Assembly (NCBI GenBank): GCA_951406725.2
Contig: OX597828.1
Coordinates: forward strand, 65,596,001-65,660,000
Reading direction: 5' to 3'
Length of the DNA: 64,000 nt
DNA from: Octopus vulgaris
Taxonomy: Eukaryota
Below the pieces are notes generated by a model that saw only the letters and a list, made by a program, of their open reading frames with translations, was not told the origin of the DNA and searched no databases. A program made the position numbers and the translations under genes. Position 1 is the first letter of the stretch. Every line of letters begins with the position of its first letter. Below, piece by piece: positions 1-64,000 of the stretch.

Positions 1-153
1 TCTATATGTATGTATGCATATATGTATGCATTTATATATGCATGTATATATGTGTGTATGTATGTATGCATGTATGTTATGTATGCATGTATGGATGCAT
101 GCATGCATGCATGCATAGATGCATGTATATATGTATGCATGTATGTATGAATT

Positions 154-187
<34 letters not shown>

Positions 188-272
188 TGTATGTATGTAT
201 GTATGTATGTATGCGTGTATGTATGTACATGTGCATGCATGCATATATGTGTAAATATCAGACCCATAGAAC

Positions 273-336
<64 letters not shown>

Positions 337-340
337 ATAA
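1..340. repeat. (TATG)n-type microsatellite followed by (GAAA)n
   Basis: Directly visible tandem repeats; explains the YVCM/HTYI/KKER ORFs. Similar tracts recur throughout (e.g. 962-1150, 4037-4130, 7360-7530, 47620-48045). Confidence 0.97.
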
Positions 341-611
341 GAAAGCAGAGTCGTTCCAAGTTTACTCTGAACAAGACAATTTGTAAATAACCCGCAATTA
401 ACGTTTTATTTCTTTCTTTCTTTCTTGTTATTTATCATTTTTCTTCTCCACTTCTACGCCATTGCTATGGTAAAGGTGACGGCGGTAGGTTTGTCTTATT
501 TTATTACAAACTAACGATGGCTAGCTGGGTCACAGAGTAAAGAACATCACGATGTTCTTTCCAACTCTGCTCGAGAAGTATTTGCACACATACACGCGCT
601 TTACGTATGCC

Positions 612-672
<61 letters not shown>

Positions 673-960
673 TCTAATACACACAGGTATACTCATACAA
701 GTACATACACACATGTACGGATATTAATAACCAGACGATGTTTTCAAGCAAACGCAAACATTACATAAGCGTAATGCATATATACGACGCGTTAATGCAT
801 ATATACATCCGCAGATTCTTACGCACCTGTGTATATGCATGTACTCATATGTACACGTACACTCGCACATATGTATGTACGTATGTATGTATGCATGTAT
901 GTATGTATGTATGTATGTATGTATGTATATGCGCATGTGGTATAAACATTTGCAAATGCA

Positions 961-1016
<56 letters not shown>

Positions 1017-1095
1017 CATACATACATACATACATACATACATACATACATACATACATACATACATACATACATACATACATACATACATACAT

Positions 1096-1128
<33 letters not shown>

Positions 1129-1914
1129 TACACACATACATACATACATATAGAAGAATAAAGAAACCAGTAAATGCTGGCCAATTACCACACGTGTGTA
1201 GTAAACATGTTTCCAGGGAACGTGGTATTGTTACAGAGGGATTCGATTTTCCTTGGTGAACAAAATGTTCTTTACATTATTGGAAATTACTTAATGGAAT
1301 TCAAACAAATGAAATGTCAATCGCCACCAACTCCGGATATCACTGTGTGTTCTGTCTTAGTACAATATAGGGTAGTATGGTACGATATGGTATGATATAA
1401 CGTTTTATGGAAATTTTAGGTTAGCGATTGTTGCTTTTTTGTAATGGCTTAATCCAATGAGATTAATGAAGGATGGAGGAAGTTATTTTCGGATCATAGC
1501 CCTGGCCCAAATGCCAGCAGCTAAACAGACCCCACTTGATGTAGCCAAAGGATGAGTTGATGATGTTAACACGGCGAAAAATTAAGGTTACCACCTAAGA
1601 AAGGTGTAGTGAATCCAACTACCTATCGACTGAGAAACGTTTTAGTCGACCAAAATATCACTCACAAACCTTGGATCGACCCAGGGCTGCGATAGAAGTC
1701 ACTTGCCAAGTTACTGCGTAACCCAAAACCTTACAGCAATATCTGTTCAATATTTGCATGATGTTTATTCCTATATCACTAAAGAGCGAAGTCTATACTT
1801 AAGTACATTGCACATACTCGACTAAAATACTTGACAGACTTCTCGGTTAGGAACAAACGTTTTCAACTACTTTGGCTGAAACTATCATTTCTCGGCTGAT
1901 GTTCTGTCTCTACC

Positions 1915-2143
1915 TATTTTTTTACTACCCTCAATGGGCTAAACACAGAGGGGACAAACAAGGACAGACATAGGTATTAAGTCATTTACATCGACCCCAG
2001 TGCGTAACTGGTACTTAATTTATTAACTCCGGATGAAAGGCAAAGTCGACCTCGGTGGAATTTGAACTCAGAACGTAACGGCAAACGAAATACGGCTACG
2101 CATTTCGCCCGGCGTGCTAACGTTTCTGCCAGCTCGCCGCCTT
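1915..2143 (-). mobile_element. tRNA-derived SINE (dominant family) with 13-bp TSD
   Basis: Reverse complement of the consensus GGCGGCGAGCTGGCAGAAACGTTAGCACGCCGGGCG...GAGTTCAAATTCC (B box)...; flanked by TTCTGTCTCTACC at 1902-1914 and 2145-2157. Confidence 0.9.
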
Positions 2144-2809
2144 ATTCTGTCTCTACCGTTCTCATGTCTTATCTCACAATTGTCATTCATTCGACTACTA
2201 CTTACTGGAGGCAACCACTTCTCCTACCATCTCCCTGAAACAACAGCACATACTATAACGCTCTCATCTATTTCTAGTTATTTCACTTCTCTTTCGAACC
2301 GATCCATACGGTTTTAGCTAGTTAGATTTCTTTCCCTCTCGTGTCCCAAAATTCTTGGTTACTTCTTTCGTTTCAAAGCAACGTCTATTTAGATAACTCC
2401 AACGAGGAGATTTCCTATGTAAAAGCTGTGTTACGAAATAAAGCATCAAAAGAACAATGGATTATATTTTTATTTTAACTCACAATAAAGATAACCCCAT
2501 GCCAAAACGGTCTCAAAATATTTATTCGGTCGACCTACTCCCCACCCCCGCCACCGCCGAAGACATCAAATGACACTTAACTCTGTGTTCAGTAATTGTT
2601 TTGTTGAGTACATTACATTCATTATGGTCTGCAGTTATGCCGAGGCATCGCTTTGAAGAGTTTTAGTCGAACAAATTGACCCCAGTTAATTTTTAAAGTC
2701 CGGTACTTATTTTGTTGGCCTATTTTATTGCCGAGCCGCTAGGCTACGAGAACATAAACAAACTAACTTTCTAACAATACCATTTCGCATACACACACTC
2801 ACTAAGCAG

Positions 2810-3298
2810 TTTAGTTCTTCTACTGTCCATGCTATTTACCTCTGCTCCATATCTAAGGAGTGAAACCACCCAGATGTTGAACGCTTCGATCTTATTCCGT
2901 CCGTTTAATTTCGACTTAAGGATCAGTCTACGAAAGTACTCCACCTTAGATTTTTCTGTCATTTCTTTCTCCAGCAATTTATCCATTTCCATAATCCCCA
3001 AGTCCTTATAGCTCGTCTCTTCTATCTGCTTCACAACCTCCACCAACGGTATCGTTAGCCCGTCCATACATATGATTTTGCCTCTCTTCAAGACTAACAC
3101 ACCACACTTTCTCAGTCCGAACTCTATTCTGATATCAGCACTGAAGGTATACATCGTATGAATGGTGGAACTGACTTGGGGTTCATCTTTACCATAAAGT
3201 TTGAGGTCATCCATGAATAACAAATGGTTGACTTTTTGCTGGCGGCTTTTGAATACATACCCAGCTTTTGCTTTCCTCAGAATCAGTGTTAGTGGTAT
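2810..3298 (-). pseudogene. R4/Dong-like non-LTR retrotransposon RT fragment
   Basis: ORF 2771..3223 has LFMDDLKLY, IEFGLRKC, YKDLGI and KSKLNGRNK motifs typical of R4-clade RT. Confidence 0.8.
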
Positions 3299-3480
3299 CT
3301 ATTATTATTATCTTTTTTTTTCTTCTTCTTTCAAATTTGCTTCCATTTCTTGCCGAGTGTCTTCCCGACTCCTAGGGCAAAGAAACTCATAGTATACATT
3401 GGTAGGCCATTAAACTAAACTCACAAGTTCGTTCATTTTTTTTTTAAAGTTAAATTAAAATACATGGGTAGTGTAAGTTC

Positions 3481-3677
3481 TCACATCGATAATGCTCTTC
3501 TCAATACGTGTGATGTACCAGTTAAGACAATCTTTTGCACTTCTTGCAGGGATGGTAAGCCAGGGTTCATTCTCATATAATTTTCGGTTCCCTTCTTGAT
3601 CATTCCTAGTGCTCCTACGATCATTGGTATTGTAACCGCCTTGAGATGCCACATTTTTATTATTATTAGATGCCACA

Positions 3678-3680
<3 letters not shown>
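3481..3680 (-). pseudogene. R4/Dong-like RLE C-terminal fragment
   Basis: MWHLKAVTIPMIVGALGMI...EVQKIVLTGTSHVLRRAL; abuts an (ATT)n tract. Confidence 0.8.
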
Positions 3681-3731
<51 letters not shown>

Positions 3732-4036
3732 CATTATTATTATTATTATTATCATTATTATTATTATTATTATTATTTATCATCATCATCATCAACTCCA
3801 CATTCACAACAGATTTGCACTACTTCCCGGATATTCTCTCTATTTCTATCTCCTTACAACTGTATGCTTCAGAAATCCCTTTACTAATTCACATTACTTC
3901 TACAACGCACAAAAATCCTTATCCAATTAAAAATCCAACCAATTAGTCGAGTCAATCTGCTACCAACCAGTTCAAATTAAGTAAAAGAAGTACATGATAT
4001 ACGTACAGGTGTGCGCGCGCGCTCGTGTTTGTGTAC

Positions 4037-4131
<95 letters not shown>

Positions 4132-4845
4132 AGTTTGTGGGCGTTATTGTGAAATTTGTCTTGAAATCTATCTTTCTCCCTGTCAAGTTTCTTTTCTTTC
4201 TTCCTTCAATTCCTTTTCGGTGATTCCAGCTTGGTTTAAATCACTATAGCAATGATAGTTTCAAATTAAGATAAAAATTATCAAATTGATCGCTTACAAA
4301 GAATTGGATTACTTAACTACTCTGCCTGTCTCTCAGGAGCTTTAACAAAAATTCTCGAAGAAAAAAATAATAAATTGTTGTTGTGTGCTTAGTTGATACG
4401 AAAATAGGAACGTTGGTTCTACAGCGTTTCTGGTTGGCAGAGTCGAATTCTGTCAAGATTGAGTTTCCGATTTATTACTTCAAGATAAGCGATTTAGAAA
4501 GTGGTAATGGGGAAGAAGAGATTCGAGCAAATTGATTGCAAGATGGAGTTCAACTGCATGAAACAACTTAGCGAAAATTATTGGGAGGCTTGTTGTGAGA
4601 TGTGGGATAACTGTTTCCAATAAGGTTCCTGATGGAAAGGAGATATATCAATAACTTCGGATTTTTTTAAAACCTAAACATCGTACAACAGGGGTTAAAC
4701 GAATAACCTGAAGATACTAAAGGATGATACACACACACATTATATATATGTATATAAACGGTGTATACACACATACACTTACACACACACACACACATAT
4801 ATGTCTGTCTGTGTGTGTCTGTGTCTGTGTGTGTGTGTGTGTGTG

Positions 4846-5130
4846 AGGCGCAATGGCCCAGTGGTTAGGGCAGCGGACTCGCAGTCGTGGGATCGCGGTT
4901 TCGATTCCCAGACCGGGCGTGTTTATTGAGCGAAAACACCCAAAGTTCCACGAGACTCCAGCAGGGGGGGGGGGGGCGATCCTTGCTGTACTCTTTCGCC
5001 GCAACTTTCACTCTTTCTTCTGTTGGCCTGCTCGCTTAGCCAGCGGGATGGTGTCATTTGAAGGCTAAAACAATGAGAAGCACATTGTGACCAGCGATGT
5101 GTAGCAACATCTGATAGCTTGTTACGGTGA
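4846..5130 (+). mobile_element. tRNA-derived SINE (second family)
   Basis: A box TGGCCCAGTGG and B box GGTTTCGATTCC in a tRNA-like head followed by a unique body; flanked by microsatellites. Confidence 0.75.
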
Positions 5131-5847
5131 TATATATATATACATATATACAATGTGTGATAAAATGCTAATTTAAGCATAGTATAATCACCACATTGTG
5201 CTTTCAGAGTTTAGAATTTTAATCTTCACCTTCTTCATCAGACTGATGTAGTCGAGAGGTGGAAATGGTGACTAGAAAAACGATCGAAATCGAGCGGGCA
5301 TGGAAGTAGAAAGACAGGCATATGATAAGAGGTGTAAGGAATATATTGATATGAAACGTTGTGTATAAAATGTATATGATTGTGCGTGAATGTTTGTATG
5401 TGGTCGCACGCGCGCGTGTGTGAATACGCGTGTGTTTGTATGTGTACGTGTGGGTACACGCCCGCTTGTTTATTTACTCTGAGTTCCACGACTGTCGTCA
5501 ACAGCCAAATTTCGGGTGAAACTCGGAGTATGCTGTCAGCTTTGATACAATAAGCATTATTAAGAGAAGTACTAAGTTTACTTAATAATATGGATAAATA
5601 TGTATATTATCCAAAGTTTTAAATTATATCCAAATATTAAGTTCTGTATAAGATAATGTTTGCACTATGAAAAATACATTTTACTTTTCTTTTCATCTCT
5701 TACATTATCACACACACTCGCGCGCGCATCGATGTACCGAAAGTAATGCTAAGTGGACGTAACTTTATTGACACACATCATTTACATTACGCATACAGGT
5801 ACAGTTACACTTCCTCTATAATAACTCTTTTTCCTGTTATACTTCGT

Positions 5848-5948
5848 TGCAGGCAGAAGCAATGTTTCGTCATTGATTTTTAACGAAGGAAAGGTGTCGG
5901 TCACCGACATCCACACAAGACTACAAGCTGTTTATAGGAGATAACACT
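5848..5948 (+). pseudogene. mariner transposase N-terminal HTH remnant
   Basis: Manual translation across frameshifts gives RQKQ..VI.FLTKE...DIHTRLQAVY.GDNT. Confidence 0.5.
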
Positions 5949-6049
5949 ATTCTTTTCTACTCTAGGCACAAGGCCCGAAAACTTTGGAGAGGGTAACAGT
6001 TGATAAGATCGACCCCAGTACTCAACCGGTACCTAACTTATCAACTCTG

Positions 6050-7270
6050 ACACTATCAAATGGTTTGATAATATTCAGGATAAAAATATATGTAAATTCC
6101 TTCAAATTGATATAGAGAATTACTATTCATCTATCAATGAAATTGCTCTAAATAAGGCCCTGTCATATGCCATGAGAAAAGTAAATGTCATTCGAAGTTA
6201 AAGTAGTATTAGCCGCGAGGAAGTCTATTATAAAATATAAAGGTAAACTATGAGCAAGAAAAGACAAGCGATTGGTTTCATATTGGTTTCATATACTCAT
6301 GCGCGCGTCTGATTCTACCCAAGTTACCGATGTTGTTGGATTATATCTTTTATCTGAACTAGAGATGGAATTTATGAATATTGAGGGCGTTCTTTATAGG
6401 GATGACCTACTACTTATAGCCAGGAACTGTACTAGTAGGTCCTTAGAAAGCCTTAAGAAGGAATTGTATAAGTTCTTTAAGAATTTGGCCTAGGTATATC
6501 TATAGAGAATGAACACTATGCTGTAAATTACCTAGACGTTAACCCTAATCTTGTCACTAATAAGATTCATCTATTCCATAAGTTGAATGAAAATGTAATG
6601 TACATTATTTCTTTCAGTAATCATCCTAGATCAGTTACAGAAGCTTTAATAGATAATATAGGCAAAAGAATATCTATTACATTATAACAAATTATATATA
6701 TATATCCCTCTACATAGTTGGATAGAGTATAATAATAGAAGCAGATAATTTAATTTAAACTATTACCCAGCTCCTTAGAACTAATCATATATAAATTCCC
6801 ATAGTGCTCTGCTATATTCACTTCCTTTAATCACCATGTTGACCCTATCACAAGTGGAAATGTATCTTTATTTTTCACATTTAATCACAGACCTCTTTAT
6901 TCTGATTTATAATTTTATATTTGACATTCTAAGTTTGATATATGTATGCTAATTTATATTTTTGATAATTTATAATTTATAATTCTTAATTTTGTAAAGT
7001 TTATTTTTATTTTTAATTTAGCGCTTAATTTTTATGGTGATTTAAAATAGCTGAACAATATTTTGAAAAATGAACCTGAAGATGTGTTGATAGAATTATA
7101 AATCTGATAATTGCATATATTCTGATCTTCCAACACGTGTAGTTCCTTTCTAATTATAATTTTTTAACTCAAGTAAGGACTAATTAAGATAGTGCATTTT
7201 ATACCCTGTTATCGTATCGGTTTTATCCTCAAGTAATATTTCTTGGTGTGCATATAAATACTCCGAGTTT
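6050..7270 (+). mobile_element. Decayed Penelope-like (Naiad-like) element: RT fragment plus 3' region with broken hammerhead
   Basis: KFLQIDIENYYSSI, SDSTQVTDVVG, LYRDDLL, VNYLDV and SNHP motifs with stops; HHR-like motif at 7072-7145. Confidence 0.8.
7072..7145 (+). ncRNA. Type I hammerhead ribozyme, inactivated (GAAA box missing)
   Basis: GAAC-CTGAAGA-T-GTGTTG...CAACAC-[GAAA absent]-GTG-TA-GTTC; stem I GAAC/GTTC and stem II GTGTTG/CAACAC still pair. Confidence 0.65.
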
Positions 7271-7374
7271 TCCATCATAGATACTCGTTATGTTCTCTTT
7301 GCATTATCTGAAATGGAATACCCACAAATCTATTGACTGAAATCCCAATAACTGAACCATATATATATATATAT

Positions 7375-7463
<89 letters not shown>

Positions 7464-7472
7464 CAGGTAGAC

Positions 7473-7529
<57 letters not shown>

Positions 7530-8634
7530 CATATACACGAACACACATACGTGCATACATATATATATATATATGCACAGAGACACATACATGTACACAT
7601 GTATGTCTGTGTGTGTCTGTGTTTGTGTGAGAAAGAGAGAGAGAGGCGCGAGGTCTGTTGACCGCCAGCATTCCAATATCCAAATTTGAGTGTCATTAGG
7701 TAGTTTCCTTCTGTTATTCTGGTTTCAGTTTGCAATATTTGTTTCAATTCCAGTTCGAATTGCCCACGTGAAACAGACAAATTGTTTCATAACCCAGAGA
7801 ATTGAGTAAGAGTTGAATCGTTGCTGTGATTGGTTATCGGAGTGTTTTAAACAAATTTTCTCCAATAAATAACGTAAATATATAACGTATAGACATTCTA
7901 GATATATGGCAGGAGTTACGACGAGTATAACTTTTTCAAAAATCATTTGAGTCTGTTACGAAAAATATACTGATAATAACCGAACTGCAAAAATTTACCT
8001 AAGAAGCGGAAAAGCAGACAATAGGAATAATAAAGATATGAACAAGTTCATTCGCTAGACAATTACGACTTGGAACAAAAAATTTCTTTGAAGCAGTTGC
8101 TCGTAATTTGAAATTTTTATATCTCAACGGGTTTTTGCTTGTTTATTTTTATCAGCTTCTGCTTTTAGTTGTCATTTCTCTGTTGTCTTCGTTAAAACAA
8201 CTAGATTTTAATAAATCATTTTCGTTTATTATTTATATAACTTTAGATATTCTATATGTGTATTTCTTGAATATATTTCTTGTGTCCGATAACACAAAGA
8301 AAACAGCGCAACAAATAAGATATTTTGTAAAACTATGTTTTACTATTTTCATTAAACTGTTATCTTTTCAATACTACATTCCAGTTTTCGCTACTTCCCA
8401 CATTTTAATAATAACAAAAACAGAAAGACTGTATTTCATAAAGTCAGATAAATATTTCAAACAACACTTAATAACCTATTGGTATTATGACAAGGGTACT
8501 GGCGACGAATTGGTCAGGCGATGTATTAACCAAACGTTGAATTAATCCGCGATAAATCGACCTGCCGCTCATGTAATACACACACAGACATGCAGACACA
8601 TACACGCGCGCACACATACACATACATATGTATA

Positions 8635-8695
<61 letters not shown>

Positions 8696-8713
8696 TACAT
8701 ATATATATACATA

Positions 8714-8746
<33 letters not shown>

Positions 8747-8754
8747 ATATATAC

Positions 8755-8794
<40 letters not shown>

Positions 8795-8798
<4 letters not shown>

Positions 8799-8992
8799 CA
8801 AATTTACAGAAAACAAATGATGAAGGCAGGTGAGGGAACAACAAACAGGTGTATTAGTTTGGCGTTCGGGAAGAACGGAAAAGTTTTTGACGTATCGAGC
8901 CTACACTCTTCGGCAGAAGGGGTGAGAGAGAAAAAATGGAGAGATAACGAAAAAACGGAGAGAGAGAAAAATATGTAAGGATTAACGGTTTA
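8795..8992 (-). mobile_element. Short non-coding repeat, family A, with degenerate minimal hammerhead at 8886-8919
   Basis: Homologous to 48270-48450; minus strand reads TT-CTGCCGA-A-GAGT-GTAG-GCTC-GATA-CG-TC-AA; abuts (TA)n. Confidence 0.7.
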
Positions 8993-9132
8993 ACATGATG
9001 AAATGACCGGAGGGCTCTCCCGTCGAAGACGACGTATGGCGTATGAGTGTTCAGCGAAAGACAGAAAACGTATACACACACACACACAACACACACACGT
9101 GCACAAACAAACACACACAAACACACAGACAG

Positions 9133-9165
<33 letters not shown>

Positions 9166-9195
9166 CTTGATCCACTAATATATGGATCTGTTGAG

Positions 9196-9737
9196 GTGAC
9201 GAGCTGGCAGAATCATTAGCACGCTGGGTAAACTGCTCGGCGACATTTCGTCCGTCGTCTTTACGTTCTGAGTTCAAACTCCGCCGAGGCAGACTCTGTC
9301 TTTCATCCTTTCGGTGATCGATAGAATAAGTATCAGTTGAGCAATAGGTCAATGTAATCGACTTATCACTTACTCGAAATTGCTGGCCTAGTGCCAAAAA
9401 TTGAAACCAATATATGCGCACACAAACACAGACATACTCAGACTCTCTATTAAAAAATCGACTACTGGTGATGGTGGTGGTGGTGGTGGTGGTGGTATGT
9501 GTAAGGCAGCGAGCTGGCAGAAACGTTAGCACGCCGGACGAAATGCTTAGCGGTATTTCGTCTACTGCTACGTTGTGAGTTCAAATTCCGCCGAGGTCGA
9601 CTTTACCTTTCATCCTTTCGGAATCGATTAAATAAGCACCAGTTACGCACTGGGGTCGACATAATCGACTTAATCCGTGTGTCTGTCCTTGTTTGTCCTC
9701 TCTGTGTTTAGCTCCTTGTGGGTAGTAAAGAAATAGG
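9196..9737 (+). mobile_element. Two SINE copies of the dominant family (about 9196-9410 and 9503-9737)
   Basis: Match to SINE consensus; second copy flanked by the direct repeat GGTATGTGT. Confidence 0.88.
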
Positions 9738-9905
9738 TATGTGTGCGTGAGCGTATGTTTCAGTAGTTATTTTACCTCTTTTCCCGGAAGCAGATTAAGA
9801 ATTGCTAGTGTTACATATTTTATGAAAGGTGGATAATTCACAGGACATCATTTGGAGTGAGAGGATGTGAAGATCCTCGTAAATGCACACGCTCAAGCAC
9901 AAATA

Positions 9906-9960
<55 letters not shown>

Positions 9961-10364
9961 GATAAAATATACTTTAAAATATTTCAAATATGGAGTATAA
10001 AACAAATATAATGCAAATTATAAGAATGAGATTTTAATGTTAAATACATCACGAACACATGAACGATATATATACACATACACTGAATAAATCTATAATG
10101 ATACTTAGGAGACAAAAACATTAGTAAACCTATAATGATACTTGGGCATACAAATATCTTTTATAATGTATATTTCACAGCTGTCGCTAACAAACGAATA
10201 AGATTCATTCAACATTGATTTATACTAACCTAAAATAAGACTTGTTTCGCTGCTAAGCATAAAATGTTTCCCTCATGCGGATACTTGTATATGGATACCA
10301 GCATAAACACTCACCTATAAATATATCGAAGTGTATAATACGCGATTATTATTATTATTATTCA

Positions 10365-10567
10365 GTAGTTTTATTTTTATAGCGTGCTTTCCCTTCACTA
10401 CCGAGCGCAGCTCTGTGTGCCTTGGGTATGTGCTCTGATTTGTTGTGATGCTCTGATGGTTACTGTATTGAAAGTGTTCTGCGTAGGATGTGTGCAGAGC
10501 CCAGTAGTGCAATTTTCTGTATGTTATATGTGTTTGTAAGTCCTGGTGTTTTTGTTATGTGTTTGTC
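10365..10567 (-). pseudogene. R4/Dong-like 3' end between (ATT)n tracts
   Basis: Minus strand encodes NIQKIALLGSAHILRRTLSIQ followed by a 3' UTR and a (TAA)n tail. Confidence 0.75.
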
Positions 10568-10628
<61 letters not shown>

Positions 10629-10679
10629 GTTATTATTATTATTATTATACTTTCTCATGGGAGAGTACAACAAAAGGGA

Positions 10680-12640
10680 AAATGTGTGCTTCAAAAGGAA
10701 ATCTAGCATAGGCTCGGATATAGTGCAATGCTAACAAACAAGCCTATTTATGCAAGACGCTCATTTGCATGTATTCTAGGGATTTAGTAGCAAAGCCATC
10801 TAAGGTGATTTAATGAGAAAAATATATTTCTCAGTTAGTAGGGGAATCGGTTCTAATGTAAATGGTGGTATTTGGTGAAGGGAAAGACGTGATTAAAAAT
10901 AGGCGGTTTATGCAAATGTAAAGCAAAGATACGAGGGAATATGCAAGCAATGTACATTAATATATCTGGGGGATTAGCAAGAGGTTCTTTCGTTGAATAT
11001 CAATTAGTGCTGGGTGGTGTTTTTTATGAAAACAATACCTACACACTCTGTTGCAGATATTTTTGTTTCCAATATAAGATTTTGCGCTGGAAAGATTCTC
11101 CCATTTTAAAATATATTTTCATTTTTCAAAGCCAAAATAAAAATGAAATGTAACTGACTTTAATCCTTTGTTCGTTTATAAACATGACTGAACAGCATTT
11201 GGATGAGATCGAAGTATATATCTCTAGTTGAGTTATTCATTGGTACAGCGCAGTGGTATACTTTGCTTTTAGCAAGATAATTAGCGTGTAGAAGTAATTG
11301 CTGAAGTTCTTAGAATTGCAGTTGCTAGTAGCTGTATTACCTGTGAATTGGATTAACTTAAATAAGTTGATTGAAGCAAGAGACAGTGCAAAATTTGGTG
11401 TAGTTGAGTTAGAGATTTTAATAGTGTTTTACTGAATATTTTCTAATACCTGTGTTGCAAGTTGAAGTGCTTTTTGAGCAAAAACATGAAATTCATGTTT
11501 TCGGTAAGGCTACGGCTAAATTAAAAAGGACAAACAATTTGTCTTTTCTTTTTTCCTAAGCTGTCTTTCTGTGTACATTTTTCTTTTAATCCATTTTAAT
11601 AAGATAGTCTTTGTATGTTTAGGAAAATTTGTAAAAGAATATTTTGTTAGAGAATAACTTGAATAATTTTGAGATGTTTTAAAACTTAATCATTAGTGTG
11701 TTTTGATCATTTCTGTATGTAGTTGAAACTCTTGGTTAATCTATAGTATGTGTAGTCAAAGATTTGTTTTGATTAAAAGTGACATCCAAGAAAATATTAG
11801 TAATAAGTTCAGTGTAACTATCCATAACCCATAATTTTTTGATAATGAGTATAAGTTTTCCTAAATTTGTTCGTTTGTGAGTTAATTTTATTGAGCAAAA
11901 GAAAATTCTCAGCTCTGTAAGGGCCCTTTTCAAGATAGTGAGTATCGCTCTATGAGGTTGCTAATTTCAGTCTAACACACTTCGACTGACATCGAAGTGT
12001 GTGTTAGACAGTTATTTTTCTAATGGACTGATCATAATGCTACATAATTTTCCTAGTATATAATTTAATTCGTATTTTGTCATTGATATTTACAATTGTT
12101 CTAGTAAAATTTTAGTCAATAGTGAGCAATGGTTTAGAGATAGGAGCGAAATAACATACGCTTGTTGAAAACAGCTGTATCAGTTTCCGTAGGGTTTATA
12201 AGTCGGATAGGTTTCCGTTCAAAATTAACTTTATGCCCCTTAAATATAAAATATTGATCCTTAGGTATGAATGATTCTGCTAAGCTATGCATATAGAATT
12301 CTGCAATAATTTCCTGGCCTCGAGTACTCATATTGTTGTCGGTGCTCAAATTTGATTTCACATAAGTATTGATGGCTAAGATTGATACGAATTGCAGTTT
12401 AGTATTGTTGTAAACTTCGTAAAGGCATTTCTTTTTGTATTTTGTCCGGTATCATGAATAACTTCTTTGACATTTTAATTTCCTGATGTTTGATGCTTAG
12501 CTTCCTCTAGAAGCTCTTATTTGTTTTCCTGAATTTAACGATTTTCATTAATAAAAATGGTTGGTCCTTGAAAGGCTGAAGCAACTAAATGACGAGTGAG
12601 TGGAAAATTGTCAGTATTAAATCCAAATATACGTAAATCC
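10680..12640 (-). pseudogene. Heavily decayed Penelope-like element
   Basis: ORF 12134..12361 contains PIRLINPTETD and ORF 11736..11933 contains IFLDVTF; many stops and frameshifts. Confidence 0.55.
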
Positions 12641-12713
12641 ATATATACATGCATATGTAGATATGGATTTATATCTGCAACTGTTGGTGACGTCCTGTAC
12701 CCATATATGCATG

Positions 12714-12754
<41 letters not shown>

Positions 12755-13382
12755 TATAATATATTATTTATATGTATATATGTTTGTAGATATATATATA
12801 TATATTTATATATTATATATATATCTTGTATATATGTACTATTTATATATATCCATGTGTGTGTGTAAATTTGTCGTATGTAAATAAATTTGTTGTATAC
12901 GTTGTATTCTTGTTTACCGAGAAAAAGCGCGGAATATCCTACATGTCAGCTAAGATTGTAAGTTTTTTTTTTTTTTGTACGATGCATTAATGAGTTTTTC
13001 TACTTACATGCATGTATACGCTTTATTGATTAGTTTTAAACGCAAGCTTGGGTCACTTTCAATGACTTTTAAGTGAATTTTAAATAAACATACATCCATA
13101 TCATCCGTTTGTTAGCGATGTCATAAATATTTTACTCTACCTTAATAAGTTTTTCAACGGTTAAACATGATTACCATAATGCACATCATTCTTATTTTAG
13201 AAATGCAAATAACTATTTGTACCTCATCCTTATTGTCTGTGTGTAACTTTTATATTTTATACATTATATCTACAATTTTTCTCTACGTACATATTTATTT
13301 ATAAATTTTATTCCATATATTTAGTGTATGCCAGTATATGTGTACGTGTGTGTGCAAGTGTGTGTGTGTGTGTGTGTGTGTA

Positions 13383-13416
<34 letters not shown>

Positions 13417-13911
13417 GTGTGTGTGTGTGTGTGTGTTGTGTGTGTGTGTGTATGTGTGTGTTATATGAAGTTCAACAAGTTGCAGAGCATTCGGTCATTT
13501 AAGAAACTAAAAATATTCTTATAACAAAAAACACAAAAAGCTTTACAAGATACAGCTACCCAGAGAATTCTGGTCGAAATACAAATTTATAAAATATAAA
13601 ATCAATGAGACGATTTAGTAACTGCGTTCGATGAAATCTATGTTTGAATAAGCATGTGTATTTAGACAAACACAAACAAATCAATCAACTGGATATAATC
13701 TAAATGTACAGGAAATATAGCTATTGTTTTGCGGGTACCAAAAATTACACAAACCAAAGCTTGAATTAGTTATCCAGTGGTTTATTTCTAATTCTCACTA
13801 AGACGTATTTTGTTAAATATAGACATGATGAAAAAATCTCACAATTGGTATTTACGCAGTAAGTACCCTGATGCTCTTAAGTTATGTGTGTGTGTATACA
13901 TATATATATAA

Positions 13912-14813
13912 AGAATGTGAGGGGTTTAGTTCACAGGTGATCTGAACGAATAGGTACACTATGTAAGTGCTATAATTGGTCATCTGTTAGGTTCCAAGTT
14001 CACACCTGAGACTGGAGCTAAGGATCTGTAGTAGGCTTCCATGTTAGCGGATATGAATTAGAGGAAAAAGGACAACAAACCCGAGTAAGGACGAGTATCT
14101 CAGGTCATTTAGAATATTTAATTAGAGTAAGATGAATTAGAAGTAATTAATATCTTACAGTTGTTTCTGGGGCATCCCAGCTGATGGGTCAGCATCTCCA
14201 TACATTAGGTATTCTGTCATCAAAGACAAGGTATGTAAGAAAGTTCCAGACAGAGAATTCACCGTGTATAAAAGAATAAAACAGTGGATAGAAGAATAAA
14301 GACAGAATAAGTTCACAGCTCATTTTATTCCTGGGTGTATGGAGATTGGTCCGTACTTTCGTGAGTACGGACCAACCTCCATACAAATAATTTCGACTTC
14401 GTTCTTGCACCTTTCCCTTGTAGGTGTGGGACGATGTAATGACATCAGAAGCAACACACAGTGCAGGGGGCCTCATCGGGTGACGCAACGTGCTTCAAAA
14501 GTTATAATATTTCCTTTTCGTTTTCGCTTCAAGATTATAAGCTGGTGGTGATTTTCTAGCAGCTCGGACACATTTTGGTGAAGTGAGGAAGTTGTGGTCA
14601 GGAAGTGGTTGATAAAAAAGTAAAGAAAATGAAAAAATAAGGAACCTAAGGTAAATAACCTAAGGTTTATTCTTCTATCCACTGTTTTATTCTTTTATAC
14701 ACTGTGAATTCTCTGTCTGGAACTTTCTTACATACCTTGGCTTTGATGACAGAATACCTAATGTATGGAGATGCTGGCCCATCAGCTAGGATGCCCAGAA
14801 ACAACTGTAAGCT
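13912..14813. mobile_element. Non-coding fold-back element: ~147-bp inverted repeat, hammerhead-like motif in each arm, central hairpin
   Basis: 14154-14300 is the reverse complement of 14666-14811; 22-bp hairpin at 14336-14385; left end (minus strand) homologous to 40430-40535. Confidence 0.8.
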
Positions 14814-15674
14814 TCTAGTTATATATATTTACATACAGGGTGCTCTAGAGAAGCGGCTGCACGCTGTGGAAACTCCAGAGTAATAAGCTACTGGACCGGT
14901 CTTAATAAAACATACACACAACCATACATAGACATATGTATATAGTGATATGAGAGGTATAGTAATTAAAAGACTAATATTCTCATAAGTATAACAAAGT
15001 TATTTTTGCTCGTACCAATTAACGGAAAATTCATGAAAAAACATGAAAATTTCAGGTTTACTGAAGTAATATAATGACGCATAAACATTGATAAAACAAA
15101 GGGACACTAGAAAATTATAATCAAGCTACTTATTGAAATGCATACACGTAAAATACATCGTTTTATTATTTTTTTCCGTAGCAGTCTCACGTGCATTGAT
15201 ATACACTTACGATATCTTCGTCAAAATCACGCAAAGAGACCGTTGTTGCACCAGTAGAAAAGCAAGGAGAGAAGACAGTATGTCTGTGTGTCAGGCTACA
15301 GTGTGTCTTCAAGCAAGTAGCCAAATGACTTTTTCATTGAACGCTGTCGAGGATGTCTTTGTATGTTACAGCAACACAGTCTCAGATGCAGGATCAATAC
15401 ACCATGTAGGTCTCGCTTAAGCTTTTGTAAAGATTTAGTAAATGTCGGAAGCTGAAATATTACTGGTTCTAATGAGAAGATCTAGTTTTATTTAGATGCG
15501 GTTCTTGTTATGTTAAGGATGTGTATTTGTGTGCATTTGGGTGTGTGAGAAACAGCGAAAGACAGTGAGAATGGGTCTAGGTTGGTGTATATTCAGTTTA
15601 TGATGTATATACATTCAGGTTTACACTATTATACACTTACGTTTGTGCATTATATATTATCCTTGTAACTATAC

Positions 15675-15734
<60 letters not shown>

Positions 15735-15955
15735 AGGTGGAGAATCCTTATCAACTCGGCAGAATCCTTATCAACTCGGCAGAATCCTTATCAACTCGGA
15801 CAAAATGCTTAGCGGGATTTCGTCCATCTTTACGCTCCGAGCTAAAATTCCGCCGAGGAATTTTGGAGTCAATAAAATAAGTACTAATCGAGCACTGGAG
15901 TCGATGTAATCGACTTAGCCCCCGACGTTGCTGGCCTTGTGCCAAATTTGAAACT
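15735..15955 (+). mobile_element. SINE copy with a triplicated 20-bp unit in its head
   Basis: AGAATCCTTATCAACTCGG(C) three times at 15741-15799, then SINE body; flanked by (ATT)n. Confidence 0.8.
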
Positions 15956-15958
15956 ATG

Positions 15959-16009
<51 letters not shown>

Positions 16010-16016
16010 GTTGTTG

Positions 16017-16081
<65 letters not shown>

Positions 16082-16084
16082 TGC

Positions 16085-16485
16085 CCCGCCGTCCGCTTTC
16101 AACTGTACAAGCAAGGTAGTTTTCCTGGACAAAACTGAAAGGCATGAAGACAGATACATTCCTCTTTAATAGAGCTCGCATTGACTTCTTCAAGTTTCAC
16201 TTGAAAACGAAATTGAGGGTGGAGAGGGAACTCGCTCTTGGTGTTCAGGGAAATCTCGGACAGTGGGGTTCATCGATTATCCCTAGAGGTCATCCTGTAT
16301 CAGAAGGGCTACATCTCTATCCTCCTCCTCACTTTTTTTAAACCTTTGTATACTATGTATACGTCCCTTACATTATACTTACATTTTTTTTATATAATTA
16401 TTTTATCATTTCAATACATGTAAGCCACATGTCTGTCCTTGTATTTTCCCCATCATCCTTCGTCCTGCTGGCAAATAAATGAAAC
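16085..16485 (+). pseudogene. LINE ORF2 C-terminus and 3' UTR (Tx1/L1-like, tentative)
   Basis: WTKLKGMKTDTFLFNRARIDFFKFHLKTKLRVERE, then AATAAA and an (ATT)n tail. Confidence 0.45.
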
Positions 16486-16955
<470 letters not shown>

Positions 16956-16959
16956 CAAT

Positions 16960-17250
16960 AGTCTTAGTTTTATTGCGTGCTTTCACTGAATTTTCAAATG
17001 CCTCTCTGTGTACCTCAGGTGTGTGCTGTGGTTTGTTTTGGGGTTGTCTTTTGTTGTATTGAAAGTATTCTACATCGGATGTGCGCGGTGCCTGGCAGAG
17101 CTAGTTTCTTTAAGTTGTAAGATATTCATAAATGCTGGGATTTGGGTTATATCTGCGTGTATTGGCATTTCTCAGAGTATCGCTGCTTTGCCATTTCCTG
17201 ATGCCTTTTCTGAGGTATATTTATATCAACCTTTTTCTGCTGGCATTCCA
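16960..17250 (-). pseudogene. R4/Dong-like 3' fragment
   Basis: Similar to 10365-10567 (shared ...gtattgaaagt.ttct.c.t.ggatgtg.gc...); its 3' end runs into the (TAA)n tract. Confidence 0.6.
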
Positions 17251-17700
17251 TAGTGTTCACACAACATCCCGTGTATGTAATTCCCTACTTTTTACTTGTT
17301 AGTTATTTGTTGGTGAATGTCAAATCCGTCATCACAAATCTCTCTTGTTCATTAATCTCGCTTTTTGATAGCAAATCTTTCTTATTCACCAAATGCTATT
17401 GTATCTGTCCAGTATTCAATAAATATATGAAGATATCCAATCTATAAGACTTAGTTCTTACACGTTGAAATTTTTTTACATATTTATTGAAGCTGCTTAT
17501 GTATATGTTTTTTATTTGTATTGCTTGTATCTTCCTGGTGGCGTAAACGTTGACTGAATCGATATTTTTGTAATTCAATTTGGGACCGGAAGTGGATATC
17601 GCATATTTACCTATTTCCTGTCATATTGCTTCATGCTACACACGTAGTTTTTGAAATTCTCTTTTTACATTCGCACTCTATTTAATGTTTCACTCATTTT

Positions 17701-18125
17701 GGATCTTTTCGGTTTGAACGGCAGTTTTTTGTAGCGGTGTCATATGAAATTGTCACCCTTAATTATGACCCTAGTATCGATCTATTGCATTTCAACCTGT
17801 TTTAGGGTTAGGGTTAGTTAGGGTTAGGGGTGGGGGGAAGGGTATCTTTTTTTCTTCACAAATGTAAATAAACCCAATCTGTTTCTTAAACGAGGAACAT
17901 ATTCATACGGCACAGAATGTTTTTTACCTCAATAGAAGTCATTGATTGGTTGAAATTGCAGAAATTGAAGAAAAAAACAACAAATATCTTGCAAACTATA
18001 GATTTTCTCAATAAAGCCAAGAGAAAAAGAGGTTTTATAAATACATTCTACCAGTATACGAAGTTCAAAAGTGTTTAATTACCTAGAAATTATGTTAAAA
18101 ACTGCAGTTCAAACCGAAAAGATCC
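17701..18125. mobile_element. MITE / non-autonomous DNA transposon, Merlin-like by GG termini and 8-bp TSD
   Basis: TIRs GGATCTTTTCGGTTTGAACGGCAGTTTT / AAAACTGCAGTTCAAACCGAAAAGATCC; TSD CTCATTTT at 17693-17700 and 18126-18133; internal TTAGGG repeats. Confidence 0.85.
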
Positions 18126-18231
18126 CTCATTTTAAGAGGAGGTTTTGTATGGTGCCATAGTCGCTTGATTCAATTAACGTCTCTGTACTTGAGTGGCCTT
18201 GTGATAGTTTCTATATATTTTTGAGTACTTA

Positions 18232-18465
18232 GAAGACGGCGATCTGGCAGAAACGTTAGCACGCCGGGCGAAATGCGTAGCCGTATTTCGTCTGCCGATT
18301 CGTTCTGAGTTCAAATTCCGCCGAGGTCGACTTTGCCTTTCATCCTTTCGGGGTCGATAAATTAAGTACAAGTTACGCAATGGGGTCGATGTAATCGACT
18401 TAATCCATCTGTCTGTCCTTGTTTGTCCAATCTGTGTTTATCCCCTTGTGGGTAGTAAAGAAATA
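18232..18465 (+). mobile_element. SINE (dominant family) with 19-bp TSD
   Basis: Full consensus match; ATATATTTTTGAGTACTTA at 18213-18231 and 18466-18484. Confidence 0.92.
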
Positions 18466-18883
18466 ATATATTTTTGAGTACTTAAGTTTCCTAATTTCCC
18501 TCGCCATTAATGACTATTATAGCCCATAGTAGCACTGCAGTTGTGTTATATTGAGGTCAGTGCCATAAATATAACACAGTAATTATAATACTGATTTATT
18601 AAACGTATATATGTATTACTATAAAGGCTACTTTTATTATCAGTAATATTACTATTATCATTAGAGTAGAAATCTTCACCTTATTGGCACGAGAAAAGTA
18701 CATTTGGTACAGCGAATTTTTTACCCAACATATGGACTCGGTAAACTGTCATAGTTTCGTGTTATTTTTAGACGTACATATAATTACTATATAGTTACTA
18801 TTGGGTGTGCCAAAGAAAAACTCCCGTTCTTGTTGTTCGATGCATAACAGTGTCTACATGAAGCTAATATTTTACCGTTTCTT

Positions 18884-19292
18884 GGCGGCGAGCCGACAGA
18901 ATCGTTAGCATACTGGGCAAAATGCTTAGCAGGATTTTGTCTGTCTGTACGTTCTGAGTTCAAATTCAGCCAAGGTCGACTTTGCCTTTCATCTTTTCGG
19001 GGTTGATAAAATAAGTACCAGTTGAGCACTGGAGTCGATGTAATCTACGATCCCCGCCTCCCAAAATTTCAGGCTTTGTGCCTACAGTAAAAAGGAATAT
19101 TTTTTCCGTTTCTTGACGCTGCGAGCTTCATATTCTGAGTTCAAATTCCGCCTAGGTCGACTTCGCTTTTCATCCTTTCGTGGGCGATAAAATGAGTTCC
19201 AGTTGAAGACCTGGGTCGATGTAATCGACTTGTCCCCGCCACCACCACCACCACTCGAAATTGCGAGCCTTATGCACAATTCGAAATCAATA
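18884..19292 (+). mobile_element. Two adjacent SINE copies
   Basis: TTCTGAGTTCAAATTC.GCC.AGGTCGACTT core at about 18952 and 19133. Confidence 0.8.
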
Positions 19293-19555
19293 TTTTGCCG
19301 TTTCTTATCTTTTGTTGTTATTTTTTTAGTTACCATCATAGTTTAGATAAGTGCGTACTGTGCGTTTTCTGTTGAAACGTGTCAGCCTCTAAATTGCTGG
19401 AGGATGTTTTTGGCCGCACCCTGTACTAATCTGCCAACCATATATCAGATGTTCGAATAATAATATATATGGTATCTTTTCGTTATATCTATTTCAATGT
19501 CCACTTAATTTTTCTCTAATACGCTAAGCTTTTTCTCTTTCCTATTTTATTACAC

Positions 19556-19922
19556 ACTAGCACTATGACCCGGCAACGCCGGGTCATAGTGCTAGTGCAT
19601 GCATATACAGCTGCATGCGTGCGCACATACACGCGAGTACTGTCCAAATCTCCGACCAATCACATACAGCTAGCTGGCATTCAATTGGAGTATCAAGTTT
19701 CGGGTATTTTGATTGGGTTTTGGATAGAAAATTCTCAAAAAAGTCACTTCTATTGATTTTTTAATGGCTTTGCGGGGTGACTGGGGAAATGTAAAAATGT
19801 GTACGACCACCCTTGGACGGTTTTGAATGACCATAGAAAGTGCGAGCCCTCTAACTGAAAAATTGTGGATTTGTATAAAGGACACATACGCAGACATTTT
19901 GCTGTTTATATATAGAGAGAGA
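19556..19922 (-). mobile_element. Non-autonomous Helitron-like element with palindromic 3' end
   Basis: Minus strand begins TCTCTCTATATATAAA and ends CTAG-T after a GC-rich hairpin (19556-19596); relatives at 52705-52745, 53892-54083 and 58976-59790. Confidence 0.75.
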
Positions 19923-21479
19923 CGATCGAAATTGACGCCGTGGACTCCTTATACGATACACCGCCTTTTTAATATCGCAGATGACAGATTAGTTTATCAT
20001 ATTCAGCACTCATTCACTTTGCCAAATATGCTTTAAATACTAATTGATAGAATCGATTCATTTACAAATCTATCTTTTATCTTTTACTGAATTAATATTC
20101 AGTTTTTATTACACAGAGGACTTTTCTAAATTTGTTAGTGAATTCACTTCTTCGGGGGCGCTAGTATTTCATTATATTGTCGAATGTGCTGTTCTTATAT
20201 AGACATTTCTCCGGCTTTTCTTTTTTGCTGTCTTATTCCAAAATTTGCAACGCTATGCATATCTGTGTATATATGTGTGTCTGCGTACGTGTGTGAGTGT
20301 ACGTGCGTGAATGTGTGTGTGCGCGTGTGTTCGTGTACAATATATATAGTATCTATTTAGTCTATAATTACATCATATGCTTTTTTTATGTTTCTGTAGG
20401 GAGAAGCTGGAATCGATCTGACTACTTTTTAGTTTTGTTAGATTATCAACAGACAAAGATTCTACTTTTCACAGAGAAATTACCAGCTTATGAAACTGTG
20501 TCTGCAGACATGGATATATCGATGTATTTTTTATATATTGTTGCAGTGTAAATTCTTACTATTTTAATTAACAAATTACTATACCCTAAAAACGAAGAAA
20601 TGTTCCTGTTAGATCGTTGAAATATTTGTTCCACCCATCCATCCATCTCCTCCGCCTTCTATTCCAGGGAGGGTCTTAAGGGTAGAGTTCACAGACACCT
20701 CCTCCATGTGGTCTTATCAGAAGCAAACGTCATTAAACTTTCTTGCTGGATTCCCAAGAATAACCAAATGAGGCTACATTTTATCTTTTTATCTATTACT
20801 TGTTTCACTCGTTTGACTGCGGCCATTCTGGAGCATCAACTTGAAGGTTTTAGAAGAACACCGGTTGTCAAGCGGTGGACAAACATAGACACAAACTCAC
20901 ACACACACGCATACACATACATACACACATACACACATACACATACATACACGCTTACACATACAAACACACATACACACATACACACATACATACATAT
21001 ATACATACATACATACATACATACATTTATACATATATATATATGTATATATATATATATAAATATATATATATATATGTCTGTGTGTGTGTTTATGTGT
21101 GTGTGTGTGTTCTCAGATACGACATGAAAACAGCAAACCACTGAACAAGGGACTTATTACAAGATATGGAGTCTACTGTCAACCTTGATATGACATGTGT
21201 GTATGTATGTATGTATGTATGTATGCGTGCGTGTATAATACATGTATAATATATGTATGTCATCATTCAGTTTTATTTCAAGATTTCTTACCAATAGACG
21301 AAGAGCCGGTTTCTAACCAAAATCCAAGGCTCCTTCATTGGAATATCAACAACGTCAACAGGGAATGTAAATGTAAAAAAATACAAACTGGGACAAGAAC
21401 GTGAAACATTTAGAAGACGATACAAAAAACATGGACGGGACATTCGAAGCCTTCAATCTTCAGTCAAGAACCGGATTAT

Positions 21480-21887
21480 AGGGGTACTAGGTCAGTGGGT
21501 AGACCGTTCTTACGTTACAAGGATGTTTGCAAAAGGGACATGAAGGCCTGCAACATCAATATTAGCGGTTGGGAAGCAATTGCCAGCAACCATGGAGATT
21601 GGCGACGTACCGTAAAAGAGGGAGTACAAAGGAGTGACATAGAGAGAGAGGAGAAATGGAAAGACAAGAAAAGACGTCAACAAGAAACTATGACATTACA
21701 ACCAGCCAGGAACAGTCTTCGCTACATTTGCGGTACCTGCCAGAGGGAGTGTTCGTCCAGGATAGGACTACACAGCCACAGCAGGAAATGTATCAGGACA
21801 TGAAATGTAAAAGCCGGACTAGACTATTTTATGCGCAACTCCATTGTCTACCGAGACAAAAAGAATGCTAACAACAACAACAACAAC

Positions 21888-21890
<3 letters not shown>
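21480..21890 (+). pseudogene. RTE-clade LINE 3' end
   Basis: GRPFLRYKDVCKRDMK...WRRTVKEG...CGTCQRECSSRIGLHSHSRKC, short 3' UTR and (AAC)n tail; second copy on minus strand at about 53074-53260. Confidence 0.8.
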
Positions 21891-21930
<40 letters not shown>

Positions 21931-21932
<2 letters not shown>

Positions 21933-22125
21933 TATAATTTAGGGTATCTAAGAGACACCGCCTCGCTGGAAATAGCAGCCAAAACTTCACTCTAAAACCA
22001 CATTGCTTGTATCTCTTAGATACCCTAAATTATAATTTTAATAATAATTATTACCTTTAAAGGTTTTCATTCCCATACTTGCCACTTGATAAGATCGATA
22101 TTTAAATTTAACGATATTGTCCTCA
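21931..22125. repeat. Short element with perfect 25-bp inverted repeat plus tail, embedded in (TA)n
   Basis: ATTATAATTTAGGGTATCTAAGAGA (21931-21955) and its reverse complement (22012-22036). Confidence 0.75.
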
Positions 22126-22139
22126 TATATATATATCTG

Positions 22140-22191
<52 letters not shown>

Positions 22192-22194
<3 letters not shown>

Positions 22195-22500
22195 GATAAA
22201 CTTCTGGAATGTTTTACGAATTTTTACAGTTCCAGTGATGGATTGGATCTGTAGCCTTCGAATCAGCTTTCTCCTTTCTGGTCTTGAGAAGCCTAATTTC
22301 TCAAGATTGGTATTTAGGCAGTGTGTTACATATCTCAGTGCCCCTAAAATTACAGGTATAAACCTGAACTTGTAATCTGGATAGTGTAACTGTAGATTTC
22401 TCAAGAGTTCACCGTAGGTATTTTCTTTTCCACTGATCTTTAGCTCTATGTTAATATCCGATGGGCAGCTAATTTCCTCAACTGTACACAGTTTCTCTGC
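22192..22500 (-). pseudogene. RLE-type non-LTR retrotransposon C-terminal fragment
   Basis: EEISCPSDINI...KENTYGEL...FIPVILGALRYV...SITGTVKI in ORF 22123..22632. Confidence 0.7.
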
Positions 22501-23124
22501 TATGTATGTATGTATGTATGTATGTATGTATGTATGTATGTATGTATGTATGTATGCATGTAAGCACGTGTATGTATGCACGTATGTATATTTATGGAGT
22601 GCATATGTGTATCTGCATGAGTTTGACCACACATAAGCCTATACAACCACGTATAAACATTGAAGCCAATTTAGTCATAGAGTCTAAGCTTTAGAAGTGA
22701 TTTATCGTTGTCAATGTTTCCTATAAGAATATTTTATCCATCACATCTGATATCAATCAGACCAAGATGGCTCCGCCACTGTCTTTCTTTTCCGATTTTC
22801 TATTCAGTAAACTGAGACCACAACATATGTGCAGCCATGTAGTTCTGTATTTAAAATATCAAATGTTATGACAGTGATAACGGCAGCTGCAAACATGCTG
22901 ACAAATCGATAATTGTTGAAAGATATTATTATCGTATGTCTGTTTTCCACGTCGTTGATATTATCATATTTAGTTGTGTTTCTTTTTTGGTTCTTTAAAG
23001 ACAATTTGATTGATCTTGTAGAAAATTTGAAGGAGAATATTTTACTTGAGTTCTTAAGCGAAATACTTAGACACACATATCACAATATATGTGTGTGTGT
23101 GAATGCATATAATTAATACATATA

Positions 23125-23184
<60 letters not shown>

Positions 23185-23449
23185 ATACATGTATATATAA
23201 GTATATATATATATATTAATTATAAACATAAATACATATGTACATACATACATACATGCATACATATATATATATGCATGTATGTATGTGTGTATATATG
23301 TATTTATGTGTATAATTAATATGTATACTTATAAATATATTTGTATACATATAAATATGTGTCTATCATTACTTATCTCATTACATATGTATATAAGCAT
23401 TTATATGTATGTACTCGAGTGTGTATACATACATGTTTATATATGTATG

Positions 23450-23504
<55 letters not shown>

Positions 23505-23523
23505 TTATATATGTATATGTGTA

Positions 23524-23577
<54 letters not shown>

Positions 23578-23930
23578 AACTCAAGGACAGAACTTTTCGG
23601 ATCATGCCCACATATGACTAAATTTCTGTTATGTTTTTGGTCCCCTAAAGAAAACAGATAGAACATGCTTTCTATGTTATGTCTCAAGAAGTTTTTTTAC
23701 CTCATCATACCTTCTATCATATATTTTTTATATATATTTTATGTATATTTTTTATATATTTTTTATATATTTTTTATATATTTTTAATGTATTTTTATAT
23801 AATTTTTTATGGCGAAAAATGCGAGTGAAGATGTGTACGTTTAGATAGCGATGTATAAGTACGCAGGCAAGCAGAGTTATAACACAGTAATTTCCCTTTA
23901 TATAACGGTATTTTTTCATAGCGTTTTCAA

Positions 23931-24006
23931 ATAGCCAGATAACCGAAGAGATGGCGTTGTGGATTTCCACTTCGGCATCTGAAACTCAGAGTTTTATCTT
24001 GACTAT
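23931..24006 (+). ncRNA. Type I hammerhead ribozyme (core U4C variant or mutation)
   Basis: AGATAA-CCGAAGA-GATGGCG..GTGG.ATTT.CCAC..CGGCATC-T-GAAA-CTC-A-GAG-TT-TTATCT; stem I extends to ATAG/CTAT; lies in a ~500-bp element flanked by (TA)n. Confidence 0.72.
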
Positions 24007-24104
24007 CGAGTAATGTAACATTTATTTTATAGATAAATTTCCTCTATTTACATAATATTGAGGTCTCTTTCTTTCTTTTGTTATCTTACCGTTTTACCAA
24101 TATA

Positions 24105-24165
<61 letters not shown>

Positions 24166-24799
24166 TCATTTTTATCCTTATCATATTCAACAGACCCAAT
24201 GCAGCAACCAGTCTACATCCCGTTACAATCAAAACCATTGGAAACTGACAGTTAAGTTCTTGTTGGTGGTGATAAATTAATTAATGTCAGGTTCTTTTCC
24301 TTACCCCTAGTTCACTATGTCCATAAAATCAGCCATGCCTACATAAAAGTATATGTCTCAGAAGACGCTAGTAAGATAATGATATAAAGGCGTGGTGATA
24401 ACCAGAAAGAGAAGTGGCAAGGGTGGCTGAACATATTATGATTATCAACTAAAAGGGGCTTAAAATGGAAAGCAAAGACGGTCGCATTGAGATCTAAGCG
24501 TGGAAATTAGGAAACAGGAGTGGGAGTGCGTGCAAAATTTTGCAAAATTTATCTATTAAAATATAAAAATTTACAAAAGGATTTAACGACCCAATAAGAG
24601 AAAAATGAAACAATCTAAGCCATTAGATTAGGGTACTTTTATATAAAAAAAGAAACTTCATAATGCCTATTTTCTACCATAATGTTAAGGTGGTCATCAT
24701 AAAACTATTCAACAGTGAATCTATAATAAGAATTTTTTTTTTGTTTCAGCGGTGGTGCCCCAGCATGGCCGCGGCCTTCGGGCTAAAACATTTTTAAGG

Positions 24800-25565
24800 A
24801 TTTTTAAGGATTTATATCATTGGAGTAGGAATATTCATAAGCATTTTAACAATGATAATAAATATAGTGAAATTATTAATTATAAACATGTCAGAGTTGG
24901 TTTTAGTTTAACTCGTAATCTGTTTATGATCTTATCATCTATAAACAAAAAAATTAGTTTTTACAGAAACATCTTAACTTACCCACCTCAACCTAAATAG
25001 AATTGTTAACGGCCACAAATAACGTAATGGTGGAAGGGAAATAACCCATATTTTTCTCCCTTCCTAGTAATACTTCGAATAACATACATAAGGATGTAAA
25101 TGAAAATTGCAACTGTAAAGTTAAAATTAATTGTAAATTTAAAAATTTATGTAAGAAAGGTAACTTTGAATCTCAAGGAAAGAAATTTTATTATATCGGA
25201 TCAACAGAAAATAGAATTAAGATTAGAGTTGCTAACCATTTACAGAGACTAAAAATGAATTCTACTGGATTAAGTAAGTTCATATGGGAATTGAAGGATA
25301 ATAACATTGAATTTAATATTAAATGGGAGTTGAAGGATAATAACATTGAATTTAATATCAAATGGGAGTTGAAGGATAATAACATTGAATTTAATATTAA
25401 ATGGGAATTTGTGAGTTTTGTACAATCATATAAAACCCCCAACAAAAGATGTGAGTTGTGTACTGAAGAAGCATCTAGAAAAAATTTACTTAACTTAAAA
25501 CGAGAAAAAATATAACTTGCCTTCATTCAGCAAAATGTTTTTTCTAAGCATAATTAAACTTTATA
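24800..25565 (+). pseudogene. Penelope-like C-terminal/GIY-YIG fragment with 33-bp internal triplication
   Basis: CNCKVKINC, YYIGSTENRIKIRVANH, STGLSKFIWELK, (WELKDNNIEFNIK-type unit) x3 and RCELCTEE. Confidence 0.8.
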
Positions 25566-26385
25566 ATCATAGTAAAGGGTAAAATTAGACTATATAATAC
25601 ACTATTTATAATGTGCATTTAGGAGACATATTACTTATTGATATAACAGACTAGAGTTATTGAAAATGTCTCGTAATTGCATCTATAAACAATAATTAAG
25701 ATAACTACTATTGATTACATCATTTTTGATATATAATATATTCGACTTTACTACCTTAAATTGATAAATAAAATTCTAACAATATCCTAAACAATAATTA
25801 ATAATTATTATTAAATATTTTACTTAGATTAACTTAATCATCATGTATTGATTAAATATTATAACTATTTCTATTAATATAACTGAGATGACATAACGTA
25901 ACAAATTCATATCTACAACTGTCTTTCTACATTTATACCTGACTGAATATTTATAACTCTTATTTTACAATATATATTTTTGGCCAGTTATCTTACGTTA
26001 ATATTAATCTTAAGCTATAATTAACGATATCTATTAATTAAATAATATAGATGAACTAAATTCCCATAAATTGAAAATATCCCGAAATTCTTTCTATAAA
26101 CTACATTTATGATGACATAATGCACAACATTTCGATCTATCCGAAATGTAAACAAACACAGTATATTCATCGTTATGATAAATACCAATGCTTATCATTT
26201 TATGTAAATGTATTTAATAGAAGCATTAGTTAAACCACACTTAAATATAGATATATACTACTGAGTTGAAGATTATAAAGCATATATATGTGTATGATTG
26301 TATACCTTGTGTACATACTTATGTGCGTGTATTTCGTATCTGTGCATTTATGTATATATCTTCCCAACCGCTAACTCTCACGGAA

Positions 26386-26484
<99 letters not shown>

Positions 26485-26487
26485 GTG

Positions 26488-26654
26488 GGGGCAGTCATGG
26501 CTGTGTGGTAAAAAGTTTGCATCCCAACCACATGGTAGTGGGTTCACTCCCAGTGCGTGCCGCCTTGGGCAAGTGTCTTCTACTGAAGCTGCGGGCCGAT
26601 CAAAATCTTGTGAGTGGATTTGGTAGACGGAAACTGAAAGAAGCCCGTCACACA

Positions 26655-26723
<69 letters not shown>

Positions 26724-26915
26724 TTGTGTTTGTCGCCTGACAACCGGTATTGGTGTGTTTACGTCACAGTGACTTAGCGGTTCAGCAAAAGCAACCGATA
26801 GAATAAGCACCAAGTTTAAAAAGAAAATAAGTACTGGAAGTCGTTTATTTCGACCCAAAGTTCCTCACGACGGTGCTCCAGCATGGACGCAATCTAATGA
26901 CTGAAACAAGTAAAA
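26488..26915 (+). mobile_element. tRNA-derived SINE (third family) with internal microsatellite
   Basis: TGGCTGTGTGG A box, GGTTCACTCC B box, TTGGGCAAGTGTCTT core; 5'-truncated relative at 53258-53610. Confidence 0.8.
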
Positions 26916-27302
26916 AAAAATTTACTTCAGTAAGAGGTTTTGTAAGTTTATCTTTATTCAATAGCCTTGTTTCAATACGAGGCCTTCATTTTTAGAATTA
27001 GTCCTACCATTATTATTTCCATACAGCACTAATAATGGCAACATAATATAGTGGCAACAATCATTACCAACACAAAGTATAATAATTACTTTGAGTATGT
27101 GACAGCTGTCTCAGACATACAACATTCTTCAGTGTCATAGAATAAGAAAGAAAATCTATGACAAATTTTTGATAAAGTAATTCTTTTATATATGATGTCG
27201 AAACCAACTTAAAAAGTTTGCCAGCATCTATATCTACTACCTATGTCTCTTCTTCCCTGTTACTTTCTCTGACGATTATTCATATACATATATACATACA
27301 TA

Positions 27303-27369
<67 letters not shown>

Positions 27370-28018
27370 ATGTATGTATGTATGTATGTATGTATGTATG
27401 TATGTATGTATGTATGTGTCTATATACCATATATAGTATACATACGTACACACACACAATGTATATGTGTATATACATATTCTCTCTGTGCCCGTAATAA
27501 ATTCGATCACATTTCTATACTGGAAAAAACAAGAAAAATAAGAATGTAAAATGAAAAATGTCTTAGAAAATATATTTCATAAATGTCAAGGAAAATGTGT
27601 TTTCAGATCTGAAATTACATGTATATAAAATTTACATTTGATGGATGAGGATTATTCATCATCTTAACTCACAAAGAGTTTGACAAATTGTTCCCCGTGT
27701 TCAACATAGCAGTTAATTTTTTGAGTTCATTTTTTTTTATTATTGCTTCAAAAAGCTGCCATTGACATGGACCCTTGGCAAAAAAATTAGGACCCTCTTC
27801 CAACACAAAGACTTCGATGACTTCCTGAATGATAAATATAAACTGATCTTATAAGAATTGAAACTACTACACCAGTATTAAGCTCTCTGCCAAAAGCGAG
27901 GTGGAACTTTCAAAAGCTAAATAGACACAGCTCAAGAATGACATCAAAAAGCTTATATTAGAACTCGAGCGATTGCATTAGAAGCAGGGACAAAGTTAGC
28001 AACAATAGTTGTAATATT

Positions 28019-28066
<48 letters not shown>

Positions 28067-28113
28067 TTAAATACACACATATATATATGTATATATACAT
28101 GTATATATGTATG

Positions 28114-28184
<71 letters not shown>

Positions 28185-28185
<1 letters not shown>

Positions 28186-28390
28186 GCGTGTGTACCGTTG
28201 GTGATTTTTTTCCTCCGTCTTCCCTTCTTTGGATCTTTCCTTTTCCTATGTTTCTGACGAAGAGCTCCGCTCGAAACGTTAAACCCTCCTTCTTTCCTTC
28301 TCTCCTGAGCGTCCAATAATACTATACTTGTTCCACGTCCTCGAGTTGTTGTGTTTTCTCTCTTTGTGTTTTCATGTTTAGAATAACTAT
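28185..28390 (+). mobile_element. Short repeat, family A, carrying an intact minimal hammerhead
   Basis: Homologous to 60180-60332 (minus strand); abuts (TA)n on the left. Confidence 0.75.
28250..28284 (+). ncRNA. Minimal type I hammerhead ribozyme
   Basis: GTTT-CTGACGA-A-GAGC-TCC-GCTC-GAAA-CG-TT-AAAC: stem I GTTT/AAAC, stem II GAGC/GCTC, palindromic ACGT stem III, GUU cleavage triplet. Confidence 0.78.
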
Positions 28391-28407
28391 GTATACATGT
28401 ATACATT

Positions 28408-30003
28408 CAGCTCAGATAATAGAATTCGACGGTAGACTCTGGACCAGATCCGATACCCCCGACAATTTTGATGTGGCTATGGGCTCGAGCGATTCAGCTC
28501 AGGTGACTGACTTGGTCGGGGCCTACCTGCTCAAGAAGCTTTTCTCCGAGGTACCGGATCTTCAGGGGGGTCTATACAGAGACGACGCTCTCTTCATATA
28601 CCCCACCAACAATAGGAGTAAACTAGAAAGAATTAGGAAAAAGATCAGGCTTTTTTTCAAATCCTTCAATCTTAAACTAGAATTTATGACCAATACTAAA
28701 ATAGTAAACTTCTTAGATGTTACGTTAGACTTGAATAAGCACCTTCACCACCCGTATAGGAAACCCGAAGAAACTACCAAATACATCCATACCTCTTCCA
28801 ACCATCCACCCTGTATAATTAGCACCACGGTCCAAGCCATCTCAGACAGACTGACAAAACTATCCTCTAATAGAGAAATTTTCAATAATCACGCACAACA
28901 CTACAACCAGGCTCTCTATAGTGCCGGGTATAACCAGAGAATATCATATGTAGACCACCCGGGAGCGTCCGTCTACCATAAAACTCCCAATTATAATCGA
29001 ACTCAGCACTCAACTCACACTAGCGATAATTCTAATTTAAACTCCAAACAACGTATAGGAAATAGGCGAACTAATAGAATAGCACACAATAGTAACCCTC
29101 CCGACGAGAGCAATATAGATCCTATTAGGAGAAATAGAAGGGATAATAGATTACGCAAATACATATGGTTCAACTTACCTTACAACTTAGCAGTTAGGGG
29201 TAAGTTATGTAAGAGAATATTCTCTATCATTTCCAACAACTTCCCACCCACCCACAAGTATAGAAGTATCTTCTCCAACAAAACCATTAGGATTTCCTAC
29301 TCTACCCTGCCCAACATGAGCTGCCTCATAGCTAAACATAACTATATTAATATTAGAACAGCTAGATCAAGAGCAAACCATAGTGACCAACAGAACCCCC
29401 CTCATCTAGACAGTAGACAATATAACCAGACTGGCAGCCATACTACCCAAACAGTTAGTAATAACACCCGCCAACACAACAGAGGAAATACTACACCCAT
29501 CAACAACTAGGAGGATATCAACGCCCCCACTCGTATTGCAACACCTCCGCCTGGGATTAGCAGCACACGACCGAATAATGCAATGCAATGCAACTGCAGA
29601 TGTGCATCAGAGTGCCCGCTGTAGGGCGAAAAACGTAATATATTCATGTGAGGTGAGTACTCAGTTTAACACACTCACCTATATTGGTTGCTCAACCTCC
29701 TGGAAATCCAGATACTACAACCACCGGTCCTCGCTGAGACACAGACATAAGGCTAACAGCACCTCCCTTTCTAAAAGAATTTGGGAATTAAAAGACAAAT
29801 GTATAGGCTTCAAACTCAGATGGTCCATCATCGGATCAGCTGCACCTTATTTAAATAATAGAGCAGGATGCCAACTATGTTGTATAGAACTCCTGAACAT
29901 CTTGAAATTCAAAGACAAACACAATCTTATTAACAAAAGGTCAGAGTTCAAACCATCCTGTATACACAAACTTATTAATACTTTCAAATACTACAAAGCT
30001 TAG
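28408..30003 (+). pseudogene. 5'-truncated Penelope-like (Naiad-like) ORF: RT, Cys motif, GIY-YIG; one stop and one frameshift
   Basis: FDVAMGSSDSAQVTDLVG, GLYRDDAL, VNFLDVTLDL, YRKP, SNHPP, IWFNLPY, SYSTLPN; reading through TAG 29508-29510 gives CNCRCASECPL; the next frame gives VIY...YIG, NSTSLSKRIWELK, CQLC, INKRSE. Confidence 0.92.
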
Positions 30004-31843
30004 GTTTTATACCAACTCCCCCATGCAATTTCCTCCCACCCGGTGCAACCTGTCGGCTCCAGCACATCCCGCTTTCCTATATGTGCGTGTATATGCGTAT
30101 GTGTGTGTGTATGTATATGTATGTGCACATATGTGTACGTATATGTACATATATATATATATATATGTGCGTGTGTGTGTGTGTGTGTGGGTGTGTGTAT
30201 GTGCATATATGTTTCCCTGCATTTTCCTCCTATATATACAAATTTTGTCTCCCATACATGACTTCTTTTCCCTAAATATTTCTTCTCCTACACCCATATC
30301 CTTCCTATATAGTCTCTTTACTTCCCTATATCTATACCCTTTCACATTTCTAACTCGGATGTTGAACGCACACCGCCAAACTCCACTTCCCACCCTTCCA
30401 ATTTTCAGTTCCCCCCGCCCGCCCCTACGTGGACACTTTTAACACACACCTCTAACTTTCAACCACCTTCATCTCATGTTAAATTATATTTTTATCTTAT
30501 TTTATTTTATTTTATTTTTACTCTTGTTCTACTTCCATTTATTCTCATTTTCATTTTCATCCCTTACCTTAACTCTTATAATTTTTATAATTTTTATATT
30601 TCATTTCTAACTATTACATTGTATTTCTTATTTTATACTGTATTTCTTACTTTTATTTCTAATTTTTACCCTTACCCTCATTCTTACCCCTAACTTATCG
30701 CTTTACATCTCTATATATGTTTATTTACTTACCTATAGATCCACTTTTGACTATGCGAGCGTCCGTGTACGTATGTATACGCATACATACATAAACGCGC
30801 GCATATATGTACATGCATATTTTGATATCTTATAGCTATACCCATATGTCTCTGTGTGTGTGTGTAGGTGTATATGTGCACGCACATACGTACACACAGC
30901 CGTGTGTGCGTGCACGCATAGACGTGATTCCTTACATACGCTCTTATATACATCCTTTAATATCTTATATCTAGACCTGGAAGCGTGGGCATATGCGTGT
31001 GTGTATGTAAGGATGGGCGCGCGTATGTACATGTGAGTGTGTACACGTATAGTGTCCGTGTATACATGCGGATATTCTGTTGTATGTATGTATGTGTACG
31101 CACGTGCGTGTGGGTGTGTGTGTGTTTATATGCATGTTTACACGCGAGTGCGTGTGTATGCTTATAGGCTTGGAGGCGTATATGTACGCGTGTATATGGG
31201 TGTATGTATCCATGTTGGTATGTATGTACTAGAAGTCCAAATAATTCAAGGAACCAGATTAAACGCTCAACAGCTCTGATTTACAACACATTAGGTCCCC
31301 AGACGAAACTGTTGATTTACTGACAATTCTACAACTAAATTTTATCAATCTCCTGACCACCATGCTTGGTCCTTAACCTCTATACATCCCTTATCTTTAT
31401 ATTTTTTATATTTTGTTACATTTTTATCATGTTTTTTTACTTTTATTTTTATTTCTATTTCTATTTTTACTTTATAACCTTATGCCTTTACATTTATTTA
31501 TATTTCTTTATATTTCTTTATATTCTTTATACCCCCTTTACATCTCCTTATATCTCTTTATACCTTTATGCTCTACATTTTTATATTTTTCTATACTTAC
31601 ACTTTTTATACATTTTTTATCCCTCGTCCTGAATGCTCGCCCCTCCATCTTCACGTATATACATGTATTTATTTATTTACATTACTTCAACATCCATTTT
31701 TCCTCATCCTACATTGAGAGAAGAAAGAGATGGACGCTTCAATTCTATGCTGCTGCCGCATTATGTCGTACGCGAATGGGAGGATTTGCATCCCCAACCA
31801 AGAATTTTTGATGTAACACATGTCCTTGTGGAAGCTGTTGTGC

Positions 31844-31921
31844 GCGGCTGAAGAAGGCCACAGACATACATTATGCATTGTTATAAATCTGTCTAATAAA
31901 GGCCCGAAACATATGTACCGC
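31844..31921 (+). ncRNA. Type I hammerhead ribozyme at the 3' end of the Penelope-like element
   Basis: GCGG-CTGAAGA-A-GGCC-ACAGA...TCTGT...GGCC-C-GAAA-CATATG-TA-CCGC; intact core boxes, palindromic stem III, GUA triplet; followed by (TA)n. Confidence 0.88.
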
Positions 31922-31956
31922 TGAATCCTTCGCATCATGTTTTTATTTTGATCAAT

Positions 31957-32008
<52 letters not shown>

Positions 32009-32697
32009 GAGATACGCATTGTTGAAGTTTTGTAGTACACTTATTCCAAGAACCCATACTTAAATTTTATGTATATTCCATGAAAATTGGATGTATTTGC
32101 ACTTTCAAGGGGGCTCTCTCGAGTGTTATAAACCCCATTAGGGGGGTTAAATATGGTGAAATTAAAGATGGTGAAATTTTGGAAATCGTCTTTATTTAGT
32201 ACCTAGTAGTTATGTTGCTATTTTCATTGAAGTCGGATGTATTTGAATTTTCACAGGGGGTGTCTGCCCTGCTTTAAGCCCCCTAATCGCAATAGAAAGT
32301 AAATTTTATGTAGCTCATCGTCTTTCCCGTAAAATGTTACATGAGAACACATACTTTGTTTTTATGTATCTTCCGTTCCCTTTCGTCCTATAGATGTACA
32401 GACACACAGACGTTGAGCTTTATTGTGTAGATAATTACACCAGGTAACAAAATTTTTGCTACTATTAGACGAAATGGTGCTCATGGGTAATTTGAGAGCG
32501 CTGATTCCGAACCTGCAGCCATTTTTGCTCTAGCACGTCACATATTTGCGCTATCATTATACATAACTGTTATCAAAATTACAATAATGTGAAAATTCAT
32601 GACAAAATAAAATGAATGTTATGTTAAGTGTAAATTACTGTTATTTGGTGTAAGAACAATAGTAACTAGGTGGATAAATAGCTCTAAAACCAATAGT

Positions 32698-32862
32698 TGT
32701 TCTGAGTTCAAATTCCGCCGAGTTCGACTTTGCCTTTCATCCTTTCGGGGGTCGATCAAATAAGTACCAGTTACGCACTGGTGTCGATGCAATCGACTCA
32801 TTCTCTTTGTCCTTGTTTGTCCCCTCTATGTTTAGCCCCCTGTGGGCAATAAAGAAATAAGC
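32698..32862 (+). mobile_element. 5'-truncated SINE copy
   Basis: Consensus match from the B box onward; further decayed copies at about 34720-34900 and 35330-35460. Confidence 0.85.
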
Positions 32863-34191
32863 ATTTGTTACTACTGGTGTTACTAACAATATTAGTTACT
32901 AATACAGCTACAGTTTCTTGTGAGGTTATTATTGATACTTTTGAAGTGTCTTAATAATATTTCTGTTACTGGTGCAAAAATATTATTGTCGCTGTTGGAA
33001 ATATAATTGTTTTTAATCACGCTAATGTTGCTATTGCGAATAAGGATGCTTCTACTATTATTTAGAATGTTAGTGATGTGAATAACGTTAATGATCTTGT
33101 TAGCATTAATAATGCTACTGGCATTTTTTTAACGTTACTGTTGTTGTTAACGATATTACAGTTATTATTCGTAATAATGATGTTGTTGTATCTGTTACAG
33201 TCATTTACCAATAATGTTACTGTTGCTGTTTTTACTTTTATGTTATTATTTTTCATTTATTCGATTTCCATATAATGAAGATTAAAGGTGCGCCTATGAT
33301 ATCAATTGCTTTCAATTTACTTTTGTTTGTTAAGGTCATGTGCTATCTCCGTCTGTCCTTTGCTGAAGGTGTATTTGTTAATTTTGCTATCTTTTTAGTA
33401 TTTCCAGAGACAAGTTCATTTATATATATATAATCATATCGTTTTAGTTTTCTTCATAAAATTTATTTTCACATTCATATCATCATCCAGTTTATTCAAG
33501 ATCTCACCCACTTAGCTTTATTTATTCATTTATTTTCTTACACAAGTCTTAAACACAATTATTCCTTAACTTCATTAAGATATCCTCAATTAACACCTTT
33601 CACTCTTTAATATAATCATTACAAAATAATTGCTCTAAACAAGTGATATATTCCAATAATTAAACTGTACAACATACGGGATTGTATTTCAAGTTATTGT
33701 TGCTTATTTTTACTTCCAGCTTGGCTTCCAACCATAGCCATCTCAACTTTTTCTTTTGGCATTACGTATCGGATATTGCATTGTCCAATGCAGTCTTACG
33801 ATAGTGTTTTGTTAGACAGGGGAAATTTGATTGCTATTTCTAGCAAGCTAAATGGTCTATAAGGGGCTTTCTATTACGTGTACTTGAGGGTCTCATATAT
33901 GTAACATAGTAAGTTAACAAACTTTGAGTAAATCATTTAATCCTTGCAATTAGCAGACAAAGACTCCTAAATCTTTAGAAATTAAAACCAAGGAACAAGA
34001 TTGATAATTAAAATATGGAGATAATAAAAGCAAGACCGATGGAAGTGGTTCTGGTTTCGAAACTAACTGGTGACAGCAGTGGTAGGTTTCAGTTCTATTA
34101 AACCTCATCAATGAAGTATATTCTACTCAGTTGGCAGGACTTAGATGTGGCCTCTGTGTGTGTATGTGTGTGTATGTGCGTGTGTGTGAGA

Positions 34192-34240
<49 letters not shown>

Positions 34241-35462
34241 GTTTAAATCCAGACCATTTCTAATGGAAAAATCCAGCCCTAAGCTTATGTATATCAGCGT
34301 TTATAACTTGTGTATATCTTATATATATCAGCGTTTACATCATCAAAATATTATTTTAAATAATCAGATGTTATATGAGGGTGATTTGACTGCTTTTTCC
34401 AGCATATCAATCAACTACGTAAAGGTTTCCTTCATTTTAAGCTCTTGTTGGTTACGTGGTTTAGCTCCAGATTATCTTTTATTTAATAAACTTATGACTT
34501 TCTTCAGTGACTATCAATGTTTTTCTACCTCAAAAACAACATTGGCTAATATGGCTGTGCTTGTTTAAATCGGTGGAGTTGATTTGGGTTAGATTTTGTT
34601 GCTATTTCTAGTAGATCGAGTGATCATATGTAGACAAAAGGCGATTAAGACAATCTCCTGAAAATCATTTTATATATATATTTATTTTCTTCGCAGTGAA
34701 AGAGGGAAGTTGAGAAAAGTGCAGAAGCTTTAAAGTGCCGGACAAATTATCTTGCAGTATTTGTGTAAGTCCATTTTCATCCTGCATTCAACTCCGCCAA
34801 GGTCGACTTCGCGTTTCATCCTTCGAGGATCAATAAAAGAAATACTATTAATGCACTGAAGTCGATTTAATCGACTGTATTTTTCCCATACATATTTGTA
34901 GCCTTACGATAAAGAAATCGATAACTATTTTCTTATTACTGATCTTCCTTTGTTTGCGTCAAAGCTAGTTTAGTGCTACAAACGAATTTTCGTATTTTGG
35001 AATTTACGAACAGAGAGCTTTATTCAATTATATATTTATTCTGAGGCGGTAAAGCAAATTTGTTCGACAGTCTGTGGACAACTCTAGATGTACTGTTTAT
35101 CAGTCTTCTCATCTCTCCACAGTATTGGATTTTCTAATTTTTTTATTTGCTTTATCCCTTTTTTCAAAACGGCAACACTATGTTTAGCTAATTCCGTATA
35201 ACCAAATCACATATTCTGTGATACACTTTCTACTTTCAATCGACTAAAAGGTTTATATTTTAACTATCACACCTAATACTATGGATTTTTTTTCTGTTTG
35301 TTTTATTATTATTTTCTTCACTTCAAGTCAACGAGCAAAATGTTTAGCGGTATTTCTTCCGGCCTTTACGGTCTAGGTTCAAATCCTGCCGAGGTAAACT
35401 TACATCCTTTCATCATTTCGGGGTCGATAAAATAAAATACCAAATAAGTACTGGGGTCAATG

Positions 35463-35730
35463 GGATCTTTTCGCTTTGACCGGCAGATTTTTAAAATAAT
35501 TTCTTTGTAACTAAACACTTTTAAACTTCGTATATTGGTAGAATGTGTTTATAAAATATCTTTTTCTCTTGGCTTTCTTGAGAAAATTCTGTAGTTTGTA
35601 AGCTATTTGTTGTTTAATTTCTTGCATTTCGGCAATTTCAACCAATCAATGACGTCTATTGAGGTGAATACAATCTTTCTGGATTTTTGTCAACAACAAT
35701 TATTTGCGGTGTCATATGAAAGTATCATAG
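35463..35730 (-). mobile_element. Partial copy of the 17701-18125 MITE family
   Basis: GGATCTTTTCGCTTTGACCGGCAG terminus; body matches the reverse complement of about 17920-18125. Confidence 0.75.
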
Positions 35731-35812
35731 GGCAGTTAAAAAATTAAAGATGAAAAATTGAAAATCAAAAATTAAAATGGAGATAAAGTAAAGTAGGGTC
35801 GTTGGGGATTAC

Positions 35813-37860
35813 CTAAGGGGTTTTGTGGATATATGCTGTGTGGTTATTTAGGTTGCATTTAGGTTTGTGGTAAAATTGGAAGGTATGGAAAAGGCGGTGG
35901 TTGCATGTACTTAGGGCCTCGTTATATTTATTTAATTGTGTCGAGGAGTTGTGTTTTAATATGTGGAATACTTCTTTTAGGCATAGCATACAGGCTAAGC
36001 GTTGACCTTGGTATGGAAGCCCTGAATCTATTATGGACCATGACAAAATGTAGGGAATATTTCTATTTTTGAAATGATGCATGTAACTGGCGAGTGTTAT
36101 GGATTTACTGTATTTATCGTATCTAAAAGAATTGAGATGAGCGGTTGACCCTATGTATATATAGCTGTAGAATTGTGAAATGTGTTGAGGGCGGTGCATT
36201 TATAAATTACATTAGATCTTCTACGATTGGTTTGAAGAGGGCAGATGGACCCAGGACGACAGTTACAAGTGGGTGTATTTTGGAGATTGTTTTCAGGAAT
36301 GGAGGAGGTAATACTGTCAGAGGAGGGGTTAGAGATGGGGTAGAAAGGTCTAAGTTATTAGTATTATTATTACTATTATTGTTATCATTGCTATCGTTGT
36401 TGTTAATTATTTTATCTGTAACGGTAGTGGAAGTTGTGGTAGTATTCTGGATAGTGTTAGTAGGCTAGGTTGGGTTATTGTTGTGGTCTAATGTATGGAG
36501 TTCACTGCTGGAGCTGTGTACATTTTGGGCGCTTGTGTATTCAGAGTTGTTATAGTGTGAGTTTTGGTAATAGAGAGAAAGCTTTTGTTTATTAGAGGCT
36601 GCTATGATAGATTCAAAGTTGGGTGGGGTAGAATAGGATAGCATGAGGGCAGATCTATTAAAGATAGAGTAATATTTATGTTGGCGAGGGACGTTAGAGT
36701 CCAGAATATTAAAGAAGGATTTAGCTAAGTTCTTAACGTTTAGTGAGAAAAGGGGTGTATACCATAGAATGGAGCGTCCACCACTTTGTTTTGGGTGTTT
36801 AGGGGTGGGGCTATCTATATTTTTGGAAAATCGAAGGGGTGGCAAAGCCCGTTGTTGTTAGCTGTTTTAGCTTTTGACTTAGTGTTATATGTGTACGTAT
36901 GGGGCCTAGGTTGTCTTAATGCGGGTTCTCCCGGGGTTATAACATGGTATATGTGTGTGGTCTGTTGTGATTCTGATGGTTGGTGTGTCGTTGCGATGTG
37001 ATTTGAGATATATGTTGTTTGAGCCTAGTATTAAGGATGTATTTTATTTGTTAGGAGAAGCTGCTAGAAGAGAGTGTTTGGTTGCAATATGGTGCGTGGC
37101 TATTAAATATTTCCCCAGTGGAAGAGACGTCAGATATATGGATCGAGATACCTTTCACTATGTAATCAAAGGTGGACTTGTGGCGATTGGAATTAATGTT
37201 TAAGTATTTAAGGTACTGGTTAGGTTTGTGATAAGGGGAGTATTGGAAGGTTTCTAAGTTTAAAGTTACGTCTAAAAAGTTAGTAGTTTTGTTGGAATTT
37301 TCAAACGTAATAGACAGGTCTAGGCTAGAGAAACATTTGTGTAGATCTTTTCTAGCTCGTTCTAAAGAGGATTTGCTTACCCTCTTGGTAACTAGCAAGG
37401 CCTCATCTCTGTTGAGGCCTCCTTTGCGGTTAGGGAAATGTATTTAGAGCTGGTGGAATATGTATAGTCCAACGAGGTCAGTGAGCTGGGCGGAGTCAGA
37501 TGATCCCATGGTGATGTCAAATAAATTGCTATAGTTATTGGCATTGTTATGATGATTGGTCCGGCACCAGAGTTTGTCCTCAGAAGAAATAAAGGTTTGC
37601 AGGCATTAAAGATTATGTTAATTTCTAGTGGGGTAAGGTTGGTTAGATTCCTAGCTAGAAGGAGAGCTTGATTAAGAAGTTTGAGAGAAATAGAAGAATA
37701 GTAATTATTTATATCGAATCGTAGAAAAGAATAAGAATTTTGGCTGTTTAAGAGATGGAACCATGTCAAGAGATGGAACCATGTTCACCTGCACAGGACC
37801 ATGAGCTGACATTTAATCTCTCTTTGACGATTGGTATTATTGTCCAAAATATTTTTACTT
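35813..37860 (-). pseudogene. Penelope-like (Naiad-like) element, fragmented RT, Cys motif and GIY-YIG
   Basis: FLRFDINNYYSSI, TNFLDVTLNL, YHKP, ILWYTPLFS, SYSTPPN, CNCRPGSICPL (manual translation near 36230-36262), YIGST, CMLCLKE. Confidence 0.9.
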
Positions 37861-37869
37861 ATTCTGTGT

Positions 37870-37940
<71 letters not shown>

Positions 37941-38013
37941 AATGAGGGTGAAAAATTGATATTAATTTAATAATACCATTAATTTAACACCAAGTGGCTT
38001 AGCACGTAAAACT

Positions 38014-39054
<1,041 letters not shown>

Positions 39055-39064
39055 GATCAGCAAA

Positions 39065-40535
39065 ATTTAGATTCAGATGAATATGGTACTTAAGTCAAAG
39101 GCACCAGAATTTTATATGGTCTTATCCATATAAATCAAATGGGGTGATTATAATGAAAATAAGCAACAAGTATATTCGAGGTAGAGCAGTACAATTGTTT
39201 TATGCTACTTCATTTTATTAAACACTGTAAGTATTACATCAGTTTTACATCAGTTTTACATCAGTTTTAAAATGTCGTGCAATCTTCAGCCACTTATAGA
39301 ATTTTCCAGTCAAACGGACAATGCACATTCTTATCTCTATTTCGTTTGCCAACATTATAAAGAGGGTAGATATATAGACAGAGAGGTTGATTTCATTCCT
39401 AAGAACTTGATAGTAGTAAATTCACTCCCTGACTGTAGATTTTATCATTGAGTTTACTTTGTTATTTAGATCTGTCAATGGGCAGGGGGATTTTATTTTT
39501 GGTGGGATGGAGACAAAGAATTTTTCTATTTATAGATATAGGAAGGGGTAGAAACAAATGTCAAAACCATAAACCTATTCCTATTCAGAGGAACCCAGCC
39601 CAGATACATTTGAATGCACTAAGCAAAAAGCTAGTATGTTGAAGTTAGAGGGGTAGGGGAAGATAGACTATTAGTGCTCTAGAGGTTTTAATGTCCCTTA
39701 CCATTTGACATCCAGATTCCATATTAAGAAATCTAAGTAAATATTCTTTAGACAATTTTCTAAAGAATTTCAATAAATATTAGTACCTTATATAGGGATA
39801 GAAAAAATATAGAAATCATTTCATATTTATATAAATATATATATATCCATTTCTATTAATATATAATCATAATTAGCTAGTAAATGGTGATTTTAATGAG
39901 TTTAATTAAAAGAAAATGTTGGACATAATATTTACTAACTGTGGAAAAAAAAACTTTATTAATTTAGCACATATATCAGGAGTCAATAAGATATATTAAA
40001 AAGTAATGGAAGGGAGGTAATCAAGATGAACCAAGTAATTTCTCTAGATATATAGAATTATTTGCGATTATTTCATATTTATATATCCCCATTTCCATTA
40101 ATATAGAATCATAATTAGCTAGTAAATGGGGATTTGTTTTATTAATGAGTCGAATTAAAAGAATATGTTAGACATAATGTTTACTAACTGTGGGGGAAAA
40201 TCTTTATCAATTTAGTAAATATATCAGGAGTCAATAAGATATATTAAAAATTAATGGAGGGGATGTAATCAAGATGAACCAAGTAATTTACCTTGATATA
40301 TAGAAATTTTTTTCCATCTAATATAGGAGAGTATCCAAAAATATTCTAATTTCATTATATTCAGATTTATATATTTAATGAAATTTCTTAGTAATCTATG
40401 CATAGATTCCGTTTTCTTCAATATATACCTGCTGACTCGGAAATCTACTAAGGATCCCTAGCTCCAGCCTCAGCCGTGCAGTTAGAATCTAACGGATCAC
40501 CAATTATAGCACTTACGCACTAAACCCCTTATATT
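39065..40535. mobile_element. PLE-like non-coding region: minus-strand HHR segment, ~240-bp tandem duplication, plus-strand tail
   Basis: 39068-39388 is the reverse complement of about 59860-60163; duplication at about 39818-40058 / 40069-40306; 40430-40535 homologous to the reverse complement of 13915-14050. Confidence 0.65.
39186..39293 (-). ncRNA. Type I hammerhead ribozyme, GAAA mutated to AAAA
   Basis: GTGG-CTGAAGA-TTGC...GCAT-AAAA-CAATTG-TA-CTGC. Confidence 0.7.
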
Positions 40536-40581
40536 CTATGTATGTGTGTGTGTGTATACTCGTGTGTGTGTGTGTGTATAT

Positions 40582-40666
<85 letters not shown>

Positions 40667-41734
40667 ATAATATGGTGATAGATTATCTTCGGTTTTGTTC
40701 TATAGCTAAAATTGTCTACTTCTTGGTGTAAAGTTCCCAATTCTCAATACACAAGAGATGACAAGTGTATAACACAGAATATAGTATTCAATGATATCCT
40801 CTCCTAAGACTACCCCTTCAACACTACCCATGTGGACTTTACGGTACCTCAAGTATCACATGTTTCAGGAAAAGGCTTCAAAGGAAATCATGTACATCAC
40901 GGTCCTCTGTAAATTTCCGACAGTCTTAAATTTTTCAAAATAAATTGGGCTTTCCACGAATTAAGTTAATAAATTTGACTACTTTAAAATAAAACGAAAT
41001 ATTAAATTTTTGAGTATCGAACTTTGATGATTCTTTTGATAAAAAGAATTATTGATCTAATATCTTTCACCTAATGAATATTAAAGAATATTATATGGCA
41101 ATGAAGAACTTCAAATTGATAGTATGCAATAATTTCAATATTCGTTTCTTGTTTTTGTTTTTTTGGTTGTCTCTTTCTTTCTTCTTTTTCGCTAATTATT
41201 GTTCGATGATTTACGAAAAATTAAATCTTTAATACAAAGTTTTAAAATTATACGAATTATTATTAATTTCTGCTGCACCCCATAAAAACAAACATCTGAG
41301 ATGACATTATATAAAGTAAATTAACAAATAATAATATCCTTAATTACTCTCAGCTCATTGAATAAATTAAATGCGAAATGTATATTCATTAACATTGACT
41401 TTGTACAATTTCCGATGATTACTTTTCTCCGGCTGCTGCGGCTGTTGTTGTTGTTGATGTGCATGTTGTTACTTGACCCGTCATTGAGCATATAAATGAT
41501 TAAAGGCATTGAAGCCGATCTTTTTTTTTCTTTTTTTGTTAATCGGGTTGAGAGTACCGTGGACTACATTATTGTCTGTGTTTTGTAAAACAATTAGGTA
41601 TAGTTTGAGGGAGATTTAGTTGTCATTTCTTGCAATTCGTGTGACCACGTAGAGGCTCTGTCGGTGACTTGTTTTCCGATGTTGTTTCTATTTATTTATT
41701 TATTTATATATTTATTCATTCATCTATATATTCT

Positions 41735-41952
41735 GCGGAGAGCTGGCAGAAACGTTAGCACGCCAGGCGAAATGCTTAGCAGTATTTCGTCTGCCGCTAC
41801 GTTCTGAGTTCAAATTCCGCGTTTCATCATTTCGGGGGTCGATTAATTAAGTACCAGTTACACACTGGGGTCGATATAATTGACTTAATCCGTTTGTCTG
41901 TACTTGTTTGTCCCCTCTGTGTGTAGCCCCTTGTGGGTAGTAAAGAAATAGT
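41735..41952 (+). mobile_element. SINE (dominant family)
   Basis: Consensus match with a small internal deletion. Confidence 0.88.
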
Positions 41953-43069
41953 TATTTATTTATTTGTAAAACTATTTTGACTTTCTATTCAACTGCAAGA
42001 AAAGCATTCCATTTGTTTTTTTCAGAAGCATCCTCCCCCCGCCCTCCCCGACGCTATCTTTAAAAATCCTAACACACATCCGCAACCTCCCACTCCCTAC
42101 TCTCTACCAAACTTACTAGCAAAACACTATCATCAAATCAAGATACACTACTACTCACTTACCACTAATATTTCGACAACACTCAACACTCCTACCCAAG
42201 CACCACCTGGCACACAGACACCCCTACGTTACTACATTACCACTGCAGCGAATATCATTTACTGTAACAATAAAAACAACCAGTGATTGATTGTATCGAT
42301 TGATGGCAATTACGTACAGCGATTGATTATCTTTGGGATTTCAGAAGCATTAATCTGATGTATTCTTATCACAAAAATAAATTCGATTGTTGCTTGTTTT
42401 TTTTTTTTTTTGTTTTGTTTTTAATCACCTTCTTGTTTGCAGCTGCAGAATTAATTCTTCAGAGAACGTTGACAGAGAAGAGTACAAGTGAACCTGTTTT
42501 CAACTGAAACACATTAAGTGAAAAAAAAAAACCATCTTTGTACACTTCTACACAGTGTACTTATATTCAATTTCAGTGACTCAATGTCCCATCCGACCGT
42601 TTGCTCTTTTGCAGGGTTATGAAATAACCAAGTATATAATATTACAAAGGATTGATTCATAAATTATGGATGCGTACATATTCAGTCAACATTGATTTGT
42701 ATTAACTGATGAAAACGTTATTTTTATATTCTTATGTAAGATGGACAGTGCACGGACAAACTCCCGACGGGCTTTCTGTGCGTCTTTTGTAAAGTGTCAA
42801 GGAGGAGATATGTGAAAACACTGGAGAACTTGAGACTGGTTGATCACTGGGAAAGAGGGAGGGAAGAGGTTCCGTCTCGTGATGTGTGCCTACAGTCTCC
42901 CAAGGCTATGGGTTTTGATTGATGGATTAAAGATTCGTGAGAGTGGTAGGCATGATATTAAGTCTAAGAATATTTGTTTATAAAATATCAAAAAGTAGTG
43001 AATATGATAATTATAACCGACAGTGGCTGAATTTGTTCGCATTGCGTAGATCTCGTCCTTTATATAATT

Positions 43070-43470
43070 CTTTCTGCTATAGGCACAAAGCCAGAAATTT
43101 GTAAGAGGGGACCAGTCGATTAGATCGACCCCAGTGCGTAATTGGTACTTATTTCATCGACCCTGGAAAGATGAAAGGCAAAGTAGACCTCGGCGGAACT
43201 TGAACTCAGAAAGTTAAGACGGACGAAATACCTATTTCTTTACTACCCACAAGGGGCTAAACACAGAGAGGACAAACAAGGACAGACAAACGGATTAAGT
43301 CGATTATATCGCCCCCCCCCCCCCCCGTGCGTAACTGGTACTTATTTAATCGACTCCGAAAGGATGAAAGGCAAAGTCGACCTCGGCGGAATTTGAACTC
43401 AGAACGTAACGGTAGACGAAATACCGCTAAGCATTTCGTCCGGCGTGCTAACGATTCACCTAGTTCACCA
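43070..43470 (-). mobile_element. Two tandem SINE copies
   Basis: Reverse-complement consensus matches at about 43070-43231 and 43232-43470. Confidence 0.85.
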
Positions 43471-45419
43471 GCAGCAATTCTGAGTATGTTGTTTAGCAGC
43501 ATTCCTTAAAATATACCATTGGAAGAACTTTAAAACATTTTCTTTGTAATGTCTTTCAATCCCCTTTTTATCTCCTGTACTCTGCAACATTCATTTCTCT
43601 AAATGACACATATTTAAGCTACACTTGGAATTTACCTGTTGCGTATTTTGTTTCATAGAAAGATGCTAAAGTTCTGCTAGAGTGAAATGATTAATTAGAT
43701 TTAAATAGAAAAGCAAGCGGGACAGAAAGCAAACAGAATATCAGAGGCATATACTAGGTACAAAATGTTTATTACTTGAGATATTTGTCAGTTAAACTAT
43801 TTGGGATAATCTCCAGCTTTGTTTTCTTCTCCCTGTGAAGGTTCTCAAGTGAGATAGCGTAACCAACATGCGTAGTCCTTCTCCTACAGTTTTACTCCAA
43901 AATGTTATCAGAAAAGACATGATAGGTTTATTTTATGTACGCATCTGTGCATGTTTGTACTTATGTGTGGGAGAGTTATATAATATGGGATGGGGATTCA
44001 ACGATTCTTTTGAGGTATCCAGGATATCCTGTCTTATACCATTCTTTATCAGATGAACTTGTCTTTATCAGACAATTACTGACGATATTAGGCTTCAAAT
44101 CCAATGATCTCTCACAGCCCTCACATCTACAGCATCACAAAAATCGCATCTAAAAAGTTAAATTTCCTCTTAGGAGTAAGAAGATAAGTCAGCCCTAATA
44201 GATTACTAGTCCCTTTGAAGAGCTGTAGTACCGCTCATATACCTGGAACAATGATGTTGCTACTCATATAAACAGAGTAACCTGCATTCAAATGAAGAAG
44301 ATCCGACTCACTGACACAGATACACGCAACACCAGCTCACGTACCTGCGGTTTAACTCTTCTATTTTTACTGTAACATTCACCATGCCTGTAGAACAAAC
44401 GGCTGCATGTCCTCATTCCAGCTTGATTCACGGTTTTCTTTCCTTCTGGTCATTCATGTTTTAGCTTTCCCACCAATCCCAACTTCTACAATTATTCCTT
44501 CTGGGGCTACACCCTCTAGAAGTGTTGCCAACCGCACATAGCGAATAGCTGATAGCTAGATGAATGTTTAATATTCTTTTAATATTTATAGGAGAATTTT
44601 TCCTTTAGATAATTCGAAAATGTTTCTTAAAAGTAACACAGTCATTAAATAACGTTAAGACCTATATCAGGTATGGATTATGTATGTTTGGGGAAGGTGG
44701 TACAATGAGATCATGTGACCTCTCTACATAACTGCCAATATCTAAAATTCTGCGATATAGGTAGAGGTTACTGCAACAGTAGCTGAATGGAACTTATCTT
44801 GAAATATCTTAATTTGCTATCGATTTATACTATTCAATCTTTGGCTTCCGAGACAATCAAAAAACCGCTCCTCTAAGAATGAAGGTTTTGTTACTGTTTC
44901 GTTTCGTTTCCTTGAAAACATCATATAATACTCATCAAGGGGGAGCTTAGTCGTTCCAATACCTCAGTTTCTCAACTATCCACAGTAACACCAATAATGT
45001 TCTGGGTTGCCTTAAAGCATTTTAGCGGGATATTCCAATAGTTTTGTTGTGTTTGTCTTTTGAGTTGTTAAATTATATATTTCATGAAAAGTAATAAATT
45101 TATAAAACCTAAGCTTCTTTTTCAAAAATAATTGGATGTGATTTGTATGAGAGTTGGCTCCATTTTTTTCTTCTTTTTTTTTTTTGTCTTTTCGTTTCGA
45201 GTGACTGCATAGTGTGCGCTCATTGGTCCATCTCATATATGATTTGATTTATCGTACATTCAGTTCAGATCATTTTCATTGCTAATGCTTTGATATTAGC
45301 TCCCAAAAGCGCTGTTCGAGAAACTACTGTATATCACCTTCATGCGATGCTTTATCAACTTTCCAATATTCACATACTTTTTTAACAAATTATTTGTTTA
45401 AAATATTTAAATTATTTGG

Positions 45420-45597
45420 TTGTGTCTGGGGAGAGTCATTTTCTTTTTGTGCCTTATTAACATACTCACCGGTAAAATTTCCACTTGTTTCTTTTATTTT
45501 CCAAAAATTTTCGTTGCGTCTTGCAACCTTTTCAATAGTTATACTTCAACACATGAACTCATATAAAGAATCTTGCAAATCAAATCCAAAAACGAAA
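45420..45597. mobile_element. One-armed copy of the fold-back element (inverted arm joined directly to the conserved tail)
   Basis: 45420-45540 matches the left arm of 49306-49580; 45541-45597 matches the tail at 49581-49640. Confidence 0.8.
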
Positions 45598-48179
45598 TTT
45601 AAATTATTTGTTAAATCTATTTCAATATTTTGAATTGTCCTTTTTGCTCTAACTTATTTAACAATTCCACTGTTCCAATATAAATGGTTTCAGTTTATGA
45701 CTATTCCTGTTTCTTCTTTATGACTAGATATTATCTAAAGTTATAGTTATTCTTCACTCTGAAATCTTTTAACACACATATTAACAGAGTCAGTATGCAA
45801 TTCTTATCAGACTCATCTATGCCCTACAACTGAATAAAAGCGTTTAAAAATATGTCATTTCATGGACTTCAGTTTTTGGTGCTGCTAAAGTACTTATAAA
45901 GTACGTGATACTGATCTCGATTATTAAATAAAACCGGAAATCGAAGAATCTTATACGGTCCGTGTTGGTAGAAGCTATTTCGCAAGTTCATAAATTTGGT
46001 TTGTTTGAATACCGCAGGGAGTTGAGGGTGCTGCTGTATCGATAAGATCTCTTAGTCATTTGCTGTGGGGAGACGAGAGAACTGATAAACACTTCTTCAT
46101 CGATAAACACTTTCTTCATCGTATGCCGAGGGAAAATCGTACGCTGTGTCGATAAAATCTCTTCTTCGGGAACAAGAAAAAAATCAAAAATTTAAAAACA
46201 TTCCTTTTTTTGTTTAGCTCTGTCGAAGGGCTTTTCTCGAAACACTGTTAATCATCTTCTTTCGGCAGACAAGCTTGTTGAACCAGTTTTGAGATTCACT
46301 CTGTGGCATTCTTTCAATAAGGACGGATAGACAAAGCGACTGTATTTCATGTCAGTTTTCAAAGAACTTGTTTTGGAGAGGGAAGCTAAACGTGGGAAGA
46401 ACTGAAGTTCATTTTAATAAAAACTGTTACTGAATCCTTCAAAAGGGATCTGATCCTCGAACGATTTTTATATAAGCTGAGCGAGTGTAAACTAGACAGC
46501 AATTCCTCTTTGGGCGATATGTGAGTTGGACGTGTGAAGCAGACTCTCGACCTCCTCACATATTTCTCGGACTTGCTTTTCCTCGTCGGGCCTCAGTGCT
46601 CTGACTACCCCACATCTCACCCCCCGAAGCAAATCACCAAGGGTTACACCGAGCTACGTTCTGCGGCTACGATCCACCAATGCGAGGTTCTCCCTAGAAA
46701 GTAAACGTTTTCTTCCCCGGGTTTGGAAACCAACACATTCCCTAGTCGACTGTAGTGTGTCCCTGTATTTTTTCCACATTCCCTAAGGATCAGACGAGGA
46801 GGCATCCCCATATTACACAAATCCAAGTTGACGACACTCTATAAGCAAGACTTATTCGCAGCAACATGAAATAAAGCATCAGATTTTACTGATATACTCT
46901 TTGACGTTAAAATAAAGGACGTAGATGTTATTTGCAAAATCCAAAACGTTGCATTTTATCGGTTTTTGCAACAATAAATGTTTATTTAACTGTATTGGTA
47001 CAACTATTTCAACGAATGTATTTACAAAAGATATACCGCTAATAGATCTGTACAACATGGTCGACGCTTTCTTTCTTCAAAAGCAACAATTCTGTAGTTC
47101 CTGACACCGACGACCAAATCATCCAACTGTATAGAATCACAACCTTCTAAAAGAGAAGCAAATGTGATTTCTTTTCTACTTGTTTTCTTCAGAACTATTG
47201 AAATTTTCTTATCGCTGCATTGCTTAAAACCACTAATTTTAGTGCAGCTGACTTAAAAACGATTCACAATAGACCATGAATTGTTCATTCCAACAGAATT
47301 CATTCAACGACAACTCTAGTGTTGCTTCTTCTAATTGCTCTCTGGTTTGAACGATTCTTTTCATAAAATCCGACTAAGATTATAAACTTGGAATCTGAGG
47401 TCATCAAACTCAGAAAAAATTTATGATTAATATAATTGTTCAGTAGACTGTGAGTTAGATTAATTCCAAGCTACATTGTACGTGTGTGCATGTGTGTGTA
47501 TCAGAGTGTGTGTTTGTGTGCGTGTATATTAGTGAATTTCAATATAATGAAATGATAATATATATAATTACAAAATTACATACATGGAAAGTAAAGCAGG
47601 ATACACATATTAAGATATGTGTGTGTATGTATATATGTATATACGTATGTATGTATGTATATACGTATGTATGTATGTATATACGTATGTATGTACGTAT
47701 GTATGTATGTATGTATGTATGTATGTGTGTATGTATGTATGTATGTATGTATGTATGCATGCATGCATCTATGTATGTATGTATGCATGCATGTATGTAT
47801 GTATGCATGCATGTATATATGTACGTATGCATGCATGTATGTATGTACGTATGTATGTATGTATGTATGTACGTATGTATGTACGTATGTATGTACGTAT
47901 GTTTGTATGTATGTATGTATGTATGTATGTACGTACGTACGTATGTACGTATGTACGTCTGTCTGTATGTATGTATGTATGTATGTATGTATGTATGTAT
48001 GTATGTATGTATGTTTGTATGTATGTATGTATGTTTGTTTGTTTGTATGACTACAGAGATTAGTACAACTGCATATTTTTCCCCACAGTCAATTATACAG
48101 TATATTAACCAGAACCCGGATTATATCTGAATGCTCATATGGTACCTACCTGGACATTTTACCACTTTCTATTCATTCT

Positions 48180-48270
<91 letters not shown>

Positions 48271-48364
48271 GTTCAAATGTACAGAAAATGTACAAAAGAC
48301 GAAGACAGATGAGGGGAACAACAAATAGGTGTGTTAGTTTGACACTCGAGAAGAATGGTAAAGA

Positions 48365-48400
48365 CTTTGACGTTTCGAGCCTACGCTCTTCGACGGAAAG
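48365..48400 (-). ncRNA. Minimal hammerhead, family A, variant core
   Basis: CTTT-CCGTCGA-A-GAGC-GTAG-GCTC-GAAA-CG-TC-AAAG; within the short repeat 48270-48450. Confidence 0.65.
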
Positions 48401-49305
48401 GGACGAGAGAAGGAATAGAGAGATAAAAAATGTGTTGGGGTTAACGATTTTCCCCTATACATTAATTCAAGTTTCTTAATGGATATTTATATATAAATTT
48501 TCTGTATTCACACATCGGCAAGTAACGAGAGATTAATAGCTGAAGTTACGGTTTTATAGACGCTGGTGTCACCACTTATCACAGCTAGGATTTATCAAGT
48601 TTAACTGAAATGTCGTAAAACTCAAATCCAATTTTTCCCTGTGTAAATCTCTACAGTTTTCACATTTCTTTGTCTTGGTGGATCATGAATCTAATTTGTG
48701 ACAACACCAGCAAATGTATTACACCAGCAACTTTCGAATACCCTCCTCTTTTTACCTGCTGACGACGTCCTTGTGTGTATATTTAATTTATATACGTAAG
48801 CGTTTTTAGACAGATTCACTGTGGGTGAACTAAGAATGTAGACACACGGTTTCTATCTAACTGGTGTACAAAAAAGATAGCGGAAGTCTCCTGGCGGACA
48901 GTTTCACAGTTAGACGATCACTCCACGAAGAAGACATGTCCGGCTTCCTCAAACAATAGCTTAGATCAGCGGCTACATGAATCAGTTGTAAATTAAGCCT
49001 TGAGATAAATTTAAATATTACAAAGCCTCACTGTGAGTTAAATAAGAATGTAAGCACATTCTTTCTATGAAAGTGATGAGCAGAAAAAGATGTCGGGCGT
49101 CCATTATAACTGCGGTGCTTCCAGATCTTTCAGAAGTTTTTCAGAATTGTAAAAACGCAAATGATTCATGCTCCTTGTGGTGACATCGATAGGAATTCAT
49201 TTTGTATTTAAAAAAATACACTAAATCGCTTCTAAGGTAATGTTTTCAGGAGCCTAAAATATGTGTTGATGGATATTTCTTTTTACAGAAAACAACAAAG
49301 GATAA

Positions 49306-49640
49306 TCTGTTGTGTCTGGGGAGAGTCATTCTCTTTTAGTACCTTATTATTTAACACACTCACCGGTAAAATTTCCACTTTTGTCTTATTTTAATTTTCT
49401 AAAATTTTCGTTGCGTCTTGCAACCTTTTCAACAGTTTTGACTCAAGACTGTTGAAAAGGTTGCAAGACGCAACGAAAATTTTAGGAAAATAAAAATAAG
49501 AAAAAAAGTGGAAATTTTACCGGTGAGTGTGTTAAATAATAAGGTACTAAAAGAGAATGGCTCTCCCCAGACACAACAGAATATGCTTCAACACACGAAC
49601 TCATATAAAGAATCTTGCAAACCAAATCCAAAAACGAAAC
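49306..49640. mobile_element. ~275-bp near-perfect palindrome plus conserved tail (fold-back element)
   Basis: Arms 49306-49441 and 49443-49580 are reverse complements; tail ATATGCTTCAACACACGAACTCATATAAAGAATCTTGCAAACCAAATCC follows. Confidence 0.88.
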
Positions 49641-49719
49641 AAAGGATAAAATTTCTCAAACCTTGCGTGTATATTTTGAATTTATTGACAGATGACCAAG
49701 TCATTTAATTCGTACATCA

Positions 49720-51370
49720 ATTAAGTTCTACAATGAAGTTCATCAAATGTCAGCAAATGTTTCATTAGGGAAACAGACTCTGTAATGTTCGTCCTGGTGA
49801 AACAAAACAGCCGCATTGAAATTTCCGAATTCCAGCAAGGAAAATTAATCAGGATCATTGACGGTTTCTCTTGCCTTTTTGACTTTTCGCTTGATAAAGA
49901 CATCCCTGCGTCCAATAATTTGCTGTTCGTTTAGCAATGGCCAGTGAGTTTACTAAATCAATCAGCTACCACACAACAAACATGAAATCTAAGGCTCACA
50001 ACGTTTACAACCTTTCCCAAGCTATGCCAGAGTGATCCGTTTGCAAAATCATTCAGCATCTTCAGCTTCTATTTACTATACATGGAACAACAAACATTAG
50101 AGACGAAGAAAACGAGATACCCTTATTGAAGGCCAATCCCATTTAAGTCGTGGCGATGCCATTGGAAGAGAATACAGTGTACAATGCTATTCAACATGAA
50201 GACGTCTTTCTACGACAACTCCATAAAGTCAGAGGCTCAAACTCATGTCAAGATCTTCGAATAGTCTAAGCCAAAGTTTTCACCACCTACATAGAAACTT
50301 GCATGACAGGAAAAAGATGCCCGGTAACATAACCAAGAGCTTCTGTGTCTCAAACAACCAAGAGTCTATGACCTGATCAATACGTTTCATCTTTAGTTCA
50401 AGTATCGTGACGGCCTTGCCAAAGATTTCAAACATCAAGCTCAACAGAAGTACCCCAGCATGAAAATAGAGTCTATAGATAAAATCAACAATGCAAATGT
50501 CATCGACAAAGCTTAAAGATATAAATAGCAAAGAACTTCAAAAATATGACTTCTTTCAATCTAACTACACAGAAGTCAATAATCAATAACTTAATAACAG
50601 AAAGAAGCATCATATGTCAGTAACATAAGTCAATGGCAAAGAACACAACGCAAACTCACTCCAGACCAAAAAACGATAAATTTCGCTATTTTTAATAAGG
50701 ACCGGCAATAATAAGCTAGAATCTATTTCCATGTTGTTAATGAAGGAAATGGAAAAACATTTCTGACTAATCTATTGCTTGCCAAAGTCCGCCAACATAA
50801 AGATAACAGCCATTTCTTTGGGTATTGTCTCCACTCATCTTTCTGGGACCGTGCAGCACATTCTGCTTTCAAAATTCTATTCGACTTGGACACAAATGTT
50901 GCACCTGTTGCATATGGCTAAGAATTCAGGAACCGTACGAGATCTGAAGAGACATTAGATGATCGTCTCAGAAAAATGCGCATGGCTCACAAGAGAACCC
51001 TGGAAGGACATTGCAAGACTCGCGTGACAATGGATTGCAATTAGTAGAAATATATTTCTTTACTACCCACAAGGGGCTAAACACAGAGGGAACGAACAAG
51101 GACAGACAAACGGATTAAGTCGATTACATCGACCCCAGTGCATAGCTGGTACTTAATTTATCGACCCCGAAAGGATTAAAGGCAAAGTCGACTTCGGCGG
51201 AATTTGAACTCAGAACGTAACTTGAACCCATTAGTAGGAATAGTGATCGTATTGTCAATTGACAACCGTCAGACTCTGATAGTGATACATAAAGGAACAA
51301 AAGCCAATGAAATCCGTGCTTGCCTTAAATTGTCATTGTTTTGTACTAAAGTTGAAATCTTCAAACACTA
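49720..51370 (+). pseudogene. Helitron RepHel PIF1-type helicase remnants, interrupted by a SINE
   Basis: GNGKTFLTNLLLAKVR (Walker A, about 50745-50792), AHSAFK, DNRQTL..I.KG....IRACLK; minus-strand SINE at 51052-51220. Confidence 0.75.
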
Positions 51371-52737
51371 CAATCGGAATCGACCACGCAAACCATATAC
51401 ACACAGCGCCACCTTCTCCCACTGAATTTTCCATAAGTTGAATTCTAATGCAGTTCCTTTTTTTTCCGTCTCCATTTGTATCAAATCTGTTGAATTTTCA
51501 CTATCAATTTTGTATTTCTACTGGTCAAAACGTTAAAACTTTTGAATTAAATCACCATAATAGGGAGATGTTTATGTAGAAGTTGATATTTGACATGAGA
51601 TAAAGAGTGATATATTTTAGATATGATGGCTAGAACATATAAACATCAGAGGTGTATTTATCTATTAAATAGAGTTATTAAAAATAAGGAATTGTTGTGG
51701 TCGCTTTAGAAATATTGATATTAAATTGATAGAAAACATTTCAAAAAAATTATCACTGTAAAATTTGATATTTCGTATCTTAATAAGATATGGAAATAGG
51801 GAAAGTAATTGCGTGAACAGTTGGTATAGTAATTTGAAACTTCAATACGTATGATTAGCAAATGTTTAACTAAATATACAACGCAACTGTATATTTAAAT
51901 TATTGTTTTATATCGTTTGAAAAATGATGTTTGTGATGGTAAATACGTGAAAATGTAAAATGAAATTGTCTGAATTCAATTAATCGTTTTTATTCATACC
52001 AAATGATGGTTTATATGATTAAAGAGTGCAAAATAATCATGAAAAATACAGAAGGGAAAAATCTATGTATGTCATTATTCAGTTTTATTTCAAGATTTCT
52101 TGCCAATAGGGAAAGAGCCGGTTTCTAACCTAGATCCAAGGCCCCTTTGGAATTTCAACATCAACAGGTTATGTTTTGTTTAATGTATGCATGTATGTAT
52201 GTACGTACGTACGTATGGATGGATGGATGGATGGATGGATGGATGGATGGATAGATGTGTATATAGAAAAGTAGTAAATACGAAAGTTGAAGGAAGAATA
52301 TACCATATAATGGTCGGATAAAAATTCATTGTGTTCTATACATAGATCAAAAACATCCAAATTTTAAATGGACTATATGTTAAAGAAACCAAACCAGCAT
52401 ATTTCGTCTCATACGTTTTTATGTAGAATCAAGTGGGACATCCTATATTATAATTATACGGGGAGGGGCTTATCAGCAGATAGTCATGGACAAGCTATTC
52501 AATTTGTCTCCGGTTTGGTTCAGTACGCGATTTTGATAAGCCATAAAAATGGCGAAACATCGATGTCCATCGCTCCTGAATGGGACTTGGGGTGAGTTGT
52601 GTCACCTGTCCATGACTATAACGAATTGCAGCCGACCAGTGAACAAGCAAAGAACATACATTGTGTATGTGTGTTCCATGATATATATATATATATATAT
52701 ATATACTAGCACTATGACCCGGCAACATTTTGCCGTT

Positions 52738-52791
<54 letters not shown>

Positions 52792-53891
52792 TGTTGTTGT
52801 TGTTGTTGGCATCCATTTTGTCTCGGAAGACAATGGAGTTGCGCATAAAATAATCTGGTCTGGCTTTTACATTCCATGTCCTAATACATCTCCTGCTGTG
52901 GCTGTGTAGTCCTATCCTATGATGGTTTATATGATTAAAGAGTGCAAAATAATCACGAAAATACAGAAGGCAAAAAATCTATGTATGTCATTATTCAGTT
53001 TTATTTCAAGATTCCTAGCCAATAGAGAAAGAGCCGGTTTCTAACCTAGATCCAAGGCTCCTTCATTGGAATTGCAGGTGCCGCAAATGTAGCGAAGACT
53101 TTGCCTGGCTGATTGTAATGTCATAGTTTCTTGTTGACATCTTTTCTTGTTTTTCCATTCCTACTCTCTCCCTCTTTTGTGTTCCCTCTTCTCTGGTGCG
53201 TCGCCAATCTCTACGGTTGCTGGCAACTGCTTCCCCGTTGCTAATATTGATGTCGCAGACCACATGGTTCTACGTTCAGTCCCACTGCGTGGCACCTTGG
53301 GCAAGTGTCTTCTACTATAGTCTCGGACCAACCAAATCCTTGAGTGGATTTGGTAGACGGAAACTGAAGGAGTGCGTCGTATGTGTACATATGTGTGTGT
53401 GTGTGTCTTTGTGTCTGTGTTTGTCCCCCCACCATCGCTTGACAACTGATGTTCGTGTATTTACGTCCCGTAACTTAGCGGTTCGGCAAAAAGACGATAG
53501 AATAAGTACTAAGCTTACAAATACTAAGTCCTGGGGTCGATTTCTTCGACTAAAACCCTTTAAGGTGGTGCTCCAACATGGTTGCAGTGAAATGACTGAA
53601 ACATGTAAAAGAGTGTATATATACATGCACACACACACACACACACACATGCGAGTGAGAGAACAAAGGAAAGAAAGTGGTACTCAAAAATTTGGTAGAA
53701 TCACATGTATTTTTTTTTTTTTTAAATACAGTTTGATTCTTCTCCATATGACTTAAAGTTTTTGTGGCTGCATAGGACAAACCCATCTCATCAGATACAT
53801 ACGCTGCATATATATGCGTGCATGTATACACACGCGCGCGCGCACATATAGATAGCAACGATCGCTATGAGCTTTAAGCTTATGAAATACT

Positions 53892-54083
53892 ACAAGCACT
53901 ATGATCCGGCGTTGCTGGGCCATAGTGCTAGTCGGTTTATTGATTTTGTTAATGGCTTTCTGGGGTGACTGGGGAAATGAAAAGAAAACCCAAAGAAAAT
54001 GCGAATCTTTTACGTGAAAAACTGTGGGATAAAGGACACACAGACACACAGATACACAGATATTTTGCCGTTTATAGATATAG
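53892..54083 (-). mobile_element. Non-autonomous Helitron-like copy, same family as 19556-19922
   Basis: Same terminal palindrome and body (TTAATGGCTTT..GGGGTGACTGGGGAAATG...ATTTTGCCGTTTATA). Confidence 0.72.
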
Positions 54084-54224
54084 TGATTATTATTATTTAC
54101 AGAATTGTAAAAATCGACACTGCTTAACAAAACCATCCGCATTAAAAAAAAGCACATGATAGTCTGTTTACGAAAGCAACTACGAACTAATTATAGTTCT
54201 TAAATCTGACAGGAAAAACAGGTA

Positions 54225-54296
54225 GGTTCACTAGTGTAATCGATAGCACACTCGGTCACGTAAACAGAAGTGGGGGTTCGACTCCTACGCGTACGT
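54225..54296 (+). pseudogene. tRNA-like sequence (pseudo-tRNA or SINE head)
   Basis: A box TAGTGTAATCG and B box GGTTCGACTCC at tRNA spacing; acceptor and anticodon stems pair poorly. Confidence 0.45.
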
Positions 54297-55754
54297 AAAT
54301 CCTACTTCTTCCGTCGAGGGCTTATATGTCCATTATTAGATTACTTTCTGTAGTCGTTGCGCAGTGATCGCTTTAAGCTTATAAAATACTATTATATATA
54401 CACACAAGCTAGATAATCAAACAGTCAGGTAGATAGGCAGGTCGATAGATAATCAGATAGATAGACACATAATAAGATAGATAGATATTTGGGTTAAATG
54501 GTGGAAATAATCCAGTGACTTTTAATTTGGGACACTGCGATATTAAGTAACTTAATAAATTAAGTTTTATATCAAGGGGCTTAAAAACTAATTGATTTGG
54601 GAGTAATAAAATATCTAATAAAATTGTTATGAAAGCATTGTGTTTTAATATGCAGAATAATGCGGAGGAAAATGTAATTAATGGACAATAAAAGAAATCT
54701 ATCCTTGAAAGTCCAGGTAATTGAGAAGAATTTACAGTAGTTTAGTACAAGTATTTGTTTCATTCAATATAAACTATATGCGTCCTCTGTGGGTTGGAGT
54801 GAAAGTTGCTAATCTGCATAGAGATGGAATTGAAATACAAGTGAGTATAAGTTTAAGTACAACAATGATCAAGTAACCAATGGCAGACTGTGGTTAACTC
54901 TGAAATAAAGTCGTTATATAAAACATAAAGTACTTTTCTATTTTTCTCTTGTTTGTCTTTGCACTCACATTATCATATAAAGCAATAAATCAAAACTTCT
55001 GGGCATCGATGAAAAATTATTTCTTTCGAATACGTATGTTTTTCTTTTTATATATATTTCCGCACTTATTTGCACAAATACCATGCTTCCTTGGGGATAG
55101 AGCGTTGGTTTTTTGTCTTGCTTTGTTTGTGTGTTTTTCTTTCTTAATTCTGTTTTCTTCACTTTCTCGGTCTAGAGAATGGGACAGTGCCCATGACCTC
55201 TGCAAGCTCCGAGTCTGATGAATTTGTAGTTATTGATGGTTCTGTTTAAACTGGTGCACGTCAACATCTGCAAGAAAGAATTGACTGGGGAGAAGTTTCC
55301 AGAAGACTATGTTCTAAGATACGTTCGTGTATTAATGAGATGTATGCATCGAAGTTGATATTTGACAGGAATTAAAAAGTTTGATATATTTTGTGTTATG
55401 ATATGAAAATATAAGCATCAGATACGCATTTCTCTATTAAATACTTATTAAAAATATGGAATTGTTTTGGTCGCTTTCGAAAAATTAATATTAAGTTGTT
55501 AGAAAATATTTCAAAACTTTTACAAATGTAAAATTTGAAATTTCATTTCTTAATAAGGTAAGGCATGATAAGGGAGATGATTCCAGAGGCCTGATGTTCT
55601 AGGAAGTTAAAGAGCATAATGCTTACTGCGGAACCAGACACAATAAGGATGATGAGAGATGGAGAGAGGAATGACTTGGAAATGTTTGATTGGAGGAGGT
55701 ACGGGACCAGTCAGCTCCGAGGAACAGAGACCATTACAGGAGCAATAGAGAGAG

Positions 55755-56656
55755 GAGCCAGTACACCGAAGTTAATGATGACCGAAACAAAGCCATAATT
55801 GAACCTGATTGTCATATAATTGTGCGAGAGATTTCAGAGAGGTTAAGTGTATCACGCACAACAATTGAAAATCACTTAAGATGCCTTGGACTCATTAAGA
55901 AGCTCAATATTTGGGTTCCACATAAACTGAAAGAGATTCACTTAACACAACGAATCAATATTTTCTATGTGTATTTCAAACGCAATGAAATCAATCTTTT
56001 TTTTAAGGAATCACCGCTGGTGATGAAAAATGGATTGTCTACAATAGCATCAATCGAAAATGATCATGATCCAAGCATAATGAACCAGCACAAACCACAT
56101 CGAAAGCTGAATTGCATCAAAAAATGTCATGCTGTCAATTTAGTGGGATTACAAAAGTGTTGTGTATTTTGGGATGCTTCCAAAGAACCAAACGATCAAT
56201 TCAGATGTTTACTGTCAACAACTAATGAAACTAAGGAAGCAATCAAAGAAAAACGGCCAAAATTGGCAAATCGTGTTCCACTATGACAACGATAGACTAC
56301 ACACGTCTTTGCTAACTCGTGAAAAATTATTGTAGCTATGTTGGGGAGTGAAAGCCACATCCACCATATAACCCTGACCTTGCACCATCAGAGTACCATT
56401 TATTTCGAAGTTTGTAAAATTCTTTGAATGGTAAAATTTTCAATAATGATGATGACCTGAAATTGCTTCAGTTTTTGACTGATAAGAACCAGAAGTTCTA
56501 TGAACACAGAATCAGGAAATTGCCAGAAAGATGGCAAAAGGTCATCGAACAAAATGGAAAATATGTAATTGATTAAAGTTCATTCTTTGTATGAAAAAAA
56601 AGACATTTATTTCGCACTAAAAAAAAACAAAATTACTTTCTTGCCAACCCAATATA
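55755..56656 (+). pseudogene. mariner transposase pseudogene with right TIR
   Basis: VREISERLSVSRTTIENHL, WVPHKL, ITAGDEKWIVY (shifted frame), YDNDRLH, HPPYNPDLAPSEYHLF; ends TTGCCAACCCAATA-TA. Confidence 0.9.
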
Positions 56657-56744
56657 TACTGTATGATAAAAGATATTGGCGCTTCTCAGGCAACATGGTC
56701 GTGGTACTATACTTTATAATGTTTCTTCATAGTTATATGTTCTT

Positions 56745-57197
56745 TATTGTTGTATTTAGGAATGGTAATTTTGCTAGTTTAGCCAATAAAAACACACGCA
56801 CTATATATTTGGTGTTACTTTGCTTCAGCGTTATTTATTTTTACATTAATCTTAATCTTATTTCGGCCAGAGTTCTTTCGTCACACTTCTGTGACCGCAT
56901 CAGTGGTCCTTTGTTTTCTTCTTTCTTATTTGTGTGTCTCTCTCCTTACTAACTGTCAGCCATTTTGTACTTTGTATTCCTATTGTATATGTCTTAATTT
57001 GCGCATGCGTATATCTCTATGTGTGTCTATGTTTAGTTAGTGTGTGGGGGGGAAGTGCCTGTAATATTTGTATCTCCTGTTTAATTTGTTTTAGTGCGTG
57101 CGTTTTTATTGGCTAAACTGGCAAAATGACCATTCCTAAATACAACAATATCTGTTTCAACACACGATTTCACATAAAAAATCTTGCAAAACAAATA
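56745..57197. mobile_element. Fold-back element: 59-bp inverted repeat, internal hammerhead, conserved tail
   Basis: 56745-56803 vs 57092-57150 inverted; tail TCTGTTTCAACACACGATTTCACATAAAAAATCTTGCAAAACAAAT is homologous to the 49581 tail. Confidence 0.82.
56865..56908 (-). ncRNA. Minimal hammerhead-like motif with CUGAUGCG core
   Basis: GACCA-CTGATGC-G-GTCAC-AGAAGT-GTGAC-GAAA-GAAC-TC-TGGCC. Confidence 0.65.
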
Positions 57198-57359
57198 TAT
57201 AAACGTATATGTTCATTTGAGTTGAATCTATTCAAAAGATCGAGAATATATTTGCGCATGCGTATGAGAATGTGAGTCAACGAAACCATCAATTATTTCC
57301 GCATATATACGAATGCATACTGTGTGTGTGTGTGAGTGTCAGTATATGCGTACGTGTGA

Positions 57360-57396
<37 letters not shown>

Positions 57397-57656
57397 CATC
57401 GATGTAGACATGTGTGAATGTATTTCTACCCACATGCACAAATGGAAAACAAATGATCGATATATAGGCAGGCATTTTGTAACAGTTCGAAGCTGAGGGT
57501 GCACCCGGTTGGCACTCAGAGTACGTTTATTACATTCGATCATTCAGTTTTATCATTACTTATCGAGAAACTACGTGGAGTGGTTGAGTTGCTCGCTTCA
57601 AACGAAGGTATGAGGCTGTGTGTGTGCGCACGCGCCCGTGTATGATATACATATAC

Positions 57657-57696
<40 letters not shown>

Positions 57697-57766
57697 TTTT
57701 ATATATCATATATGTCTACGTGTGTATATAATGCATATGCACACACACACACACACACACACACGC

Positions 57767-57797
<31 letters not shown>

Positions 57798-58706
57798 CAT
57801 ATATATATATATATATTTATACATGTGTACATATATATATGCATATACATACATATATGTATATTCGTGTATAAAGATATATATACATAATAACAACATA
57901 TTTATATGCATGTATGTGCATGTATACACACACAAACACACACACGCACGCACACACACACACACACACACATACACACACACGCACGCACATACACAAA
58001 GTGTCACACAAACTGACTGCAACACGCACTCTCCAACATCCTGTAGTTTATTTAAAACATTATTAATTCGGTATATAATTAAAGATCTGAAGGAAATATA
58101 TTAATTGAATATTTCAGCTTTTGCAAATGCTAATCTAGAATTTTAAGCATCAAAACTACATATACATTAATATATCATTATGTGTATGTATGTATGTGTG
58201 TCTGTGTATGTATGTATGTATGTATGTATGTATGTATGTATGTATGTATGTATGTATGTATGTATGTATGTATGTATGTATGTATGTATGTATATAGGCT
58301 CCAGGGACTACATGCCTGAGTATACCCTTGTGTGATTTTATGTATCCCTCCGGTGTATCTGGTCTGCACTTGTGGCTGTATGCGTTACTTGAAGGACAAA
58401 TCCGTACATGCTTTAGTAAGTACGTGAGTATCCGTACACCCTGTTAATACAAAGGTATGCTATCTTCGACTCTACCATGATGCCGTTGACACTAAATTAC
58501 CTCGATTGTATTGGAACCTGAAAATAATTTATATATATATACGTATATGTCTAGGTATACATATATAAATATATATATATATTGTATAGAGGGCATTATT
58601 ACACATAAATGCCTCACACTAAGAGGGACATAAGTCATTACTACCAAAATTTCACTAATCATACCTAATGCAGTTTTTCAAAGCAAGACATTTAAAAAAT
58701 GAATTT

Positions 58707-58773
58707 AGTTCTATATCACCTGTGATTTCACACTTACCGCATAAAAAATGCGTCTATGCTCATCAGTAGAACT
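58707..58773 (-). ncRNA. Intact type I hammerhead ribozyme
   Basis: AGTTCTA-CTGATGA-GCAT..CGCAT-T5-ATGCG..GTGT-GAAA-TCAC-AG-GTGA-TA-TAGAACT; 7-bp stem I, canonical core, self-pairing stem III, AUA triplet. Confidence 0.9.
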
Positions 58774-58926
58774 GATTCTGAACACATCATAAATAAACGA
58801 CCAACATTACCTGGCGAAGTCGAACAGACATCTGCTCTCTCCGGCGAAGCACATGGAGATGTTTATAAATCATATATTCGGTAAATGGCGGGCTTTTTCG
58901 AACTGCATGTCGGGTAGGAAAAGTTA

Positions 58927-58975
<49 letters not shown>

Positions 58976-58977
<2 letters not shown>

Positions 58978-59790
58978 TAGCAGTATTGCCCGGCTCGTGC
59001 GTTCTATGCACACACGAATTAAGCTAAACTTGGATGAAGTTCAATCAAAATTCAATTATTTTGGTTTTAAAATCAAGCATTTAATGCCCTCTATTTTTGC
59101 GCTTATGTGTTCCATTTCCTCAATAGGAAGTACATAAATTTTTGTTGATCAAATAATTGCATTATTGAATTATTCTTTTAGATCAGTATTTCTCAGCGGG
59201 GGTTTCAGGGGAGAGTTTCAGGGAATCGCCGGCGATGTATCGTGATGATCAAGAATCCGGCTTGCTAAAATTTGGCTAAAGTGATTCAAACTGCAGACTC
59301 AACACAAAATGGTCACATTTAATTCAAAGCGTTAAAAATGTTATGAAAACAATTGGTATATGTTCACAAAGTCCAAACGATTAATACGAAAAAACCCTCC
59401 AGGCTACATCCCGAAAATTCATTTCTTCGCCGAATTTCTACAATGTTTACGGCGATTCGTTTTTATATCTTGATTTTTATTTTTCATGCAATTTACGCGT
59501 GCTTGCACGCGTGGTGAACACAGTTCACGTCAAACAGCTGACTGAGTAAAGTTCACTATTCAATGCATAGGATAAGGCCTAAACAAACACATTATCGATT
59601 TTTGCACTTGCAAGATGAATTTCGGAACAGAAATAGCGCAGTTCAATTTTCATTCGCCTAAACTTTAAGTTACCCATTTTTGGTGGTTCTACGATTTGTT
59701 GGCTAGGAGATGTGCCGGGAAGTTAAACACACAGACATACACACAGATAGACACACAGATACACAAGTTGAGTTTTATATATATAGATAT
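58976..59790 (-). mobile_element. Non-autonomous Helitron-like element
   Basis: Plus strand starts ACTAGCAGTATTGCCCGGC and ends ...GAGTTTTATATATATAGA, matching the terminal pattern of 19556-19922; inserted in (TA)n. Confidence 0.6.
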
Positions 59791-59960
59791 ATATATATAT
59801 ATATATATAATCTACAGGCGGGGAATGAACATACTGCCATCATGTTCTTAATGATGAACTTAACCTCTCTGTCTGTCTATATATTTACCCTCTTTGTAAT
59901 ATTGGCAAATGAAATAAGTATAAGAATGTACATTGTCCGTTTAATTGAAAAATTCTATAT

Positions 59961-60046
59961 GTGGCTGAAGATTGCTCGACATTTTAAAACTGATGTAATA
60001 CTTACAGTGTTTAATAAAATGAAGTAGCATGAAACAATTATACTAC
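59961..60046 (+). ncRNA. Type I hammerhead ribozyme, same family as 39186-39293
   Basis: GTGG-CTGAAGA-TTGCT...AGCAT-GAAA-CAATTA-TA-CTAC. Confidence 0.75.
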
Positions 60047-60179
60047 TCTACCTTGGATATCTTTGTTGCTCATTTTGATTATAATCACCCCATTTGATTT
60101 ATATTGATAATACCATACAAAACTCTGGTGCCTTTAACTTAAGTACCATATTCATCTGAATCTATATATATATATATAG

Positions 60180-60331
60180 TCTATTCAAATAGACAAATAA
60201 TTCAAATAAACGGATAAAAAACGAAGAAAAGAAAACAACGAGCGTGAGGACGTACACAAGGAGTATGTTACCTTGACGCTCGGGGAAAGGAGGGTTTTTA
60301 ACTTTTCGGGCATAGCTCTTCGTCATAAAGG

Positions 60332-60332
<1 letters not shown>
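60180..60332 (-). mobile_element. Short repeat, family A, with degenerate hammerhead at 60296-60330
   Basis: TTT-ATGACGA-A-GAGC-TAT-GCCC-GAAA-AG-TT-AAA; downstream sequence matches 28285-28370. Confidence 0.65.
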
Positions 60333-60413
<81 letters not shown>

Positions 60414-61795
60414 ATCGATGGGCGGTTGAGTTTGTTTAAAGGAGTTTCCCATTGAGACTTGGGTGTTTCTGTTGTTACTTATTTATTCATTTCCCATGAA
60501 ACATTTATTGTTGAAACATAGATAGCATGTGTATGAGAGTGTTTGTGTCTGAGCGAGTATGAGTGTGTGCGCATGCGCATGCACATCACTGTGAATCCGA
60601 ACTGAAGTTTCAATATTATAAAACCTCACTGTGAGTAAAATAAGAACGTAAACGTACACTTTCCAATCCAATGAGGAACAGAACAAAAGAAGGAAGAAGT
60701 CTCCTGGCAGACCGTTTTATGTTTGGCTTATCAATTCTCATAGAAGACGTGCCCGGACTCTTTTCACCACTTGATAGCATAGATTAGGTACATTTTCCCT
60801 GAGAAGCGGTCATGAAAACGTGGAATAGAAAGCCAGGAAACTTTCTCCCTCTTTTTTCCGCATATCAGTAGTACAAACACACACACACACACACACACGC
60901 TTTTAATGAAATTGTCTGCAAATACCTTTCAGATAGTGTAGGTTCCAATTATATCAAAATTTGTTGAGAAAATTTTTCTTCTGGGAAGTATGGCAGAAGA
61001 CTTTCGGATAATTCACAAAAGTCTACTTAGTCTTCTCATAACTTTCAGATGATATATTTTGTGATTATATTTAATTGTGTAGAAGAAAAATCAACAGGCA
61101 CGCCCATACTGACACACATCAGAGTCTATATATGTTCAAAAATGCCGTTTCGATTTTAAAATGCTATTTTTCACTAAATACGATCTTCAACCAAACTTGC
61201 TGCACATTAAAGTAAAAAAAAAAACTTGTTTTATATAACTGGATGAGCAAGGTGGTTGACTTAGAAATTCGAATTAATTCCATTTTTATGTATTTATTTC
61301 TTATAAAACATTTAAAATACACTGTATTAAATCCGTCTTTTTTTCCTTTTTTCTTTTTTTTTTTTTTTGAGACATTGCGATATTGTGAAGTCGTTGGTAA
61401 GGAAACTTTAAAGAAATCATTTTAAAAAGAACTGCCCAAAATATTCCTCAAGTAAAATAACTGAAGTGTCGTTACTTAACGTAAATGCGTCGTAAAGAAT
61501 ATTAAATTATAAGCCATCAATTTCATTGTAATGTTACGAGTGTCCGTGTGTGTTTATGTGTTTGGCTTGTAGAGTTATGATATTCATAAGTAATAGCTAA
61601 AACTAGTTATTCCCTCAAGCTTATATAGTATTTTAACATTTTCTCCTCGCTTTAAATATTTAACTTAGTTATCACTCTAGTTGGTTTCTGGATATGAAGT
61701 ACTTTTTACACCGAATAACTACGATAAAGTAGTCAGATAAAGTTCACAGATTATAAGACATTTTAAGGTGGAAATAAGCTAAAAAATCTTTGGTA

Positions 61796-61837
<42 letters not shown>

Positions 61838-61899
61838 CATCATCATCATCATCATCATCATTATTGTTGTTTTTGTTATTATTATTATTATTATTTACT

Positions 61900-62515
61900 T
61901 TTAATCTGCATCTTTGTTACAATCACTTGCCGAGACACACCTAGCGTCCTAGGACGGGTGAAGGATAAGAGATGTTACAGTATGACTGAAAACTTGGAAA
62001 GGAGGAGTGACAGGGGCAGTAGCGAAAAGTCTTTATGTAATACAACACAGACGTTTAAATTGATAGAGTTATTGTAAAGAAGTGGGCAGTACTTGTCATC
62101 ACAATCTTTTGGATTTCTCTGAGACATGGTTCTCCTGGGATATTATCTAGATATTTCTGACATCCCTTTCTTATCATACCTAGGGCACCCACAATAACAG
62201 GAACACTTCCCGCTTTAAAATGCCACATATTTTGTATTTCAATTTCGAGGTCCTTATATTTACTTAATTTGTCAAATTCTTTCACAAATATATTTTTATC
62301 AGTGGGAACATTTACATCTATTAGTCTACAAGTGTTTTCTTCCCTGTCTTTAAAAACTATATCTGGTCGATTATCCTGGATCGTACTGTCGGTGTTGACT
62401 GAAGAATCCTAGAGGATAGTAACATTTTTACCTTCTCTGCTTTCACACCTGAGCTTCAAACTGAGAGTACTTTACGCAATATGTGTGCAATTCCAAGTAA
62501 TGTCCACTTTTGCAA
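61900..62515 (-). pseudogene. R4/Dong-like RLE fragment(s) between (ATT)n tracts
   Basis: DNRPDIVF...LIDVNVP.D.NI..KEFDKLSKYKDLEIEIQNMWH...VIVGALG...EIQKIV; second stub LQKWTLLGIAHILR at about 62470-62515. Confidence 0.85.
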
Positions 62516-62516
62516 T

Positions 62517-62551
<35 letters not shown>

Positions 62552-62859
62552 TGTTGTTGTTGTTGTTGTTGTTGTTGTTATTATTATTATTGTTATTATT
62601 ATTATTAGTATTATTGTTGTTGTCGCCATAGTTGGGGGTGCGTTTTTGTTGTGCTGTAAGTTTATGACTAATTCACTTGTTTTAAAAGGTTCTGTACTGT
62701 ATTTTGTTGTTTAAAGCCTTTTGCAAGTCAGCTGCCCTTCTGGATGGTGGGGGTGGGGCCTGACGTTCGTTAACCAAAGCCCCATTTTGGTGGTGATACA
62801 AACCTTTTTGCTGTCAAATATCTTCGAAAATTTGCTTCGAAGAAAGTAAACATTGCAGA

Positions 62860-63625
62860 TGGCGACGAAGATGACGGGGGTGAGGAAGGGAGGTGGTACG
62901 GCAATTTGCACGAGCACTTCCCCGTCCTCCCCACCTTGATTGGCAGTAGACAGCAAGAAGGAAGAAGAAGAAGAAGAAGAAGAAGAAGAAGAAGAAGAAG
63001 AAGAAGAAGAAGAAGAAGAAGAAGAAGAAGAAGAAGAAGAAGAAGAAGAAGAAAGGCCAGAGGAAGGAAGAAGTAAAGTCTTCCTCACTACATGGAAATT
63101 GTAGTAGCACGAGGAACAACATTGACAACAATTACGAAGAGTCTAATAAAAATGGAGTAAGCGGCGAGTAAGTAATTGTTTAACATCTCATTGGAGAACA
63201 AAATAGAAAAACTAAATTATATGAGAATGAATGGAAGAAGGGCAGAATTGACGCCTCTGAGCGACGTACTTGAAGCAACAGTCAAACGGACAGTTGTCTG
63301 CAGGCGCGTGAACAGAAAGACAAGGGAACTCGAAAACGCTAAACGCGACCTGGTGGGAAAAGCCTTGAAAGAAAGATGGCAGAATATTCACCACATTGTA
63401 AGAGTGAGACAGTACAGCGGGGTAGAGGTCTTTTTTAAGACTGAAGGGCAGGCGATACAGAGCTCGGTGACCACACGTAGAACCGAGGAAATCGCCTTCT
63501 TCTCAACGTACATGGGAAGAAAGGTGGTATGAATTATGGTACTTGGAGTCCCACCAGGCCTGGATTTATGGTGGATTCTCCCTGTATTTGTACGGACGAG
63601 GGAGAGAATCTCCTGGATGTTAAAT
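62860..63625 (+). pseudogene. Possible LINE ORF1-like remnant with (GAA)n tract
   Basis: ORF 63176..63532 is non-repetitive and purine-rich (IVRVRQYSGVEVFFKTEGQA...TYMGRK); family assignment is a guess. Confidence 0.3.
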
Positions 63626-64000
63626 TAATTTACTGTTTTCTATTGCTATTGGTCAGCTATTTCATAGCTACAAGTGTGACACAGATATTCGAACATGAAA
63701 CCTTATATTAATCAACTATATGACGATCTGTCTAGAAAGTCTAAAATGAGTTGCTTCTTCCTGTTCATAAAATATTAAATAGTTCAATTAATTGCCTATA
63801 CAGACTTCGGATGTGTAAGGCTAGCGAATGTGTGTGTGTGTGTGTGTTTGTGTGCGTGTATGTGTGTGTGTACGTGTTTGCATCTGCATGTATACATGTG
63901 TACACATAAAATCGACAAAACAATAATATATACTATCGCTAATATTTCATCATTGAAACAACCATTTACAGCAACCATTTGTAAATTCAGACAGCCAATA

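Follow-up and report, generated by a model that had tools for sequence, protein, structure and literature searches.

A short non-coding element lying between TA-rich tracts in 64,000 nucleotides of Octopus vulgaris DNA (the window, by which the whole of that stretch is meant throughout) carries the letters of a hammerhead ribozyme on its minus strand, and raises the question of what kind of element this is, how it reached its present site, and whether its ribozyme works alone or in company. An earlier note on this DNA had read the motif as a fully canonical, probably monomer-active hammerhead, the best candidate for an active ribozyme and part of a non-autonomous retrozyme-like unit. The analysis described here gives good reason to regard it instead as a hammerhead in a 5'-truncated, single-ribozyme copy of a non-coding repeat of ~481 nt, probably a non-autonomous retrozyme copied into (TA)n by the reverse transcriptase (RT) and GIY-YIG endonuclease of a Penelope-like element (PLE).

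Read from the letters, the motif is a type I hammerhead with the CUGANGA and GAAA boxes, an NUH cleavage triplet and the type I order all present (Table 1). Much of the earlier description is borne out, including the exact CUGAUGA and GAAA boxes, the perfect 7-bp stem I, in which all seven pairs are Watson-Crick and the extension through GAAT/ATTC follows a 1x2 internal loop, the inner CGCAT/ATGCG hairpin of stem II, two of whose pairs have compensatory changes, and the predicted cut, which matches the AUA triplet and hammerhead numbering. The term fully canonical goes too far, however, as stem II (GCAT/GTGT) is closed in the window copy by a G10.1-U11.1 pair, as opposed to the conserved G-C that is typical of hammerheads but not required. 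Likewise, the stem III letters ATCAC-AG-GTGAT are complementary as claimed, but five pairs would leave a 2-nt loop, and the hairpin form is thus 4 bp closed by CAGG, at +0.4 kcal/mol.

Table 1. Positions of the ribozyme, of the insertion that carries it and of the flanking tracts, in window coordinates
Feature	Positions	Strand	Basis or remark
Complete insertion (~481-nt unit, 5'-truncated)	58578..58925	-	Unit position 270 through the cut to ~133; neither tail nor inverted arm
Fixed 3' end, site 1, putative reverse transcription start	58578..58600	-	57/118 segments end there
Hammerhead ribozyme, type I	58707..58773	-	Boxes, stems, shuffles, covariation
Stem I 5' strand, AGTTCTA	58767..58773	-	6 conserved pairs; 7th pair in 19/27 variants only
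Core box CUGAUGA (C3-A9)	58760..58766	-	Sequence
Stem II 5' strand GCAU, G10.1 at 58759	58756..58759	-	Sequence, covariation
Loop 2 inserted hairpin, CGCAU / U-run / AUGCG	58738..58752	-	Two pairs with compensatory changes
Loop 2 last A (58734, A in 27/27) and stem II 3' strand GUGU	58730..58734	-	U11.1 at 58730 gives the G-U closing pair
Core box GAAA (G12 A13 A14 A15.1)	58726..58729	-	Sequence
Stem III near-palindrome, AUCAC-AG-GUGAU	58715..58726	-	Monomer, 4 bp and tetraloop; double hammerhead, 5+5 bp duplex
Predicted cleavage site, after A17 of AUA	58713..58714	-	Sequence and hammerhead numbering; 4/100 sampled copies stop there
Stem I 3' strand, TAGAACT	58707..58713	-	U1.7 at 58707 invariant, 27/27; opposite base A, U or C
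Stem I extension, 3' side, ATTC	58701..58704	-	Pairs with GAAT, 58778-58775
TA-rich target tract, element 3' side	58529..58581	.	Sequence
(TA)n target tract, element 5' side	58926..58977	.	Sequence

That hammerhead boxes arose here by accident of AT-rich composition can be dismissed with near certainty, even though Rfam returns no hammerhead match to the motif at the gathering score or at E<=10 (the hairpin inserted in loop 2 is a likely reason) and its fold has a z of only ~-2. It is the one motif in the window with a stem I of at least 5 bp, and when the window was shuffled 100 times with its dinucleotides preserved, the hits per shuffle came to 0.0 for stems I, II and III of at least 7, 4 and 4 bp, and to 0.02 for stem I of at least 7 bp. 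Genome-wide, at least 475 exact matches to the ribozyme pattern were counted, and at least 1151 to a relaxed one, against 0 and 1 for the respective reversed-pattern controls; all such counts are lower bounds from patterns that fix some letters. Covariation in the stems also speaks against chance. Among 27 ribozyme variants picked to span subfamilies, 91.6% of cells pair (20-51% in slid controls), 9 of 25 pairs have changes on both sides, and the covariation score is 0.267, compared with 0.153 in shuffled and at most 0.093 in slid controls, the covarying pairs comprising four in stem I, three in stem II and two in the inserted loop 2 hairpin. These figures are inflated by the kinship of the sequences, and since 81 of 500 shuffles equalled the both-side count, covariation supports, rather than proves, constraint on the ribozyme.

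Other positions tell a similar story. Core letters, H17 and compensatory stems are retained across subfamilies that are 65-99% alike, in line with the earlier expectation of a conserved core, and variation at N7 and H17 stays within hammerhead rules (the H being imposed by one search pattern), with U4C common. Two letters, U1.7 and the final A of loop 2 (here an internal loop), are invariant in all 27 variants, and one study links both to a Hoogsteen contact and fast cleavage (PMC11875169); since A, U or C may stand opposite U1.7, stem I is the canonical 6 bp. Stem III is invariant within subfamily group A1, in part from letters fixed by the search patterns, and its fifth pair, beside the 2-nt loop, is C-G here and G-C or U-A in two distant families. 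The 10.1-11.1 pair varies most, with G-C in 12 variants, A-U in 5, G-U in 2 and unpaired or other combinations in 8. By comparison of sequences, the window motif is a real hammerhead, under apparent selection for its fold. It cannot be called the best candidate for activity, as had been proposed, for sister subfamilies have the CUGA core plus the G-C pair.

The segment that holds the ribozyme runs from 58925 to 58582-58578, its 3' edge merging into TA. The earlier estimate of ~330 bp placed it correctly between TA-rich tracts, but it measures 344-348 bp and is a 5'-truncated piece, with one ribozyme, of a longer unit, as the flanks of its relatives reveal. A search with 58925-58582 in the 2.8-Gb genome gave 1903 first-look candidates, and the 40 of these that were scored yielded 62 dispersed matches, the 40 full-length ones being 92-100% identical, and the window copy is 96% identical to a natural unit at locus L012. 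With unit position 1 defined as the base after the predicted cut, cut-to-cut periods are 463-497 nt overall: the closest subfamilies have 481-488 nt (one copy with a deletion has 463), a young subfamily that resembles the window copy at 88.5% has 477-481 nt, and a subfamily ~70% alike has 497 nt. The unit has a GC content of 33%, its tail motif has at least 2364 exact matches in the genome (control 1), and the exact window core with its stem II variant occurs in 9 places only. Copies include dimers and one trimer, with at most three ribozymes in tandem, and many short copies have no ribozyme. Four natural units are strongly self-paired when folded as circles (z -4.7 to -6.2, 25 shuffles). The longest ATG reading frame wholly within a young dimer (L271:643-1485) encodes 58 aa on the antisense strand. 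No LTR layout was seen in unit copies, and target-site duplications are unreadable in (TA)n. Thus the proposal of a non-autonomous, retrozyme-like unit, lacking reading frames and present in many copies and in tandem forms, is upheld. The window copy itself, having one ribozyme, would release no unit-length RNA. The class of element is already known, and taken alone this copy is an ordinary dead end.

Fragments of the unit were also found in sequencing runs labelled as organisms C and D, and assembled contigs of presumed-RNA runs cover the unit, although these contigs carry no end, strand or circle signal. A bacterial promoter scan, which is not meaningful here, found nothing. The subfamily L267-L281 is young (97-100% alike), has U-U at the stem II base and an 11-nt stem III, and is abundant in dimers and four-ribozyme inverted insertions, with one trimer. 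Two further non-coding hammerhead families (L164-L177 with L181-L183, and L178-L180) resemble the unit scarcely or not at all by BLAST and match its design, with a loop 2 hairpin, a 5-2-5 stem III, two 3' ends, inverted arms and TA targets.

How such copies were inserted can be read from their ends. Among 118 distinct segments from the closest subfamilies, picked by similarity and not at random, 57 end at site 1, ~133 nt after the cut, 43 at site 2, at ~261 nt, and 18 elsewhere; the two sites are ~120 nt apart, and segment ends run into (TA)n. Segments longer than one unit number 25. All 33 inverted pairs in which both ends could be classified consist of one site-1 and one site-2 arm (binomial P ~1e-10), one end being unclassified in the other 14 of 47. 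Of the 46 solo segments, 26 terminate at site 1, and the window copy belongs to this type of solo arm. Whether both inverted arms stop at the same template position was also considered and rejected, 8 of 33 pairs lying within 40 nt as against 5.3 when shuffled (P=0.12). Copies that extend past the tail continue into the next unit, and the sequence upstream of the ribozyme is that of the previous unit.

This anatomy has a precedent. Two studies describe PLE insertions in which the pLTR is inverted and one end carries a tail (PMC3846280, PMC8557442), and the protein of the anole element Poseidon uses two internal RT start sites and extends both target strands (PMC11167929). The octopus family has the traits of EN+ PLE insertions, namely a partial tandem, an inverted 5'-truncated arm, a tail on one arm and a microsatellite target, although the tail of ~120 nt lies outside the 30-40 bp of described PLEs. 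No PLE reading frame (RT plus GIY-YIG) was fused to the unit in 170 loci, out of more than 2,000 in the genome. PLE-type anatomy together with the lack of an attached reading frame marks the family as a probable non-autonomous, PLE-type retrozyme. In the mechanism that we favour, tandem source copies would be transcribed and no more than a fraction of the transcripts cut by their ribozymes, for which pairing into a double hammerhead by way of the palindromic stem III would be the easiest route. The RNA would then be bound by a PLE protein that nicks both strands of a TA tract, with one cDNA primed at site 1 and another at site 2; if both were kept, a head-to-head join would give an inverted insertion with a tail on one arm, and otherwise a solo arm would result, such as that in the window.

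The same ends might be produced if the unit were the pLTR of an unseen autonomous PLE, its copies end stubs, and its tandems formed during insertion. The insertion anatomy equals that of PLE ends, and PLE end stubs are common, most hammerhead motifs being single and probably from truncated PLEs (PMC4209133). We nonetheless consider such an origin improbable, because the next unit follows the tail and the previous one precedes the ribozyme, the period holds constant across several subfamilies, at 463-497 nt, no fused frame occurs in the 170 loci, and the longest internal ATG frame of the L271 dimer is that of 58 aa. About as improbable is a ribozyme that has decayed, lost the ability to cut and become a passenger, with mobility resting on the two priming sites only. 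Ribozyme mutants left insertion by the anole Poseidon protein in vitro unaffected (PMC11167929), the young, dimer-rich subfamily has its U-U at 10.1-11.1, and the ribozyme is missing from many short copies. Read-through of the cut also agrees with a passenger: an anchor of 20 bases lying directly after the cut has 390 matches, the first 100 of which, in genome order, were read by eye over the next 57 bases, and 79 copies read through the whole 57-nt stretch. Of the 21 that stop inside it, however, 4 stop on the predicted cut, within microhomology (P ~0.02), and 18 lie on its 3' side, with 3 beyond (P ~0.003 after merging three two-arm insertions); stops at the cut are seen again in loci L272 and L275-L277. 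Joins by microhomology are favoured in so AT-rich a stretch, and the stops are therefore a hint only that some templates were cleaved RNAs in vivo. It is the retention of the core, H17 and compensatory stems across divergent subfamilies, along with these stops, that argues against a passenger. For the non-autonomous retrozyme preferred here, the prevalence of read-through means that the usual template was an uncut multimer or a religated circle, and most templates were uncut or religated RNAs.

Whether the ribozyme cuts as a monomer is a further question, and its earlier description as monomer-active by way of an intramolecular stem III finds no support in the folding models. In the monomer, the stem III hairpin occupies ~1% of the ensemble; the stem III duplex between two copies is worth -11.2 kcal/mol. 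The minimum free energy (MFE) structure is a hammerhead in 0 of 27 variants folded as monomers, and a double hammerhead in 14 of 27 folded as two copies, including that of the window, whose double hammerhead lies 5.0 kcal/mol below two monomers. Because energy models omit core and tertiary contacts, and any self-complementary RNA favours dimers, this argument is indirect, but the fifth stem III pair differs in a complementary way between families, as would be expected if the duplex were under selection. On such models, the predicted ribozyme likely works best in pairs, as a double hammerhead. Some cleavage by a monomer of the window type is to be expected on balance, efficient cleavage is doubtful, and the window copy, if transcribed, would probably cut weakly alone.

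An efficiently active monomer, with two successive cuts giving unit-length circles that serve as templates, is a rival reading, if an unlikely one. At 4 bp, helix III exceeds the 1-2 bp of most metazoan hammerheads (PMC4209133), and in invertebrate retrozymes a helix III of 2 bp is enough for a hammerhead to cleave as a monomer; retrozyme monomers of coral and mussel do so at ~0.8 and ~0.1 per min (PMC7229834). The invariant U1.7 and last A of loop 2 are the pair tied to fast cleavage in PMC11875169, just 3.5 kcal/mol separates the monomer hammerhead fold of the window copy from the MFE, circular natural units are well folded, and arms of up to 1270 nt are compatible with rolling-circle copying. 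Uncut multimers explain the long arms equally well, however, and efficient monomer cleavage is further opposed by the G-U at 10.1-11.1, by the rarity of stem III in the monomer ensemble, and by A2.7, which in the window copy can hold U1.7. An axolotl ribozyme, with U-U at the helix II base, cut just 22% in 1 h as a monomer and did better as a dimer (PMC7229834). What speaks against the reading favoured here is that, when predicted dimers of Xenopus retrozymes were assayed, only 1 of 9 cleaved in one test (10.64898/2026.07.22.740005).

With regard to known systems, the octopus family has the traits of non-LTR retrozymes, being a tandem unit with one hammerhead per unit, no coding capacity, a GC content below 50% and a self-paired circle. 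It resembles metazoan non-LTR retrozymes (PMC7229834) in its non-coding, low-GC unit, its single type I hammerhead, its tandems, its self-paired circle and the presence of PLEs in the genome, and in a weak helix II base like that of axolotl HHR_Amex2. It differs in unit size (~481-497 nt, theirs being ~170-400), in occurring mostly as dispersed solo and inverted insertions with three ribozymes at most in tandem, in its loop 2 hairpin and longer, 5-2-5 helix III, and in being known from DNA copies, whereas circles are described for theirs. With the vertebrate retrozymes of Li, Clavereau and Pollet 2026 (10.64898/2026.07.22.740005) it shares dispersed monomers, a size within their 51-972 bp and a proposed derivation from PLEs. 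The host here is an invertebrate, and where their PLE link consists of co-occurrence and pLTR homology, that of the octopus family consists of insertion anatomy, no homology to the PLE loci compared having been found. They define an active retrozyme by two complete tandem ribozymes; the window copy has one. The family is likely a metazoan retrozyme of known class with PLE insertion anatomy, in agreement with the PLE derivation proposed in that study. Literature searches on octopus and cephalopod retrozymes, hammerheads and Penelope found no paper on this family, for which a Repbase or Dfam entry may exist.

The likeness to EN+ PLE insertions (PMC3846280, PMC8557442, PMC11167929) extends to partial tandems, inverted 5'-truncated arms, a one-arm tail, AT-rich targets, two fixed ends downstream of the hammerhead and read-through of the cut site; the octopus unit is set apart by its lack of a reading frame, its tail of ~120 rather than 30-40 nt, and a full-size rather than minimal ribozyme. 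The minimal PLE hammerhead has helix III absent or of 1-2 bp, a helix I of 4-5 bp, and a long helix II with an extra 5' base (PMC4209133). Both are type I and have a palindromic helix III suited to dimers, but here helix I has 6 bp plus its extension, helix II has 4 bp without an extra base at 9/10.1, and helix III has 4-5 bp; the same study finds G10.1-C11.1 to be highly conserved in hammerheads. The pDo500 satellite of Dolichopoda cave crickets (PMC2837043) is described as a similar ~500-bp unit with one type I hammerhead, proposed single and double modes of action, and compensatory changes that include 10.1-11.1. There, however, the unit forms a satellite in long arrays, ~5% of a genome, whereas the octopus family is dispersed and has PLE-type ends.

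One young PLE family (L091-L097, for example L094:768-4468) is a candidate helper of the retrozyme unit, judged from its sequence. Both of its reading frames are intact, one a 479-aa ORF1 with no Pfam match and the other, at L091:2245-4587 for instance, a 781-aa protein with RT and GIY-YIG domains, RVT_1 falling just under the Pfam cut-off, and the full 781-aa frame is found in at least 16 copies among the matches listed. It carries a different, minimal hammerhead with a U3-A8 core variant, and repeated GATTGG and TGACGTC boxes in its 3' UTR. A CX4CXXC linker points to Neptune or Nematis by the criteria of PMC8557442. Its copies, too, terminate in (TA)n at either of two sites, separated by ~36 nt, and the second site is immediately preceded by ATCCT, as it is in the non-coding families, a five-letter likeness noticed post hoc. 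When the unit was compared by blastn with 42 PLE loci and the window, the one similarity found was a separate unit insertion in L068, with no DNA similarity to the 781-aa PLE, and tblastn of four PLE proteins against the 170 unit loci met only neighbours split off by TA tracts or other DNA (L140 was checked by eye). The genome has further PLE families. Unit copies often lie beside 5'-truncated PLEs or other hammerhead families across TA tracts (L068, L146, L156, L182), as shared targets and nested insertions.

Taken further, the superfamily may be a genomic record of animal retrozymes riding PLE proteins, a reading that we hold tentatively and at somewhat less than even confidence. In every inverted insertion there would be one priming per RNA site (one PLE dimer, two target strands), with the ATCCT shared with the young PLE marking site 2; some cDNAs would run off exactly at the cut, and the helix II base would have lost strength several times over (G-U, A-U, A-C, U-U), making cutting dependent on a partner ribozyme and letting multimers or circles last until they are copied. 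If this is true, trans-mobilisation of retrozymes, at present no more than a proposal, could be examined in vitro with the unit and the 781-aa PLE. More generally, since the PLE link of animal retrozymes has so far rested on co-occurrence and pLTR homology, the family is useful in offering insertion-pattern evidence for PLE enzymes in their spread. It also supplies a sharp rule for building inverted PLE insertions, one site-1 plus one site-2 arm, names a young, intact 781-aa PLE as candidate helper, and provides a natural series of ribozyme variants suited to comparing monomer and dimer cleavage.

The window contains other traces of mobile elements. The earlier remark that no RT frame lies nearby is right in that no non-repetitive long reading frame occurs within ~2 kb, but there is a broken PLE-like frame 29 kb away. 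There, at 28254-30000 (+), a minimal hammerhead (CUGACGA, a GAGC/GCUC stem II, GAAA and a palindromic AACGUU), probably one of those that the earlier note called minimal, stands upstream of two broken frames that have no Pfam match and that we take to resemble PLE RT and GIY-YIG. Fragments of reading frames at 25045-25512 (+), 36468-37784 (-), 55690-56283 (+) and 2774-3298 (-) appear to resemble GIY-YIG, PLE RT, a mariner transposase and a non-LTR RT. Elsewhere in the genome, L151:1380-1560 (-) holds a 99-bp local duplication with a whole ribozyme core and TA tract. A repeat search of the 64-kb window found no second copy of the element, only microsatellites and one inverted pair. Adjoining the element between TA tracts is a different repeat, at 58978-59790, which is also found in L110, L147 and L223 and whose ends, to our eye, recall Helentron-associated elements. 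The inverted pair, at 39065-39247 and 59985-60167, consists of copies of a 183-nt repeat that are 92% alike and present in other loci.
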